DNA from: an uncultured Planctomycetota bacterium
GTDB lineage: Bacteria; Planctomycetota; Planctomycetia; Gemmatales; Gemmataceae
Assembly: GCA_963849325.1 (NCBI GenBank)
Contig: CAWKHF010000009.1
Span: 288,001-352,000, forward strand
DNA length: 64,000 nt
Direction: 5' to 3'
The translations under genes and the position numbers were made by a program. This document shows positions 1 through 64,000 of this stretch, piece after piece. Every line of letters starts with the position of its first letter. Within the stretch, counting starts at the first letter, position 1. Below the pieces are notes generated by a model that worked only from the letters and a program-made list of their open reading frames with translations, had not been told where the DNA came from and made no database searches.

Positions 1-2
1 TC

Positions 3-365
3 CGCGGCGACGCCGCCGCTCGTGCCGGCGTCTCGATGAAGGGCGGCACGCTCCTTATCGGCGGCAGCTGCGGTTACATGGCCGGCTTCATGATGCAGAA
101 GGGACGCATCATCATCTGCGGCGACGCCGGCGACGCCCTGGCCGATTCCATGTACGAGGGCGTCGTTTTCGTCGGCGGGCAGATCGCATCGCTGGGCAAC
201 GATACCGTCATCGAGGAGCCGACCGCTGAGGATCGCGCCGGATTGAACGAGTTGCTGGTGACGTACCGCGTGGCGGGTCCAACATCGTTTCGCAAGGTCG
301 TCTCCGGTCGCAAACTGTGGAACTTCGATCGTCGGGAGCTTGAAGTCTGGAAGGCGGCCCTATGA
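3..365 (+). CDS. Glutamate synthase GXGXG-domain protein (GltB3 / N-methylglutamate synthase subunit B-like), 5'-truncated by the window
   Basis: Open from base 3 (RGDAAARAGVSMKGG...GYMAGFMMQKGRIIICGDAGDALADSMYEG); repeated Gly-rich beta-helix turns; an FMN-domain partner lies downstream. Confidence 0.85.
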   Translation, partial: RGDAAARAGVSMKGGTLLIGGSCGYMAGFMMQKGRIIICGDAGDALADSMYEGVVFVGGQIASLGNDTVIEEPTAEDRAGLNELLVTYRVAGPTSFRKVVSGRKLWNFDRRELEVWKAAL

Positions 366-694
366 ATCCACTCACGATCGGCAAGAGTTATTTCTTGCGC
401 CTACCGGATAGCCGCATGCTTGGTCGAGTGAAGATACTGCGGATGGAGGATGACTGGGCGGAAGGACGTTTTCAGGCGGACGAAGCCTTCACCGACCTGC
501 GTCCTCTTTTTGAAGAGGAGGCCCAGCTGCGTAACGACCAAATTATCCCTCTCTGGGAGGAGGCAGCGGATCGAATTGAGTCTCTTCGTATCCAGGTAGT
601 GGCGGAGGACGGGACCGTGCATCCTCGTCTGCGGATTTTTCTCGAAGGAGATGAAGCGTCGCTGGCCTTGCCGTTAGCGCCGTCTGACGGTTGA
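362..694 (+). CDS. Hypothetical protein (110 aa)
   Basis: ATGA overlap with the upstream stop; plausible globular sequence; no recognised motif. Confidence 0.6.
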   Translation: MNPLTIGKSYFLRLPDSRMLGRVKILRMEDDWAEGRFQADEAFTDLRPLFEEEAQLRNDQIIPLWEEAADRIESLRIQVVAEDGTVHPRLRIFLEGDEASLALPLAPSDG

Positions 695-720
695 TCCACA
701 AGACAAAGAAGGTGAAGGCA

Positions 721-1155
721 ATGGAGATTTCAACGATGGGAAAAGTGCTTGTGTCGGCGAAGATCGAGAACTTCAACGACTTGTACGATGTAAGCACTGG
801 CCGACTTCAACCCGAAAACGTTCGCCGCATCGAGGTGGCGGATGCCCTGGTCGATACCGGCTCCATGCACCTCATGCTGCCCCGACGCTTTGTGCAGCAA
901 CTGGGACTGCAGCGGTATCGAACGCGCAGGGCAAGAACCACGGGAGGGATGACCGACATCCCCATGTGCGGCATGGTCCAGTTAACGGTGCAGGGACGCG
1001 ATTGCCGCATGGAGGTGGGGGAGATCCCTGATGAATGTCCCGTCTTGATCGGTCAGATGCCCTTGGAATCTCTCGATTTCGTCGTTGATCCCATCCATCA
1101 ACGGCTCATCGGCAACCCCGAACACGGCGGCGAACACATGATCGAATGGTACTGA
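721..1155 (+). CDS. Clan AA (retropepsin-like) aspartyl protease
   Basis: ALVDTGS catalytic motif and C-terminal VLIGQMPLE motif. Confidence 0.85.
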   Translation: MEISTMGKVLVSAKIENFNDLYDVSTGRLQPENVRRIEVADALVDTGSMHLMLPRRFVQQLGLQRYRTRRARTTGGMTDIPMCGMVQLTVQGRDCRMEVGEIPDECPVLIGQMPLESLDFVVDPIHQRLIGNPEHGGEHMIEWY

Positions 1156-1186
1156 TCCCTTTGTTGCTGCGCTCGTGACCCTCCCT

Positions 1187-2543
1187 ATGAATCCAACTCC
1201 GAACGATAACGGCCGGCCGCAGCCCAGCGGCACGTACACGCCGGGCATCATCGAGGACATCCAGGCCAAGGCCGAGCTGGGCCGCTATCGCATCCGCGGC
1301 TTCGGCACGCTGCGGCCGCGCACCTGGGCCACCTTCGACGACCTGACCTTCATCCCCTGCCGGCCTGACCCGCATTCCCCTGGAAGGCTACCGCGAACAG
1401 TGCTCGACGCGCACCGTCCTCGGCACGCGCTACGCGGCCCGACCCATCGAACTCGACATCCCCGTCATGATTACGGGCATGAGCTTCGGCGCCCTGTCGT
1501 ACAACGCCAAGGTGGCGCTGGCCCGCGGCGCCCGCGCGGCCGGCAGCTCGACGACGACCGGCGACGGCGGCATGTTGCCCGCCGAGCGCGAGAATGCCCG
1601 CGTCCTCATCTACGAAGTGCTGCCCAGCCGCTACGGCATCAACGTCCATCACCTGCGCCAGGCCGACGCCATCGAGCTGACCATCGGCCAGGGAGCCAAG
1701 CCGGGGACCGGCGGTCTGCTGCTCGGCTCCAAGGTGTCGGAGGAGATCGCCAGCATGCGCGACCTGCCGCCGGGCGTCGATCAGCGCAGCCCGTGCCGCC
1801 ATCCCGATTTCCTCGGCCCCGACGACATGGTGCTCAAGATCGAGGAGCTGCGCGAGGCGACCGACTGGCAGGTGCCGATCTTCGTCAAGCTCGGCGCCAG
1901 CCGCGTCTACGACGACGTCAAGCTGGCGGCCAAGTGCGGGGCGGACGTGGTGGTAATCGACGGCATGGAAGGCGGCACCGGCGCCTCGCCGGACTTGCTG
2001 CAAGAGCATACCGGCATCCCCACGCTGGCGGCCGTGTGCGAGGCCCGCGCCGCCCTGGAGGAGATGGGACTGTTCGGCGAGGTCAACCTGATCATCGCCG
2101 GCGGCATCCGCCACGGCAGCGACGCCGCCAAGGCCATCGCCCTCGGCGCCGATGCCGTCTACGTCGGCACCGCTGCTCTGATCGCGCTGAACTGCAACAA
2201 GCCGCTCTACGTCGAGGATTATCACGCCCTCGGCGCCGCGCCGTATGCCTGCCACCACTGCCACACCGGCCGCTGCCCGGTCGGCATCACCACGCAGGAC
2301 CCCGAGTTGGTGAAGCGGCTGGAGATCGACGCCGCGGCGGAGCGCGTGGCCAACTGGCTGCATGCCACGACTTCCGAGATCCAGATTCTCGCTCGGGCCT
2401 GCGGCAAGCGCGACGTGCACGACCTGGAGCCGGAAGACCTGCGGGCACTGACGCTGGAGGCGTCGCTCATCACGGGCCTGCCGCTGGCGGGGACCAACAT
2501 GGTCTTCGGCGGCGGGCCGGGATGGAAGCGGGAGAGGATCTAA
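1187..2543 (+). CDS. FMN-binding glutamate synthase family protein (GltB2 / MgsC-like); one frameshift near 1363
   Basis: MSFGALS, GQGAKPGTGG, DGMEGGTGA and CHHCHTGRCPVGITTQDPEL [3Fe-4S] motif; the N-terminus (GRYRIRGFG...FDDLTF) is in another frame. Confidence 0.9.
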
Positions 2544-2560
2544 ATAGTTCCACCGAAATC

Positions 2561-2627
2561 CTCGTTTAGCCGCGACGCGAGCGGAGCGCGGGATATCGCG
2601 CTCCGCTACGCGTCGCGGCGAAACGAG
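2561..2627. repeat. REP-like palindrome, family A (GTTTAGCCGCGACGCG...CGCGTCGCGGCGAAAC)
   Basis: Near-perfect inverted repeat; related copies at 13148-13177, 30337-30362 and 32276-32358. Confidence 0.85.
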
Positions 2628-2647
2628 TTGAGAGTCTGTTCCGAAAG

Positions 2648-2757
2648 CCCCTCCCCCGGTACTCCGGGGAGAGGGGTTGGGGTGAGGGGGTGCGTGTTCT
2701 GCGGGTTTCTCGCCCCTCACCCCCAACCCCTCTCCCCTGAGTACAGGGGAGAGGGGA
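2648..2757. repeat. REP-like palindromic element (CCCCTCACCCCCAACCCCTCTCCCC type)
   Basis: Nested inverted repeats between convergent genes. Confidence 0.8.
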
Positions 2758-2774
2758 GCTTATGGAACAGACTC

Positions 2775-3893
2775 TTATTGCGGCTGCAGCTGCTCCGCCT
2801 CGGTGCTCAGACGAAGGAGTCGTTGGCACGCCCCACAGTGGACGGGTTGATCCGATAAGCTCGGCACCTCGGCGGTGTGCTGACAAGCAGGGCAGGTGTA
2901 CTGATAGCCGCCTGGCTTCGGTTTGCCGAGGATTCGGGCGAAGACGCCGGTCTTCGACGCGCTCCTCGGCGTGGGCTTGACCAGGATCGGAGCGGGATCG
3001 ACACCCTCCAGGGCGATGACGTGGACATGGCCATCGCTGCTTCCCAGGGCGATCTCGTTCCCCGAGGGGGCGAGGTCGCCGCACATCACGGGAATGTTGC
3101 CCGCCAACTCCGCCAGCACCTCGAAGTCGGGCAGCGACCACCACACCATCCATCCGTCGGCGTTGACGGTGACGACCGAACGACCGTCGTGCAGACAGAA
3201 GCAGCAGCGGACCTCGGCGTTCAGTCGCAGCGAACGCACTTCGGCCCGCTGGCGCAGGTCCCATAGTTTGATGGCTCCGTCCTGTCCACCCGAGACCGCC
3301 CCGTTTCCATCGGGAGTGAGGTCCGCGGCAGTGACGCGGCCTTGATGACCGCTTAACCGCGCCTCCTCGCGGCCGGACTCCCTGTCCCATAGGCGCAGGG
3401 TGCCGTCGTGCGACCAGGAGAGCAGCTGTTTGCCGTCGCGCGTCCAGCGGCAGCCAGACACGATGTCCGAATGACCGACCAGCGTTCGACCATCGCGTTC
3501 ATCGCCGACCTTGCGGAGCATCAACTTGCGGTCCCACGACGCCGTCACCAGCGAGCGGCCGTCCGGCGCGTACTGGATGGCCGAGATCGGACGAATGTGA
3601 GCGATGAAGTTCATGCGTGGTCGATGCGTGACCGCGTCCCACCAGCTCATCACGCCATCCATGGAGGCCGACAGCCAGGTCGTGCCGTCCGGCGACAGGG
3701 CGCAGCAGGACAGGGGCTTGGCCGCGGCCTGAAGGGACGATACCGGCTGGGCGTTGCCGGACAGCCACAGTCGCAGACAGCCGTCCCAGCCCGCCGAGAG
3801 CACGAAGGCGCCGTCGCCGCTGTAGACGCACGAATACACCTCGCCGCCATGTCCTTCCCCCGTCCCGGCACCGTGCACGCGCATCGTCCGCAT
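2775..3893 (-). CDS. WD40-repeat beta-propeller protein with C-terminal zinc ribbon
   Basis: About seven GH...WD-type repeats; C-terminal CPAC...CGAC. Confidence 0.9.
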   Translation of the reverse strand: MRTMRVHGAGTGEGHGGEVYSCVYSGDGAFVLSAGWDGCLRLWLSGNAQPVSSLQAAAKPLSCCALSPDGTTWLSASMDGVMSWWDAVTHRPRMNFIAHIRPISAIQYAPDGRSLVTASWDRKLMLRKVGDERDGRTLVGHSDIVSGCRWTRDGKQLLSWSHDGTLRLWDRESGREEARLSGHQGRVTAADLTPDGNGAVSGGQDGAIKLWDLRQRAEVRSLRLNAEVRCCFCLHDGRSVVTVNADGWMVWWSLPDFEVLAELAGNIPVMCGDLAPSGNEIALGSSDGHVHVIALEGVDPAPILVKPTPRSASKTGVFARILGKPKPGGYQYTCPACQHTAEVPSLSDQPVHCGACQRLLRLSTEAEQLQPQ

Positions 3894-4112
3894 AATTCTT
3901 CTCCCTGTCTCCCTCCCATCCGACGCCGCTTGGGCCGGATCGAGGAGGTCCCGTCCATGACAAACATAGCTTGTACTTCACCGTCGTGACGGACGGCGGA
4001 CGGAATCCTTCAAGTTTGGGCGGCCGTAAACCGCCTTGACAGGAACGCGCCATTTGACTATCGGTCCGCCCTCCCGTGCGCGATTGTGTACTCCCGACGC
4101 CAGGGACCAAAC

Positions 4113-6469
4113 ATGCAGGCGAGGCAACGCTTTCTTCCATCCCTGACTCGCTGCGCCGCCGTGATCCTCGGCCTCGTTCTTGCTGGCTGGGTCGCTCGGG
4201 CCCAAGGTCCCTCTCCGTCGGGCAAGATCCTCGTCAGCGACGTAATCATCCAGGGCAACCAGCGCATGACGACGGAGCAGGTGAAAGTGCGGCTGCGCAC
4301 GCAGGCCGGCAAAGAGTACAACGCGGCGGCCGTGGATGACGATGTCCGCGATCTGTACAAGACGAACCAGTTTAGCAATATCCGTACGCTCGTGCAGGAC
4401 GATGGACCCGGCCAGAAGAAGGTCTTTTTCATCCTGCTCGACCTGCCGAACCAGGTGCAGAAAGTCACCTTTCAGGGCGCCAAGCACATCAAGGAGGAGG
4501 ATCTGCGCAACGTCACCGGCATCCGCCCCGGCATGCCGCTCAACCCCAATCTCAATCGCCAAGGCTGCCGCAAGATCGAGGAGAAATACGAAGAGCAGGG
4601 ACGGTGGTTCGCCCATTGCGACCTGGCCAAGGGCGACAAGTTGGGGGATACCGAGGTGATCTATGACATCACCGAAGGCCCCAAGGTCAAGGTCCGCAGC
4701 ATCCAATTCACCGGCAACACCTTCGTCAGCGGACAGCGCCTGGCCACCAAGGTCAAGTCATCGTCGGAGTGGTTCCACCTGTTCGGCGGCACCTACAACC
4801 GTGAGATGGCCGAGGCGGACGCCATCGAACTGATCAAGTATTACCGCGCCTTCGGCTTCCAGGACGTCAAGGTGGGGTTGGAGAAGGAGCGGTCGTCCGA
4901 CGGCTGTGAAGTCACCCTGATTTTCCATATCCAGGAAGGACTCCAATACCGCATCCAGGACGTGCCACAGGTCAGCGGTACCAAGAGCATCCCTCACGAG
5001 CAGCTGGAAGCGCTGTCAACGATCAAAGCCGGCGACTGGCTCGAAGAGGCCAAGATCAAGGGCGACGCGGAGCGCATCAAGAACTACTACGGTTACATGG
5101 GCCAAGACGTCCGCGTCGAACCGATCCCGGTCTGGTCCAAGGACACCCCCGGCGTCTGCACGGTGCAGTACCAGGTGGAGGAGTTTCCCGTCGCTCGGGT
5201 CGGCCAGATCTTCATCATCGGCAACACGCGAACGCGGCAGAACGTCATCCTCCGCCAGGTGCCGCTCTTCCCCGGACAGATCCTCACCTATCCCGACCTG
5301 ATGGTGGCCGAGAACAACCTCAAACGGCTGGGCATCTTCACGAGCGGACAGGATGGGGCTCCGCCGTCGGTGACGGTGATGCCCAATCAGGAGGACAGCG
5401 TTTTCAAGGACATCCGCGTCGATGTCAACGAGGCCAACACCGGCAGCCTGATTTTCGGCGTCGGCGTCAACTCCAACAGTGGTCTGACCGGCAGTATCGT
5501 GCTCAACGAGCGCAACTTCGACATCATGAACCCGCCGACCAGCTTGCAGGACTTCTTCAACGGTACGGCCTGGCGCGGGGCCGGACAGGAGTTCCGCATC
5601 CAGGCCATGCCCGGCACGCAGCTGCAACAATACATGGCCACCTTCCGCGAGCCGTTTCTGTTCGACACGCCCTACAACATGACGGACAGTCTCTATTACT
5701 TCACACGCATTTACAACGAGTACACTGAGCAGCGCGAAGGCGGTCGCATCACCCTCGGCCGGCAAATCAACCGCTTCTGGAACGTCTCGCTGGGCACGCG
5801 CATCGAGAACGTGGCCGTCAACGGCCTGGCGACAGGGGAACCCATCGATTATGTGGAGGCGGAAGGCAACAATTTCCAGATCGGTTTCCGGGCGCCGTGG
5901 GTTTCGACAGCCGCGATTCGTTCATCCGGCCGACGACGGGCAGGCAGGTCGAGTTCTCGTGGGAGCAGATGACCGGCGAGCACAACTTTCCGCTGGCCAA
6001 TCTGCTGCTGAATCAGTTCTTCACGACCTTTAAGCGGGCCGACGGCAGCGGCCGGCAGGTGCTGGTTGCTCGCAGCCAGGCCGGCTGGGCGGGCACGACC
6101 ACGCCGGTTTACGAACGCTTCTTCGCTGGCGGCTTCACGACCATCCGCGGCTTCCAGTTCCGCGGCGTCGGTCCCAACGTCAATGGCTACATGATCGGCG
6201 GCGACTTCATGCTGCTCAACAGCCTCGAATACCAGGTGCCCGTGAAAGCGGACGATTCGATCTACCTGGTCAGCTTCGTGGACAGCGGCACGGTGTCCCC
6301 GCGCATCAACGAATTCGATACCTACCGTGTCACGGCCGGCTTCGGTATCCGCTTCTCCATCCCTATGCTGGGACCGGTGCCGATCGCCCTCGACTTCGGT
6401 TTCCCGCTCGTCAAGGCGCCGTCGGACATCACGCAGGTTTTCAACTTCTGGATGGGCATGTCGCGCTGA
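4113..6469 (+). CDS. bamA: Outer-membrane protein assembly factor BamA/Omp85 family; frameshift near 5895
   Basis: Signal peptide, POTRA repeats (GNTRTRQNVILRQ), barrel with ERFFAGGFTTIRGF (VRGF/Y motif), aromatic C-terminal strand. Confidence 0.9.
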
Positions 6470-6528
6470 GCCGCTTGCGGCTTAGCGATCTTTCCCGCGA
6501 AGACGCAAGCGGCGAAGACGTTTCCCCA

Positions 6529-6906
6529 TCAATCGCGGGGAAAAGGCATGATCTGGCGTCCGGGATAAACCTGGACCCAGGGGTAGGGCATCCCGTTGAG
6601 GAAATAGCCGCCGTTGCCCATGTTCATGACGCGCGGACGGAAGTAACCGGAATAGGTCACACCGTAGTATTGCCACACCTGGTAGGCGGAGGGACGATAG
6701 TACACCGGCGGCAGGGGGAGCGACCGCGGATGGATTCCCAGGGCCGGCAGCGGCGGCAACGGCTGATCGGCCAGCGGCATCAGAAGCGGCGGCGCGGCGC
6801 TTTCGGAAGGCAGCACACGCGGCGGCGGCAAGGTCTGCGCATGGCCATCGACGTGGGCGCAGATGAGTGCGATGAGCGAAGCGAACGGAATCATCCCCCT
6901 ACGCAT
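6529..6906 (-). CDS. Secreted Pro/Tyr-rich hypothetical protein
   Basis: Signal-peptide-like N-terminus, Pro-rich linker, YRPSAYQVWQYYGV...FRPRV segment. Confidence 0.6.
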   Translation of the reverse strand: MRRGMIPFASLIALICAHVDGHAQTLPPPRVLPSESAAPPLLMPLADQPLPPLPALGIHPRSLPLPPVYYRPSAYQVWQYYGVTYSGYFRPRVMNMGNGGYFLNGMPYPWVQVYPGRQIMPFPRD

Positions 6907-7065
6907 GCAGAGTCCTCCCCGGTTTGTGGCATCAAGTAGTGGCGATCGTTCGGCTGGATGGTTCCCCATTCTCGCATGGCGGACAAAGCGTGCCAGTCTT
7001 TCCGGTCATCGAACGGGAAAAAAATCGGCGCCGGCGCGTTGGGACCGGCATACTCGGCCTGACCG

Positions 7066-7101
7066 GAAAGAAAAACCGCTCCCGGGAGGACCAGGGAGCG
7101 G
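7066..7101 (-). terminator. Intrinsic terminator downstream of the Gly/Tyr-rich gene
   Basis: Minus strand: CCGCTCCC-loop-GGGAGCGG followed by TTTTTCTTT. Confidence 0.65.
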
Positions 7102-7129
7102 CTCGTGAAATCCGGCGTCCGCGAGAGCC

Positions 7130-8029
7130 TCAGTGAGCGTTGGCCTTCTTCGGCTCGGCTTTCGTGAACACGGTACGATCGCGGGCGAAGGAAGTGCGCC
7201 GGGCCGTCTCGCCATAAGCGGGGAAGGCCCACTTGGTCGCCGGCTTCGGCAGAGACACCGCTCGGCCTTCGAGGGGGACCGTTCGCTGCGGCGTGTCGGC
7301 CGAGGGGGCCGGCGTGGCCTTGGGATCGGAGGCCGGATTCTTCGGCCCTCCATCGTAGGGATAGGTGCCGTTGTCGCGCGGCATCTGCGGGGCGATCTCG
7401 CGGTTGTTCGGCTGGACGTAGCCGCCAAAGGCCGGGGTTATGACGGTCGTCGCCGGTGCGGCCAGCGTGTAGACGCCGCCGCTCACGCCGGAGCAGCCAT
7501 AAAAGCCGCCGTAACCAAAGCCGGGGTAGTAACCCCCGTAGCCATAGCCGCCGTAGCCGATGCCGAAACCGGGATAGTAACCGCCCAACCCGTACCCCAG
7601 CCCGCCGTAGCCGAGTCCATAGCCCAGCCCGCCAAGTCCATAACCGAGACCGAGGCCATAACCTAGCCCCAGGCCATAGCCGTAGTAGGGGCGATAGAAA
7701 CCGCGATAGCCCAATCCGCCCCAGCCGAGACCCCGGTAGCCGCCAAAGCCGCCGAAACCTCGGTAGCCGCCCCAACCGAAGCCTCGATAGCCACCGAAAC
7801 CGCCGAAGCCTCGATAGCCACCGAAACCGCCGAAGCCTCGATAGCCACCGAAACCACCATGATGCCAGGTGCGAATCGTGTCGGCCCCGCGTGCGTCATC
7901 GACCAGGTTTTGCGTCGGTGTGTTCTCGACGCGGTTCAAGAGGACCGTGTCTCCAGCGGGCGACGGCACAGCCCAGATGAGCATACCCGAAGCCGCGAGA
8001 AAACCGGCGGGAAGCCATCTGCTCTTCAT
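7130..8029 (-). CDS. Secreted Gly/Tyr/Phe-rich low-complexity repeat protein
   Basis: AAGGAGG SD, signal peptide, (GGFGGYRGF)n then GYGLG and YYPGFG repeats, Pro-rich C-terminus; 27-nt tandem DNA repeats around 7775-7858. Confidence 0.8.
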   Translation of the reverse strand: MKSRWLPAGFLAASGMLIWAVPSPAGDTVLLNRVENTPTQNLVDDARGADTIRTWHHGGFGGYRGFGGFGGYRGFGGFGGYRGFGWGGYRGFGGFGGYRGLGWGGLGYRGFYRPYYGYGLGLGYGLGLGYGLGGLGYGLGYGGLGYGLGGYYPGFGIGYGGYGYGGYYPGFGYGGFYGCSGVSGGVYTLAAPATTVITPAFGGYVQPNNREIAPQMPRDNGTYPYDGGPKNPASDPKATPAPSADTPQRTVPLEGRAVSLPKPATKWAFPAYGETARRTSFARDRTVFTKAEPKKANAH

Positions 8030-8123
8030 GGTCTTGTCCTCCTTCAAAGAATCGATCTGCGATCGCCCTTGTTCAATTTACCTTCGGCTGCGGCTCGTTC
8101 CACGAACGTATCCGTCCTTAGTT

Positions 8124-8153
8124 ATTCTAGGCCCCTTCGTGGAAGGACGTCAA
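8124..8153 (-). promoter_or_regulatory. Putative sigma70-type promoter
   Basis: TTGACG-N18-TAGAAT on the minus strand, about 95 nt upstream of the 8029 start. Confidence 0.5.
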
Positions 8154-8207
8154 TCCTCGACTCTGTTGGCCATCCGGTGGGGGGGGTGCGTGGATTCTGG
8201 TAGTCGT

Positions 8208-8329
8208 CCTCGTTGCCAAGCTCTGCTTGGGAACGCACGTCGGGAAGCTCTGCTTCCCGTCCGGACCAGGGCAGGCCGCGAAGCAGAGCTTCCCAACGGG
8301 TGTTCCCAAGCAGAGCTTGGGAACAAGGG
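8208..8329. repeat. REP-like palindrome (CCCAAGCAGAGCTTGGGAAC family)
   Basis: Four nested AAGCTCTGCTT/AAGCAGAGCTT arms. Confidence 0.85.
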
Positions 8330-8403
8330 GCTACGGCCTACCCGCAAAACTACCAGAAACGATTCACGCACCCATCCGGTGCAGCGTTCGCTTCCTTCCG
8401 AAC

Positions 8404-8712
8404 TCATGGCTTCTGGTTCTTCTTTTTCTTCTTCTTCGGCACCGACGAGGCCGGCTCCGATGCTCGCAGCCGGTCCAGCGCCGTCTTCAGCCGCTCGCGG
8501 GCGGCCCTCCTCTCCAGGTCGGTCGAGCCCGGCGCCGCCAGGATCTGCTTGAACGGCGCGTCCTTCATGTCGAACAGCTCACCAGCCTGAGTGTACTTCC
8601 ACCGCGGATCGCGGATGTACCACTTGTCCGCCAGCTGCACATAGATCCACTCTCGCGGTTGTCCCTTCTCGCCGCGGAGTTGAGGGGCGAAGCTGTGACC
8701 GTCGATAACACC
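8404..8712 (-). pseudogene. C-terminal remnant of an arylsulfatase-like gene
   Basis: IDGHSFAPQLRGEKGQPREWIY...WKY...GELFDMKDAPF resembles sulfatase C-termini; no catalytic N-terminal part upstream. Confidence 0.6.
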
Positions 8713-8808
8713 GAAGATAAGGATAAGTTCTGGATCGTCCGGCCAAACCGCTACAAAGGGAGATGAGCGGAGACGGTGCGCGCCGACAATGCGCACCGCA
8801 AAGGTATA

Positions 8809-9289
8809 CTATATCACCGGCGTGGCACCCTCAGAGGAAGTTCCTGGGGCGGCGCTCGGCTTGCGGCGATCCAGCAGCATCTGAACACCGCCCAGCACCA
8901 GGCCCATAATGCACCCGACACCTGCCCCGACAGTCAGCCCGAGCGGCGGCAGATGCTGCACGTCCTCCTTCACGTCCGCACGCGGCAGGCGATCGCTCGC
9001 CACCCCGGTCCCAACGATCCAGCCGAGCGGGGCCACGATCGCCACGCCGAGCAGAGCGACCGAGGCCAGCCCCAGAGGGCGCACCAGCCGGGGCTGGCGG
9101 GCACAGACCCCCGTGACACCGCACCCTACTGCGCGCCCCCACGAAACCACCCAGAAACACCAGCGGCATGCTGGCTTCGAGGGGGACCCGAAATGGGGGA
9201 TCGTTGTGTGTCAGCATCCCCACGCAGAGGCCAGCACCTGCCCCCGCCAGGAGGAAGATGATCGGGCCGAGCCGCGTGGCACGATCCAT
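8809..9289 (-). CDS. Small multi-pass membrane protein, probable gene-cassette ORF (frameshift near 9140)
   Basis: Four hydrophobic Gly-rich segments across two frames; AGGAGG SD directly after the attC R' box. Confidence 0.6.
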
Positions 9290-9302
9290 TTGCCCCTCCT
9301 TC

Positions 9303-9398
9303 GCCGAACACCAAGCTCAGCAGGAGGGCTTCCAAGAAAGACGTAGCACCTCGAAAAACCAGAATGGCCGCCCGCTCTGCTGCAGCGAATGGTTCGGC
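9303..9398 (-). mobile_element. Integron attC recombination site
   Basis: Minus strand GCCGAAC-cattc-GCTGCAGCAG...CTGCTGAGC-ttggt-GTTCGGC: complementary R''/R' boxes, L boxes with one extrahelical base, 96 nt, 12 nt after a stop codon and 13 nt before the next ATG. Confidence 0.8.
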
Positions 9399-9410
9399 GG
9401 CCTCCAAACC

Positions 9411-10118
9411 TTACGTTTTGCCTGTCTTTCGCTTGCGGTTCCACCAACGAAACAAAAGTAGCAGGAGTATCCCGATAATGCACACCCCGACAATCCGCCC
9501 CATCAATTCTGAGATATTCAGCGCCCTCCCATAATCCGTGTCCGGTGTGGATTGTCTCTGACCTTCGGAACGTGCCGGCGCTTGTGCGTCCTCCGGGCCA
9601 GCATTCTTGGCTTCTTGTTCGGGAGGAACCGTAAACTCAAAACCTTGCATCAGCTTCTCAAACTGTGGGTCGTCCTCGACCGGCTCTTTCGCACCTATAA
9701 GACTCAGATTGTAGCTGAGGCCATGAGCCTTGAAAACCCGAGTTGCTGTCGTTCTTCCATCTGCCAGGATACCTTCCGCCTGGTAGCTTGGCAAACCTCG
9801 GAACGTGACGAACCGGCCTGCCCGTTTCTCGATCTGACCTGGACTGTAAAAGGATTTCTCAAACTCTTTGACGAACTGCTCGTTTATTTGCGCGGTGACG
9901 GGCACACTCACCGTTGTCAGATTGATGACAAAGCCTTTTGTATTCCCTGCCACGAAGAGTATATTCGGTGCCTGCATATCGATCCAAGTCCAGTCCGGTA
10001 CCGGTAGTGTAAAGCGGCACTTCTGAGCGGGGAACACTCGCATGGGTTCCTCGGCGGCCCTGAGTCTCGTGGGCGATCCTAATAGTCCGAGAAGACCGAG
10101 AAGCAAACATAAACGCAT
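9411..10118 (-). CDS. Exported membrane-anchored hypothetical protein (gene-cassette ORF, lower GC)
   Basis: Signal peptide, soluble domain, C-terminal TM helix with basic tail; flanked by an R'-like GCTCGGC (10131-10137) and the attC. Confidence 0.7.
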   Translation of the reverse strand: MRLCLLLGLLGLLGSPTRLRAAEEPMRVFPAQKCRFTLPVPDWTWIDMQAPNILFVAGNTKGFVINLTTVSVPVTAQINEQFVKEFEKSFYSPGQIEKRAGRFVTFRGLPSYQAEGILADGRTTATRVFKAHGLSYNLSLIGAKEPVEDDPQFEKLMQGFEFTVPPEQEAKNAGPEDAQAPARSEGQRQSTPDTDYGRALNISELMGRIVGVCIIGILLLLLFRWWNRKRKTGKT

Positions 10119-10294
10119 TGAGTCATCTCCGCCGAGCAACGGATTCGATCGCGCACAACGCGATCGAGCACGGTGAGCTGCGCAGCCTATCACTTTCGTT
10201 GCACAACCTAACACGCCTCTCATCTACGCACAACCTTGAGCAGCCATCAAGGAAAAAACCGACCCATCTTTGGGGTGTTTTCCCCGTTTGCCCT

Positions 10295-11982
<1,688 letters not shown>

Positions 11983-12148
11983 CGTCTTCTCCCCGTGCGA
12001 AGAACAGCAAGCAATCGCGGCTTCGTCACTGTAGGCCGCACCGCCGCCGGAGGCAATCGGCTGACCTTTTCTTTGGAGGGAGAGGCGAGGATAATAGAGC
12101 GATTGAGGAGGAATTCCATACCGATTTCACTCCCGATGGAGATAGCCG

Positions 12149-12568
12149 ATGAATGAACCACTCTCCCTTCGTGATGCCTCCGTACAGGACATCCAACTCG
12201 AATTGATTCGCCGCACCCGATTCAATGCGATGCACGGCGAACGAATCGTCGCCAGTCTCCTCCGACATCGCGATTTGTGGCTGGCTGTTCTACTGGATCA
12301 GCCGGGTCTGCCGAACTATGCCGAACCCAGCCTGTTGCTGGCATCCGGTCTGATCAAGCTCCGCGATATGCCGGATAACCTCTGGAACGCCGATACCTTG
12401 TTCATTCTGACCCGAACCGGAGAGCAAGCTCGCCGCCTGGCACGGATCATCGAGGAGGAAGATTGGGTTGGCGATGTAGTTCGCGTTTGCGACAACCAGC
12501 GGGAAATCGACCAGGCGTTGGGGACGGGTCGGCGAGAATATGGATTGGTGACCGTTTGGTGGGATTGA
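12149..12568 (+). CDS. Hypothetical protein (139 aa, ends VWWD)
   Basis: Clean ORF with SD-like GGAG; no family recognised. Confidence 0.65.
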
Positions 12569-12621
12569 ACTCGCATCGCTGGCGATTCAGCGTGTCTATC
12601 TCCCGGAGGCGCTTGTCCTCG

Positions 12622-13107
12622 ATGAACACCGAACAGGCATTACGCGATCATCTGCTTTACCTGCTGCGTGGAGGGGGCGCCCACCTCGACTTCGAGGCGG
12701 CGATTGCCGATTTGCCGGAGGGACTGCGAGGCGCCAAGCCGGCCGGCGCACCGCACACGCCCTGGCGACTGGTGGAGCACATGCGCATCGCCCAGTGGGA
12801 CATCCTGGAGTTCAGCCGCAACCCCAAGCACGTCTCGCCGAAGTTCCCCGACGGCTACTGGCCGCAAGGCGACGCCCCTGCCGATGCGGACGCCTGGGAG
12901 AGGAGCGTTGCCGCCTTCCGCGCCGAGTTGGTGGCGATGCAGGAACTGGCGGCCGACCCCGCGACCGACCTGTTCGCGCCGATCCCGCATGGCGAAGGTC
13001 AGACCATCCTCCGCGAGGCATTGCTCGTCGCCGATCACAACGCCTACCATTTGGGGCAATTGGTGACGATCCGGCGACTGCTCGGGGCGTGGCCGGTTGA
13101 CTCGTAG
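12622..13107 (+). CDS. DinB family protein
   Basis: AH...[19 protein letters not shown]...[13 protein letters not shown] metal-binding His pattern. Confidence 0.9.
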
Positions 13108-13402
13108 TCCCTGCGGTTTGACCAGAATGCTTTCCAGGGACAATCGGCTCGCGCTCCGCTGCGCGTCGCGGCTAAACTTTGTTGGATGGTCTCTGACCGC
13201 TCCGGCTGCGATTCCAGACAGGTAGCGCGGTTCGTTCCTGCCCTCACCTACGCTCTCGATCCTCTTGCCGCCCCTCCTCGGAAGTGGCCCGGCTCGATAA
13301 GAAAGTCTTCAGTCACAGCCCAATCCGCCGACAGTTCGCGCGGCGGAAGCCGAACCGCGATGCGACCGCGGGTCACCAGCTGCTTGCCTCAAGGAACCTG
13401 TC

Positions 13403-14767
13403 ATGACGGCGCCGACCTACGAAAAACTGACTCCTCCCAGCCAGGGGACTCGCGTCACCGTGGACTCGAGCGGCCGCTGGAACGTCCCCGACGATCCCAT
13501 TGTCTGCCTGCTGCGCGGCGACGGCATCGGCCGCGACGTCGGCGACGTGCCCGGCATCACCACCTGCGCCGCCCGCGTCCTCGACGCCGCCGTCCAGAAG
13601 GTTTATGGCGGCAAGCGGCGCATCCACTGGTTCGACGTGCAGGCCGGCGACGCCGCCCGTGAACGCTATCATCCCCAGGTCAAGGACGAGCAAGTGGCCT
13701 CGCTCAGCGAGGAGCAGCAGCGCCAGCTCTACCTGCCCGACGACACCCTCAAGGCGTTCGAGTATTACAGTCTCGGACTCAAAGGGCCGCTCACCACCCC
13801 TATCGGCGGCGGCTTTCGCAGCATCAACGTCTACCTGCGCATGCGTTTCGACCTGTATGCCTGCGTCCGGCCGGTGCGCTATTTCAAGGGCGTCGAGGCG
13901 CCCAACAAACGCGCCAACAAGGTGGACATGGTCATCTTCCGCGAGAACACCGAAGACGTGTACTGCGGCATCGAGTTCAAGAGCGGCAGCGATAAGGCCA
14001 AGCGCCTCATCGATCTGCTCAAGGAAATGGGGTATTCCAACGTGCTGCCCAGCTCGGGCATCGGCATCAAGCCGATGAGTCCCGAAGGGAGCAAGCGCCT
14101 CATCCGCATGGCGATCCGCTTTGCCATCGACAAGAAGCTGCCCAGCGTGACCCTCATGCACAAGGGCAACATCATGAAGTTCACCGAGGGCGCTTTCAAG
14201 GATTGGGGCTACGAGCTGGCCCGGCAGGAGTTCTCTCAACAGACAATCAGCGAGGACGAGGTTTCCAAGGGCGGCGACGCGAAGGGGAAGGTAGTCATCA
14301 AGGACCGTATCGCCGACAGCATGTTTCAGCAGGTCCAGCTGCGGCCCGACGAGTACAGCGTCATCGCCACGCCGAACCTCAACGGCGATTACCTATCCGA
14401 CGCGGCCGCGGCCATGGTCGGCGGTATCGGCTTGGCGGCGGGGGCGAACATCGGTGACCGGGCGGCGATGTTCGAGGCCACGCACGGCACGGCCCCGAAG
14501 TACACCGGCAAGAACATGGCCAACCCTGGAGCCGTCCTCTTGTCGGGAGTGCTGCTTCTGGAACACCTGGGATGGAGCGAGGCGGCCCAGTTTGTGAATC
14601 GGGCTGTCGAGGCGACGTTCGCGGAGAGCGAGGAGATCGCCCAGAAGGGGCCGGGCGGCAAACTATTCGTGACTTACGACATCGCCCGGCAGTTCCCCGG
14701 CTACGGCGAAAAGGCCGGCGTGCCCAGTTCGATCTTTACCGACCGCATCATCCACCACCTGCATTAA
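13403..14767 (+). CDS. icd: NADP-dependent isocitrate dehydrogenase
   Basis: GDGIG, KGPLTTPIGGGFRSINV, FRENTED, HKGNIMKFTEGAF, NLNGDYLSD, FEATHGTAPKY. Confidence 0.97.
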   Translation: MTAPTYEKLTPPSQGTRVTVDSSGRWNVPDDPIVCLLRGDGIGRDVGDVPGITTCAARVLDAAVQKVYGGKRRIHWFDVQAGDAARERYHPQVKDEQVASLSEEQQRQLYLPDDTLKAFEYYSLGLKGPLTTPIGGGFRSINVYLRMRFDLYACVRPVRYFKGVEAPNKRANKVDMVIFRENTEDVYCGIEFKSGSDKAKRLIDLLKEMGYSNVLPSSGIGIKPMSPEGSKRLIRMAIRFAIDKKLPSVTLMHKGNIMKFTEGAFKDWGYELARQEFSQQTISEDEVSKGGDAKGKVVIKDRIADSMFQQVQLRPDEYSVIATPNLNGDYLSDAAAAMVGGIGLAAGANIGDRAAMFEATHGTAPKYTGKNMANPGAVLLSGVLLLEHLGWSEAAQFVNRAVEATFAESEEIAQKGPGGKLFVTYDIARQFPGYGEKAGVPSSIFTDRIIHHLH

Positions 14768-14768
14768 T

Positions 14769-14846
14769 TAGGGACTAGGGACAGGGTAGGGAATAGGTTT
14801 CTTCTCTGGATCCTATTCCCTATTCCCTATTCCCTATTCCCTATTC
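14769..14846. repeat. Heptamer tandem repeat (CCTATTC)x5 with a degenerate inverted arm
   Basis: Read directly; lies between convergent genes. Confidence 0.8.
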
Positions 14847-17221
14847 AATTTTGCGGGGGTGGGATTTTGCTCACCTGAGTCAACCAGTCTTGCCACTGTT
14901 GCTTATCCTGATCGGTCAGACCCTCGACCGTGTTCACCAGGGCGCGGAATCTGCTCGGTCTGGCGGCGCAGCTTGTCGAAGTCGCCCAGGCTGCCGAAGC
15001 ATTGGACCGTACCGCTCAGGGCCCAAATGGCTTCCGGACGGTTGCCCCACCTTTTCGCCAGCTCCTCATATTTCTTCAAGGCTTTGTCGTACTCGCCGAG
15101 GTTGAAGCGGCACTGCGCCACGATGAAGGGAACCTCCCGACGTTGCTTGTCGGTCAGCAGAGACGACAGCTCCGGGTCGTCGATTAACTCTTCCAGTTTG
15201 GCGAACTCCTCGGCGGCGCGGTTCATGGCTCGCTGGTTCTGTTCCAGGAAATGCTGGTGGGCGTCGGGGCTGATCGGGCCGCTCATGAAACGGTTGACCG
15301 TCCGCTGGGCGGCCAACTGGCGATACGAGTCGGCCAGTTGGAACCGCGCCCGCACCGCCTCCGGCGAAAGGGGGAAACGGTCGATGGTCCCCTCCAATTT
15401 CTCGACGACGTGGCGAAAATTTTGCGGCATCTTCGAGCCGCCATGGTACAGCAGCGAGCACAGGGCCAACCGCGATTTGTCTTGCGCCTCCTGATCCGGC
15501 TCGTGGTGCTCGATTTTGAGGTTCTGTTCCAGTTCCTGGGCGGCTTGATCGATGCGGCCCGCTTCCATGTCGATCATGGCCAGTTGGTAGCGGGCGCGAC
15601 AGGTGAAGCGGGCGTTGTTGGCCAGGCAGTTTTTGTAGGCGGCTTCGGCCGCGTCCACACGGCGGAGGTTGCGCTGGCTCTCGCCGAGCAAATACCAGCC
15701 CTCGCCCTGCCGATCGACGTTGTCCATGTCCTTTTCCAGGAGCTTCGTGAGCTTCTCGACGGCGCGAGCGTAATCCTGGCCGTCGTAGGAACAGACGGCG
15801 CTGAGCCAGAGATGTTCGTCCTTGTCGGCCGATCGGGCGGCCTCATCGTGGGCCTCCGCGGCCTGGCGGAACAACTCGCAAGCGGTGGCCTCTTCCTTCT
15901 TGCGCGTGGCGGCGTCGCGGGATTGCTTCGCCTTGTCGCGGCGGGAGCGCGCCCACTCGGAACTGAGGTCCGCTCGCAAGATTTGCGCCTGGGGTGCGAC
16001 GGCCACGCGCTCGTACAATTCGGCGGCTTGCACGGCCCGATCGAAGCGATGGGCCTGGCGAAACGTCTGCACGGCCCGCTCGAACAGGTCGCGCACGCGC
16101 GACAAATCCATGAATTCATTCTTCCAGTCGTCGGCCTTGCGGACCTTGGCCACGGACTCGGCCAACATTTCAATGGCCTTGTCCGAGTTGGCCTCATGCA
16201 AGCGCAGCTCGGCCAGGGCCAAGGCCGCGGCTTGCGCCTCGGGGCCATGCGTGCGCCGCAGACAGTCCGTCCACGCCTCGGCGGCCCGGTCGGACTGGTC
16301 GAGATGACCGTAGCAAACGCCAAGGTTGTACAGCACGCCGCCCAACTCCGTCGGTTGGACGTGCTTGTCGTTGAGCACCGTCTTCCACAGCTCCGCCGCC
16401 GCCGGCCACTTCTGTTCTTCCTGGTACAGAGTGGCCAGCAGCCGGCGCGACTCGGCGAGGACGGCCGACGGGGCCTGCTCGCTGATCTTCTCCAACGTCT
16501 TGCGGGCGTCCTCCCGTTGACCCAGGCGAAGGAGCAGCTTGGCGCCGGCCAGCTTGGCTGGGCCGAGGACGTCCTCGCCGATCTGCGGCACCTTCTCGCG
16601 CAGCTCCATGTTGGTCTTCAGGGCTTCCTTGACGTTCGGTGGATTGAGGCGCAAGTAGGCCTGGCAGAGCATGGACAGCGCCTCGGCGCGTTCGTCGGCC
16701 TGGTCCTTGTTCGCCTTGAGTAGCGCGATCACGCGGTTGGGGTCGTCGTTGGTGTGGAAGCCGACCTTGGCGAGAAGGTAGTGCAGACGGCCGGCGTCGT
16801 CGCCGGAGAGGTTGAGGCGATCCGCTTCTTCCAGGCAGCGGCGCGCCTCGCGCCAGTGCTCGCCGTCGTCTGCCTCGTTGGTGGCGTCGGCGATACGGAC
16901 GTGCGCCGAACCGAGAAGGAAGAACGCTTCGGCGGACCGATCCGGATCGTACCCGAGATCCTCGACAGCCTGCTGCGCGTGCGTCCGGGCGCCCTCGGGG
17001 TCGCCCCCGTGACGGTGCAGGAGGCGACGCGCCTCGGCGAGGTCGTGGTGCAGGTGGCGCACCGGATCGGGTTTGACGTATCCGCGAGCCAGGCAGACCG
17101 TGATCAGGGCCACGACGCCCACGAAGAACACGGGCACCTGCCACAACAGCCGCAGGGAGGAGCCGGCCGGCCGGTCTTCCTCCGGCTTGGCGGACGCTCC
17201 GGGAGCGGAAATCACGTCCAT
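14845..17221 (-). CDS. Membrane-anchored TPR-repeat protein (probable C-terminal frameshift near 14945)
   Basis: N-terminal TM helix (LWQVPVFFVGVVALI) and many TPR-like helical repeats. Confidence 0.8.
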
Positions 17222-17422
17222 GAGTTTGTCCCGCCTGTCGGTCCTCGACTGCCGCCCCTCGCCTCTTGCCTGGGACCGAGAGCGAGGGACGCACGGCATC
17301 CATGCCGTGGCGGGGGCTTTTGACAAATTCAAGGAAGATTGTCAAGGGCAATGGCGAGCCGCTTGCGGCTTCGCGCGGGCCGTGGTCTACGCGAAGTCGC
17401 AAGCGGCTTGGGGAAGAGTTCC

Positions 17423-18160
17423 TCACTTCGTCGGCGTCCGCGGCGTCCCCAGCGCAGGCTCGGCCTGCTCCGCCAAGGTGGTCACCGAATCCATGCGGCG
17501 ATGGTCGTAAGGGTCGGGCAGAGTCAACTTGAGGAAGGGAGCTTTCGTTGTCCGTGCGGGGATGGGAGCCGCCACGGCCGCCGCGGTGGAGGCTTCCGCC
17601 GTCGGGTCGTCCAGGGAGGCGCGGTCGGACACGGGCTGCGCCTGGATCGGCAGGGGGATAGGTTCATTCACATTGGCCGAAGGCACACGCACCCGGCCCG
17701 TATCCGGCAGGGACGGGGGCTGCGGAAAAAGGGGCGTTTCCAGCAAGCCGCCCAGTGTCTCCTCGATCACCAGTCGGGGCAGGAGGGGTGTTGTCTTCAC
17801 CGGCCTGGGCAGGCGCGGCATGGCGGTCGGGGTCGTGGGCAGCGGCAGGGCAGGGGAGGTCCATCTCGCCGACGCGGCGGAGCGCCGAGGCGGTTCGGCG
17901 CGCTCCAAGGGGGGTGCTTCCGTTTCCTTCGGCGGCAATACCTTCGCCAGCAGATCACCGCCGGCATCCTCGGGGAAGGCGAAGCGGACGTCCTCCGTCT
18001 CGCCATCCTGTCTGGGTACCACCTGCCGCGCCGCGGCCGGTTCGTCCGCACGCGAGGCGTTTTCCGGGGCCACCACGACGGCCGAGCGACTGCAACCGGC
18101 CAGGGCCAGCAACAGTCCGCCAACGCACATTTTCCGGAGCGGAGCAGGGCAGGGGAGCAT
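17423..18160 (-). CDS. Pro-rich putative lipoprotein
   Basis: LLLALAGC lipobox; co-oriented within the operon. Confidence 0.7.
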   Translation of the reverse strand: MLPCPAPLRKMCVGGLLLALAGCSRSAVVVAPENASRADEPAAARQVVPRQDGETEDVRFAFPEDAGGDLLAKVLPPKETEAPPLERAEPPRRSAASARWTSPALPLPTTPTAMPRLPRPVKTTPLLPRLVIEETLGGLLETPLFPQPPSLPDTGRVRVPSANVNEPIPLPIQAQPVSDRASLDDPTAEASTAAAVAAPIPARTTKAPFLKLTLPDPYDHRRMDSVTTLAEQAEPALGTPRTPTK

Positions 18161-18208
18161 GGTTGGTTCTCTCCGGTCGGACGAGCGCGAAATCGCGCGT
18201 CGCTCCGG

Positions 18209-18895
18209 TCATTTGGCCGGGACTTCGAGGATCAGTTTCACCGCCGTGCCTTCCTTCGGCAGCAGCTTCTTGTTGGTTTCCAGCTTGACGTACTTCTCTT
18301 CTTTCATGGTCAAATTCGTCTGAAATACCGTCTCGTTGGTGACGGGAAAAATCGAGATCAGCGTGCCGGTCAAATCGGCACCGTAGACTTTCTCGTCCTT
18401 GTCGGGATTGGGTTGCTTGAGGGCGGAGCCGGTGAAGCGCCACTGCACTTTCGGCATCGGTTTGTTCGTCTTGGGATCGAGCAGCACTTTTTCGATCGGC
18501 AGACGTTTGGGTTGGCCGTCCGCGCCGGGAACTTCGAGGAACACCTTTATCTCGGGGCCTTGCGGCGCTTCCTTACTTTCGCCCATGACAGGCTTACCCG
18601 GCTTGAGGCCGAGGCTTTCCAGGGCGTTGTGGACCGCGCTCGGTTTGACGTCGATGGTCACGACCGTCTCGTGCGCCTTCTGCCCCTTGGGGAAGGCCCA
18701 GCACGCGATGACCTCGATCGGATAGATCTCCTTGTAGCGGGGATCATCGATCTTACGCGGGGCAATCTGGGCCTCGACGGTTACGGTGCGCTTGTCTTTG
18801 TCCACGGCGATGCCGGCCGGCTCGGCAGCGAGGGCGGAGGCGCATACCGCAGACAGAAGAATCAAGCCGGCGAGGCGGAGGCATGGGGAGGTCAT
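18209..18895 (-). CDS. Exported protein, YdjY-like domain
   Basis: Signal peptide; IEVIAC...KAHETVV...HNALESLGLKPG...WRFTGS pattern. Confidence 0.65.
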   Translation of the reverse strand: MTSPCLRLAGLILLSAVCASALAAEPAGIAVDKDKRTVTVEAQIAPRKIDDPRYKEIYPIEVIACWAFPKGQKAHETVVTIDVKPSAVHNALESLGLKPGKPVMGESKEAPQGPEIKVFLEVPGADGQPKRLPIEKVLLDPKTNKPMPKVQWRFTGSALKQPNPDKDEKVYGADLTGTLISIFPVTNETVFQTNLTMKEEKYVKLETNKKLLPKEGTAVKLILEVPAK

Positions 18896-18912
18896 GGCGT
18901 ATTCCTGTGATC

Positions 18913-20350
18913 TTATTTGTCTCCGATACACACAACGACGGTAGGCTGCCGAGCATGGGAGCCTTCGAGGTTGCAGGTGGCGACGAAGAGCCGGCCGCCC
19001 CGCAAGACCGGGCCGCCATAAACCATTCCCGGCGCCTTCACGGGGTCGGCACCGAGGTCGAGCTTCCACTTCGCCGAGCCGTCGGCCAGGTTGATGGCGT
19101 GGACCACTCCGCGCAGGTCGCCGGCGTAGGCGACCCCGGCCGACACGGCGACCGGAGCGAAGAAAGGCGTTCGGGCGTCGTAGATCCAGCGCCGCTCGCC
19201 GGTCTGTAAATCGAAGGCTCGCACCTTGCCGTCCGTGGCCGTGGCAAGGGCAAGGTCCTTCGTCAGAGCGGCGCACGAGACGACGCCGGCCGGCACTTCC
19301 TTCTTCCACTTCTCCTTGCCGTCGGCGAGGCGATAGGCGGCGACAACACCCTTGGCGCCCTTGAGCATCTTGGTGGCGTAACCGATGCTACTGCCGCTGA
19401 CGACGACGAGATCACCCGACAGCGAAGGACCGCCCCAGGGATTGACCGCCAACGGCGTGCGCCAGACGATCGTCGCCAGTCCTGGCATCGAGACAGACGA
19501 GCGCTCGGTCGCCGACCTTTTCCTTGTCGAGAAAGGCGGAGGCGGCCAGTACGCGGTCGCCGGCCACCGCGACGGGTGCATCGACGTGCCATTTCCCCTC
19601 GCCCTGCTGCCACAGGCGTACCGACGACGGTTTCGGCAGATCGTCCTCGCTCGGGGGAACCGCCAGCATCGGATCTTTCTTCTTGTCCTCCTCGTACCGG
19701 GCCTGCAATTCCGCCCGTTTCTTGTCCAGTATCTTCTGGATGGAGGGCAGATCCATTTCCTTGCCGTCGAGGGTGACGCGGTTGGCGTCCACGCACAGGA
19801 CGCCGGCGGCCCCGGCGCCGACATAGACGCGACTACCGGCGAGGGTCGGCGAGCCTTCCAGATGCACCAGCGTTCCGGGCAGGGGGAACTGCCATAGCAT
19901 CTGCCCCTTGTCCAGACGCAAGCAGTGAAGAATAGCGCCATCGGTCTGGTGCATGCCATCGCCGAAGATGAGCTTGCCATCGTGGACGGCCGGCGAGCTG
20001 ACGGCCGGCAGCTTCAGGTATGGCGTGCCCTTGGTCCAGGCGACGCGCTGGGACGCCTTGGGATCGACGTTCAGACAGGTGAGCGTCGGCACGTTGAAAC
20101 CGCCGAGTCCGGAGACGAAAAGACGATCGTTGTACACAACCGGCGCGGCAACGAAGTGATCGGGCGATTTCCAGCTCCACAATACCTTCGGCGCCGCTGG
20201 TCCGGCGAGGCCGTCGCTGCCCGTGCGCTGAGGATTGCCCCGGTAAGTTGCCTCCGGTTCGGCGGCGCGGACATTCACCACAAAGGCACAAAGAACACAA
20301 AGGCAGATCACACCGGCCAGATAAGGAGACTTCGCAGCTCGCATTTCCAA
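18913..20350 (-). CDS. PQQ-like/BamB-type beta-propeller repeat protein (frameshift near 19475)
   Basis: YRGNPQRTG and repeated SSP...G..G.v.a.d..tG...W blades. Confidence 0.85.
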
Positions 20351-20388
20351 TCCTTTATTCTCTTTGTGTCCTTTGTGCCTTTGTGGTG
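20276..20388. repeat. Inverted nonamer tandem repeat (CACAAAGRR)n...(YYCTTTGTG)n
   Basis: Read directly; one arm lies inside the signal-peptide codons of the propeller gene. Confidence 0.8.
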
Positions 20389-20394
20389 ATTGAG

Positions 20395-22899
20395 TTATTC
20401 GGCCTTCGGCGTTTGTTCGTCGAGGACGCCGAGCACGTGGGTAGTGGCTACCTGGATGTTCCGGGCGCGGCGCTCGCCGCTACTGTAGTGGACCTCGACG
20501 CGATACGTGCCGGGCGTCAAGGCGAATCGCGCCGCCGGGGCGGCCTGTCCGCCGCGGCCATCGCCGCCGGAGACGAAGTACGTCCCTTGCAGCTTGCCAG
20601 CCCGGTCCAGCACTTTCACGCGGCTGCCGATGACACCGGACTTGCCCTTCACCTGCAACGTCACCGGCGTCCGCTTGACCGCGAACTCGGGATTGCCCAG
20701 CAGCACACACGACTCCTGACCCTCGTTGTTGAAGACAACGTCGAGCACGCCGTCGTTGTTGAAGTCCACCAAGCCGACCGCTTGCGTGTTGAAGATACGC
20801 TGGCCGAGGCCGAGCGCGTCGGTAGCGTCCTCAAAGGTGCCGTCGCCCTTGTTGCGGAAGAACCGATTGGGACCGCGCAGACAACCGACGATCAGATCGA
20901 GATGACCGTCATTGTCCACGTCACCCCAGGCGGCGGAGGTGCTGCCCGTGGACAGTTTCAGGCCGGTCCTGTCCGTCACGTCGGTGAATCGGCCGTCGCC
21001 ATCGTTGTGGAACAGCTTGCAGCCGTCGGGTTGGGGAACGAAAAGATCGGGCCGGCCATCGTTGTCGTAATCGCCGAACACGGGGCCGGCCTTGCCCGTG
21101 CGGTACGCAATGCCGGAATCCCTGGACTCGACGAACCCCTTCGTCGTGTTGAGCGCCAGCAGGCCGGAGCCGGACCCATAGAGGAAATCCGGCCGGCCAT
21201 CGCCGTTGACGTCGCAGACAGTCAGCGTGTCGCCCTTGACCGTACTGCCAAGTCCTTGCGGGCCGAGTCCCACTTCCTCGGAGACATCGGCGAAGCTCCA
21301 GAAGACAGCCTGTGGGACGGCGCCGGCCGTCCGGAAATAGAAAGCCCATTCGCCGGAACCCTGGCCGATCTTCAAGAGCAGGTTGTTCTTGCCGGCTTTC
21401 AACTTCAAGACGGCGTGGTTCTGGTCCGGGGCACACGCACGAGCGACGTTCTCGGAGAGGAGCCTTTCGCCGTTGAGCCACACCGTCAGACTGTCATCGC
21501 TGCCGAGCGAGACGGGCAGTTCCATCGCGCGGGCACACTCGATTTCGCGCTGCAGATAGACGATGGCATCGACGTTGTTGTTGGGGCGGAAGAGGGCGAG
21601 ATTGTTAACCTGACCGTCGGTGAACTTGCCCTCGCGCCAGACGGCTTCCTCGCCATTTTTGCCGCCGTACTTGCGGGTCCGGTTGATTTCCCTCTCGGGC
21701 GGATAGACGGTGTTGAAGCCTTTTCCATTGGGGTTGGGGAAGGGACCGATGTACGACCACTTGCCCAGGCGAAGCGGGGCAGCGCCGGGATCGAGCGGCC
21801 CCCTGTTGCGATACAGGCGCAGACCGTGGAAGCCATTGCCCAGGAGCAGATCGGGCCGGCCGTCGCCGTCGTAGTCGAGCCAAGCCGCGGCCGTCAGGTT
21901 GTAAGCGGGTTCGGGCGGCAACAAATGGCTGTCCTCGCGGAAGGTGCCGCCGAGGTTGGTGTACAGCTTCGGGCCGGCCGGGGTGGCCAACAGCAGGTCG
22001 GGTTTGCCGTCGCCGTTGTAATCGGCCCAGACGGCGGCGCGGCAGCCGGTCGCGCCGGGCAGGCTGACCTCGCTGAGCGATTCACCGCCATTTTGCATCA
22101 GGGCGACGCGGCCGGCGCCGACCAGGCACAGGTCGGCCTTGCCGTCGCCGTTGACGTCCACGCTGGAGATGGCCTGGGCATCGGGATCGACACGGGCGAT
22201 GGCCGAGTAGTGGCTGAAACCCGGCATCCCTTGCAAACGCCGGAAGTCCTCGCCGCCCCAGCCGACGAAATCGCGCTTGGGATTGTAATCGAGCTTCAAG
22301 CTGGCCTTGAGGCGCTGAATACGAGCGCGGCGCAGGTGTAGGTCGTCCTTGTTGCCGTCCACCATGCACGGCACGACGATCTCGCGGCCGGCCACGATGT
22401 CGGTGACGGCCGCCGCCAACTTCTCGACGTTGCCGGCGTAGCTGCGCAGCAGATACGGCTCGCCGTGGCTGAGGTTCCACCACTCGCCGCCGGCGTAGGC
22501 CTGATACCAGTAGGTGCCCAGGCACGTCTCGCTGGCGCCGCCGTTGTGGAAGAACACCGCCGTCTTGCCGACCTCCGCCCAGTCCATGGTGTACTGCCAT
22601 TCGCGCGGGTTGAAGCCGCCGCGGCCGATGTTGTGACGGATGATGTCGGTCGGGTGCTTGCCTTTCAGATCGCGCACCTTGCGATAGACGATCAGGTTCT
22701 TCGTCTTATCGACCTGCTCGACGCGCAGGACCATGATGTGGCTGGACAGGGCGATCACCTGTCCGAGACTGTGCGGCGCCTCGACATAAGCCTGCGCCGA
22801 ACGATCCTGGCAGATGAACAGCACACTACCCAGGAGGAGAACGGACAGGCAGCAGAGAAATCGTCGGAGGTCGAACATGAATTGTATCCTCCGTTGCAC
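20395..22899 (-). CDS. Secreted FG-GAP/VCBS repeat protein with an inserted PA14-like beta-sandwich
   Basis: Many DxNxDGxPDL Ca-binding loops; GSDDSLTVWLNG...LKAGKNNLLLKI insert. Confidence 0.85.
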   Translation of the reverse strand: MQRRIQFMFDLRRFLCCLSVLLLGSVLFICQDRSAQAYVEAPHSLGQVIALSSHIMVLRVEQVDKTKNLIVYRKVRDLKGKHPTDIIRHNIGRGGFNPREWQYTMDWAEVGKTAVFFHNGGASETCLGTYWYQAYAGGEWWNLSHGEPYLLRSYAGNVEKLAAAVTDIVAGREIVVPCMVDGNKDDLHLRRARIQRLKASLKLDYNPKRDFVGWGGEDFRRLQGMPGFSHYSAIARVDPDAQAISSVDVNGDGKADLCLVGAGRVALMQNGGESLSEVSLPGATGCRAAVWADYNGDGKPDLLLATPAGPKLYTNLGGTFREDSHLLPPEPAYNLTAAAWLDYDGDGRPDLLLGNGFHGLRLYRNRGPLDPGAAPLRLGKWSYIGPFPNPNGKGFNTVYPPEREINRTRKYGGKNGEEAVWREGKFTDGQVNNLALFRPNNNVDAIVYLQREIECARAMELPVSLGSDDSLTVWLNGERLLSENVARACAPDQNHAVLKLKAGKNNLLLKIGQGSGEWAFYFRTAGAVPQAVFWSFADVSEEVGLGPQGLGSTVKGDTLTVCDVNGDGRPDFLYGSGSGLLALNTTKGFVESRDSGIAYRTGKAGPVFGDYDNDGRPDLFVPQPDGCKLFHNDGDGRFTDVTDRTGLKLSTGSTSAAWGDVDNDGHLDLIVGCLRGPNRFFRNKGDGTFEDATDALGLGQRIFNTQAVGLVDFNNDGVLDVVFNNEGQESCVLLGNPEFAVKRTPVTLQVKGKSGVIGSRVKVLDRAGKLQGTYFVSGGDGRGGQAAPAARFALTPGTYRVEVHYSSGERRARNIQVATTHVLGVLDEQTPKAE

Positions 22900-22924
22900 T
22901 CGTGAACGAGACCCTAACTTTTTG

Positions 22925-22987
22925 CCTACAAGCCCGGAGGCGCTAGCGACGGGTACAGACTCGTCGCTGGCGCTCCGGGCTTGTGGG
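22925..22987. repeat. REP-like palindrome (ACAAGCCCGGAGGCGCTAGCGA...TCGCTGGCGCTCCGGGCTTGT)
   Basis: Intergenic inverted repeat. Confidence 0.75.
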
Positions 22988-22992
22988 GCATT

Positions 22993-25900
22993 CTAAGACT
23001 TCTTCAACTCGGCCAACCGTTTGCGTGCGGCCTCGGCGCAATCGCTCTCGGGATGATCGCGGAGGACGCGCTCCAGCAGCTTGATGGCCTGGTCCGGCTG
23101 CTTGTTCTCGGCGAAGGCGCGGGCGGCTTCGACCAGGGCCAGCGCACTGAGATGAGGGTAATCGTAGGTGAAGGGCACCACCAGCAAGGCGTTGCCGGCC
23201 TCGGCGTAGCGCTTCTGGGCCAGCCGGCACAGACCGATATTCAGCTGCGCTCGCGCCGCTAACTCGGTCGCCACGTTGTTGACGACCTGCTTGTAGGCGT
23301 TCACCGCGTTATCGTACTGGCCCTGGTTCTGGTAGGCCCAGCCGATGCCGTAGCGGGCATCGTGGGTCCAACGACCGTTGCCGAAACGATGGACCACCTG
23401 TTCGTAGGCGTGCCGGCTAGCGTCCCACTGTTTGAGCTGGCCCAAAGCGTAGCCCAGGCGCAGCAGTGCCCGATCCGTGAGGCCGGGGAGGTTCTGCAAC
23501 GGACCCTGATCGCGGAAGGCGGTGAACTGTTTGACGGCCTTGTCGGCTGCGCCCAGTTGCAGATAGCACTCGCCGGCACGGTACTTCGCCTGGGCGGCCA
23601 TGGCGCTTTTGGCGTTGGCGGCGATCGGCTCGAACTGGGCGAGGGCGGCCTTGGCGTCGCCCTTTCGCAGCAGACAATCGCCCAGGCGAACGCGAATCTT
23701 GTCGGTCAACTCGGGCGACGGCTCCTTGTCCAGTGCGTCGCGCAGCAGCTTCACGGCCGCGTCGTGCTCGCCGCGCTCGCCGAGGAGTTCGGCCAACTCG
23801 AAACGAGCGTCGGCGTTGATGGCCGCGTCGGGGAAGGCCTCGATGAGCGCTTGATAGTGCTTCCGCGCCTGGCCCTCGGCGGGTTGCAGAGGCACCATCT
23901 GGAGCGGCACTTCCGGGGCGGCGACGTAGGACGGCTGCCGTCCCGGCGGCGTCTTCCGGGCCGCCTCGTCGCGCTGCTTCTGCCACAGGTCATGGCGTAT
24001 CTGGCGACGGGCCGCTTCGACTTCCTGCTCGGCGAGAACGCGACTGCCCCAGGCGGCTTCGTACAACAGGCGGGCCCGCGCCTCGGAGTCCGGCTGCTTC
24101 TGCCGCAACTGCTCGGCCTGGGCGAGGAAATACTGCACGGCGTCGCGCACGTCCTTTATGCCTTCGTCGAGCATCTTCTGGGCGGCCGTTTGCTCGGCCG
24201 GTCGGAGATTCGGCTGGCCGAGGCGCTTCCTCGCCTCGACGATTTTCTGTCGGCCGTCGTCCTTGAGACACTGACCGGCGCGCAAGGCGGCGTCGGCCGC
24301 CTCGGGAAGTCCGGCCGACTGCTTCACCACGAGGATCGAGAATGTCCCGGGCTTCGCGGCGTCTGCCCGCTTCGCGGAGGGCGACACCGTGATGGTATTG
24401 CAGCAGAGGCACCCAAACGGCGCGGGCGGGATCCTTGAGCAAGTTCTGTTCGTGCTGCTCTCGGCACTGCGCCAGAACCTTGACGGCCTCCTGCGGATTA
24501 TTCTGGCCGCGGAGCAGCGTGGCCAGATGCAGCAGGGCCATCGGCGCGATGCGGGTGTTTTTGAGAGGATCGTTGAGGAAACGCCGCAGTTCGTTGATTG
24601 CTCCGTTGACGTCCCGGGAGCGAGCGAGCACCTTGGCGCGCTCGAAGCGAGCCTGCGGCTGCAGCGCATCTTTCGGGAAGCGCTGCAAGATCTGCTCGTA
24701 AGCGGCGCGGGCGGCGGCGAGCGCCTTCGCCTGATCGGGCGGTTGCGCCAGCAAGCCGGCCAAACGCTGCTGGCAGTGACCGAGCTTGAACAGGGCGTCG
24801 GCGGTCTGCGGGCCGTTCGGCTGGCTGCCGGCGAAGCCCTCCAGCAGTTCGATGGCGGTCTTGAGCTGTTCTTCCAGCTTGCCGGCCGCGAGGGCGTCGT
24901 CGGCCTTCGCCGGCGCCTGGCGGATGAGGATGTCGGCGAGCTGATAGGAGACGAGGGCGAGATCGCCGTTGCGGTCGGCGGCGGGGATCGCTTCCAACTT
25001 CTCCTTCGCCTTGTCCAGATCGCCCTTGCGGTAATAGGCCATGCCCAGGCCATAACGGGCCAGGTTGGCCTGAGCGAACTCGGGATACTTTTCGACGACG
25101 ACCTGGTAGCGCTTGATCGTCTCGTCGCGCCAGCGTGCCGTCTCGCGGGTCCGGTCGGCGGGATTGGGCATCTTCTCGGCGGCGAGCGCCTGGAAATAGG
25201 CGTTCTCGGCGTGGCGGAACAGGACGGCCGGCAGTAGCACGCTCTTGGGATGGGCTTCGCGGAAGCGAGCGCACACCTTGTCGGATTCGTTGTAATCGCC
25301 GGCGAGGTGCTAGGCGGTCGCCAGGTGCTGCAACACTTCCTCTTCGCGCTGCGGCAGCAGTTTGTCGTTGAGGATCAGGTTGTAGGTGGCGGCCGACTCC
25401 TTGTGCTGGCGGGCCAGCTGTTGCGTGTCGGCCATCTCCAGCAGGATCTCGCCGCGGCGCGTCCGGGCGCCGGGATCGGTGTTGGTCAGCTGGCCGGCGC
25501 GCTCGGCGGCCTTGCGGAAAGTGTCCAGCGCGGTCTTCAGCGCCTGATCATACGCGGCGCGGTTGGCTGGATCGGCGGCGCCGGCCTGCGCCTTGGCGAT
25601 CCACAGCAAGGCCTGGTCGGCCAGGCGCGGCTCCTTCTCCGCCAACGGTTGCAGCGTCTTCTGCGCCTCGGCGAACTGCCGGAGCTGCACCTGACAGAAA
25701 CCGAGACGAAGCTTCGCCTCGGCGGCGAGCGGCGAAATGGGGAACTGCTGGACGAAAGCGTTCAACTGGGTCACCGCCTCGGCGAATTTGCCGTCCTCGT
25801 ACTGCATCACGCCCAGGAAGAACGTGGCGCGGGCGACGTGGTCGGGCAGCGGGCCGCGCACCAGCCGTTCGAGACGGGCCTTCTCTTGCGGGTCGTTCTT

Positions 25901-26822
25901 GAAACGCTCGGAGTGCTTGAGTTCCTCGGCGGCGGCCTGCTTGTGCTTGTTGTGATCGGCCAGGACGCCCTCGTATTGGCCGAGCGCTTCCTGCCGTTCG
26001 CCGACGGCGTGGTGGACGCGGGCCAGCAGGTAACGGGCATGAGTGCCGAATACCGGATCGGAAAAGGGGGTCAAAAGACTGAGCGACCGGCCGGCGGCGA
26101 GATTGTCCTTGAGCAGGAAGCAGGCGAAGCCGTGATAGTACAGCCCCAGGCCGCGATAGCGGCTCTTGCGGAGTTGGCCATCGCGCAAAAACGGGGCGGC
26201 GACGCTTTGCGCTTCCTTCGTCCGGTGCAAGCGCAACAACATCTCCGCCCGATCGCAGCGGCGCGGGCAGCCCACTCCAGTTCGATCGACGTCTCCTTCG
26301 GAGGCGGCTCGGTCTTCGGGATGCGCTCGGTGAACGCCGTCACGGCGGCGGCGAAATGTTTGCTCGCTTCCTCAAAACGTTGCTGTGCGGCGTTGCGGTG
26401 CTGGTTGGCTTCCGCCGGTCTGGCGGCGGCCTGCGCCAGGGCTTGCGTGCCGAGACCTCGTTGGGACAGGCCGAGGTAATACAGCACGAACGGATGTTCC
26501 GGCAGGTTCCGGTCACCGGCGAGGGGCTGGAGTTGTTGAATCGCCCCCTTGTAATCCTTGCCCGGCCCGTCGATCAGAGACAGGGCGAGTCCGTAACGAG
26601 CCGCGTTCGCCTCTTTGCGGTTGCCGAATTTGGACAGGAATTCGCGGAAGCGCTCGGCGGCGAAGGGATAGTTCTTCTCGTTGTAGGCGCGGCGGCGCTG
26701 CCCAGCAGCAGAGCGGCGGCCTGGTCCGGCGGCATCTGGGCGGCCAGCGGCGCCACTCCCGAAAGGACGGCAGCCACGGCCAACGCCGCGGCGGAGAAAG
26801 AACGTGTCGATCGACTATTCAT
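22993..26822 (-). CDS. Giant secreted TPR-repeat protein (CpoB/BamD-like repeats, about 1270 aa); several frameshifts and one in-frame TAG at 25310-25312
   Basis: Signal peptide at 26822; continuous TPR repeats spread over the 26574, 26071, 25310, 23990 and 22993 ORFs. Confidence 0.8.
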
Positions 26823-27516
26823 GGCGGGTTCCCCCCGAAGACCTTGCGGTCGTGTGGCATGAACAAGACGAGCGTCCGGCCCGGAGGAGGCGAAACACCA
26901 CCTCGGAAAGCCGCGAACGGGTGCGGTACTTTTCCGTCGAGCGCTCGATTCCCTTGGGCGAGGACGGCGTGGACAAGAAGCAGAACGTCAAATCCCGCGG
27001 ACGCCATGCGGGGAGCCGTCGGAGGTCATGAGTGGGGGTGTGACTTTCCCCAGGCTCCCGAAGGTCGGGTCGTTGGCGGCCGCGTCATGGCGGCCCGACC
27101 CGTTCACGGTACGGATCAAAGAGTGATCCTATCAACAGCGGTAGCACTCTTCGCATCTCCGCCCTATTGTGTATGGACGGTGGGGAGGTCGTCAACGAAA
27201 AAAGAAAATCATTCGGCGGACGGCAGGTGCCGGCGCAGGTGCTTGAGGCCGCGACGGAGCAGCCTTGGTCCATCAGCCGGTCTTCGGCGGAAGAATCGAC
27301 ATCCTCGACCTAACTCTTGACGGGCTGGGTAGGCAGGGTAATATGGATGCTTCCTTCCAGGAGCATCGATTATACGATAGATTGTCTCACAACTCGGTGG
27401 TTCGTTCCAGCCGGAACGGTGTCTGGAATCCCAGGAGACCCGGCGCGGGACTATGGGTCTGTGATCGAGGCACACAAAGGGGTCTGCCGCCAGCCCCGCA
27501 TCCGAAGAGGACAGCC

Positions 27517-28224
27517 ATGCCGATTGCCGTCGTTTGTCCCGCCTGCAAGGCCAAACTGAAAGCGCCCGATTCCTTGCTCGGCAAGACGGTCAAATGTCCC
27601 GGCTGCGCCAAGCCCGTGCTGGTGAAGGCTGCAACGCCAGCCCCCGCGCCGGCCGCCAAGAAGCCGGTGAAACAGCCGGTCAAGCCGCCTGAGCCGGATG
27701 TCCTCGACGATGAGCCGGTCGAGGAAGTCCCACCCGCCGAGGACGAGGTGGTAGCGCGACCCCGGAAAAAACCTCGGCGTGACGACGAAACTGACGGAGA
27801 AGAGGAAGCAGCCGGCGCTCCCCCGGGCGGGCCATCGACCGCCAAGGAGCGCGGCACGGCGATGTGGATTCACCTGCTGCCGCTTGTCCTCGGGTGCTGC
27901 GGCGGCATCGGCACCTTCATCTCCCTCTTTCTGTGGATTTCCAAACGGAAAGAGTCGCCGTTCATCGATCACCACGGCAAGACCTGGCTCAATTTCGTCA
28001 TCAACCTCTTTGTGGTGTTCTTCTTGCTCGCCCTTCTCTCCGGCGTACTGTCCTTCGTGGCGGGTTTGATCTCCTCGACGGTGGGAACAATCGTCAGTGG
28101 TTTGTTCGGCCTGATTATGTTCGCCCTGACCATTTATGTGCTGGTCATGTACGTCGTGCTCGGCCTGAAAGCGAAGAAGGGAGAATGGGCGGAGTATCGC
28201 GTTCTCTTCAAAGTGTTGAAATAA
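27517..28224 (+). CDS. Zinc-ribbon / DUF4870 membrane protein
   Basis: CPAC...CPGC, acidic Pro-rich linker, AMWIHL...SPFIDHHGKTWLNF...GEWAEY. Confidence 0.85.
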   Translation: MPIAVVCPACKAKLKAPDSLLGKTVKCPGCAKPVLVKAATPAPAPAAKKPVKQPVKPPEPDVLDDEPVEEVPPAEDEVVARPRKKPRRDDETDGEEEAAGAPPGGPSTAKERGTAMWIHLLPLVLGCCGGIGTFISLFLWISKRKESPFIDHHGKTWLNFVINLFVVFFLLALLSGVLSFVAGLISSTVGTIVSGLFGLIMFALTIYVLVMYVVLGLKAKKGEWAEYRVLFKVLK

Positions 28225-28292
28225 GGGTGATGCCGAGGATACGCCGCTTGCGGCTTCGCGCCCTGGCAACGCGGAACCCGCAAGCGACTGTC

Positions 28293-29530
28293 TCACTCCG
28301 TTTTGCCACGGCCTTCGAGCAAGCGATTGAGTCGTTCGTTCATTTCTTCCTCGGCGGCGGCGGACCAGGTGTAGTCGTGGTGCGGTTTGAAGCCGCCTTC
28401 ATTGGTGAACATTGCCGTCGGCGCCGGGCACAGCGACAGCACGCCCAGCGGCTGGCCGCGAATGCTCAGCTCGAAACCGGAGACCTGTTGCAGATCGGCG
28501 GCGTCGAGCGTTCCGGGAGCGACCATGGTGGGGCCGTCGGTGATAAGCACGTCTTGCTCCAGCAGTAACGGGGGGTTGACCGCCCCGGGAACCTGAGCGG
28601 TGATTTGTAAGCGGCACTGGCCGGCCATGCCGGGTTCGCCGCTGGAGACCAGAAAACAGGGGCCGACGCGCTTAGTCGTCTCCAGCGGCGGCACCTGGCG
28701 CGTCAGCCGCACGGCGTCGGGCGTGGCCTGGACGACGAAGCGCGTGTCGGAGATACGCAGCGAGCGCTGAAAGTGCCGTTGCGAGATGCCGCGCACGCGC
28801 TGACTGGCCAAAGGTCGATCGCCCAGCATCCAGGTCGCCACCCAGGTGCCGATGCGGCGCGGGTAGCGGCGCGGCACGACCGTGACCAGCGCTTGCCGGC
28901 CGCCCAGCTGCGAGCTGCACAAACTGGCCGGCACGCGCATCACCGAGCCGCCGCGCTCGCAGCGGAACTCCACCTGCAGTTCCAGATCGAGCATCGGCAC
29001 CAAGCTGGTGGGGCTGGTCAGCACCGCGCTGGCGAGCAGTCCTCGGCACTGGCTGGAGACGAACGTTTGACAGGCGACGGTCTGCGTCCCCAGGCGAACG
29101 CACAGAGTCGGCATCATCAAGCGCAGGTTTTGCAGAAAATCGTCTTTGCTCAGAAACGGCAACGTGAGCGACCCCAGCACCTTGTCGCGGCACAAAAGTT
29201 CCACGGTCACGGTTTCGCCGGGCGGCACGAGACGGAAGAAGACCGAGGAGCGCTCGTTGCCGTCCGTCCCGCTCATGCGTTCGGCCGGGACGAGGTCTTG
29301 GCCGGGCACGCGGAGTTGGAAGTCGGCCTTGCGGCGGTTCGTGCTGCGGGGGATGCGCACGGGGACTCGACGATCACCGCCTCCGCGTTCCACGGGATAG
29401 GCTGATCGTCCACCGTTCGTCCGGCTTTTTCGTAGCTGAAGCGCATGGCCTGCGTCTGGGGTCCGATGCGGTTCAGCGGCCAGAGTTCATGCATCGCCCA
29501 GTCGCGCCAGCGCTTGATCCAGGGCCACAT
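28293..29530 (-). CDS. Hypothetical ~410-aa beta-rich protein, last gene of the JAB/E2/E1 operon (frameshift near 29365; alternative start 29494)
   Basis: ORFs 29273-29530 and 28293-29393 join if one C is added to a C-run; start overlaps the E1 stop. Confidence 0.75.
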
Positions 29531-30305
29531 CGAGTTCCTCCACCGAGGAAGGAGTCGGGCGCGCCTGGCAGATCAAGCAGTCCGCCGCGCGCGGCACACG
29601 GAAACGGTAAGGTCGAAAGGCATCGTCGAACACGTCGGGCACGCGCTGCAACGTCAGCAACAGGCTGGTGAAGCCGGGCGCGTAATGGGCCGGATCGTCC
29701 AGCAGAGCGAGCGTCACCAGGGCGTGCAGCGAGGCGATGACCTGGATGGACGCCTTGCCGGCGGGGATCGTCGTCTCGTGGACGGGACCGCCGGGTTGAG
29801 AATAATCCGGCGTTGGCGACTTGTCCACGGTGACGGAGCGCTGCAAATGGCTGGCGACGCAGCCGTAGCATGGCCCGCCGGGCACGAACCAGTGTACGAA
29901 GCCACCGACCCCGCCGCTGAGCACTTCCCCGAGCGTCCACGGTTTGCCGTGACGGCGCATCAGCGCGTCCCAGTGATACTTGGCCGGCTCGTTGTCCGCC
30001 GCGCACACGCCGATGTCGGCCGTGGCGACAGCGGTCTCGATGGCCGCTTGCTGGACCGGGTCGCACAGATCGCAGGGCAGCAGATCAACCGCCAAGTCGG
30101 GACGTCTCTCGACCAGCCAGTTGCGAGCGAGGATCGCTTTGCGTTCGCCCACGGCGGACAGCGGAAACAGGTGGCGTTCGACGTTGTGGGGCTTGTACGT
30201 GTCCGGCTCGATGAGCGTGACGCGCCGGATGCGGGCATCGCGGCACACCATGTCGAGCACCGGCATCCCTCCGCTGCCCGCGCCGACCTGGATGAGATGG
30301 GCCAT
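29487..30305 (-). CDS. ThiF/MoeB/E1-family adenylyltransferase
   Basis: GAGSGG, IEPDTYKPHNVERH, KA, CAADN, two Zn-binding CxxC motifs (CYGC, CLIC); GAGGAG SD. Confidence 0.92.
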   Translation of the reverse strand: MAHLIQVGAGSGGMPVLDMVCRDARIRRVTLIEPDTYKPHNVERHLFPLSAVGERKAILARNWLVERRPDLAVDLLPCDLCDPVQQAAIETAVATADIGVCAADNEPAKYHWDALMRRHGKPWTLGEVLSGGVGGFVHWFVPGGPCYGCVASHLQRSVTVDKSPTPDYSQPGGPVHETTIPAGKASIQVIASLHALVTLALLDDPAHYAPGFTSLLLTLQRVPDVFDDAFRPYRFRVPRAADCLICQARPTPSSVEELDVALDQALARLGDA

Positions 30306-30363
30306 CCGAATCTCCTCATTCACCACAAAGATGGCCGCGCTCCGCTGCGCGTCGCGGCTAACC

Positions 30364-30789
30364 TTATTTCGCTTCCGGCAGTGGCCATTCCCCGGTTTCG
30401 TGCCACACTTCGTAGCAGGCCAGCCAGCGCCAGGCGGCTTGAATGGCGAAGATGCACGTGAAGCGTGCCGGATCCCACCGGCTGGTCGCTCGGGTGCTGC
30501 CCTGTCGCCACAGGCACAGGGTCTGGCCTTCGAGCAAGTGCGGACAATGCTTCAGCGCCGTCAGAACCCGTGTCTCCGGCGGGACGGTTGGATAACTGGA
30601 GACCAAGCGCGTTTCCAACTGGTAAAGGTTGTGACACGGTTTGAGGCAATAGCGCAACACCAGCGTGCCGCCCAGTCGGCTGAGACGGATCTGGAAGGCC
30701 GGCTCACGCCCTTCGTTGTAGCGCTCGATGACCGGAATCTCGACGCTGAGCAAGCGCCGCTTGCCGGCCTCGCTGTCGAGAAGGCTCAT
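30364..30789 (-). CDS. E2/UBC-fold ubiquitin-conjugating-like protein
   Basis: YPTVPPETRV (cf. YP..PP.V.F), CPHLLEGQTLCL (cf. HPNI...G.ICL; Cys codon 30514-30516), WDP followed by a helix. Confidence 0.8.
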   Translation of the reverse strand: MSLLDSEAGKRRLLSVEIPVIERYNEGREPAFQIRLSRLGGTLVLRYCLKPCHNLYQLETRLVSSYPTVPPETRVLTALKHCPHLLEGQTLCLWRQGSTRATSRWDPARFTCIFAIQAAWRWLACYEVWHETGEWPLPEAK

Positions 30790-30800
30790 AAGCAAGGGAT

Positions 30801-30855
30801 GACGGGCGATTGATGATTGATGATTGCAGGGCCAATCATCAATCATCAATCGTCC
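30801..30855. repeat. Inverted heptamer repeat (GATTGAT)n...(ATCAATC)n
   Basis: Read directly, between the small-protein and E2 genes. Confidence 0.8.
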
Positions 30856-30861
30856 ATTCAT

Positions 30862-31044
30862 TTAATAGTGACACGGGACCGATTTGATGGCGGAAATCAC
30901 CTCTTCGTCGGTCACTTCGTCGGCGGTGCCGAGGAAGCTGGTGTCGCGGCGGTCCATGAGGATGGCGCGATCACTTTCGGCGTTGCCCCGCAGGGCGTTA
31001 ATCAGCTGCCGCCGTTCGGTGTCGTTCAGGGGACGGAAGTCCAT
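30862..31044 (-). CDS. 60-aa small protein, candidate ubiquitin-like modifier or substrate
   Basis: Strong AAGGAG SD; sits between JAB and E2; C-terminus DEVTDEEVISAIKSVPCHY. Confidence 0.7.
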   Translation of the reverse strand: MDFRPLNDTERRQLINALRGNAESDRAILMDRRDTSFLGTADEVTDEEVISAIKSVPCHY

Positions 31045-31133
31045 GGACAGTTCTCCTTCCAGTTCAACCCTCCCCTCCGCGAACGGAGGGGTTTTCGAGA
31101 TACGGCCGGTCCCGCGACCGACCATGCACACAC

Positions 31134-32089
31134 TCACGCTCGGGCCGCCAATTCCGCGAGCAACAGGTAAACGCCTCGGTCCACGCACTCCTCATGGTGC
31201 TGGACTTCGAGCAGTTCCCCGCGCCGGAGGAGATAGTAGCGCACCTCCTTGGGCCTCACCAACACCTGGACGGCATCGCCCGGTTCGGCGAGCGGCAACG
31301 TGAGGACCAATCCCGGACCCCACTTGTCGCACACGACCTCGAAGCGCATTCCCGACTGCTGGCGGAACAGACGATCGATGCGCTCGGCATGGAACTCCAA
31401 CGTCGTCCAGATGTCATGCAACGAACGTGCCAGATCCGGACCGATGGTCAGTTCCACGGGCAAGGGATGATAAGTGCCATCGCCCTGCCGCAGCGAGTAC
31501 CAGGAGAAGCGCAGGCCGCCCAGGCATTGCACGTGCGGGCGCGGCTGATAGGCGAACAATCCGCCGCTATGGTCCGCGCCGTCGGCGGTGCCGATGCCGA
31601 AGACACCCTCCTTGCCGCGCAGGTTGACGACCCATTGGCCGTCGCCGCGCAGGTCCCCATCGCTGGGGTGGCGCAGGAGCCCGGATGGGTATGCACCACG
31701 CCGAGAATGGTCAGCCGGCGATCCGTCTGCCGAATGATGCGGCTGGCCAGCGCCTGGGCATTGCTGTTGAAACGAACGTGGGCGACACTGGCGTCGCGTT
31801 TGGCGCCGGCCGGCAACGTGGCCAGGACCACCGCCTCGTGCGCCTCGCGCAGCCCGAGCAATACCCAGCCCGTCTCCTCCTCGCCGCGCGCCTCGGAGCG
31901 ATGGCCGGCAAACTCCTCGAACAGCGTGCGACCGACACCATCCGTCAGCAGCACGCGCTCCAGCGGCGCGTAGGTGATGAGGGCCGATGTTGGAGGAGCG
32001 GCAGGCGTCGGCGAAGGGCGAGGCCGGTGCCACGAACGCTGAAGATCGTTGAGCAACCGAGTCGCCCTGCCTACCAGAACCTGCAACAT
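31134..32089 (-). CDS. JAB/MPN+/JAMM metallo-isopeptidase with a C-terminal domain of unknown fold (frameshift near 31677)
   Basis: EETGWVLLG catalytic Glu; restoring one C gives HTHPGSLRHPSDGD, an exact HxHx7SxxD motif. Confidence 0.9.
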
Positions 32090-32275
32090 GTTCCGCGTCC
32101 ACTCCACAAGGACGGCTGCGGTGGGCGGTCCCGACCCGCATCGGCAAGGGAGAGTTTCGGTACGGGCCTGAGATGGCGGGCCAACCGAACGACCGTTCCT
32201 CCTCCCTTCCTCCCCATCATCATAACCAGCCGGCACGGCAGAGTCAAAAGAGGAACCGCCCGGCGAATGGGAGAG

Positions 32276-32358
32276 GGGTCCATTGTTTAGCCGCGACGCG
32301 CAGCGGAGCGCGAGAACGACTCGCGCTCCGCTGCGCGTCGCGGCTAAACAATGGACCC
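32276..32358. repeat. REP-like palindrome, family A (perfect ~38-bp arms)
   Basis: GGGTCCATTGTTTAGCCGCGACGCGCAGCGGAGCGCGAG...CTCGCGCTCCGCTGCGCGTCGCGGCTAAACAATGGACCC; contains the GH3 stop codon. Confidence 0.9.
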
Positions 32359-33873
32359 AACCTGGAAAAAGCGAGCGAGTTGCTCCGTTATTTGCCCGCT
32401 GTTGTCCATGCGCGGCACCTTGTTCTGTCCGCCGAGCCGGCCGCGCGAACGCATCCAGTCGGCGAAGCCGCCGCGCGGCACCGGACAGACTTCCGGCGCT
32501 CGCATGGTCAGATCGCCGGCGCGGTGCGCCCAATAATCCTCGTTCAGCCGGCCGAGCGCGGCGTCCAGTTCGCGCGCGAAAACCGCGCGCACGTCGGCAC
32601 AGGTGGACGCGGCGAACTCGACGAACCAACGGTGATGTCCCGGAAGGCCAGGCCTTGCGGGAAAGACGGGACCGACGTGAAAATCGATAACGGAGGTGCC
32701 GGTGGCGGAGGCGGCGGCCGCGATGGCCTTTTCGACTTCCTCGCTGATGACGTGCTCGCCGAACGCGGACAAAAAGTAGCGGGTTCGTCCCGTGAAGCGC
32801 AGCAGGGGCGGCTCGCGGCGCTCGAAGCATACGGTGTCGCCCAGGACGTAACTCCACAGGCCGGCGCAGGTCGTCAGGACGACGGCGTACTGTACCCCCG
32901 GCTCCAGGTCGGCGACGGTGTGTCGGGTCGGGTGTTCCGCGTCGAGGTCTTCCGTGGGCACGAACTCAAAGAAGATGTTGTGATCGGGGATCAATCGGAG
33001 CAGGCCGTAGCGCGAATCCTCCGTGGCGATGAATCCCTCGGAGGCGGGATAGGTTTCGAGGAAGCGCACCGACGCATCGCCGAGGAGCGTCTGAAACAGC
33101 GGACGATACGGCTCGAACTTGGTGCCGCCGTGAATCACCAGGCGTAGTCGTGGCCAGATGTCGGCGATGCGGTCGCGGCCGGTCATCTGCTTGAGCCGAT
33201 CGAACAGCACCAGCAACCAGGCGGGGATGCCGCTGAGCATGGTGATAGGCAGATTCACGCCGTTCTCGGCGAGAAGACGCATCTTTTCGTCCCAGTCGGT
33301 GACGAGCGCGAGTTTTTCCGGAGGGAACGTAAAAGGCCGCAGCAGGGAGGACGCCTCGCGCACGGTGATGCCGCTGAGATCGCCGGCCAGGATGGGGTAG
33401 GGCGCGGGCTGACCGTCCTTGGCCGCGAGATTGCGCAGGTCGGTGCTGCCGCCGAGGAAAAACAAACGCCCCGTGAACAGCGGCGTTCCGGGGTAGGCCG
33501 ACAGGAACAGCGACAGCGTCGTCAGGGCCGCTTTCTGGTTGGAGGCGAGCATCTGCCGCGACAGCGGAACGTACTTGGTGGCACCGCTCGTCGTCCCCGA
33601 CGACAGGGCGAAGTACGGGACTCGGCCGGGCCAGGTGACATCGGCGAGACAGGGGAAGGGCGCGCGCCAGTAGTCGGACCAGAAGGCTTCGTAGCTGCGC
33701 AGCGGCACGCGGCGCTGATAGTCGGCGATGCCGCGGATGCCGTCGAAATCGTGATCGCGTCCGAAACGGGTCCGCCAGGCGTGCCGTACCAGGCGGAGCA
33801 AGGTTTGCTGCTGGAGCTGCGCCGGCGAGCGCTGGTCGAGTTGGGCCGTGCGATGCGCCGCATAGCGGCCCAT
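32344..33873 (-). CDS. GH3 family acyl-adenylate/amide synthetase
   Basis: ALSSGTTSGATKYVP, ETYPASEGF, GLWSYVLGDTV, FTGRT, GGQNKVPR; true start uncertain. Confidence 0.9.
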   Translation of the reverse strand: MGRYAAHRTAQLDQRSPAQLQQQTLLRLVRHAWRTRFGRDHDFDGIRGIADYQRRVPLRSYEAFWSDYWRAPFPCLADVTWPGRVPYFALSSGTTSGATKYVPLSRQMLASNQKAALTTLSLFLSAYPGTPLFTGRLFFLGGSTDLRNLAAKDGQPAPYPILAGDLSGITVREASSLLRPFTFPPEKLALVTDWDEKMRLLAENGVNLPITMLSGIPAWLLVLFDRLKQMTGRDRIADIWPRLRLVIHGGTKFEPYRPLFQTLLGDASVRFLETYPASEGFIATEDSRYGLLRLIPDHNIFFEFVPTEDLDAEHPTRHTVADLEPGVQYAVVLTTCAGLWSYVLGDTVCFERREPPLLRFTGRTRYFLSAFGEHVISEEVEKAIAAAASATGTSVIDFHVGPVFPARPGLPGHHRWFVEFAASTCADVRAVFARELDAALGRLNEDYWAHRAGDLTMRAPEVCPVPRGGFADWMRSRGRLGGQNKVPRMDNSGQITEQLARFFQVGSIV

Positions 33874-33901
33874 GAACACGTCGGTGAGTCGGCGGACTGC
33901 G

Positions 33902-34028
33902 GATGACAAGGTGACAAGGTGACAGGGTGACAAGGTGACAAAGCTCCCGTGACAAGGCGGTCGGTGAGGACGGGACAAGGTGGCCTTCTTCTCACCTTGT
34001 CACCCTGTCACCTTGTCACCTTGTCATC
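33902..34028. repeat. Inverted octamer repeat (GTGACAAG)n...(CTTGTCAC)n
   Basis: Read directly. Confidence 0.85.
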
Positions 34029-34858
34029 TGTAGAGTCGGCCGAGCACTGCTGAGGAAGTGCAGCACCAGGCGATTGGTCAGCCGCGGTCTCTCCATCTGT
34101 GGGGCGTGGCCGCAGCGCGGGATCGACAGGTAGTGTCCCTGTGGCAGCAACGTCGCCACTTCCGCCGCCTGCCGAGGATCGACGATTTGGTCCTCGCGTC
34201 CGCTGACCAGCAGCGTCGGCTGCGACAGTTCGGCCATCCGATCGCGGACGGAGTGAGCCATCGTGCCGCGCACCGTGCGCAGCAACCCCGTCCGCCAGCG
34301 GCGGTTGGCGAACTGGCGCCGGTAGTAGATCAGCAAGCGCGGGTCCACTCGGCTGGTGTCGTAAAAGACGCTTTCGATCAGCGAACGCAGGTCGTGGCGG
34401 CGCATGCCCTCGACGAGGGGTAGGCGCTCTTCATCGCCCATTCCGGAGGGACAAAGGAGTACAAGTCGAGTGACGCGCTCGGGATAGCGCACCGCGTACT
34501 CGACGGCGATCTTGCCGCCGAGGCTCGCCGCGACCAGGTGATAGGGCGGCGTCTGCACGAACGATTCGAGATACTGATGCAGTTGCTCGACCAGGTAGTC
34601 GATGCTGATAGGCCGTCCCTGGTCGATGCGCTGGTGCAGGGCCGGGCCGTCGTAGACGAGCAGGTTGGGCAGGTAGACGTCGAAGTGACGCCGCCAGAAG
34701 GGGACATTGCGGAACCAGCTCTCCGCCTGCTCGGCCAGTCCGTTGAGGAGGACGAGCGGTTGCCGCCGGACGTAGGGATGGACCTGGAAGCGCGCCAGCC
34801 AGGTTCGCCAGGGTGCGGCCACGGTGAGACCTCCCACTGGAGAATCGGGACGGCCCAA
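34016..34858 (-). CDS. Alpha/beta hydrolase
   Basis: LLNGL, ASLGG nucleophile elbow, GREDQIV, CGHAPQME. Confidence 0.9.
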   Translation of the reverse strand: MGRPDSPVGGLTVAAPWRTWLARFQVHPYVRRQPLVLLNGLAEQAESWFRNVPFWRRHFDVYLPNLLVYDGPALHQRIDQGRPISIDYLVEQLHQYLESFVQTPPYHLVAASLGGKIAVEYAVRYPERVTRLVLLCPSGMGDEERLPLVEGMRRHDLRSLIESVFYDTSRVDPRLLIYYRRQFANRRWRTGLLRTVRGTMAHSVRDRMAELSQPTLLVSGREDQIVDPRQAAEVATLLPQGHYLSIPRCGHAPQMERPRLTNRLVLHFLSSARPTLQMTR

Positions 34859-35015
34859 TCATCCCGTTCTCCACGTCGATTCCCTTCGGCCCCCCGGTAT
34901 AACCAAATCGCTCCCGTTTGACTAGACGTTCTTGCAACCGCTGGCGGGACACGTGGTTTCTGTTATCCTGCAACGCGGCCGGATGTCTCTCCTGGTATTT
35001 GCGCGGAGTGCGGTT

Positions 35016-35977
35016 ATGACTGGACCGTCCGATGTTCTGTGTGCGGGCATCATCGTCGCCGATCACGTCAGCTCCCCGATTTCGCACGTGCCGGACCCTG
35101 GCGAGCTGGTTCTGGCCGATCAACTTTTGTTGACCATCGGCGGCTGCGCCGCCAACGTGGCCGTGGACCTGGTCAAGCTCGGCGTATCGGCGGCGGTGGT
35201 CGGCCGCGTCGGCGGCGACGTCTTCGGTCGTGTCGTCGCCGACATGCTGCGCGAACGTCAGGTCGATGTCTCCGCCCTGGGGGTCAGTACGGACCTGGAT
35301 ACCAGCCAGACGCTGATCGTGAACGTGGCCGGACAGGACCGTCGTTTCATCCACACCTTCGGGGCCAATGGCGCTTTCGGGGCCTCCGACATCCCGCTGG
35401 ATCGCGTGGCGACGTGCCGCGTGCTGTACCTGGGCGGCTATCTGCTGATGGGCAACGTTCATCCGGAAGAGTTGATTCCCGTGTTCGCGGCGGCGCGCGC
35501 GCCGGGGCAAAGACGGTGCTCGACGTGGTCACGCCTGGCCCGGCCGATTACCTGCCGCGCTTGCAGAAGCTATTGCCTCATGTCGATGTCTTTCTGCCGA
35601 ACAACCACGAGGCGGAGTTAATTACCGGCGAGAAGGACGCACTGCGGCAAGCTGAGCGCTTCCATCAGATGGGAGCGCAGACGGTCATCATCACGATGGG
35701 CGATCAAGGTTCGGTACTGGTGGGGCAGGGGGTGCGATTGCGGGCAGAGACGTATCGGATGCCGTTCGTGGACGGCACCGGCGGCGGGGACGCTTTCGCC
35801 GCCGGCTACATCGACGGACTGCTTCGCGGGCTGGACGCGGAGGGGTGTTTGCGCATCGGCAGTGCGGTCGGAGCCAGCTGCGTCCGCGCCATCGGCACGA
35901 CGACCGGCGTGTTCACACGGGCGGAACTGGAGGCGTTCGTGTCTGCGAATCCGCTGCGGATCGAGCGGATACAATAA
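35016..35977 (+). CDS. PfkB family carbohydrate kinase (frameshift near 35500)
   Basis: GGCAANVA, VGGDVFG, PNNHEA, DGTGGGDAFAAG. Confidence 0.92.
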
Positions 35978-36014
35978 CCACAACGCACAGGGTCGTTGAT
36001 CGGAGGTGATTCAC

Positions 36015-36761
36015 ATGCCCATCCATGATTGGCGATTGGTTGATGCGGGAATCTTCCACCATTTCCATCACTCGTGGATTGAGGAGATCCAGCGGGCATT
36101 GAACCGCGGTTTATTGCCGCCGGAGTATTATGCACTCTCCGAACAAATCGCGGGCGGTCTGGGACCGGATGTCCTGACCCTTCAAAGACCTGGAACCGAG
36201 TCCGTTTCCCTCGATGATCCTCGTGGAGGAGTGGCCGTGACAGTCCTTCCTCCGAAGGCGCGGTTCCGCGCTCGCGCCGAGCCGGACCTCTACGCGGCCA
36301 AGGCCAAGACCGTCGTCATTCGCCACCGGAGCAACCACCGGATCATCGCCATGGTGGAGCTAGTCTCTCCCGGCAACAAAAACAACCGGCATGGTATCCG
36401 CGCGTTCGTCGAGAAGGCCGTGGCCGCACTGCGGGCTGGCATCCATCTCCTGATGGTGGACCTGTTTCCACCGGGGCCGCGCGATCCCCAGGGCATCCAC
36501 AAGGCGATCTGGGATGAACTGGTCGAAAATGACTTCCGTCTTCCCGACGACAAGCCGCTGACCCTGGTGGCCTACAGCGCCGACCAGTTTCCCGAGGCGT
36601 TCATCGAGCCGGTGGCCGTTGGCGATCCTCTGCCGGACATGCCCGTGTTCTTAACTCCCGACGTTTACATCCCGACGCCACTCGACGCAACCTACCGTGC
36701 GGCCTGGGATGCCTTTCCTTCTTTTTGGCGCGATGTCCTGGGCCATTCGGGTGGGGTGTAA
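36015..36761 (+). CDS. DUF4058 family protein (PD-(D/E)XK-like)
   Basis: GIFHHFHHSW, GPDVL, VELVSPGNK, GIHLLMVDL. Confidence 0.85.
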   Translation: MPIHDWRLVDAGIFHHFHHSWIEEIQRALNRGLLPPEYYALSEQIAGGLGPDVLTLQRPGTESVSLDDPRGGVAVTVLPPKARFRARAEPDLYAAKAKTVVIRHRSNHRIIAMVELVSPGNKNNRHGIRAFVEKAVAALRAGIHLLMVDLFPPGPRDPQGIHKAIWDELVENDFRLPDDKPLTLVAYSADQFPEAFIEPVAVGDPLPDMPVFLTPDVYIPTPLDATYRAAWDAFPSFWRDVLGHSGGV

Positions 36762-36803
36762 CCTCGCCCCTCCGCCATCGGAATACGACGCGCCGCGAGT
36801 CCA

Positions 36804-37232
36804 CTATCGCGGGGCGGATGGTTGTTCGTCCAGATGAGCCAGCAGGCGGTCGAGGAAAGGCACCTGATCGGAGTGCAGAAGCCTCCGCGCTTGTTCCAGC
36901 GAGACGAAACGGGCGTCATCGACTTCCCAGGACGTGGGCCGCGGTTCGGCATCGACGGGGGCGAGACCGGCGAAACAGTACACGTCCTTGCGACTCTTCT
37001 TGTACTCGATGAAACCAAGGGACACGAGATCGCCGGGCATGACGCCGACTTCTTCCAGCGTCTCGCGGCGGGCCGTCCGCTCCAGGTCCGTCTCACCATC
37101 GTTGGGCACTCCCTTGGGGATGCTCCACGGCGCACGGCGGTTGTAAGGGCCGGAGGGGTGGACCAGCAAGACCTCCAGCCCATCGGCTCCCTGACGATAC
37201 AGGAGCGTTCCAGCCGACTGCTTCCTGGCCAT
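36804..37232 (-). CDS. NUDIX hydrolase
   Basis: WSIPKG...ETDLERTARRETLEEVG Nudix box. Confidence 0.92.
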   Translation of the reverse strand: MARKQSAGTLLYRQGADGLEVLLVHPSGPYNRRAPWSIPKGVPNDGETDLERTARRETLEEVGVMPGDLVSLGFIEYKKSRKDVYCFAGLAPVDAEPRPTSWEVDDARFVSLEQARRLLHSDQVPFLDRLLAHLDEQPSAPR

Positions 37233-37311
37233 GCTCTCCTCCCGCGAACACATTCTCTCGGAGCCTGAAGCGTACGCTTCAGGCTCGGACGGGCACTCAC
37301 TTCTTCCGGCA

Positions 37312-38301
37312 CTATGGCACCTTTAGAGAGTCGAAAATACGCTGAAGCAGGCTTTCCGACGTGATGTCCTCGGCCTCGGCCTCGTAGGTGACGCTGACGC
37401 GATGACGCAGCACGTCCGGGCCGATGGACTTGACGTCCTGCGGCGTGACGTAGCCGCGACCGTCGAGGAACGCCTGCGCTTTCGCCGCCCGCGCCAGGAA
37501 GATCGTCGCGCGCGGACTGGCGCCGTACTGGATGTACGGCGCCAGGTCGAGGTTGTAATCGGCCGGCTTGCGCGTGGCGTGGACGATATCGACGATGTAA
37601 CGCTTGATCTTGTCATCCACGTAAATCCGATCGAGGACGCTCCGCAGGGAGGACACGTCGGATGGACCCAGGACGGAGTCGATCGTCCATTTCGGTTCGA
37701 TGGCGGACATGCGCTCGAGGATGACCAGTTCGTCTTCCTTGCTCGGGTAGGTCAGCTTGAGCTTGAGCATGAAGCGATCGACCTGCGCCTCGGGCAGCGG
37801 GTAAGTACCTTCCTGCTCGATGGGATTTTGCGTGGCCAGGACGAGGAAAGGAATATCAAGAGGATAGCTCTTGTCGCCGATAGTGACCTGCTTCTCCTGC
37901 ATCGCTTCGAGTAAGGCGCTCTGTACCTTGGCGGGAGCGCGATTGATCTCGTCGGCGAGGACGAGGTTGGCGAAGATGGGGCCTTTCTTGATGCTGAATT
38001 CGCCGCTGCGCGGGTTGTAAATCTGCGTGCCGATGACGTCGGCGGGCAGCAAGTCGGGAGTGAACTGGATGCGGCTGAAACTGAGGCGCAGCGCCTGGGC
38101 GAGCGTGCGCACGGCCAGGGTCTTGGCCAGGCCCGGCACACCCTCCAGGAGGATGTGACCGCCGGTGAGCAGGCCGACCAGCAGGCGATCGATCATGCCG
38201 CGCTGACCGACGATGACTTTCTCCATCTCGGCGTAAAGTGGATCCAGCCGGGCGCGCAGGTCGCATACCACGCGGTTGATTTCCTGGACGTCGTCGGTCA
38301 T
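37312..38301 (-). CDS. moxR: MoxR family AAA+ ATPase
   Basis: EGVPGLAKT, RIQFTPDLLPAD, LADEINRAPAKVQSALLEAM, ATQNPIEQEGTYPLPEAQVDRF. Confidence 0.95.
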   Translation of the reverse strand: MTDDVQEINRVVCDLRARLDPLYAEMEKVIVGQRGMIDRLLVGLLTGGHILLEGVPGLAKTLAVRTLAQALRLSFSRIQFTPDLLPADVIGTQIYNPRSGEFSIKKGPIFANLVLADEINRAPAKVQSALLEAMQEKQVTIGDKSYPLDIPFLVLATQNPIEQEGTYPLPEAQVDRFMLKLKLTYPSKEDELVILERMSAIEPKWTIDSVLGPSDVSSLRSVLDRIYVDDKIKRYIVDIVHATRKPADYNLDLAPYIQYGASPRATIFLARAAKAQAFLDGRGYVTPQDVKSIGPDVLRHRVSVTYEAEAEDITSESLLQRIFDSLKVP

Positions 38302-38510
38302 GGACACCTCGGAGGCAGGGACGGCCCAACGGCCGGAGCAAGCGTCCGTGTGTTTCCATTCTCAGCCCTGCCGCCACAAATGACAATGGCCGCTGCACCC
38401 TGACGAGTGACCGGGAGGAAAAAGCGCAGAGAACGAGGCCGGCCGTATCAGCCTGGAGGGAAGGCGGCTGAGACGGCCGGCACCGAGCGATGGGCGATGA
38501 AAGGTCCGAC

Positions 38511-38870
38511 TTACCAGCGGTATCCGGGACGGTAATAGTAACGGGAGTACGGGCTGTAATAGCCTCCATAGTAGCCGCCCCAGGGATTGTACCCGCCGTA
38601 GTAGCGCGGGTAATAGGAACGACCGTAGCCGCCATAGCCGCCATAGCCGCCATAGCCTCCGTAGGGGTAGTAGCCGCGGGAGAAGCCATAGCCGGAATAG
38701 CCATAGCGGCCTCCCCAGTACCTGCCGCCGTGTCCGTAATGGGCCACGGGGACGGTGGTGCCGGCAACGGTGGGACCACGATACGGGTTGGCCCGCACGG
38801 ACGACGGGTTCCCCAGCGACAGACCCAAGGCGCCGAGACCGAGGATCAACGATCCCAATAACGAACGCAT
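38511..38870 (-). CDS. Small secreted Gly/Tyr-rich protein
   Basis: AAGGAGG SD, signal peptide, (GGY)n mature region. Confidence 0.8.
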   Translation of the reverse strand: MRSLLGSLILGLGALGLSLGNPSSVRANPYRGPTVAGTTVPVAHYGHGGRYWGGRYGYSGYGFSRGYYPYGGYGGYGGYGGYGRSYYPRYYGGYNPWGGYYGGYYSPYSRYYYRPGYRW

Positions 38871-38926
38871 GACGCACCTCCTTCTGTTCATTTGAGAGAG
38901 CGATCTGCCCTCTCTATAAGTCCTAA

Positions 38927-38942
38927 TGCAAAAGCGATACCA
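38927..38942 (-). promoter_or_regulatory. Putative sigma54 (-24/-12) promoter
   Basis: TGGTATCGCTTTTGCA with canonical GG-N10-GC spacing, about 56 nt upstream of the Gly/Tyr-rich gene. Confidence 0.65.
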
Positions 38943-39090
38943 GCTTGCGCGGAATGTTTTTCGGCCTTGTTTGTGGCCGCGAAATAGAGCACCTTGCCGC
39001 AATCTCGATGCGATTGTTGCGTTTTCATACAAGGCCGTTCGTTTGTGTTGCCGCGTTATATCCACTCGAATATAACGATGGTCTCCGTCA

Positions 39091-40163
39091 TCATCCCCGG
39101 TCGCGGCGCGACGGCTGGACGGTGCGGAAGCCGGCACTGCGAAAGTGAGATTGGGCGGCGGCGGAGCCAAGGTAGGCGAGCAAAGCCCGAGCCGACGGCG
39201 AGCGCTCGCCCCAGTGCGTCAGGACGGCGGTATAGGAAATCGACGGTCGATCGGTCTGGGAACGAAACAGGATCCGGCAGTGGGCGGCAGCGCCGGCATC
39301 GCTGTCATAGACGATGCCGGCGTCGGCCTGACCCGACTCCACCGCGGCCAGGACCACACGAGGGTTGTCGAGGAACATCGCCCTCCGGCAAACCTCCGGC
39401 CAGATACCGAGCGGTTCCAGGTACGAGCGGGTGTAGCCACCCAGTGGACAGGAAGGATGAGCCAGGGCGATCCGTCTCATCCGGGGTTGCAACAGACCGC
39501 GCGGTCCGCGCAGGTCCGGGACCGAAGAGGGGAGGGCCACGGCCGCTAGACGGTTGGTTGCCAAGATGTTGCGTGTCTCCGCCGCGAGGAGATGGGCGGC
39601 GGCCAGGCGGTCGAGTTGGCGGACCTCGGCACTAAGGAAGAGATCAACGTGGATCCCATGCAGCAGATGGTCGGCCAATTCGTCGGAGGCGCCGCAGACG
39701 GTTCGCACCGCGATCGCGGGCTGTCGCACGGCAAACTCGGTCAGGAGGCGGCGCAACACGACTTCGAGACTGGCGGCGGCGGCGACGTGAACGCAGTCCG
39801 CGCCGGCCCGAGGCGTGGAGAGAGGTCCGGCGACCGAGTCCTGCGCCGCGCCTGCAATTGGCGGAAGAGGTCGGCCGCGAGCCGTCCTCGCGGAGTCAAC
39901 TCCGCCCCGCCTCCGTCTCGGCCGCCGGTCTGGGTGCGGACCAGGGGCTGGCCCGCCGCCCGGTTCATGCCCTCCACCAGCAGCCAGGCTCGGCGATACG
40001 ACATGTGGAGGTCGCGGGCCGCGGCGCTGATGCTGTGGCAACGCTCGATCGCCTCCAGCAGTTCCAGCCGACCCGGCCCGAGAAGGGTCTCGCCATCGCG
40101 TTCGACCCACAGCCGAACGCCGACCGTCCAGTCCTTCGTCCATTCTTCGTCGTCGGCACTCAT
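39091..40163 (-). CDS. ModE-type winged HTH fused to a ModA-like molybdate-binding domain (frameshift near 39855)
   Basis: [12 protein letters not shown]...[17 protein letters not shown]...[11 protein letters not shown], then [35 protein letters not shown]. Confidence 0.8.
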
Positions 40164-40229
40164 CGGCGGCTTTCCGCTGCCGGGGAGCGCCGGCGTTGCG
40201 GCTCCCCGCGAACTTTGTGGAGACCTGCC

Positions 40230-41036
40230 ATGCGACGCCGTTCCGCCTTCACCCTGATCGAATTATTGGTGGTCATCGCCATCATCGCGATCCTGATCGG
40301 CCTGCTGCTGCCGGCGGTGCAGAAAGTGCGCGCGGCGGCGGCGCGGGCGCAGTGTCAGAATAACCTCAAACAGATCGGGTTGGCCATCCACAACTACCAC
40401 GACGCCCTGCTCGCCTTCCCGCGCTACCGCCAGTGCGACACCACCTCCGGAACCTACGACGCCAACTGCTACTCCCTCACTTCGGCCACCATCTGGACCG
40501 GACCCAACGAGGTTTGGTGGTCGCCTTACGACAACCGTCCCGCGCCCTCCAGTCCGACCAACGCCCAGGGCAGTCCCAACCCGAACAACTCGTACAACAA
40601 CGGCGGTTATCCCGCTGGTTTTCTCTGGCCCTACATCGAGGGCAACCAGAAGATTTTCAAGTGCCCTGTCGGCATCGACACGACCACCGGCGCCGTCTTC
40701 CAGGTTAGCTACGGCATGAACTACGTCAGCGGAGGGCCGAACGGCCAGAACCTCGCGACGTTGAGCAACGGCAACGGCAGCTCCAACATTCTCATCGTCT
40801 GGGACCACGGCAAGACGCCCGGCTGCGCCGACTCCAGCCACGCGGCCACGGCGGCGAACCCGCGCGGTCCCTGGCCGTGGCCGGACACCACCAAGCCGCC
40901 GAGCCATTACCCGTACCAGCGCCACACCAATGTTTTCAACGTCCTCTACTGCGATGGCCACGGCAGCAGCATCAGTCAGAATGATTTGATCACAAGCTTG
41001 TTCCTGGCCAGCGGCAGCACCCCCATCTTTCCTTGA
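40230..41036 (+). CDS. DUF1559 prepilin-type N-terminal cleavage/methylation protein
   Basis: [29 protein letters not shown]...[13 protein letters not shown]9-DG motif ([12 protein letters not shown]). Confidence 0.95.
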
Positions 41037-41116
41037 CTACAATACCGGCAGAGAAGCGTCAGCGAAGGAATGACAACTTCGCTGACGCTTCAGGCTCGGA
41101 CAGTCAAGGGGACCAC

Positions 41117-42983
41117 ATGGGCTATCGCAACCTCCGCGACTGTGTCGCCGACCTGGAGCGCACCCGGCAGCTTGTACGCATCGAGCGCGAGATCGACCCG
41201 TATCTGGAGATGGCGGAGGTCCACCGGCGTGTTTACGAGGTCGGTGGGCCGGCCTTGTTGTTCACGCGCGTCAAGGGCTGCGCCTTTCCGATGGTGAGCA
41301 ATCTCTTCGGCACGCCGGCGCGCATCCGCTACCTGTTCCGCGATACGCTCCAGGCCGTGCGTCACTTGGTCGAGCTGAAGGTCGATCCCGGCGCCTTCTG
41401 GAAACGGCCGTTTCGCTACCGCGACGTGCCTGGCACGCTGTTGCACACCCTGCCGAAACGGGTCAAGGATGGGCCGATTCTGGCGCAGCAAACGACCCTC
41501 GCCGAACTGCCGCAATTGCAGTGCTGGCCGCGCGACGGCGGCGCATTCATCACCTTGCCGCAGGTGTACACCGAGGACGTCGATCGGCCGGGCTGGCGTC
41601 ACTCGAACCTGGGCATGTATCGCGTGCAGCTGTCGGGCAATCGGTATGAGCCGAACCGCGAGGTCGGCTTGCACTACCAGATCCATCGCGGCATCGGCGT
41701 GCATCACGCGGCGGCGCTGCGGCGCGGCGAGCCGTTGCGAGTCAACGTGATTGTCGGCGGTCCGCCGGCGCTGGCCGCTGGCGGCGGTCATGCCGCTGCC
41801 GGAGGGGCTGCCCGAATTGGCGTTCGCCGGCGCCCTGGGCGGCCGGCGCATTGGCCTCGTGACTCCATCGCCAAACGGTGACGGCCTCTCGCCTCCGCTG
41901 CCGATCCCGGCCGAGGCGGATTTCTGCATCCGCGGCACGGTCGATCCGCAGCGGCTGCTGCCGGAAGGGCCGTTCGGCGATCACCTCGGTTATTACAGTC
42001 TCGTCCACGATTTTCCCGTGCTGCGCGTCGAGCGCGTCTATCATCGGCCCGGCGCCATCTGGCCGTTCACGGTCGTCGGCCGGCCGCCGCAGGAGGACAC
42101 CTGTTTCGGCGATCTCATTCACGAACTGACCGGCCCGATTATCCCGACGGTGGTGCCGGGCGTTCACGCCGTTCACGCCGTCGATGCCGCCGGAGTGCAT
42201 CCGCTGCTGCTGGCCATCGGCAGCGAGCGTTACGTCCCTTATGCCCGCGAGCGGAGGCCGCAAGAGCTGCTGACCTGCGCCAACGCCGTTCTCGGGCAGG
42301 GACAGCTTTCGCTCGCCAAGTACCTGTTCCTCGTGGCCCGCGAGGACGACCCGGAGCTGGACATCCACGACATCGCGGCCTTTTTCCGGCACGTCCTGGA
42401 GCGCGTGGACTGGCGGACGGACCTGCATTTCCAGACGCGAACGACGATCGACACGCTCGATTATTCGGGCAGCGGCTTGAACGAAGGCTCCAAGTTGGTC
42501 GTCGCCGTCGCCGGCCCCAAACGCCGGACGCTGGCCGCTGAGGTGCCGGAGAAACTGCCTCTCGCCGAGGGATTTCGAGAGCCGCGCGTGTGCTTGCCGG
42601 GCGTGCTCGCCGTGGAAGCACCGGCGTATCCGCGAGGGCGAACCGAGGACACGCCGCCCGACGTGGAGCGCTTCTGTCGCGCCCTCGCTTCCGGTGAGGC
42701 GGCGATGGGTTTCCCACTCGTCGTGCTGGTGGACGATAGCGAGTTCACCGCTCACGCCCTCAAGAACTGGCTGTGGGTCACGTTTACGCGCTCCAATCCC
42801 GCGGCGGACATCCACGGCGTTGGGGGGTTTACGCATCAGAAACACTGGGGCTGCACGGGTCCGCTGGTGATCGACGCACGCATCAAGCCGCATCATGCGC
42901 CGCCGCTGGAGGAAGATCCAGAAATCACTCGCCGCGTGGAAGCGCTGGGCGTGCCGGGTGGGCCACTGTACCGCATCATCTGA
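41117..42983 (+). CDS. UbiD family decarboxylase (frameshift near 41775)
   Basis: DGGAFITLP, NLGMYR, EGPFGDHLGYY, VGRPPQED, DTLDYS. Confidence 0.92.
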
Positions 42984-43071
42984 TTGGCCTTGACCGATGC
43001 GGTAGTGGGAGATATGTCTTCGCGTCTTTCGTCCGGCGCGGACGAGGCTCGGAGAATTGAGGAAAACCGGC

Positions 43072-44172
43072 ATGGCGGCCACGGCTCGAAGACTGCTGCT
43101 CGTCACGCTGCTGGGCGCGGCGATGCTGCTGCCGAATCGGCCGGCCTCCGCTCAAGATTCGCCGCCCCCCGGTTCGGACGTGGTGCTGCCGCCGCCGCGG
43201 AGTGCGGGGCCGCCCCCGGCACCGGCCCCGCCGCCTCCGGCGGGACCGTCCACGGCGCTGCCCAATCCCAGCCCTTTCCCCCCGGCCCCTTCGCCGGCGT
43301 CCGCCGACCCGATTTTCGGCCCACGCGATCCCGGCGCCAACGGCTGGGGACCATACGGCGGTCCTTCCATCCTGCCGGCGCTCTTCGCCGACGTCGAGTT
43401 GGACATCCTCAAGCCGCACCTCAAGGCGGCACTGTCCAACGCCGTGACGTTCGCCGACGGCAGCCAAACAACGGTTCGACCGCCGACGACGCAGGTGGGC
43501 TGGACGGCCGCCCCGCGCTTCGAGGTCGGGTGGTTTCTGCCCAATAGTCTCGGCTTTTTCGCCTTGAATTATCGCGGCTTCGCCACCGACGGCCGGCAGG
43601 ACGCGACCAGTCTTGAAGGAATACCGTTCGCGCTACGCACGCGCCTGGATGTCAACCAGGTCGCTTTCGATTACGGTGTGGCGCCGTTCTCGTTCGCCCC
43701 CCACTGGGACGTCGCCTCGCGCATCGGCGTCACGCTGGCCGACGTGTTCTTCGACAACCAGGCCATCAGCGCCCCGCAGACGCTCTACGCCAGCAACAAT
43801 TACTACGGGGCCGGGCCGCACCTCCGCCTGGACCTTCGCCGCCACATCGGCCTGCTACCCGGCCTGGACCTCTACGGGCGGGCCGACCTCTCCGTCCTGG
43901 TCGGCCAGATTCACCAGCGCTTCCGCGAGAGCGACACTAACCTCGACGGCAGCACGGCCGAAGGAGAGTTCGTGCAGCGGAAAACGCAAACGGTGCCGGT
44001 GTTCACGACGCAGGCCGGACTGTCGTACATTCCGCCGAGCCTCAGCAACTGGCGTTTCACGCTCGGTTACGAGTTCGAGGAGTGGTGGTTCGTCGGCCAG
44101 GTCGATCAACTCGACTCGCGCGGCCAGTTCAACACCAACGGCGTATTCCTCCGCGCCATGGTGCGCTTCTGA
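43072..44172 (+). CDS. Outer-membrane beta-barrel protein (Lpg1974/BBP7-like)
   Basis: Signal peptide, Pro-rich linker, amphipathic strands, C-terminal Phe. Confidence 0.75.
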   Translation: MAATARRLLLVTLLGAAMLLPNRPASAQDSPPPGSDVVLPPPRSAGPPPAPAPPPPAGPSTALPNPSPFPPAPSPASADPIFGPRDPGANGWGPYGGPSILPALFADVELDILKPHLKAALSNAVTFADGSQTTVRPPTTQVGWTAAPRFEVGWFLPNSLGFFALNYRGFATDGRQDATSLEGIPFALRTRLDVNQVAFDYGVAPFSFAPHWDVASRIGVTLADVFFDNQAISAPQTLYASNNYYGAGPHLRLDLRRHIGLLPGLDLYGRADLSVLVGQIHQRFRESDTNLDGSTAEGEFVQRKTQTVPVFTTQAGLSYIPPSLSNWRFTLGYEFEEWWFVGQVDQLDSRGQFNTNGVFLRAMVRF

Positions 44173-44176
44173 TTGG

Positions 44177-44241
44177 GGCGAACGGCCGGCGTCAGCCGGT
44201 TGGTTGAGTCCGTACCAGCCGGCTGACGCCGGCCGTTCGCC
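44177..44241. repeat. REP-like palindrome (GAACGGCCGGCGTCAGCCGG...CCGGCTGACGCCGGCCGTTC)
   Basis: Near-perfect inverted repeat after the stop codon. Confidence 0.85.
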
Positions 44242-44347
44242 ATTACCCGATCTTGCCCCCTCTGCCTCCTCTATGTTAAACCTACGCCACGGCCCGCTCT
44301 CCGTAGGAGCCGGCCATGCTCTCTTCACCAGATCACGGTGACGCACC

Positions 44348-45343
44348 ATGATGATCCGCCGCATGGGACAAACCGGGCTGAAGGTCTCGGCCATCTGCCT
44401 GGGCACGATGACGTTCGGCCAGCAGTGCGACGAGCGAACCTCGTTCGCCATCCTCGACAGGGCCGCCGACGGCGGCGTCAATTTCCTCGATTGCGCCGAC
44501 GTCTACCCGGTGCCGCCGAGCGTGGAGACGGCCGGACGCAGTGAGGAAATCCTTGGCCGCTGGCTGGAGGGCAAGCGCGATCGGTTCGTGCTGGCGACCA
44601 AGTGCCGCATGCGCGTCGGCAACAGTCCCAACGATGAGGGGCTGTCTCGACGGCACATTCTGCGGGCGGCCGAGGATAGCCTGCGACGGCTGCGCACCGA
44701 TTACCTCGACCTGTATCAGACGCATTCGCCGGACCCGGAGACGCCCCCTGAGGAGACGTTGCGGGCGCTGGACGACCTGGTGCGTCAAGGCAAGGTGCGC
44801 TACCTGGGCTGCTCCAACTATCCGGCCTGGCAGGTGGCCCTGAACCTCGGACTGTCGGCCCGGCTCAACCTGGCGCGGTTCGACTGCGTGCAGCCGCGCT
44901 ACAACCTGCTGTATCGACCGATCGAGGACGAACTGCTGCCGCTGTGCCGCCATCAGGGCGTCGGCGTCATCGCCTACAATCCGCTGGCCGGCGGGTTCCT
45001 CAGCGGCAAGTATCGCAACTTGGAAGAGCTGCCGGCGGGCACGCGCTTCACCCTCGGCAAGACCGGCGAGCTGTACCGCGAACGCTACTGGCACCAGGCG
45101 CAATTGCGGGCCGTGGAAGAGCTGCGCCGGCACTTCGAGCCGCGCGGGAAGTCCCTGGTGACGGCCGCCATCGCCTGGGTGATGAGTCAACCCGGCATCA
45201 CCGCCGCCATCGTCGGCGCGACGCGGCCCGAACAGCTCGACGCCAGCCTCGCCGCGACGGAGTTCATCCTCGACGAGGAGGACCGCGAGGTGTGCAACCT
45301 GGCCTGGTACAGTCTGCCACGGCCGGCACCAGCCGCCAAGTAG
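44348..45343 (+). CDS. Aldo/keto reductase
   Basis: LGTMTFG, DCADVY, LATK, SLRRLRTDYLDLYQTH, GKVRYLGCSN, YNPLAGG. Confidence 0.95.
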   Translation: MMIRRMGQTGLKVSAICLGTMTFGQQCDERTSFAILDRAADGGVNFLDCADVYPVPPSVETAGRSEEILGRWLEGKRDRFVLATKCRMRVGNSPNDEGLSRRHILRAAEDSLRRLRTDYLDLYQTHSPDPETPPEETLRALDDLVRQGKVRYLGCSNYPAWQVALNLGLSARLNLARFDCVQPRYNLLYRPIEDELLPLCRHQGVGVIAYNPLAGGFLSGKYRNLEELPAGTRFTLGKTGELYRERYWHQAQLRAVEELRRHFEPRGKSLVTAAIAWVMSQPGITAAIVGATRPEQLDASLAATEFILDEEDREVCNLAWYSLPRPAPAAK

Positions 45344-45410
45344 CCGCCCGACAGCATGGACGCTGTTGCGACCAGGCTTCCTACGACAAACAAGAGAGAC
45401 GAGTGCAAGG

Positions 45411-47263
45411 ATGCATCAAACTCTCCCGATCGTGATAGGTCCGTATCGGATACTGGAGCCGCTCGGCGCGGCGGCATGGGGCACGTTTACAAGGCCGAGC
45501 ACCGGCTGATGAAGCGCGTGGTCGCGTTGAAGATTGCCAGTCGAGTGCGGCACGGAGCGCGTGGCTCGGCCGTGCGGAAGCGTTTTCGCCGCGAGGTGGA
45601 AGCGGCCGGCCGGCTCCATCATCCCGGCATCGTCTCGGCCTACGATGCCGGCGAAGTGCGCGGCCGGCTCTACCTGGCGATGGAGTACGTCGAGGGGATC
45701 GACCTCGAACGACTGGTGGAAGAGAGCGGGCCGCTTTCGGTTGATCTCGCGTGCGAAATCGTGCGGCAGACGGCGGAGGCGCTGCATCATGCGCACGAGC
45801 GCGGCCTGCTTCACCGCGACATCAAACCCTCCAATCTCATGCTCGCCGCACCGGGCGTCACCGTGAAACTGCTCGATCTCGGACTGGCCCGGCTGGCGCA
45901 TCCCTCTTTCCCAGAAGAGGAGGAGGCGGCAGACGATCCGCTGTGCGGCACGCCGGATTTCATGGCCCCCGAATGGGGCCGCGACGTACAGCCGGCGGAC
46001 GTGCGCGGCGATCTGTACAGTCTGGGTTGCACCTTCTATTTCCTGCTCACCGGCCAGGTGCCTTATCCCGGCGGCAGCGGTACGGAAAAACTATTGCGTC
46101 ACAGCCTCGACGCGCCAGCGCCATTGCGGCAGGTGCGGCCGGAGACGCCGCCGGCTGTCGTCGAGGTCGTCGAGCGTTTGATGGCCCGCGATCTGGAGGA
46201 TCGCTATCCGACGGCGGCCGCGGTCGCCGCTGCCATCGCAGCCATCCACGACCCCAAATCGGATCGAGACGGCATTGCCGGCGCGGTGCAGCCGACGAAT
46301 GCAGCTCGACGCATGGTCTCGTCTCGATTCGCCATTGCGGCGCTTGTTGCCGTCTTGCTCGGGGTAGGGGCGGCCGCCGGGGCGCGACGGGTGGTCGAGA
46401 AACCTGTCGCGGCAACAGCGCAAGCGAGGACGTTCGCGCCGTCGTTTCGGATCGAAGGTCGAGAGGAAGGGTTTCCTTCGCTGGCGCAGGCGATTGCCGC
46501 CGCACGCGATGGCGATGTAGTGAGCGTGCATGGCTCCGGCCCGTTCGTCACGGCATCGCTCAATTGTCGGGGCAAAGCCTTGACGGTGCGAGCGGCGCAG
46601 GGAGTGCGGCCGCGGCTGGAGCGGAAACCGACCGGCGATCCCTCGCGCGCGCTCTTCCACACGGATCGGGCCTTGACCCTGGAAGGACTGGACCTGGTCG
46701 TCGCCGACAACGCGCCGATGATCTGCTGCGAAGGAGCGCCTTTGCACCTGACGGACTGCCGGTTGACGACCGGCGCCGATGGCGTGGCCGTCATCGCCCG
46801 AGCCGCCTCCGAGGTGGTCGTGTGCGGTTGCCGCATCGATGCCGGGGCCGTCGGGCTTTCCGTGGAGGCCGGCCAGGGTTCGATGTGCCGCGTTCACGTG
46901 CGCGAGAGCCGGATCACCATCCGAGCGAAGATGGGGGTGGCCCTGTCGTTGTGGGCGTCAGAGGTGCCGCAGCCGACGCCGGTTGAGCTGGAGTTGGAAG
47001 GCAATACCATTCAGGCGGGGCGGACAGCGGCCCTGCGTGCCTTGCCGGCGGGCCTGGCGATCCGGGCTCGCGGCAACCGTTTCACGTTCCACACGGCCCT
47101 GCTCAGCTATACGGGATACGCGGACCCGGACGCCTGGCGGCGGAACACGGCCTGGGCCGGCGGCGACAACGCCTATGAGGGACCGCCATCCTGGTTGTGG
47201 GTCGAGGGACAGCCGGTGCCCCTCGCCACGGTGCCGATGTCCGTCCCCACGAGCCCGGGATGA
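45411..47263 (+). CDS. Hanks-type Ser/Thr protein kinase with TM helix and extracytoplasmic beta-helix-like domain (frameshift near 45465)
   Basis: YRILEPLG/GGMGHVY, VALK, HRDIKPSN, DLG, GTPDFMAPE, DLYSLG. Confidence 0.92.
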
Positions 47264-47437
47264 CAAACCTCCGGATAATAGGAAAGGTGCAGTAAGGTGC
47301 ACCGATCCCGTTATTCGGAGGAATGAGCGGGGCAAACCTTGCCATACCGGATTATTTACCGGCCTCGGATGGTGACGGCTTCGTGCGTTGTCTTGTCGCC
47401 GTAAGCCGCGGGATGGACGGGCTTTTCGCTCGTTTCG
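47255..47437 (-). ncRNA. Conserved structured RNA domain 3' of aptamer A
   Basis: About 110 nt align closely with 48426-48535; covarying hairpin CGGCTT/AAGCCG; terminal CCTCCG...CGGAGG stem. Confidence 0.6.
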
Positions 47438-47529
47438 TCCCTTCGGCAGAGCAGCCCTCTGGCCGAAATGCTCGACCAGAGCTGTCTCTTTGCGTCACCG
47501 CCTCACGACGGTTTTGCCTTTTCGAGGAT
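47438..47529 (-). promoter_or_regulatory. Cyclic di-GMP-I (GEMM-I) riboswitch aptamer A
   Basis: AAGGCAAA-ACCGTC-GTGA-GGCGGT-GACGCAAA-GAG...CTC-TGCCGA; GNRA-capped P2 and paired P3. Confidence 0.8.
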
Positions 47530-47669
47530 AATCGTCAGTCAATCGCCGTAAATGCCTTAACCGCCTAGAGGCAAGGCGTTTGCAGTTTACCAAGCATCAC
47601 ACAGAAGGCACGCTTTCCCACGGTCTTGTACAGCATGCCGTGCCCATTCCGTGCCCTCCTGGTGGCCTC

Positions 47670-48185
47670 TCAGGACACGGACTTCCAAGTGTGGCGATGG
47701 ACGACCGCGAAGACCGTTCCGATGGCGATGCCGTACTTTTTTGCCAAGGCGGGCATACTCATTCTCCCAGCGACTTTTCTGATTTGCCTTACCGTGGCTT
47801 CGTTTAGTCTCGATGACCAGTGTTTCTCGCCTGCTTTTGCGTAGGGCATCGACCAATAATGCCGCATGTTCCCAGATCGGTCAGTGTATTCAAGGTTCTT
47901 CACCCCGTTGTGCGAACGCACGCCGTCTTTGTGGTTGACGTGAACGTCTGGATCGACGGGACCGAGAAAAGCGGCGGCTACCAGGCGGTGAACCTTCCGG
48001 TTGATCGGCTTCCCGTGGCGGGAGAGGCGCACGATCCGGTAGCCGTGGCCGTTGTCCCGGGGGGTGAGGATGCGAGGGAGCTTATCGGGATTAGACGGCA
48101 AGCGACGGACTCTTCCGAGATTGCTTACTTCGTAAATCCCCTCGAATTCAGCGACGGGCTTCCATTGCTCCACGGAATCGTCCAT
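47670..48185 (-). CDS. NUMOD4-HNH (I-HmuI-like) homing endonuclease with C-terminal HTH
   Basis: EQWKPVAEFEGIYEVSNLGRVR; VHRLVAAAF...VNHKDG..SHN..KNLE; AAGGAGG SD. Confidence 0.92.
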   Translation of the reverse strand: MDDSVEQWKPVAEFEGIYEVSNLGRVRRLPSNPDKLPRILTPRDNGHGYRIVRLSRHGKPINRKVHRLVAAAFLGPVDPDVHVNHKDGVRSHNGVKNLEYTDRSGNMRHYWSMPYAKAGEKHWSSRLNEATVRQIRKVAGRMSMPALAKKYGIAIGTVFAVVHRHTWKSVS

Positions 48186-48366
48186 GAGGCTTCCTCCTTG
48201 CAAGTAGGAGAAAGCCTAGAAGAATGTCCCTTTACGGCAAGTGGAGCGGCGCAGAATCTTTTGGAGCTTGGTCTTGGATTCTTTCAGCGTTTTAACAAGG
48301 CGTTTCTGCTTACGTCGATGGTGGTGAAATAGCAGCTCTTGGATTTACGCCAGCAGATGTCGGATG

Positions 48367-48550
48367 TGCGAGGTATGGTTTCCTCCGGGGGAGAGGGCCG
48401 GGAAGGTATACCGTACCCTACATCATTATACGGAGGAAAGAGCAGAGCAAACCTCGCCATACCGGATTTTTTCCGGCCCCGGATCGAAGCGACTTCGTGC
48501 GTCATCCTGTCGCCGTAAGTCGAGGATGGACGGGCACTTCGCCACGATCC
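48367..48550 (-). ncRNA. Conserved structured RNA domain 3' of aptamer B
   Basis: Homolog of 47255-47437; CGACTT/AAGTCG hairpin, GGTATGG/CCATACC and TTTCCTCCG/CGGAGGAAA stems. Confidence 0.6.
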
Positions 48551-48642
48551 ACCCTTTCGGTAGCTCGGCCGACACAGGGATGATTCCCCAAGTCCCGGAG
48601 CTTTGCGTCCCACGGTTTCCCGTGGTTTGCCTTTTCGAGGAT
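48551..48642 (-). promoter_or_regulatory. Cyclic di-GMP-I (GEMM-I) riboswitch aptamer B
   Basis: AAGGCAAA-CCACGG-GAAA-CCGTGG-GACGCAAA-GCTCCGG...CCGAGC-TACCGA, close to the Vc2 consensus; G at the G20-equivalent position. Confidence 0.9.
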
Positions 48643-48782
48643 GAAAGGCGTTGCGATCCGAGCGCGACAGCGAGGTTCGCCCCCGAAAGCTGCCACCAAA
48701 GCTGGCCGCTTCGTTTGCTGCACAACTGTAGTACGCGATCGCAAGGCAAGCAAACCGCGTCTCCGCTTTCCCCTGTCGGTAT

Positions 48783-49806
48783 TCAAGCCGCCGACGCATC
48801 GCGCCCGGGACGGCCGACGTAGGCGTTTCGCGCCGCGCCCTCTCGCCCCATCGGCACCGCCGCCAGGTCCGGCGAGGATTCCTTGAGCAGATACAGCGGC
48901 CGAACCTTGACCTGCTCGTAAATCCGACCGACGTATTCGCCGACGATGCCGAGACAGCCGAGGATGGCGCCTCCCATCAGGAACAGGGCGGCCAGCACGA
49001 GCGAATCTCCTCCGATGCTTGCGCCGAACAGCGCCCGCATCAGCAGGACCATGCCGTGTCCGGCACCGAGCAGCGCGAACAGCCCTCCCAGCACAAACGA
49101 AAGCCGCAGCGGCAGCTTGGAGAACGAAAGCATGGCATCGACGGCCAGGGCCAGCATGCGGCGCAGCGTGTACTTGGTGACACCGGCGCCTCGGCTGGCG
49201 GGGTGAAACGCCACCGTCGTCGTGCGAAAGCCCAGCCAGTTGACCATGCCGCGTAGAAACCGGTGCTTCTCGTGCAGCCGCAGCAGGCTGTCGATGGCCT
49301 TGCGCGACAGCAGCCGATAGTCCGACGCCGCCGAGCTGACCGGCGTGTCGCTCAACCAGCGCATCACCATGTTGAAGGCGCGCGACGACAGGCGCTTGAA
49401 GGGGCTGAGGCGCGGATCGTCCTCGCGGAAAGTCAGCACGATGTCGTGTCCCCGGCGCCACTGTTCCAGCAGAGCGGGGATGAGATTGGGCGGATGCTGC
49501 AAGTCGCTGTCGAGGGTGATGACCACGTCGCCGCGCGGCGTGTTCCATGCCGGCCGTCAGGGCCGCCTGCTGGCCGAAATTGCGGCTGAAGGACAGGTAG
49601 CGAATACGCGGGTCGGCGGCGGCCAGGCGGCGCACGAAATCGAGGGTGCCGTCGCGGGAGCCGTCATCGACGTACAGGATCTCGATGTCATACTCGGCTT
49701 CGAGGGGGGCCAGGGCGGCGCACAGTTCCTGGTGGAAGTGGGGCAGCACTTCCTCCTCCTCGAAGGCGGGGCAGACGATGCTCAGCTTGCAAACAGGCGC
49801 GGCCAT
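48783..49806 (-). CDS. GT2 polyprenol-phosphate glycosyltransferase (GtrB-like; frameshift near 49535)
   Basis: VDDGSRDGT, SRNFGQQAAL, LDSDLQHPP, two C-terminal TM helices, GEYVGRIYEQVK.RPLY. Confidence 0.92.
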
Positions 49807-49835
49807 TTCCTTCTCCGTTCTAAGCCGGCTCCCCT

Positions 49836-51121
49836 TCATGCGGCGTGGGCCGAGACGCCGGGCGCATCCACCGACGCCCCGGACTTCGCCGCCAGCGCCC
49901 GCACGAGGACCATCCCATAGGCGGCGGTCAGGCACAGGGCGGCCAACGGGTGCAGTCCCAGGGCGTGGACGCGGTTGGCCTGTGGCGCAGGCCGGCCAGC
50001 ACGCACAGCATCAGCAGCACAAAAGCCGTCCCGGCGAGCATCCGTGCCGGGCGCGGCCAGCCGTCGCAGCGGCCACTGAGGACGGCCCAGGCCAGGGCCG
50101 GGGCCAACAGGACGTAGGTACACGCCTCGGTCGCCGGGCCGCATAACGTCATCCAGCACGTTCCCAGCGCCAGGATAGTCCCCAGCACCTCGCCACGCGG
50201 CCGGCCACGCAGCCGAGCGGCTACGCACAGCACGGCGCATCCGGCGGCACTAAGCAGTTGGACGCCGACGTAACCGAGCGGCGTCAGCGGCAGGTGCCAC
50301 ACGCGGATGAGCAGCCACAGATCGCGGTAGGCCATGTGCGGCGGCCAGTGCCAGCGCTGGTCTTGGCCCAGCCGTTGCAGCCAAAGGGCGTACTGGCCGC
50401 AGACGTAATCGCTGTGTTGGCAGAGGAACGGCAGCGCGAACGTCAGCGCCAGGACGAGCACCAGCCGCGGCGTGCAGCGCCGCGGATACGAGGCCGCCAG
50501 CAGCAGACCAACCGCCAGCGGATAAACCTTCAAGGCGGTGGCCAGGGCGATGAACGCGGCCGCCGACGTCCAGCGCTTGCGCTCGGCCGCGGCCAGCGCG
50601 GCCAGCAGCAGACCGATAACCAGCGGATTGGGTTGGCCGTTATTCAAGCTGCTCAGCGATAGTGGCACCAGGAGTAGGAACAGGATGCCCTTCTCACGCG
50701 GCGTCCGCGCAGCTGGGGCCGTGCGCAGCCACCAGGCGAAACCGCTCAGCAGCGCACCGGCGTTGAGCAGACGCCACACGACACCGCCCAGGCGCACCGG
50801 CAGATGACTGAAGGGCACCAGCAGCACGGCCGTCGTCGGACTGTAGCGGAATTGGTCCTGGTCCGCCTCCCAGGAAGTGCGGTACAGGTCTCGTCCAGTC
50901 TCCCAGTCGGCGCCGGCCTGCGCCCAGGTTGTATACAGGGTGCGCTTGTAGGGCTGGACGGCGGCACGGACGCAGACGGCTCCGACGACGACAATCCAGA
51001 CGAGGATTGCCGCTCGCACCCACGGCTCTCCGCCGCCAGTAGGTCCGGCGAGCCGAGCCGGACAACGAGTGCCGCTCGGCTCGCGGCACCTCCCTGGCCC
51101 TCGTAGCGCTTCAGGCAGCAT
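49836..51121 (-). CDS. GT87/DUF2029 GT-C membrane glycosyltransferase (C-terminal frameshift near 49985)
   Basis: DLY...FRYSP, NNGQPN, KVYP, many TM helices. Confidence 0.85.
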
Positions 51122-52020
51122 GGGCGAACCTCCCCCGTCGTCGGGCGCTCAACTCCGAGGGGGCCACCCGCGTGAAGCCGGCCCGCCGGCAGGCGTCGAG
51201 GAACTCGGGCTGCGCAGCAGGCGCAGCTCATCCACGCGCCGCTGGGCCAGGCCGTCGTGCCGCGTGCAGTCCCGGCCGAACAGCGTCGTATCGAAATGGC
51301 CGGGATGGCAGGCCAGCTCCACGTCCCGGCCCGGCACCTGCGTCAGCCAGCGCGTGAAAAAGTCCGGGTCGCGCACCCAGCGCGGATCGGTGATGCCGGC
51401 CAGCCAATCGTTGCCGGGGAAGCCGTCCGCGTCCAGGTGACGCGCCTCGACCCGCCCCAGCAGGGTCAACAATGTCCGCTTCTTCCGCGCCTCCCGCGAT
51501 GCGCCGCAGCATCGACCACGGCTCCTGGACACGGCGCACATAGGGCGGCGGGACGCAGCGGTCTTTCAGTACCTCGGCGCAGAATGGCCCCGACCGGCGG
51601 AAACAGCGAAGTGTGCTGGTGTGAGTTGACGACCGCCGGAGGGTGGCCGACCAGGTCCAGGAAGCGGTCGTATTGCGTGCGCAGCTCGGTCTCGATCTGT
51701 TTGGGACAAATCTGGTGCAAATAGAGGCGGGCGAGGAAGTGACGCAGCGGCAGCATCCGGCCGTCAGGACCGACCAGGCTCGGCACGCGCGCAACCGGAG
51801 CGGCGGGCGGGTCGAGAGTCAAACACGGATGCCAGCCCATCTCCGGGCGCACGCCGCACTGCCGCCAGGCGCGAACCGCATCCTCGGCATGGGGCGAATT
51901 GACGAGCAGGACGGTCCCGGTGACGACGCCGCGGGCGGCCAATTCGAGGATGGCGCGGGAGGTCTCCGGGCCGATGCCGTAGTCGTCGGCGATGACAACG
52001 AGAAAGCGGGTCGCATCCAT
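51111..52020 (-). CDS. ChbG/HpnK (YdjC) family deacetylase (several frameshifts)
   Basis: ADDYG, GWHPCLT, NSHQH, ELACHPG. Confidence 0.88.
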
Positions 52021-52055
52021 GCGCTGCTCTTCTCTCCTGATCTCCGGCACGGATT

Positions 52056-52161
52056 CGGGTTTAGGGCTTGGGGTTTCGGGTTTAGGGTGAAGAACCGGAA
52101 GGCGCGTCCGCCTCCTGAATCTTTTGCATCCCGAAACCTTCCTGCTCTAAACCCTAAGCCC
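52056..52161. repeat. Inverted heptamer repeat (GTTTAGG/GCTTGGG)n...(CTAAACC)n
   Basis: Read directly. Confidence 0.7.
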
Positions 52162-52546
52162 TTCCGTCCGCGCGGGCGATTTCAACGCATCCGCCCACGG
52201 AAGTAAAGGCCAACCGCCACGGAGGAACCCCGCCTCCGGCCTGTCGGGGTCGCACGCCGGCGCAGGCACTCTCCCGAGTTCGTCCACGGGGATAGCCAAT
52301 CGACGGCGTCCCGTCAATCCATACCGCCAACTTCGGCCCCCGCAGACCTGCGCTGAAGGAAAAGTTTTCCACACACCCTTTTGCCGGCGGGCATTCTTCT
52401 ACCCAAAGGTGGCGGCATTGCACATTCTTCCTGGTAAAACTTGCACAACCCCTCTGCGCCCGTTCTTCTCCCGCCGCCCGGACATATTTCGCAAACGATT
52501 CCATGGAAAAGGTTTCGGACTGATACCTCCTCGTTCCTGTCGATTC

Positions 52547-52562
52547 TGGCACGGCACTTGCT
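52547..52562 (+). promoter_or_regulatory. Sigma54 (-24/-12) promoter consensus match
   Basis: TGGCACGGCACTTGCT matches TGGCACG-N4-TTGCW exactly. Confidence 0.7.
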
Positions 52563-52652
52563 TTTCAACAACTTCGTGAACGAAAACTTGTCGGGCTGTT
52601 TCCCGCGGCCTGCTCCCACGCCTACGACCCATATCCCCCGAACCCTTCCCGC

Positions 52653-52690
52653 GAGCCGGTGACGCAAGTCACCGGCTTCTAGTCTTTTTA
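52653..52690 (+). terminator. GC-rich hairpin with GCAA tetraloop (terminator, possibly bidirectional)
   Basis: AGCCGGTGAC-GCAA-GTCACCGGCT followed by TCTAGTCTTTTT. Confidence 0.6.
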
Positions 52691-52718
52691 GAGGGCGTAT
52701 CCGTCGGAGCCGCGACCG

Positions 52719-54183
52719 TTAGGGAGCGGAGAAAGCTCTCACAAACAGTTCCTTCACCGGCCGGCCCGTGCCGTCCAGTGTGACGTAGAACGGACGCTTC
52801 TCGACGTCGAAGGCGGTGCGCGGCGAGATGCCCAGCGCCGTCAGGATGGTCGCATGCAGGTCGGGAATGGTGATGGGGTTCTTCGTGACCAGCAGCGGCC
52901 GTTCCTTCGCCGTCTCGCCGTAGAGGAAACCCTTCTTCATGCCGCCGCCACAAAGCAGGACCGAGCCGGAGCCGGTGAAGTGCCGATGCAATCCGTAATG
53001 AATCATCTTCTCCATGCGGTCGGCCTTGGCCCGCGATTGATCTCGGGCCGTGCTGCCGGGCACGCCCTCGATCATCATGTCGCGGCTGAACTCGCTGGCG
53101 AGGACGACCAGGGTACGCTCCAGCAGTCCGCGCGCCTCCAGGTCGCGGATGAGCTGAGCGATGGGACGGTCGATCTCCTGCTTCATCCGCTGGTAGGTCG
53201 TGTGTCCGTTTTCGTGCGTGTCCCAGTGCAGGAACGGCACGTACTCCGTTGTCACCTCGATGAAGCGCGCCCCCGCCTCGGCCAATCGGCGGGCCAGCAG
53301 ACAGCCCAGGCCGAAGCGGCCGGTGTTGTAGCGGTCGAAACTTGTCCTTCGGCTCCTTCGTCAAGTCGAAAGAGTCGCGCTCCTTCGAGCTGAGCAGACG
53401 GTGAGCGTTCTCGACGGCACGCAGCATGGACTGCTGATGATAGTCTCCGGCCATCTCGCCCAGCGGGCTTTGCTTGACCAGCTCCTTGTAGCGCTTCATC
53501 CGGCCCTCGAACCGTTCGCGCGTCATCCCCTTGGGCGGGCGGACGGCGGCGACGGCGTCGGTCGGGAAGGGCAGGTTGAAGGGGCCATATTCGCTGCCGA
53601 AGAAGCCGCCGGTCGTGAACGCCTTCAGCTCCTCCGATTCGCCGATGCCCTCCAGCCGCTGGCCGATGTTGAGAAAGGCGGGGATGGCGGGATTGTTGGG
53701 TCCGCGCACCCGCGCGATCCAGGAGCCGAGGTGCGGCACGGCGACGGTCTGCGGCGGCACATAGCCGGTGTGCCAGTGATACTGGTGCCGCGAGTGCAAG
53801 ATGTTGCCCAGGTCGGCGACGACGTGCGAACGGATGAGCGTGGCCCGGTCCATGACCTTGGCGACGTTTTCCAGCCCCTGCGCGAGCTTGATGTTGTCCA
53901 CGACCGTGTCGATGGTCGGGAACGTACACAGGATTTTGTCGGCGGGCACGCCGACCTCGAAGGCGGTGTAGCGCTTGGGGTCGAACGTCTCGGGCGCCGC
54001 CATGCCGCCGGCCATCCACAGGAGGATGCAGGTGTCGGCGGTGGCCTTGGGGTGCTTGATTTTTTCCTCTGCCGCGACCAGGCGCGGCTCGCCGGCGGCC
54101 AGCGTGGTCAGGGCCGCCGCGCTCAGGCCATGCAGGAAGTCGCGGCGAGTGACATTCGGATTTGCCTGGAGATGTGCTGTCAT
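52719..54183 (-). CDS. DUF1501 domain protein, Tat-exported (frameshift near 53338)
   Basis: TRRDFL Tat motif, LLWMAGG...ETFDPK, WDTH, SEFSR, DLHATIL. Confidence 0.92.
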
Positions 54184-54200
54184 GGTGGGGATACTCCACT

Positions 54201-54554
54201 CTATGCGATCTCAAGCGCCGCCTTCAAACAGTCGTTGAGCCGCTGTTTCAACACGTCGGACAGATGACCAATCACTCGTTGGATCTTTACCTGTTCGACG
54301 ACAAAGAGGTTGTTGCACGACGCCACCGAGGGACCGTGGATGCCAGCTGAGGCTCCTTCGGGAGCAGCGGGATCAATCAGGAAGTGGCTGGGATCTCCGA
54401 GCCGCTTTTGATTGCCCGTGATGATAACGATAATTGTCTTCCGCAGCCTGGCGTTATCCCGGTCGTTCTGAACGATAATCGCCGGGCGAGCTTTCGACCG
54501 TGCCGCATCCGTGAACGGAACGTCAGCGATCACCACGTCACCGCGTCGGATCAT
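54201..54554 (-). CDS. PemK/MazF family toxin
   Basis: RRGDVVIADVPFTD...KARPAIIVQND; C-terminal IGHLS...LNDCLKAAL. Confidence 0.9.
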   Translation of the reverse strand: MIRRGDVVIADVPFTDAARSKARPAIIVQNDRDNARLRKTIIVIITGNQKRLGDPSHFLIDPAAPEGASAGIHGPSVASCNNLFVVEQVKIQRVIGHLSDVLKQRLNDCLKAALEIA

Positions 54555-54972
54555 CAGAGCCTCGGTACTTTTGATAGCTCTCTAGTAAGGGATCGTTTTC
54601 ATCATCTTCGCGCATCGCATCCGCGATCAGAGCACCGACGTCAATCCCGTCGATCTCCTCCTCATCCTCAAGAACGCCCTTCGGGCGCCCGGACATCTCA
54701 ATCTTCCGCCGAATTTCTTCCGCCTGCTCCTCCTGTTCGCGGAGGTACTGTTCGACCGCTTCTCGATGGTCCAGATAATAACCGATCAGCGTGTAGACGT
54801 CCGCCAGGCGAAGTGTATCGAATGAGTCCACAATCTCTTCCGGCGTGGCGCCATCCTTGTACGACTCGACGATCCGTTCCAGGGGGATTCGCGTACCCGT
54901 CACCCGGTATACGCCGTTGTCCAGGCGGGTTAAGGGGACTGCCCTCGGTTCAAGAACCAGAATCGATGTCAT
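54538..54972 (-). CDS. DUF433-domain antitoxin with acidic C-terminal extension
   Basis: GTRIPLERIVESYKDGATPEEIVDSFDTL.LADVY; tail EDDENDPLLESYQKY; overlaps the toxin start. Confidence 0.85.
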   Translation of the reverse strand: MTSILVLEPRAVPLTRLDNGVYRVTGTRIPLERIVESYKDGATPEEIVDSFDTLRLADVYTLIGYYLDHREAVEQYLREQEEQAEEIRRKIEMSGRPKGVLEDEEEIDGIDVGALIADAMREDDENDPLLESYQKYRGSDDPTR

Positions 54973-54997
54973 AACACTCCTCCTTTTCAATCCTATT

Positions 54998-56913
54998 TTA
55001 CCGTATCATCTGAAACTCCGGCAGCATGAACACCGCCCACAGCAGGTCCGCCAACGATTCCGGCGTGACCGACGGCCCCAGGATGTCGCGTCCGGTGGCC
55101 AACTCCGCGGCCGTCGGTCGGCGGCACAACGCCCGCAAGTAAATCCGCTCGATCCGCTGCTCGGCCGTCGGCTTTCGGACTCGTCTTTGAGCAAGTTCGC
55201 CGCCCCGCGCGTGAGGGTATCGGCCAGGATGGGGCCGTTGGACAGGTCCAGCGCCTGCAGCGTGGTCAGCTGATCGGGCCGCGTGGTGACGACCTGCTCG
55301 CGGTTGGGCCGGCCCAGCGAGCGCATCAGGGCGTCGGCCCTCACCAGGGCCGCGCGGACGTATTGCCGCTCTGGCGGCGTCGTGACAGGATACGGAGGCG
55401 ACGCGACCGGGGCGATGGCCTTCGCCGGCGCCGTGCGCGTGATCTGCCACACCGCGTCCAGGAACTGCTCGGCCGTCATCCGCTTCAGCTCCGGCCCGTG
55501 AAAGACGTAGCTCTCGGCCGTCCCTTCCTCCTTGTGTACCACCGCACGGGACTGATAGGTCCGCGAGAGAAGGATGTGTTCGAGGAGCTGCTTCATGTCG
55601 TAGCCATGATCGGCCAGGTACACGCCGAGGTAGTCGAGCAAGTCATCGTCCCACGGCTTGTTGGCCATCACGTCCACGGGATGAACGATGCCGCGGCCGA
55701 ACAGGCGCTGCCAAAGGCGGTTGGCGAGGGTCCGCGTGAAGCGGCCGTTGTCCGGGTGCGTGACAAGACGCGCCAGTTGCTCGAGCCGCCTGGCTCGCGG
55801 CTGGGAAGCGTCGATGCCGCCCAGCTGTGGCCAGAGGAAGCGAGGCACGGCCTTGCGGCCGAGCGGTTTGTCGCAGCGGTGCATCTCCAGCGGACGATCG
55901 GCGATGACCGCCGCCAGGCTGTAGGCGTCGTCCAGCTTCCAGGTGTCGATGAAGCTGTCGTGACACGAGGCGCATTTCATGTTGATGCCGAAGAACACCT
56001 GCGAGACGTTCTGCGAAAATTGCAGTTCCGGCACCTGGCTGGCGTTGACCCGGCCGCGCCACTTGATGCCCTTGATGAATCCTTCCGACTCCGCCGATGG
56101 GCTGATCAATTCACGGACGAATTGATCGTAGGGCTTGTTGTCCAGCAGCGAGCGATAGAGCCAGCCGGTGATCTGCTGGCGGCCGCCGTCGATGTAGCCG
56201 GTGCCCTGGTAGTCGTTGCGCAGCAGATCGTTCCAGAAGGTCAACCAGTGCTCGGCGTAGGCGCGGCGATCATCCAGAAGTCGGCGGATCAGCCGCGCGC
56301 GTTTGTCGGCGGTCGAGTCGTGGACGAAGGCGGCTCAGTTCCTCGGGCGCCGGTAGCTGGCCAATCACGTCGAGGTACAACCGGCGGGCGAAGGCGGCAT
56401 CGTCATCGAGCGCGGCCGGCGGCGTCAGATGGTTGCGAGCATAGTAGGCGTCGAGGATGCGGTCGATCGGATGGTCATGGCCGGCGCGGACGGGGGTAGG
56501 ACCGGCCGACGAGGTTGGAGCGGAGGCGTGTAGGCGTTCGCCTGGAAGGTGAATCCTTCCTGCCAGGGCAACCCCTGGTCGATCCACGCGCGCAGGAGGG
56601 CGACCTCTTTGTCCGTGAGCCGTTCGCCCTTGGGCGGCATGCGTTCGTCGGGATCGCGGGACGTTATGCGCTTCACCAGTTCGCTATCGCCGCTTTTGCC
56701 GGGCACGACCACCTTGGCCCTGAGCACCGCCGCCCGCGTATCCAGCGAGAGCGATCCCTTGTGTTTGCCGTTGGTATGGCATTCGCCGCAGCGGGCCTTG
56801 AGGATCGGCACGACGTCGTGCGCGAAATCGATCGGCTTCGACGCCGGCTCCGCGGCGCACGCCGGCGGCAGCGGACAGGCAAGGGCGAGAAGGCCGACAA
56901 GAATTCGGCGCAT
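54998..56913 (-). CDS. PSD1 / planctomycete cytochrome c protein (DUF1549 + DUF1553; several frameshifts)
   Basis: IDFAHDVVPILKARCGECH, RMPP, WIDQG, CASCHD, NRLWQRLFGRGIV, LQALDLSNG. Confidence 0.92.
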
Positions 56914-57172
56914 GCAACCGTTCCTTTCGCGTTCGGATGGACTCGATTCCTTTCGTTGTAACCTACGGCAACCCGTCGAACCAGTCCCCGGTGATCGATT
57001 CTCCTCTCCTTCGCCGATCTGCTAGAGTATCGGCAGCAACCTCCGCACGGTCCAGCTGGCTCCGTGGGGACGGCGCTTCAGGGGATGATCGGCCCATGCG
57101 ATCGCAGGATTTGCGGAAGACCGAAAGAGCGCGTCGGCCCCGACCCGCGCCGCGCGGAAGCGGAAGACGCCC

Positions 57173-57913
57173 TTGCCGCCGCCCCAGAAACCCGTCGATT
57201 ATCGCCAACCCCGCCGCGTCTACGAGGCCATCCGGGTCGGCAACGGGACCGTGCTGGTCGAGAAGCAACTGCTTTCCGACGCCCCCGACGTTGCCAAACA
57301 ATCGCTGGCGCGACTGAGGAAGAAATGGAGTGAGGCGCTTGCGGCCCTTCCCCGCGCCGTCCGCGCGGACATGCGGAAACTGCCGCTTTTTCTCCTCTAC
57401 GGACCCAAAGCCAAGGGCGGCGGCCGCGACAACGGACTCGAATACTTCCCGAAGAACGCACCCAGGCATCACCGCACGCTCGATCCGCGCTGGAGCAACT
57501 GCGTGGTCGTTTATTGTGCCGAGAATTACCTGCGGATTTCGGACTTCTGGGCGCTGAAGGCGCTGGTGCATGAGTTCGCCCACGCTCATCATCTGGGACA
57601 ATGGCCGGAGGACCAGCCGGACATTTACCAGGGCTGGAAAAACGCCGTCAAACGTCGCCTCTATCGCGGCGTCCCGGATGCCGAGGGCCGGAAGATCGTC
57701 CGGGCGTATGCGCTGGTGAACCAGCTGGAATACTTCGCCGAGCTGTCCTGCGCGTATTTCGTCGGCTGCAATTATCGGCCGTTCAATCGAGCCGAACTGA
57801 AGACCTACGATCCGGCTGGTTATGCCCTAATTCAAAAGATGTGGGGCGTGAAAGACAAGGCCGAGTCGCGACCGTCAGGGAGCGGTTCTCGCGGCCAAAA
57901 CCCCGCTCCCTGA
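57173..57913 (+). CDS. Zinc metallopeptidase (HExxH + E, anthrax-LF/MtfA-like); start uncertain
   Basis: LVHEFAHAHH...YALVNQLEYFAELS...PFNRAELKTYDP. Confidence 0.8.
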   Translation: MPPPQKPVDYRQPRRVYEAIRVGNGTVLVEKQLLSDAPDVAKQSLARLRKKWSEALAALPRAVRADMRKLPLFLLYGPKAKGGGRDNGLEYFPKNAPRHHRTLDPRWSNCVVVYCAENYLRISDFWALKALVHEFAHAHHLGQWPEDQPDIYQGWKNAVKRRLYRGVPDAEGRKIVRAYALVNQLEYFAELSCAYFVGCNYRPFNRAELKTYDPAGYALIQKMWGVKDKAESRPSGSGSRGQNPAP

Positions 57914-57927
57914 CGGTCGCGGCTCGG
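57861..57927. repeat. REP-like palindrome (CGCGACCGTCAGGGAGCGG...CCGCTCCCTGACGGTCGCG)
   Basis: Inverted repeat; half copy at 52706-52729. Confidence 0.85.
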
Positions 57928-58088
57928 TTGGGGAAACACAAAGGCCGGCTCCCCCGAAGGGGAACCGGCCTGTGTCGCACTGTCGCCCAATCAGTACGAC
58001 AAAAACTAAGATGCCACAACCCTGACCTCTCCGCAAGAGCGAAAGAATTACTTCTTCGTAAGCATTTCGCCGCTCGTAGGGCGGCCGT

Positions 58089-58140
58089 CCGAGCCGGAAG
58101 CGTAAGCGAAGAGCAACCTTCGCTTACGCTTCCGGCTCGG
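58089..58140. repeat. REP-like palindrome (CCGAGCCGGAAGCGTAAGCGAAG...)
   Basis: Perfect inverted repeat; relatives at 37260-37289 and 41052-41099. Confidence 0.85.
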
Positions 58141-59422
58141 ATAGAAACTCACTTGTTCCGGCGCGCCGATGGCAGAGCAGATAGAACAACGCGGCCCCCA
58201 CCCCGCCGCAACCGCAGGCGACATACAACAGTACCTCCGGGCCGAGGCTGAGCCACAATCCGGCCCCGGCCAGCGACGCGGTGCAGACGGCGAAGCTGCG
58301 GATGCCCCAGTACAATCCTACCCCGCGCGCCCGCACCTCCGGCGGCAACAGCGACGTGATAAGCGCCTTGCGGGCCGGCTCGCCGATCTCGCGCAGACCC
58401 TGGACGACAAACGCCAGCACCAGCCAATCGCCGCCCGGCAGCAGTGCCAGCGCCAGCGGAAACAGGGCGAAGAAGAGGAACGTCAGTCCGATGAACGGCT
58501 GCAAACCGACTGTCCGCGTCAGCCGGCCGATGGGCAGGTACGTCAGCAGGGCCACCGTGTTCTGCACGGCGACGAAGACGCCGAACTGTTCCAGCGACAG
58601 GCCGCGCACGAAATACACGTAGAGGACGATGAAATCGCGCACCAGCCAATCGCACCAGCGTTTGAAGACCTCGGCCAGCAAGAGACGCCGCAACGTCGGG
58701 TGCATCCGCCGCAGGACTTCGCCGACGGAATGATCCGACGCCGGCGGCTGACGGTGCGGCATCCATCGCCACTGCACGGCCAGCGAGACCAGACCCAGGA
58801 GCAACGACACACGGACCAGCCAGCGCATGCCGTCCACGGTCCCTTGTTCGTCGCCGCGTAGCCTTTGTGCCTGCGTCAGCACGAAGCCGGCGATGAGCGG
58901 GCCGAGCACCTTGGGCAGTCGTTTCTGGATCGATTGCAGGGCGAAGGCCATGCCGCGGCCGGATCGGCTCACAGTGGCGCCGACGGTCGTGAACGTGACC
59001 GGCACGGATAGCGGCTCCCAGCCGAGGATGAGCAGGGCGGCGAGCACGGCCCCCGCCGGCGCTCCCCAGGCCAACAACAAAACATATCCGCCGACCGTCA
59101 GCATACCGAACAGCAGTAGCGAACCGCGATCGCCCAGGCGGGCCGTCAATTGTCCACCGCCAATGTAGCAGAGGCCCTCGAACAGGTTGCGCAGGCAGGT
59201 GTAAATGCCGACGGTCCACAGGGTCGAAACGGCCAGGCCGACCGGCGACGGCGCGGCCCGGATCGCGTCCTTGCTCCGTGCCTGCAAGTACACCGGCATG
59301 TACGGCTCCCACAACTGCTCGCCCAGGCCGAAGCAGAGCACGGCGAGGAGGACGACCGCTAACGTGCGGTTGAGGACCAGCAGTTTCGCCAAGGAAGGCC
59401 GAGCTTTCGGGGATGCCGTCAT
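58124..59422 (-). CDS. MFS transporter
   Basis: About 12 TM helices; GQLTARLGDR motif-A-like; EVRARGVGLY. Confidence 0.9.
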   Translation of the reverse strand: MTASPKARPSLAKLLVLNRTLAVVLLAVLCFGLGEQLWEPYMPVYLQARSKDAIRAAPSPVGLAVSTLWTVGIYTCLRNLFEGLCYIGGGQLTARLGDRGSLLLFGMLTVGGYVLLLAWGAPAGAVLAALLILGWEPLSVPVTFTTVGATVSRSGRGMAFALQSIQKRLPKVLGPLIAGFVLTQAQRLRGDEQGTVDGMRWLVRVSLLLGLVSLAVQWRWMPHRQPPASDHSVGEVLRRMHPTLRRLLLAEVFKRWCDWLVRDFIVLYVYFVRGLSLEQFGVFVAVQNTVALLTYLPIGRLTRTVGLQPFIGLTFLFFALFPLALALLPGGDWLVLAFVVQGLREIGEPARKALITSLLPPEVRARGVGLYWGIRSFAVCTASLAGAGLWLSLGPEVLLYVACGCGGVGAALFYLLCHRRAGTSEFLSEPEA

Positions 59423-59470
59423 GATGCCATGATATAATGATTGCGGCACGCCCGTGGAGGATCGTTCCTC

Positions 59471-59860
59471 ATGTCCGAGTCGGTACAGAACGCCAAACGT
59501 GTGTTGAGCGTTGGCCAGTGTTTTGCCGATCATTCCGCCATCGCGCGGGTGCTGCGCGGCTCTTTCGGAGCAGAAGTTGTCGGTGCCGACACACGGCGGG
59601 AAGCCCTGGAATTGCTTCGTCAGGAGACTTTCGCGCTAATCCTGGTCAATCGCGTCTTCGACGCGGACGGCTCGTCCGGGCTGGACCTGATCGGAGCGAT
59701 CCGGGCCGATGAGGAGATGCGTAACGTCCCCGTCATGCTGGTGAGCAACTACGAGGACGCCCAGGCGCAGGCCGTGAAGATGGGAGCGACGCCCGGCTTC
59801 GGAAAGGCGGCGCTAGGGCAGGCGCACATGCTGGCTCGCGTCGAGCCGCATCTAAGCTGA
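59471..59860 (+). CDS. Stand-alone atypical receiver (CheY-like) protein
   Basis: CheY topology (RVLSV, LILVN, GLDLI, VPVMLVS, GFGK); Asn at the phospho-Asp position. Confidence 0.8.
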   Translation: MSESVQNAKRVLSVGQCFADHSAIARVLRGSFGAEVVGADTRREALELLRQETFALILVNRVFDADGSSGLDLIGAIRADEEMRNVPVMLVSNYEDAQAQAVKMGATPGFGKAALGQAHMLARVEPHLS

Positions 59861-60220
59861 CCCCGCCATCCCGCGTCGTTTGACGACATGCGCGCGAGAT
59901 AGCAAGATCGCGCGTAGGTTATCCTGGGAACCCTGGGACGCCTCGATCATGCCGCGCGTCTTCGCGGCTGCCTCGTCGCATTGGCGCAGATACGCTTCAA
60001 ACGGAGTGGAGTCTGCAAGGAAGCGGCTGATGACCGCGTAAACGTCGGCCAGGTTGAGGGCGTCATAGGACTGGACGATGGACTCCGGCGTGGAGCCGGC
60101 CTTGAAAGCACGGAGGACCAACTCCAGAAGGACACGACTCTTGCCCACGCGAAAGACGCCCGCTGGCTCCTCACGGAGCGGCACCGCAACGGTTAGAGGC
60201 TCGAAATCAAGCGTCGTCAT
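59852..60220 (-). CDS. Orphan DUF433-domain protein
   Basis: SRVLLELVLRAFKAGSTPESIVQSYDALNLADVYAVI. Confidence 0.85.
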   Translation of the reverse strand: MTTLDFEPLTVAVPLREEPAGVFRVGKSRVLLELVLRAFKAGSTPESIVQSYDALNLADVYAVISRFLADSTPFEAYLRQCDEAAAKTRGMIEASQGSQDNLRAILLSRAHVVKRRGMAGSA

Positions 60221-60346
60221 CGGCTCAACCCTTTCAGTCAACGAACCTCCCGTATTGTACGTCTGTCCAACCACGTCTCCGTCCATAGCGGCCGATGGAG
60301 GCTATATCCGCGTGGCGATCGTGCGGGAGGAAGACGGCTGACGATC

Positions 60347-63300
60347 TCACTTTGCCACATCCAGGCGCAGCACGTCGCCGTACCCCAGGGCCGGAATCGT
60401 GAGGACAACGCGCCCCTTCTCCTGGCTCACCGGCAATTCGCCGTGGTAGGCGCTGATCGCCTTGGCGATCTTGTCCTCGCTGCGGATGCGCAGCGTCACT
60501 TTTTGACCAACCCGGTCATGATAGTTGGCGAGCGGTAGGATGTATCCTCCCGGCCCTCGGAGCAAGCGCACGTCCACCAGCGCCGGCGTCGCCTCGATGA
60601 TCGGCTGCACGTGAGCGGCCTGGAGCACCAGTTGGAGCAGCGCTCGCGTTCCTCGGTTGAACGCGGTGGGGATCGAGTGCGTATGGGGTCCGCGATCCGG
60701 CACGACCGGCGGTTGCAATGCCGACCAGAGATAAGCCACGCCAGGCAGGGCGGCGACATAGAAGACATGTCCCTTGCCCAGACGCCGCTCTACGATGGCC
60801 GCCCCCTCGTCGTGCTGGAAGCGCGCGAGGACGGTGGCGTCCTTCGCGGGAACGATGCGCTCGCGGGTCGCCAATTGCGGCAGGAGGCCGCCGGGACAGA
60901 CGATCTGGTCGAGCGGCTTGAGGAACGGCAACTCCTGACGCGGCCGGAAGAAAACCGTGTGCTCCTCGCTCTGCCGCTCCTCCAGTCCGAACAGCTTCTC
61001 GAACGCCGGCGTCGGCGTGCGATAGGGATCGTAGCGCCCCGTGTTGGCGGTCGCCAGTACGACGCCGCCCTGGCGCACCCAGGCTTCCAGCGCCGTCGCC
61101 AGGCTCGGCGGCAGGCAATCGCCAACAACGATCAGCACCTTGTAATCCTTCAGCCCCTTTTCGCTGACGTCTTCCTCCATGACGAGGTCCGGCGACGCGC
61201 CCAGGAACGTCAGGGCAGTCCACAGGCCGAGTCGATCCATGTGGGCGTTCAGGCGCATCTTGCGGAAGTTCGGGCCGAACAGGGCGTGTCCGGCGGAATC
61301 CTCGGCGACACCGGCGAAGTCCCAGCGTTCGGTGCTGGCGCTGAGGAGCAGAGCCACCGGCGATGGCACGGGCCGCGACTTCGGCAGCAGGTCTTCGACC
61401 AGGCCGACGGCGTGCGTCACGTCACGGAGGGCGCGATAGCGGGCGTGGTCGCGGTGGTCGATGTGGTTTTCCGTGAAGGTCTCGTTCATGCCGATGCCGA
61501 AGAAGTCGAGCATGGTCGCTCCGTGCGCCAGGTGCGTGAAGGCGGAGCGAAGGAAGTTCGCCTCGGTGTTGCCCGGTGAGTGCGGCATGGTGTACTGGCG
61601 GATCACGGCCTGGGGATTATCGCGCATGCCGGCGCGGAAGTGCTCGGCGATGTAGCCGTTGATCATCGGCCCGGCCTGGGCGACCTGCCAGAAGTATTCG
61701 CTGTGCCGGCCGAGGTCCGCCGCTCCTTCGCGGAACCACTTCACGTATAGGGTGCTGTGCGGATAGTAAAACGGGTGGCACGAGTAGTTCGCCCCGCACA
61801 GCACGTCGTCGCCCAGCGTCTTCTTGACGTCCTTCCTGCCCTCGGCGACGAAGCGAATGGCGGTCTCCTCGTAGAAGAGCAGCGAATCGACGTACAGTCG
61901 AACGTTGGCCGCCGCCGCCGCGGCGCTGCTGTCGGGCCGCATGCGGCCGGGGTTGAACGGACCCCACTTGTCCAGCCAGTACGTGGCGAGCGGGACGTCG
62001 GCCCGGTTGGCCCGCAGCCAATCGAACCACAACTTCGACAACACGTTGATCGGCTTGACCTTCTTGCCCTCCGGCCCGCCCTTCTCGATCTCGCTGTCGA
62101 TGCGCAGCCGCATCCACTCGGAGAAAGCGATCTCGTCGCCGTAGTCGAAGAAGCGGAGTTGTCCTCTCAGGCCGTTGCGTGCCAGCGTCCGCTGGGCCTG
62201 TTCGATGTTGCCGCGCGTCGGCGGGTTGCGGTAGCCGCTGGCCGACCAGCTTCGGCTCGGCGGGATGCCGGCGTCGCGCAGGTTCTGGAGGACGGCCGGC
62301 CCGCTGTGCGCCGGGTGCAGCGAGCGGAAGCCAAGGGCGGCGTACAACTCGGCGTACTTGCGGCCGTATGCGCTGTCGATGCCGAGCGGCATCCAACCAC
62401 CAAAACAGAGAGGTTGCGTCGGTTTTTTGCCGATGGCTGGTGTCTTCTTCAATTCCGCCAGCACGGCGTCCAGTTCCTCAATCGGCGTGATGGGCCGATC
62501 GCCCTTGCCCGGATACGGCGGCAGATAGACCTGGACAATCCCCTCTCCCGATAATTTGCGTTCGACCGTGCCGCCGGTGGGACGGATTTGCACGTCGAAC
62601 GTCTTCGCCGAGCCGCCGAAGCGGACGAGGCTGAAGTGGGCCGTATCCTGCATGCGCAGCGAGACCCATCCGCTGGCGGACCCCGGCGCAACGCCGCGCA
62701 CCGGCTCCGCCTCGCTGACGCCCCACGGAACGCGATTGTAAACGTGAGTGATGGGGAAGTCGGCCGGCCGGTCGCCGCGATTGGTGAAGCGCACCTCGTA
62801 GCGCGGCCCTCGACTGTCGCGGAAGGCGTCGAGCAGCGGATACAACTTCGTGGCCTTGGCGTAATGCTTCCTCCAGGCGTCTTCCGTGTCGCGCGTCAGG
62901 TAGACCAGATCGATGTTGCGGTTGGCCGCCCTGCCCGGTTCTTGCGGTTGCGCCGAACCTCGGAGGTAGATCCGCGCCGGACCCGCTTTCAATTCGGGGA
63001 CCGCGACGGCTTCCGCGAACAGACCTTCCGGTCCCCAGGACGGATCGTGCTGCGCCTTGGCGACGGGTTCGCCAAGTCCGTAGCGCGGACTGTTCTTCGT
63101 ACCCATGACGCGATCGAGGACGTTGCGTCCGTCCTGTTGGACGACGACACGAAAGCGCGCTTCGCAGAAGCCCGGGTACTCGTAACGAACCCACAGCCGA
63201 TAGGCGCCTGTTTCGGGCACCGTTACGTCCGCGAAAGCGGAGGCGCTGTCGTCCTTGCTGTCGAGACCGAGCAGGCGTTCGCCGGAAATGTGATTGAAAC

Positions 63301-63490
63301 CGATGATGTCCACCATGTAATTGCCGTGGCCATTGGGGATGACCTTCCAGCCGGATTCGACGTGGAAGTCCTCGGCTTCGAGGGCGATGGCGGGGGCGAG
63401 GCGGAACGCCGGCTGAGCGAATAAGGGGACATCTGGCCCGGCGACGAAGGAGATCAAGGCGAAGAGAAAGCAGCCTGCCAATCGCGGCAT
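60347..63490 (-). CDS. Large secreted putative glycoside hydrolase with beta-galactosidase trimerisation-like domain
   Basis: Signal peptide, LEAEDF CBM-like start, DYGDE, VALLLS...YKVLIV...AWVRQGGVVL...GKGHVFY. Confidence 0.65.
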   Translation of the reverse strand: MPRLAGCFLFALISFVAGPDVPLFAQPAFRLAPAIALEAEDFHVESGWKVIPNGHGNYMVDIIGFNHISGERLLGLDSKDDSASAFADVTVPETGAYRLWVRYEYPGFCEARFRVVVQQDGRNVLDRVMGTKNSPRYGLGEPVAKAQHDPSWGPEGLFAEAVAVPELKAGPARIYLRGSAQPQEPGRAANRNIDLVYLTRDTEDAWRKHYAKATKLYPLLDAFRDSRGPRYEVRFTNRGDRPADFPITHVYNRVPWGVSEAEPVRGVAPGSASGWVSLRMQDTAHFSLVRFGGSAKTFDVQIRPTGGTVERKLSGEGIVQVYLPPYPGKGDRPITPIEELDAVLAELKKTPAIGKKPTQPLCFGGWMPLGIDSAYGRKYAELYAALGFRSLHPAHSGPAVLQNLRDAGIPPSRSWSASGYRNPPTRGNIEQAQRTLARNGLRGQLRFFDYGDEIAFSEWMRLRIDSEIEKGGPEGKKVKPINVLSKLWFDWLRANRADVPLATYWLDKWGPFNPGRMRPDSSAAAAAANVRLYVDSLLFYEETAIRFVAEGRKDVKKTLGDDVLCGANYSCHPFYYPHSTLYVKWFREGAADLGRHSEYFWQVAQAGPMINGYIAEHFRAGMRDNPQAVIRQYTMPHSPGNTEANFLRSAFTHLAHGATMLDFFGIGMNETFTENHIDHRDHARYRALRDVTHAVGLVEDLLPKSRPVPSPVALLLSASTERWDFAGVAEDSAGHALFGPNFRKMRLNAHMDRLGLWTALTFLGASPDLVMEEDVSEKGLKDYKVLIVVGDCLPPSLATALEAWVRQGGVVLATANTGRYDPYRTPTPAFEKLFGLEERQSEEHTVFFRPRQELPFLKPLDQIVCPGGLLPQLATRERIVPAKDATVLARFQHDEGAAIVERRLGKGHVFYVAALPGVAYLWSALQPPVVPDRGPHTHSIPTAFNRGTRALLQLVLQAAHVQPIIEATPALVDVRLLRGPGGYILPLANYHDRVGQKVTLRIRSEDKIAKAISAYHGELPVSQEKGRVVLTIPALGYGDVLRLDVAK

Positions 63491-63545
63491 GGGGATTCCT
63501 TCCAGTTAAAAAATCCGAACACGCTTTTCTGTCCCCGAGCGGCAC

Positions 63546-63869
63546 TCAGTAGAGGGGAGTAAACTCTTCAAATTCAAAGCGATTCACGAGCGAGGTTTTC
63601 GCTTCCTTGGGCGTCAGCAAGATCAGCAAGTTGATCTGGTCCCACCATTCTTCCGGCAAGGTATGAATGGCCTCCCAAACCGCTTTGCCGCGATCCGTCT
63701 GATCCTTCCGGGCGAAACGCGGATCGATGACACGGACGCGAACGCACGCCGAGTTGGATCGCTTCACGTCGATTTGGGCACGAGGATGTTTAGCCCCGTA
63801 GGCTTTGGTCAGCTCCTCGCGAAGGTGGCGGACATACGAATCTTCCTGTTTGCGGTTGTTGACACCCAT
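63546..63869 (-). CDS. Small alpha/beta (BolA/MNT-like) protein, probable antitoxin of the upstream HEPN-like gene
   Basis: VRVRVIDPRF...R...VWEAI..LP...LILLTPKE; starts 1 nt after the upstream stop. Confidence 0.6.
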   Translation of the reverse strand: MGVNNRKQEDSYVRHLREELTKAYGAKHPRAQIDVKRSNSACVRVRVIDPRFARKDQTDRGKAVWEAIHTLPEEWWDQINLLILLTPKEAKTSLVNRFEFEEFTPLY

Positions 63870-63870
63870 C

Positions 63871-63999
63871 TTAGAACCTCCCGTGCCCCCAGCGGATAAT
63901 CTCCTCCGTAGCGGTCAAAAAGGTGTCCGCGTCCCTCCGCGTTTGGATGGTTGGATCGTAACGAAGGTTCGTCGTCCATCGACTCACATCGGTGAGGGC
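63871..63999 (-). CDS. 3' end of a HEPN-like protein (truncated by the window)
   Basis: Translates ALTDVSRWTTNLRYDPTIQTRRDADTFLTATEEIIRWGHGRF*; W...LRY followed by a terminal helix. Confidence 0.55.
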   Translation of the reverse strand, partial: ALTDVSRWTTNLRYDPTIQTRRDADTFLTATEEIIRWGHGRF

Positions 64000-64000
64000 C

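Follow-up and report, generated by a model that had tools for sequence, protein, structure and literature searches.

A large structured RNA of Gemmataceae with a c-di-GMP-I aptamer at its centre, and a candidate integrase attachment site within it

Riboswitch aptamers are almost always taken to be switches in 5' untranslated regions, and for c-di-GMP riboswitches varied downstream genes are usual (available part of PMC2864571). The merRNA of Bdellovibrio bacteriovorus is a 445-nt non-coding RNA with a c-di-GMP riboswitch and no conserved downstream ORF, for which its authors proposed storage or sponging of c-di-GMP, and which is reportedly confined to Bdellovibrio (available part of PMC3627812). 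In Bc1 of Bacillus thuringiensis, a long conserved region follows the c-di-GMP-I aptamer, and the ligand response is not simply converted to control of the downstream gene (available part of PMC11218506). Integrative elements target stable RNA genes (tRNA, tmRNA, csRNA and ffs), the gene being restored from attP; riboswitch RNA is absent from the RNA-gene targets listed in the available part of that source (PMC12540744), and no riboswitch target is named in the literature on such elements, in the titles and abstract openings of the matches listed.

Here, a 64,000-nt window (the whole stretch of DNA that was analysed) was found to carry two c-di-GMP-I aptamers on the minus strand, within units called copy A and copy B (Table 1). 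Copy A is part of an RNA of ~280 nt, at about 48719-48435, with the aptamer at its centre. This large c-di-GMP RNA of Gemmataceae is previously undescribed, and, as far as the searches reach, a riboswitch RNA gene serving as attachment site would be of an undescribed kind. Like c-di-GMP-I (GEMM-I; RF01051 / CL00126), it has a full-length aptamer whose P1 competes with an alternative helix, as in expression platforms; unlike it, the aptamer is embedded in the ~280-nt RNA, with 5' and 3' domains paired through the helices LR1 and LR2, and the orthologous RNA keeps its sequence while the downstream gene changes or is convergent. Like merRNA, compared by description with the available part of its report, it has no conserved downstream ORF, but the merRNA case rests on massive expression and the present one on covariation and gene context. 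On the same footing, it shares with Bc1 the aptamer and extended conserved downstream region, whereas Bc1 has two local rho-independent terminators and the helix before the U-run here uses a strand upstream of the aptamer. Compared with RNA-gene integrative elements as outlined in the available text, an integrase adjoins a structured RNA gene, with an identical core and a replacement for the displaced part; unlike in those, the target is a riboswitch-containing RNA, and a crossover near the aptamer 5' end would replace about 200 of about 280 nt rather than a short 3' end. A family-wide RNA with its own promoter-like motif, no fixed downstream gene, and an aptamer closed in by long-range helices adds to the single Bdellovibrio example a concrete case for non-coding RNAs that sense a ligand.

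Table 1. Positions of the features of both copies and of the DNA between and around them (window coordinates).
Feature	Position	Strand	Evidence or remark
Promoter-like motif	48725..48753	-	TTGCTT (48753-48748), 17-nt spacer, TACAGT (48730-48725)
5' domain, copy A, ~75 nt	48651..48719	-	Conserved in 70 loci
Hairpin 5'H1	about 48712-48685	-	Within 5' domain of copy A
LR1 5' strand	48683-48667	-	Within 5' domain of copy A
LR2 5' strand	48662-48654	-	Within 5' domain of copy A
Leader and aptamer, copy A	48556..48650	-	RF01051, 76.5 bits; P0 pairing
P0 5' strand, CGCC	48650-48647	-	Leader of copy A
P1 5' strand	48644-48638	-	Copy A
Aptamer, copy A	48641-48556	-	RF01051, 76.5 bits vs threshold of 35 (Rfam cmscan)
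17-nt core ATCCTCGAAAAGGCAAA, identical in both copies	48626..48642 (copy A), 47513-47529 (copy B)	-	Exact repeat; candidate crossover, copy A side as attL
3' domain, copy A	48435..48555	-	RNAalifold, pair counts, covariance model R1 (112.7 bits), MFE fold
Helix 1	48555-48547 with 48531-48523	-	3' domain of copy A
P0 3' strand, GGCG	48543-48540	-	3' domain of copy A
Hvar hairpin	48522-48490	-	3' domain of copy A
LR2 3' strand	48486-48478	-	3' domain of copy A
Hc	48476-48462	-	3' domain of copy A
LR1 3' strand, then GC plus UCUUUCC	48460-48444	-	3' domain of copy A
CCTCCG...CGGAGG stem after copy A	48382..48436	-	Contains GGGTACGG; motif test, 13/61 homologues
Integrase pseudogene fragment	48219..48376	-	Start codon ATA; in-frame stop 48286-48284; continues in shifted frame
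Phage-type HNH homing endonuclease gene, intact	47670..48185	-	NUMOD4 plus HNH_3 (Pfam, 2.5e-13 and 8.1e-9)
Element arm upstream of copy B (P arm)	47530..47669	-	Direct repeat GGGCACGG-AAT-GGGCACGG at 47656-47634
Copy B	47322..47529	-	Rfam; R1 104 bits; 3' domain through LR1 3' strand core GGUUUGCCCC (47338-47329)
Aptamer, copy B	47527-47441	-	RF03167 GGC variant, 59.8 bits vs gathering score of 59 (Rfam cmscan)
CCTCCG...CCGGAGG stem after copy B	47268..47321	-	TGCACCTT twice; resembles stem before L041 integrase

Structure and distribution of the RNA

The initial annotation had described two direct-repeat elements on the minus strand, each an aptamer followed by a conserved 3' domain, and had proposed a search by Infernal with the c-di-GMP-I model. 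Rfam and an alignment of the copies bear out this description, and both aptamers matched RF01051 (76.5 bits, and 60.8 bits for copy B against this model alone), each reaching the gathering score for membership of RF01051 / CL00126 by sequence and structure. From its sequence, the aptamer of copy A is predicted to bind c-di-GMP. The alignment, with a mean column identity of 78% across 358 columns, also agrees with the earlier observation that the aptamer stems have diverged and still pair, the 3' part being more alike, and a repeat search gave shared blocks of 57 nt (79%) and 54 nt (83%). The unit size of ~270 nt was too small, copy A reaching ~77 nt further 5' than had been annotated.

Covariation was judged by pair counts, compared with shuffles and with slid partners. 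LR1 (about 17 bp) and LR2 (9 bp) span the aptamer, joining the 5' and 3' domains by base pairing (for example GGUGGUUC:GAACCACC and GGCAGAUG:CAUCUGCU), LR1 extending inward by 3 plus 4 further pairs. Two-sided changes were counted at 10/10 pairs of 5'H1, 9/10 of LR1 and 9/9 of LR2, as well as at 7/7 pairs of Hvar (61 sequences), the hairpin in which the compensatory change reported between the copies (CGACTT/AAGTCG vs CGGCTT/AAGCCG) is real. Across 42 full-length sequences, 94.0% of cells pair, vs 33-50% with partners slid, and two-sided changes occur at 33 of 45 pairs, a level that 0 of 500 shuffles reached; across 60 sequences LR1 is 92% and LR2 94.6% paired, and their covariation score was reached by 0 of 300 shuffles. 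RNAalifold also detects helix 1 (94.2% paired). The MFE fold computed for copy A (-137.6 kcal/mol, z -4.04) yields 5'H1, LR1, LR2, helix 1, Hvar and Hc, and the conserved helices together make up a closed rod from which hairpins branch. RNAalifold and the pair counts uphold the earlier claim of a conserved, covarying 3' domain and exclude a chance repeat; the covariance model R1 had been built with a later rejected helix (T) included, an effect limited to the score. The GGTTTGC tract, previously read as complementary to GCAAAC of the aptamer, is instead the LR1 3' strand, with its partner in the 5' domain, outside the range first annotated.

Inside the LR1/LR2 scaffold, P0/P1, which closes the aptamer, and helix 1 are mutually exclusive pairings. 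For P0, U was found at the partner position in 7 of 7 leaders with A at position 3, vs 14 of 59 CGCC leaders, a test constrained by the leader itself being the search pattern and by the 7 variants, which may reflect one or a few evolutionary events.

Further candidate pairings were tried and rejected. The anti-aptamer pairing GGYUUGCC:GGCAAACC fails at several positions, which pair in only 2-10 of about 60 sequences, one pair of the proximal register of helix 1 is present in just 15 of 61, and the anti-terminator GUCCCC:GGGGAC comprises only three near-invariant pairs, with covariation absent. The local terminator helix T (CNGGG:CCYYG) is 87% paired, but its covariation score was equalled or exceeded in 123 of 300 shuffles, and it was therefore rejected; its G's belong to LR2 and its pyrimidines to LR1. 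A local hairpin, 5'H2, tried as competitor of LR1, is weakly supported (77.6% paired, score reached by 1 of 300 shuffles) and largely superseded by the LR1 inward extension.

Upstream of the RNA, conservation among 70 aligned loci is highest in the blocks ATTTGC and CTAGAGT, which are separated by a variable spacer, and the corresponding motif of copy A is a putative promoter on sequence grounds; against this, a simple sigma-70 scan did not call it. At the other end, a run of at least four U directly follows LR1 and the conserved RNA in 34 of the 48 homologues without the CCTCCG/CGGAGG stem, and the transcript probably ends at LR1 followed by GC plus the U-run. The earlier remark that a classic U-tailed terminator is missing does not extend to most homologues. 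The LR1 5' strand lies ~200 nt upstream of its 3' strand, an atypical spacing for an intrinsic terminator. The CCTCCG/CGGAGG stem, formerly regarded as closing the unit, was found in only 13 of 61 aligned homologues, with an integrase directly behind in several, and is element DNA outside the conserved RNA.

A 22-nt leader pattern occurs exactly once per genome in 63 species genomes, most of them titled Gemmataceae, Gemmatales or Planctomycetota and 5 with other labels, and the covariance model of the 3' domain matched 87 of 151 family genomes (58 of 90 genera), being single-copy in 82 of the 87. Downstream genes were compared at 54 loci by a Pfam scan covering all but the last 16 loci (L110-L126), using Pfam-supported ORFs, GC3-based gene calling having missed genes in lower-GC genomes. 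They vary, and a conserved downstream ORF is absent: on the same strand, ClpS is found downstream of the RNA in 6 loci (L042, L044, L045, L048, L083, L101) and a TIM-barrel gene directly downstream in 2 (L057, L100), and the next gene is convergent in 10 of the 54. Homologues are thus often not placed ahead of an ordinary gene, a position that the initial annotation would always have expected of a plain expression platform.

The second copy and the DNA between the copies

Two copies within 2 kb were found only in this window and the overlapping locus L036, among 84 sources matched. The sequence diverges on either side of the 17-nt core, which a repeat search returned as an exact repeat and within which both window copies read AAAAGG, vs AAAGGG in all 59 other sequences of alignment A2. 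Divergence between the copies is mosaic: they are 39% alike in P2 and reach 83% at the 3' end. As far as Hvar, copy A shares 97-100% identity with L037 and L038, the nearest relatives of segments of copy B are in other genomes, and the best match of the copy A 3' end is that of copy B (83%).

Copy B has no promoter motif, 5' domain or CGCC leader, ...GACGATT standing in the leader's place, and because these parts are absent LR1, LR2 and P0 cannot form in it; the twins, initially treated as equivalent, are not, copy B having lost promoter, leader and 5' domain. It abuts the stop codon of a convergent kinase gene (ORF 45356-47263, plus strand; Pkinase, 7.9e-45, Pfam), the stem after it, which may be a relic of an earlier element, stopping 5 nt short of that codon (47261-47263).

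The stem after copy A is read as the integrase-proximal arm of an element. Related stems contain direct repeats, and in L041, L064 and L075 the stem 3' arm is the Shine-Dalgarno sequence of an open integrase ORF directly behind the RNA; the L041 and L064 integrases match Phage_integrase (Pfam), and the L075 assignment is by N-terminal similarity only. In the window, residues 1-29 of the pseudogene fragment match the N-terminus of the L064 integrase at 62% identity (E 2e-12), and 12 further residues follow in the shifted frame at 83% identity (E 1e-5). A tyrosine integrase therefore adjoins the target RNA gene, as a fragment here and as open ORFs in those three loci, and an identical core flanks the element.

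The HNH gene is present in one copy in the genome and had no match in any other locus examined. The 8 best matches listed for its protein include phage HNH endonucleases at 37-40% identity, 2227 phage records contain a match, and GC is 0.50-0.60 in most 200-nt windows around the gene vs 0.66-0.70 in the flanks; it looks like cargo of the element. Of the earlier idea of a mobile unit associated with the endonuclease, the mobile unit was retained and the endonuclease link was not, the duplication going with the tyrosine integrase.

The P arm aligns with sequence upstream of second RNA copies in three other genomes (G069, G022, G131), where equivalent direct repeats occur and the same pairing was found: a canonical copy adjoins an integrase, apparently intact in two of the three, and a second copy with an altered leader lies behind the direct repeats, blocks of 13 to about 105 nt being common to both copies of each pair. 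The junction CGATT|ATCCTCG is present in both the window and G069, and the arms are homologous. In each of these three genomes the two copies fall on separate contigs, the assemblies being metagenomic and 4-5% contaminated, and the elements are for that reason not delimited. An integrase ORF also follows the RNA in G061 and G062, and a broken one in G063; second copies were not found by BLAST in G061 and G062, and the covariance model gave no second match in G062 and G063 and just two weak ones in G061 (E 0.05-0.1).

Origin of the twin and role of the RNA

The account that we consider moderately probable is that copy A is an expressed, Gemmataceae-wide structured RNA and that the twin marks attL and attR of a decayed integrase element. 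Tyrosine-integrase elements would use the RNA gene as attachment site and bring their own RNA copy, starting at the P1 core. After integration at the 17-nt core, the incoming RNA body would stand behind the promoter and 5' domain of the host (copy A, attL), and the resident body, now without a promoter, would lie beyond the element (copy B, attR), the element having since decayed to about 1.1 kb with an integrase fragment, the HNH gene and one arm. The element was presumably mobile. Plain local tandem duplication followed by divergence, without site-specific integration, would account for the 3' ends of A and B being mutual nearest relatives (83%), but is very unlikely given the mosaic divergence, the near-identity of copy A up to Hvar with L037 and L038, the affinities of copy B segments to other genomes, the integrase fragment and arm-type repeats between the copies, and the junction recurring in G069. 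That the twins are functional paired or tandem riboswitches, copy A controlling HNH expression and copy B controlling transcripts that run antisense into the kinase gene, is highly improbable: both aptamers exceed Rfam thresholds and the HNH gene lies ~200 nt downstream of the copy A stem on the same strand, but a gene-containing interval of 1.1 kb lies between the copies, copy B is without promoter motif, leader and 5' domain and cannot form LR1, LR2 or P0, two copies within 2 kb recur nowhere among the 84 sources outside L036, and the HNH gene is absent from the other loci examined. In place of two aptamers in one leader before one gene, an integrase fragment and the HNH gene separate them, and the twin should not be annotated as a tandem riboswitch, copy B being a displaced remnant. 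Least credible is an aptamer-gated ribozyme acting by self-cleavage or splicing, or an HNH-marked, intron-like homing unit that duplicated its flanks. The c-di-GMP-II riboswitch controls a group I ribozyme, and HNH endonucleases are often found in introns; nevertheless, the ribozyme proposed earlier finds no counterpart here, Rfam intron and ribozyme models, group I and II cores around the HNH ORF included, having no match in 47150-48800 at E up to 10, where beyond the aptamers only weak ffh sRNA and Clostridiales-1 matches appeared (E above 3). The closed rod with hairpin branches holds no Rfam-recognised catalytic core motif, and the HNH gene is unique to this locus.

Possible, though judged the less probable, is that the RNA belongs to the ordinary cis-acting c-di-GMP-I riboswitches and has an unusually long expression platform. 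The ligand would then decide termination at LR1 and the U-run, and transcripts reading through would reach downstream genes (in the ancestral state ClpS and a TIM-barrel enzyme); the twin would still come from a mobile element. The two mutually exclusive helices, the U-run in 34 of 48 native-type homologues, the ClpS and TIM-barrel neighbours, and the precedent of Bc1 with its long platform and two terminators (available part of PMC11218506) speak for it. Helix 1, however, coexists with LR1 and LR2 in the MFE fold, so that thermodynamics alone gives no link between switch and terminator; the RNA is kept where the next gene is convergent (10 of 54 loci), a conserved 5' domain pairing across the aptamer is an unusual platform feature, and elements carrying a full replacement body suggest that the RNA itself is what is kept.

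In the favoured account, P0/P1 uses the leader to close the aptamer, and helix 1 pairs the P1 3' strand with a downstream leader mimic; c-di-GMP would presumably favour P0/P1, the direction of its effect being conjectural, and so change which C/U-rich strand is exposed. The RNA would then act less as a switch for an adjacent gene than as an RNA gene that senses a ligand. Alternative helices are also typical of a cis-acting expression platform. More tentatively, and with doubt prevailing, the ~280-nt RNA would be stand-alone and constitutively terminated, c-di-GMP toggling pairings that expose one of two mimic C/U-rich strands, as a ligand-gated trans-acting RNA or c-di-GMP buffer (an sRNA or sponge role is possible) rather than a switch for a neighbouring gene, and prophage-like elements would attach there with a compatible replacement body and an integrase directly behind the host-promoted RNA, a placement that, if true, could couple element behaviour to c-di-GMP.

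The proximity of the copy A 3' end to that of copy B (83%) is not predicted by a single crossover. The LR1 3' strand of copy B fits the copy A-side 5' domain at 8/8 positions, and its LR2 3' strand makes 7 Watson-Crick pairs there by eye; element-borne 3' strands compatible with host 5' strands amount to a natural experiment on the long-range helices.

Distribution, structure and covariation of the RNA

The initial annotation had described twin c-di-GMP-I aptamers on the minus strand of the window, one in each of two RNA copies (A and B). This observation was confirmed with Rfam and extended (coordinates and scores in the table; copy B scored 60.8 bits with RF01051 alone). Alignment of the two units gave a mean column identity of 78%, and the repeat search returned blocks of 57 nt at 79% and 54 nt at 83%, plus an exact 17-nt repeat; as had been described, the aptamer stems are divergent in sequence with pairing retained, and the 3' parts are closer in sequence. 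Five c-di-GMP-I aptamers were found in the source genome (8.16 Mb, 14 contigs), with the 3' domain common to copies A and B only. The three further aptamers (L002 at G000:C4:412440-415533, L003 and L005) are without it; in L002, a classical hairpin with a U-tail comes after the aptamer, and then an ORF whose translation resembles a Flp-type pilin by eye.

Coordinates of the features at the two RNA copies
Feature	Position	Strand	Description
Copy A aptamer	48641-48556	minus	c-di-GMP-I clan, 76.5 bits (Rfam)
Copy B aptamer	47527-47441	minus	c-di-GMP-I clan, 59.8 bits with GGC-variant model (Rfam)
GT2 gene, first piece	48502-49935	minus	Pfam profile positions 1-77
GT2 gene, second piece	48783-49526		Pfam profile positions 82-164
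Convergent Ser/Thr kinase gene	45356-47263	plus	downstream of copy B; stop 5 nt past the terminal stem of copy B

BLAST matches were obtained in 22 of 61 related genomes (the source genome among the 61), several extending through the 3' domain. The 22-nt leader pattern occurred exactly once per genome in 63 species genomes, titled mostly Gemmataceae, Gemmatales or Planctomycetota, with other labels in five, and 71 RNA units were left once duplicates had been removed. A search with R1, a covariance model for the 3' domain of the kind proposed in the initial annotation, produced matches in 87 of 151 family genomes and 58 of 90 genera, single-copy in 82 of the 87. The gene for the RNA is family-wide and extends beyond the unit first described.

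For the 3' domain, RNAalifold picked helix 1 and hairpin Hc unaided from 61 sequences; in a first pair count on the same alignment, 88.1% of cells were paired (36–52% with slid partners). For the full-length unit, 42 sequences were aligned (alignment A4) and six helices were counted (5'H1, P0, P1, Hc, and the long-range helices LR1 and LR2, which join the 5' domain with the 3' domain across the aptamer), showing 94.0% of cells paired (33–50% slid), 33 of 45 pairs changed on both sides (matched by 0 of 500 shuffles), and a covariation score of 0.454 (0.233 shuffled, at most 0.138 slid). These pair counts bear out the proposal that the downstream domain covaries; two-sided changes were seen in 10/10 pairs of 5'H1, 9/10 of LR1, 9/9 of LR2 and 5/5 of Hc. 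In a separate count of 60 sequences, LR1 was 92% and LR2 94.6% paired, neither covariation score being attained in 300 shuffles; examples of LR1 pairs are GGUGGUUC:GAACCACC, GGCAGAUG:CAUCUGCU and GGCGGACC:GGUCCGCC, and inward extension by 3 + 4 pairs brings this helix to about 17 bp. The minimum free energy (MFE) fold of copy A alone recovered 5'H1, LR1, LR2, helix 1, Hvar and Hc, at −137.6 kcal/mol (z −4.04, 0 of 100 shuffles folding equally well).

Some homologues (L090, L111, L122) carry insertions of 40–90 nt in aptamer helix P2 or in Hvar, several with inverted repeats, and were excluded from the alignments. At L076, the usual place of the variable hairpin Hvar is taken by GTCAGGA/GTCAGAA-like short repeats in a long array, together with an inverted partner.

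Alternative pairing and the ends of the RNA

The strand GGGRUGG, 3' of the aptamer, has two possible partners, forming P1 with leader CAUCC, extended by P0 (CGCC:GGCG), or helix 1 with a downstream mimic, GUCCRUCCC. Helix 1 was 94.2% paired, with exchanges of GC to AU and among UA, UG and CG. Since the leader was the search pattern, P0 and P1 were unable to vary in the main set; 20 extra regions were taken from weaker R1 matches, of which 16 were usable as full units. Among these, every leader carrying A as its third base (six CACC, one UACC) had U at the partner position (7/7), which may represent few independent events; CGCC leaders had U at the P0 partner position in 14/59. As helix 1 stands alongside LR1 and LR2 in the same MFE fold, we infer that c-di-GMP binding would rearrange the pairing inside a scaffold that itself stays constant, and that whether LR1 forms would not be decided by the ligand; the direction of the ligand effect is likewise a prediction.

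Alignment of 150 nt from 70 loci revealed a conserved ATTTGC...CTAGAGT motif upstream of the leader, with a variable spacer of 17–18 nt; 3' of the motif, the 5' domain is conserved over about 75 nt. Conservation suggests the motif as a putative promoter; a simple sigma-70 scan called no promoter at the window's version. Directly 3' of LR1 lie GC and a U-run, with at least four U in 34 and at least three U in 42 of the 48 homologues that are without the element stem, and transcription would probably terminate at LR1. At L050, L087, L089, L094 and L121, the U-run is closely followed by the conserved motif (CAU)UUCCGUUAAA, and genomes with it have an unannotated same-strand downstream ORF of about 390–420 aa. 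Short tandem repeats are found immediately 3' of the RNA at L049 and L051.

Neighbouring genes and known RNAs

Pfam was run on the ORFs of 54 loci, the last 16 loci being outside the scan. A same-strand GT2 gene lies upstream in many loci, ending about 120–140 nt before the leader. Same-strand downstream genes were ClpS (6 loci), integrase (3 loci), a directly adjoining TIM-barrel gene (2 loci), a metallo-beta-lactamase-fold gene (2 loci), and an unannotated ORF of about 400 aa (several loci); a convergent downstream gene with Pfam support was present in ten (L047, L049, L051, L052, L054, L073, L085, L104, L106 and L108). Since the genes downstream of c-di-GMP riboswitches are often not homologous, according to Weinberg et al. 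(PMC2864571), variable gene context alone is weak evidence; in the Gemmataceae, however, one orthologous RNA has a neighbour that changes between loci. The initial annotation had weighed a 3' domain without covariation, always sitting 5' of ordinary genes; covariation was found, and the next gene is convergent in 10 of the 54 loci.

The aptamer belongs to c-di-GMP-I. In idea, the whole RNA is like merRNA of Bdellovibrio, a riboswitch within a larger RNA of 445 nt that has no conserved downstream ORF and for which a role in storing c-di-GMP has been proposed (PMC3627812). A second parallel is Bc1 of B. thuringiensis with its long conserved platform (PMC11218506). Among the matches listed for c-di-GMP riboswitch with Planctomycetes, Gemmataceae or Planctomycetota, subscription journals being outside the coverage, no description of this RNA was found.

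Integrase elements and the two copies

In the window, copy A is followed by a CCTCCG...CGGAGG stem and an ORF remnant, the first 29 residues of which share 62% identity with the N-terminal end of the L064 integrase (E 2e-12), which itself directly adjoins the RNA on the 3' side. The start codon of the remnant is ATA, and after an in-frame stop the similarity resumes in a shifted frame (10/12 residues). At L041, L064 and L075, open integrase ORFs begin 7–8 nt past the same kind of stem (Phage_integrase match in Pfam for L041 and L064), and at L074 a broken integrase ORF follows at wider spacing. Copy B starts with the 17-nt core, without CGCC leader, 5' domain or promoter motif, and has a direct repeat, GGGCACGG-AAT-GGGCACGG, upstream. 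Of the initial interpretation, the covarying RNA stood and the mobile unit came close, the tie being to an integrase and not to the endonuclease; the equivalence of the twin copies did not stand, copy B being without the 5' domain.

The R1 search produced extra RNA copies in four genomes (G022, G069, G131 and G178). In the first three, all metagenome assemblies with the two copies on different contigs, one copy has a canonical leader followed by stem and integrase (apparently intact in G022 and G131, frameshifted in G069), and the other an altered leader about 110–150 nt behind direct repeats of the stem type. The window's arm upstream of copy B could be aligned with the G069 arm, the junction being CGATT followed by ATCCTCG in both, and the block common to each pair always contains ATCCTCGAAAGGG (13 nt in G069, 19 nt in G131, about 105 nt in G022). 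These elements may be, or have been, mobile. In G178, the second copy (L136, G178:C9:379000-386000) is cut short and starts mid helix P2; its 3' domain, stem and downstream sequence are also those of the full copy, which lies on another contig, and unlike the attL/attR pairs it is a segmental duplicate. In G061, G062 and G063, no convincing second RNA copy was found, though an integrase ORF follows the RNA (broken in G063). Known RNA integration targets include tRNA, tmRNA, csRNA and ffs (PMC12540744), and no riboswitch was named as one among the matches listed in the riboswitch/attB/integrase literature, subscription journals being outside the coverage.

The LR1 3' strand of copy B (GGUUUGCC) pairs 8/8 with the resident 5' strand (GGCGAACC), and its LR2 strand, AUCCGAG, pairs with CUCGGAU of the resident 5' domain by eye, consistent with an earlier junction between copy B and that 5' domain; copy B would fit as the original RNA body. 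As far as Hvar, copy A shows 97–100% identity to L037 and L038, which are of the same genus; over its last 65 columns the closest sequence is copy B (83%), and the segments of copy B are closest to other genomes. The shared 3' end could be accounted for by gene conversion or by a related donor, though not by a single crossover.

GT87 and GT2 glycosyltransferase genes lie upstream of the RNA copies on the minus strand. Upstream of copy A, the GT2 gene is in two pieces that lie in different frames, a frameshift that reflects a pseudogene or else an error of assembly; in relatives it is a single ORF of 340–382 aa. An intact NUMOD4 + HNH_3 gene (Pfam) stands between the copies, present once in the source genome and 37–40% identical to phage HNH homing endonucleases (best 8 of 2227 matching phage records). 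GC across 47200-48600 is 0.50–0.60 in most 200-nt windows, with one at 0.645, against 0.66–0.70 in the flanks.
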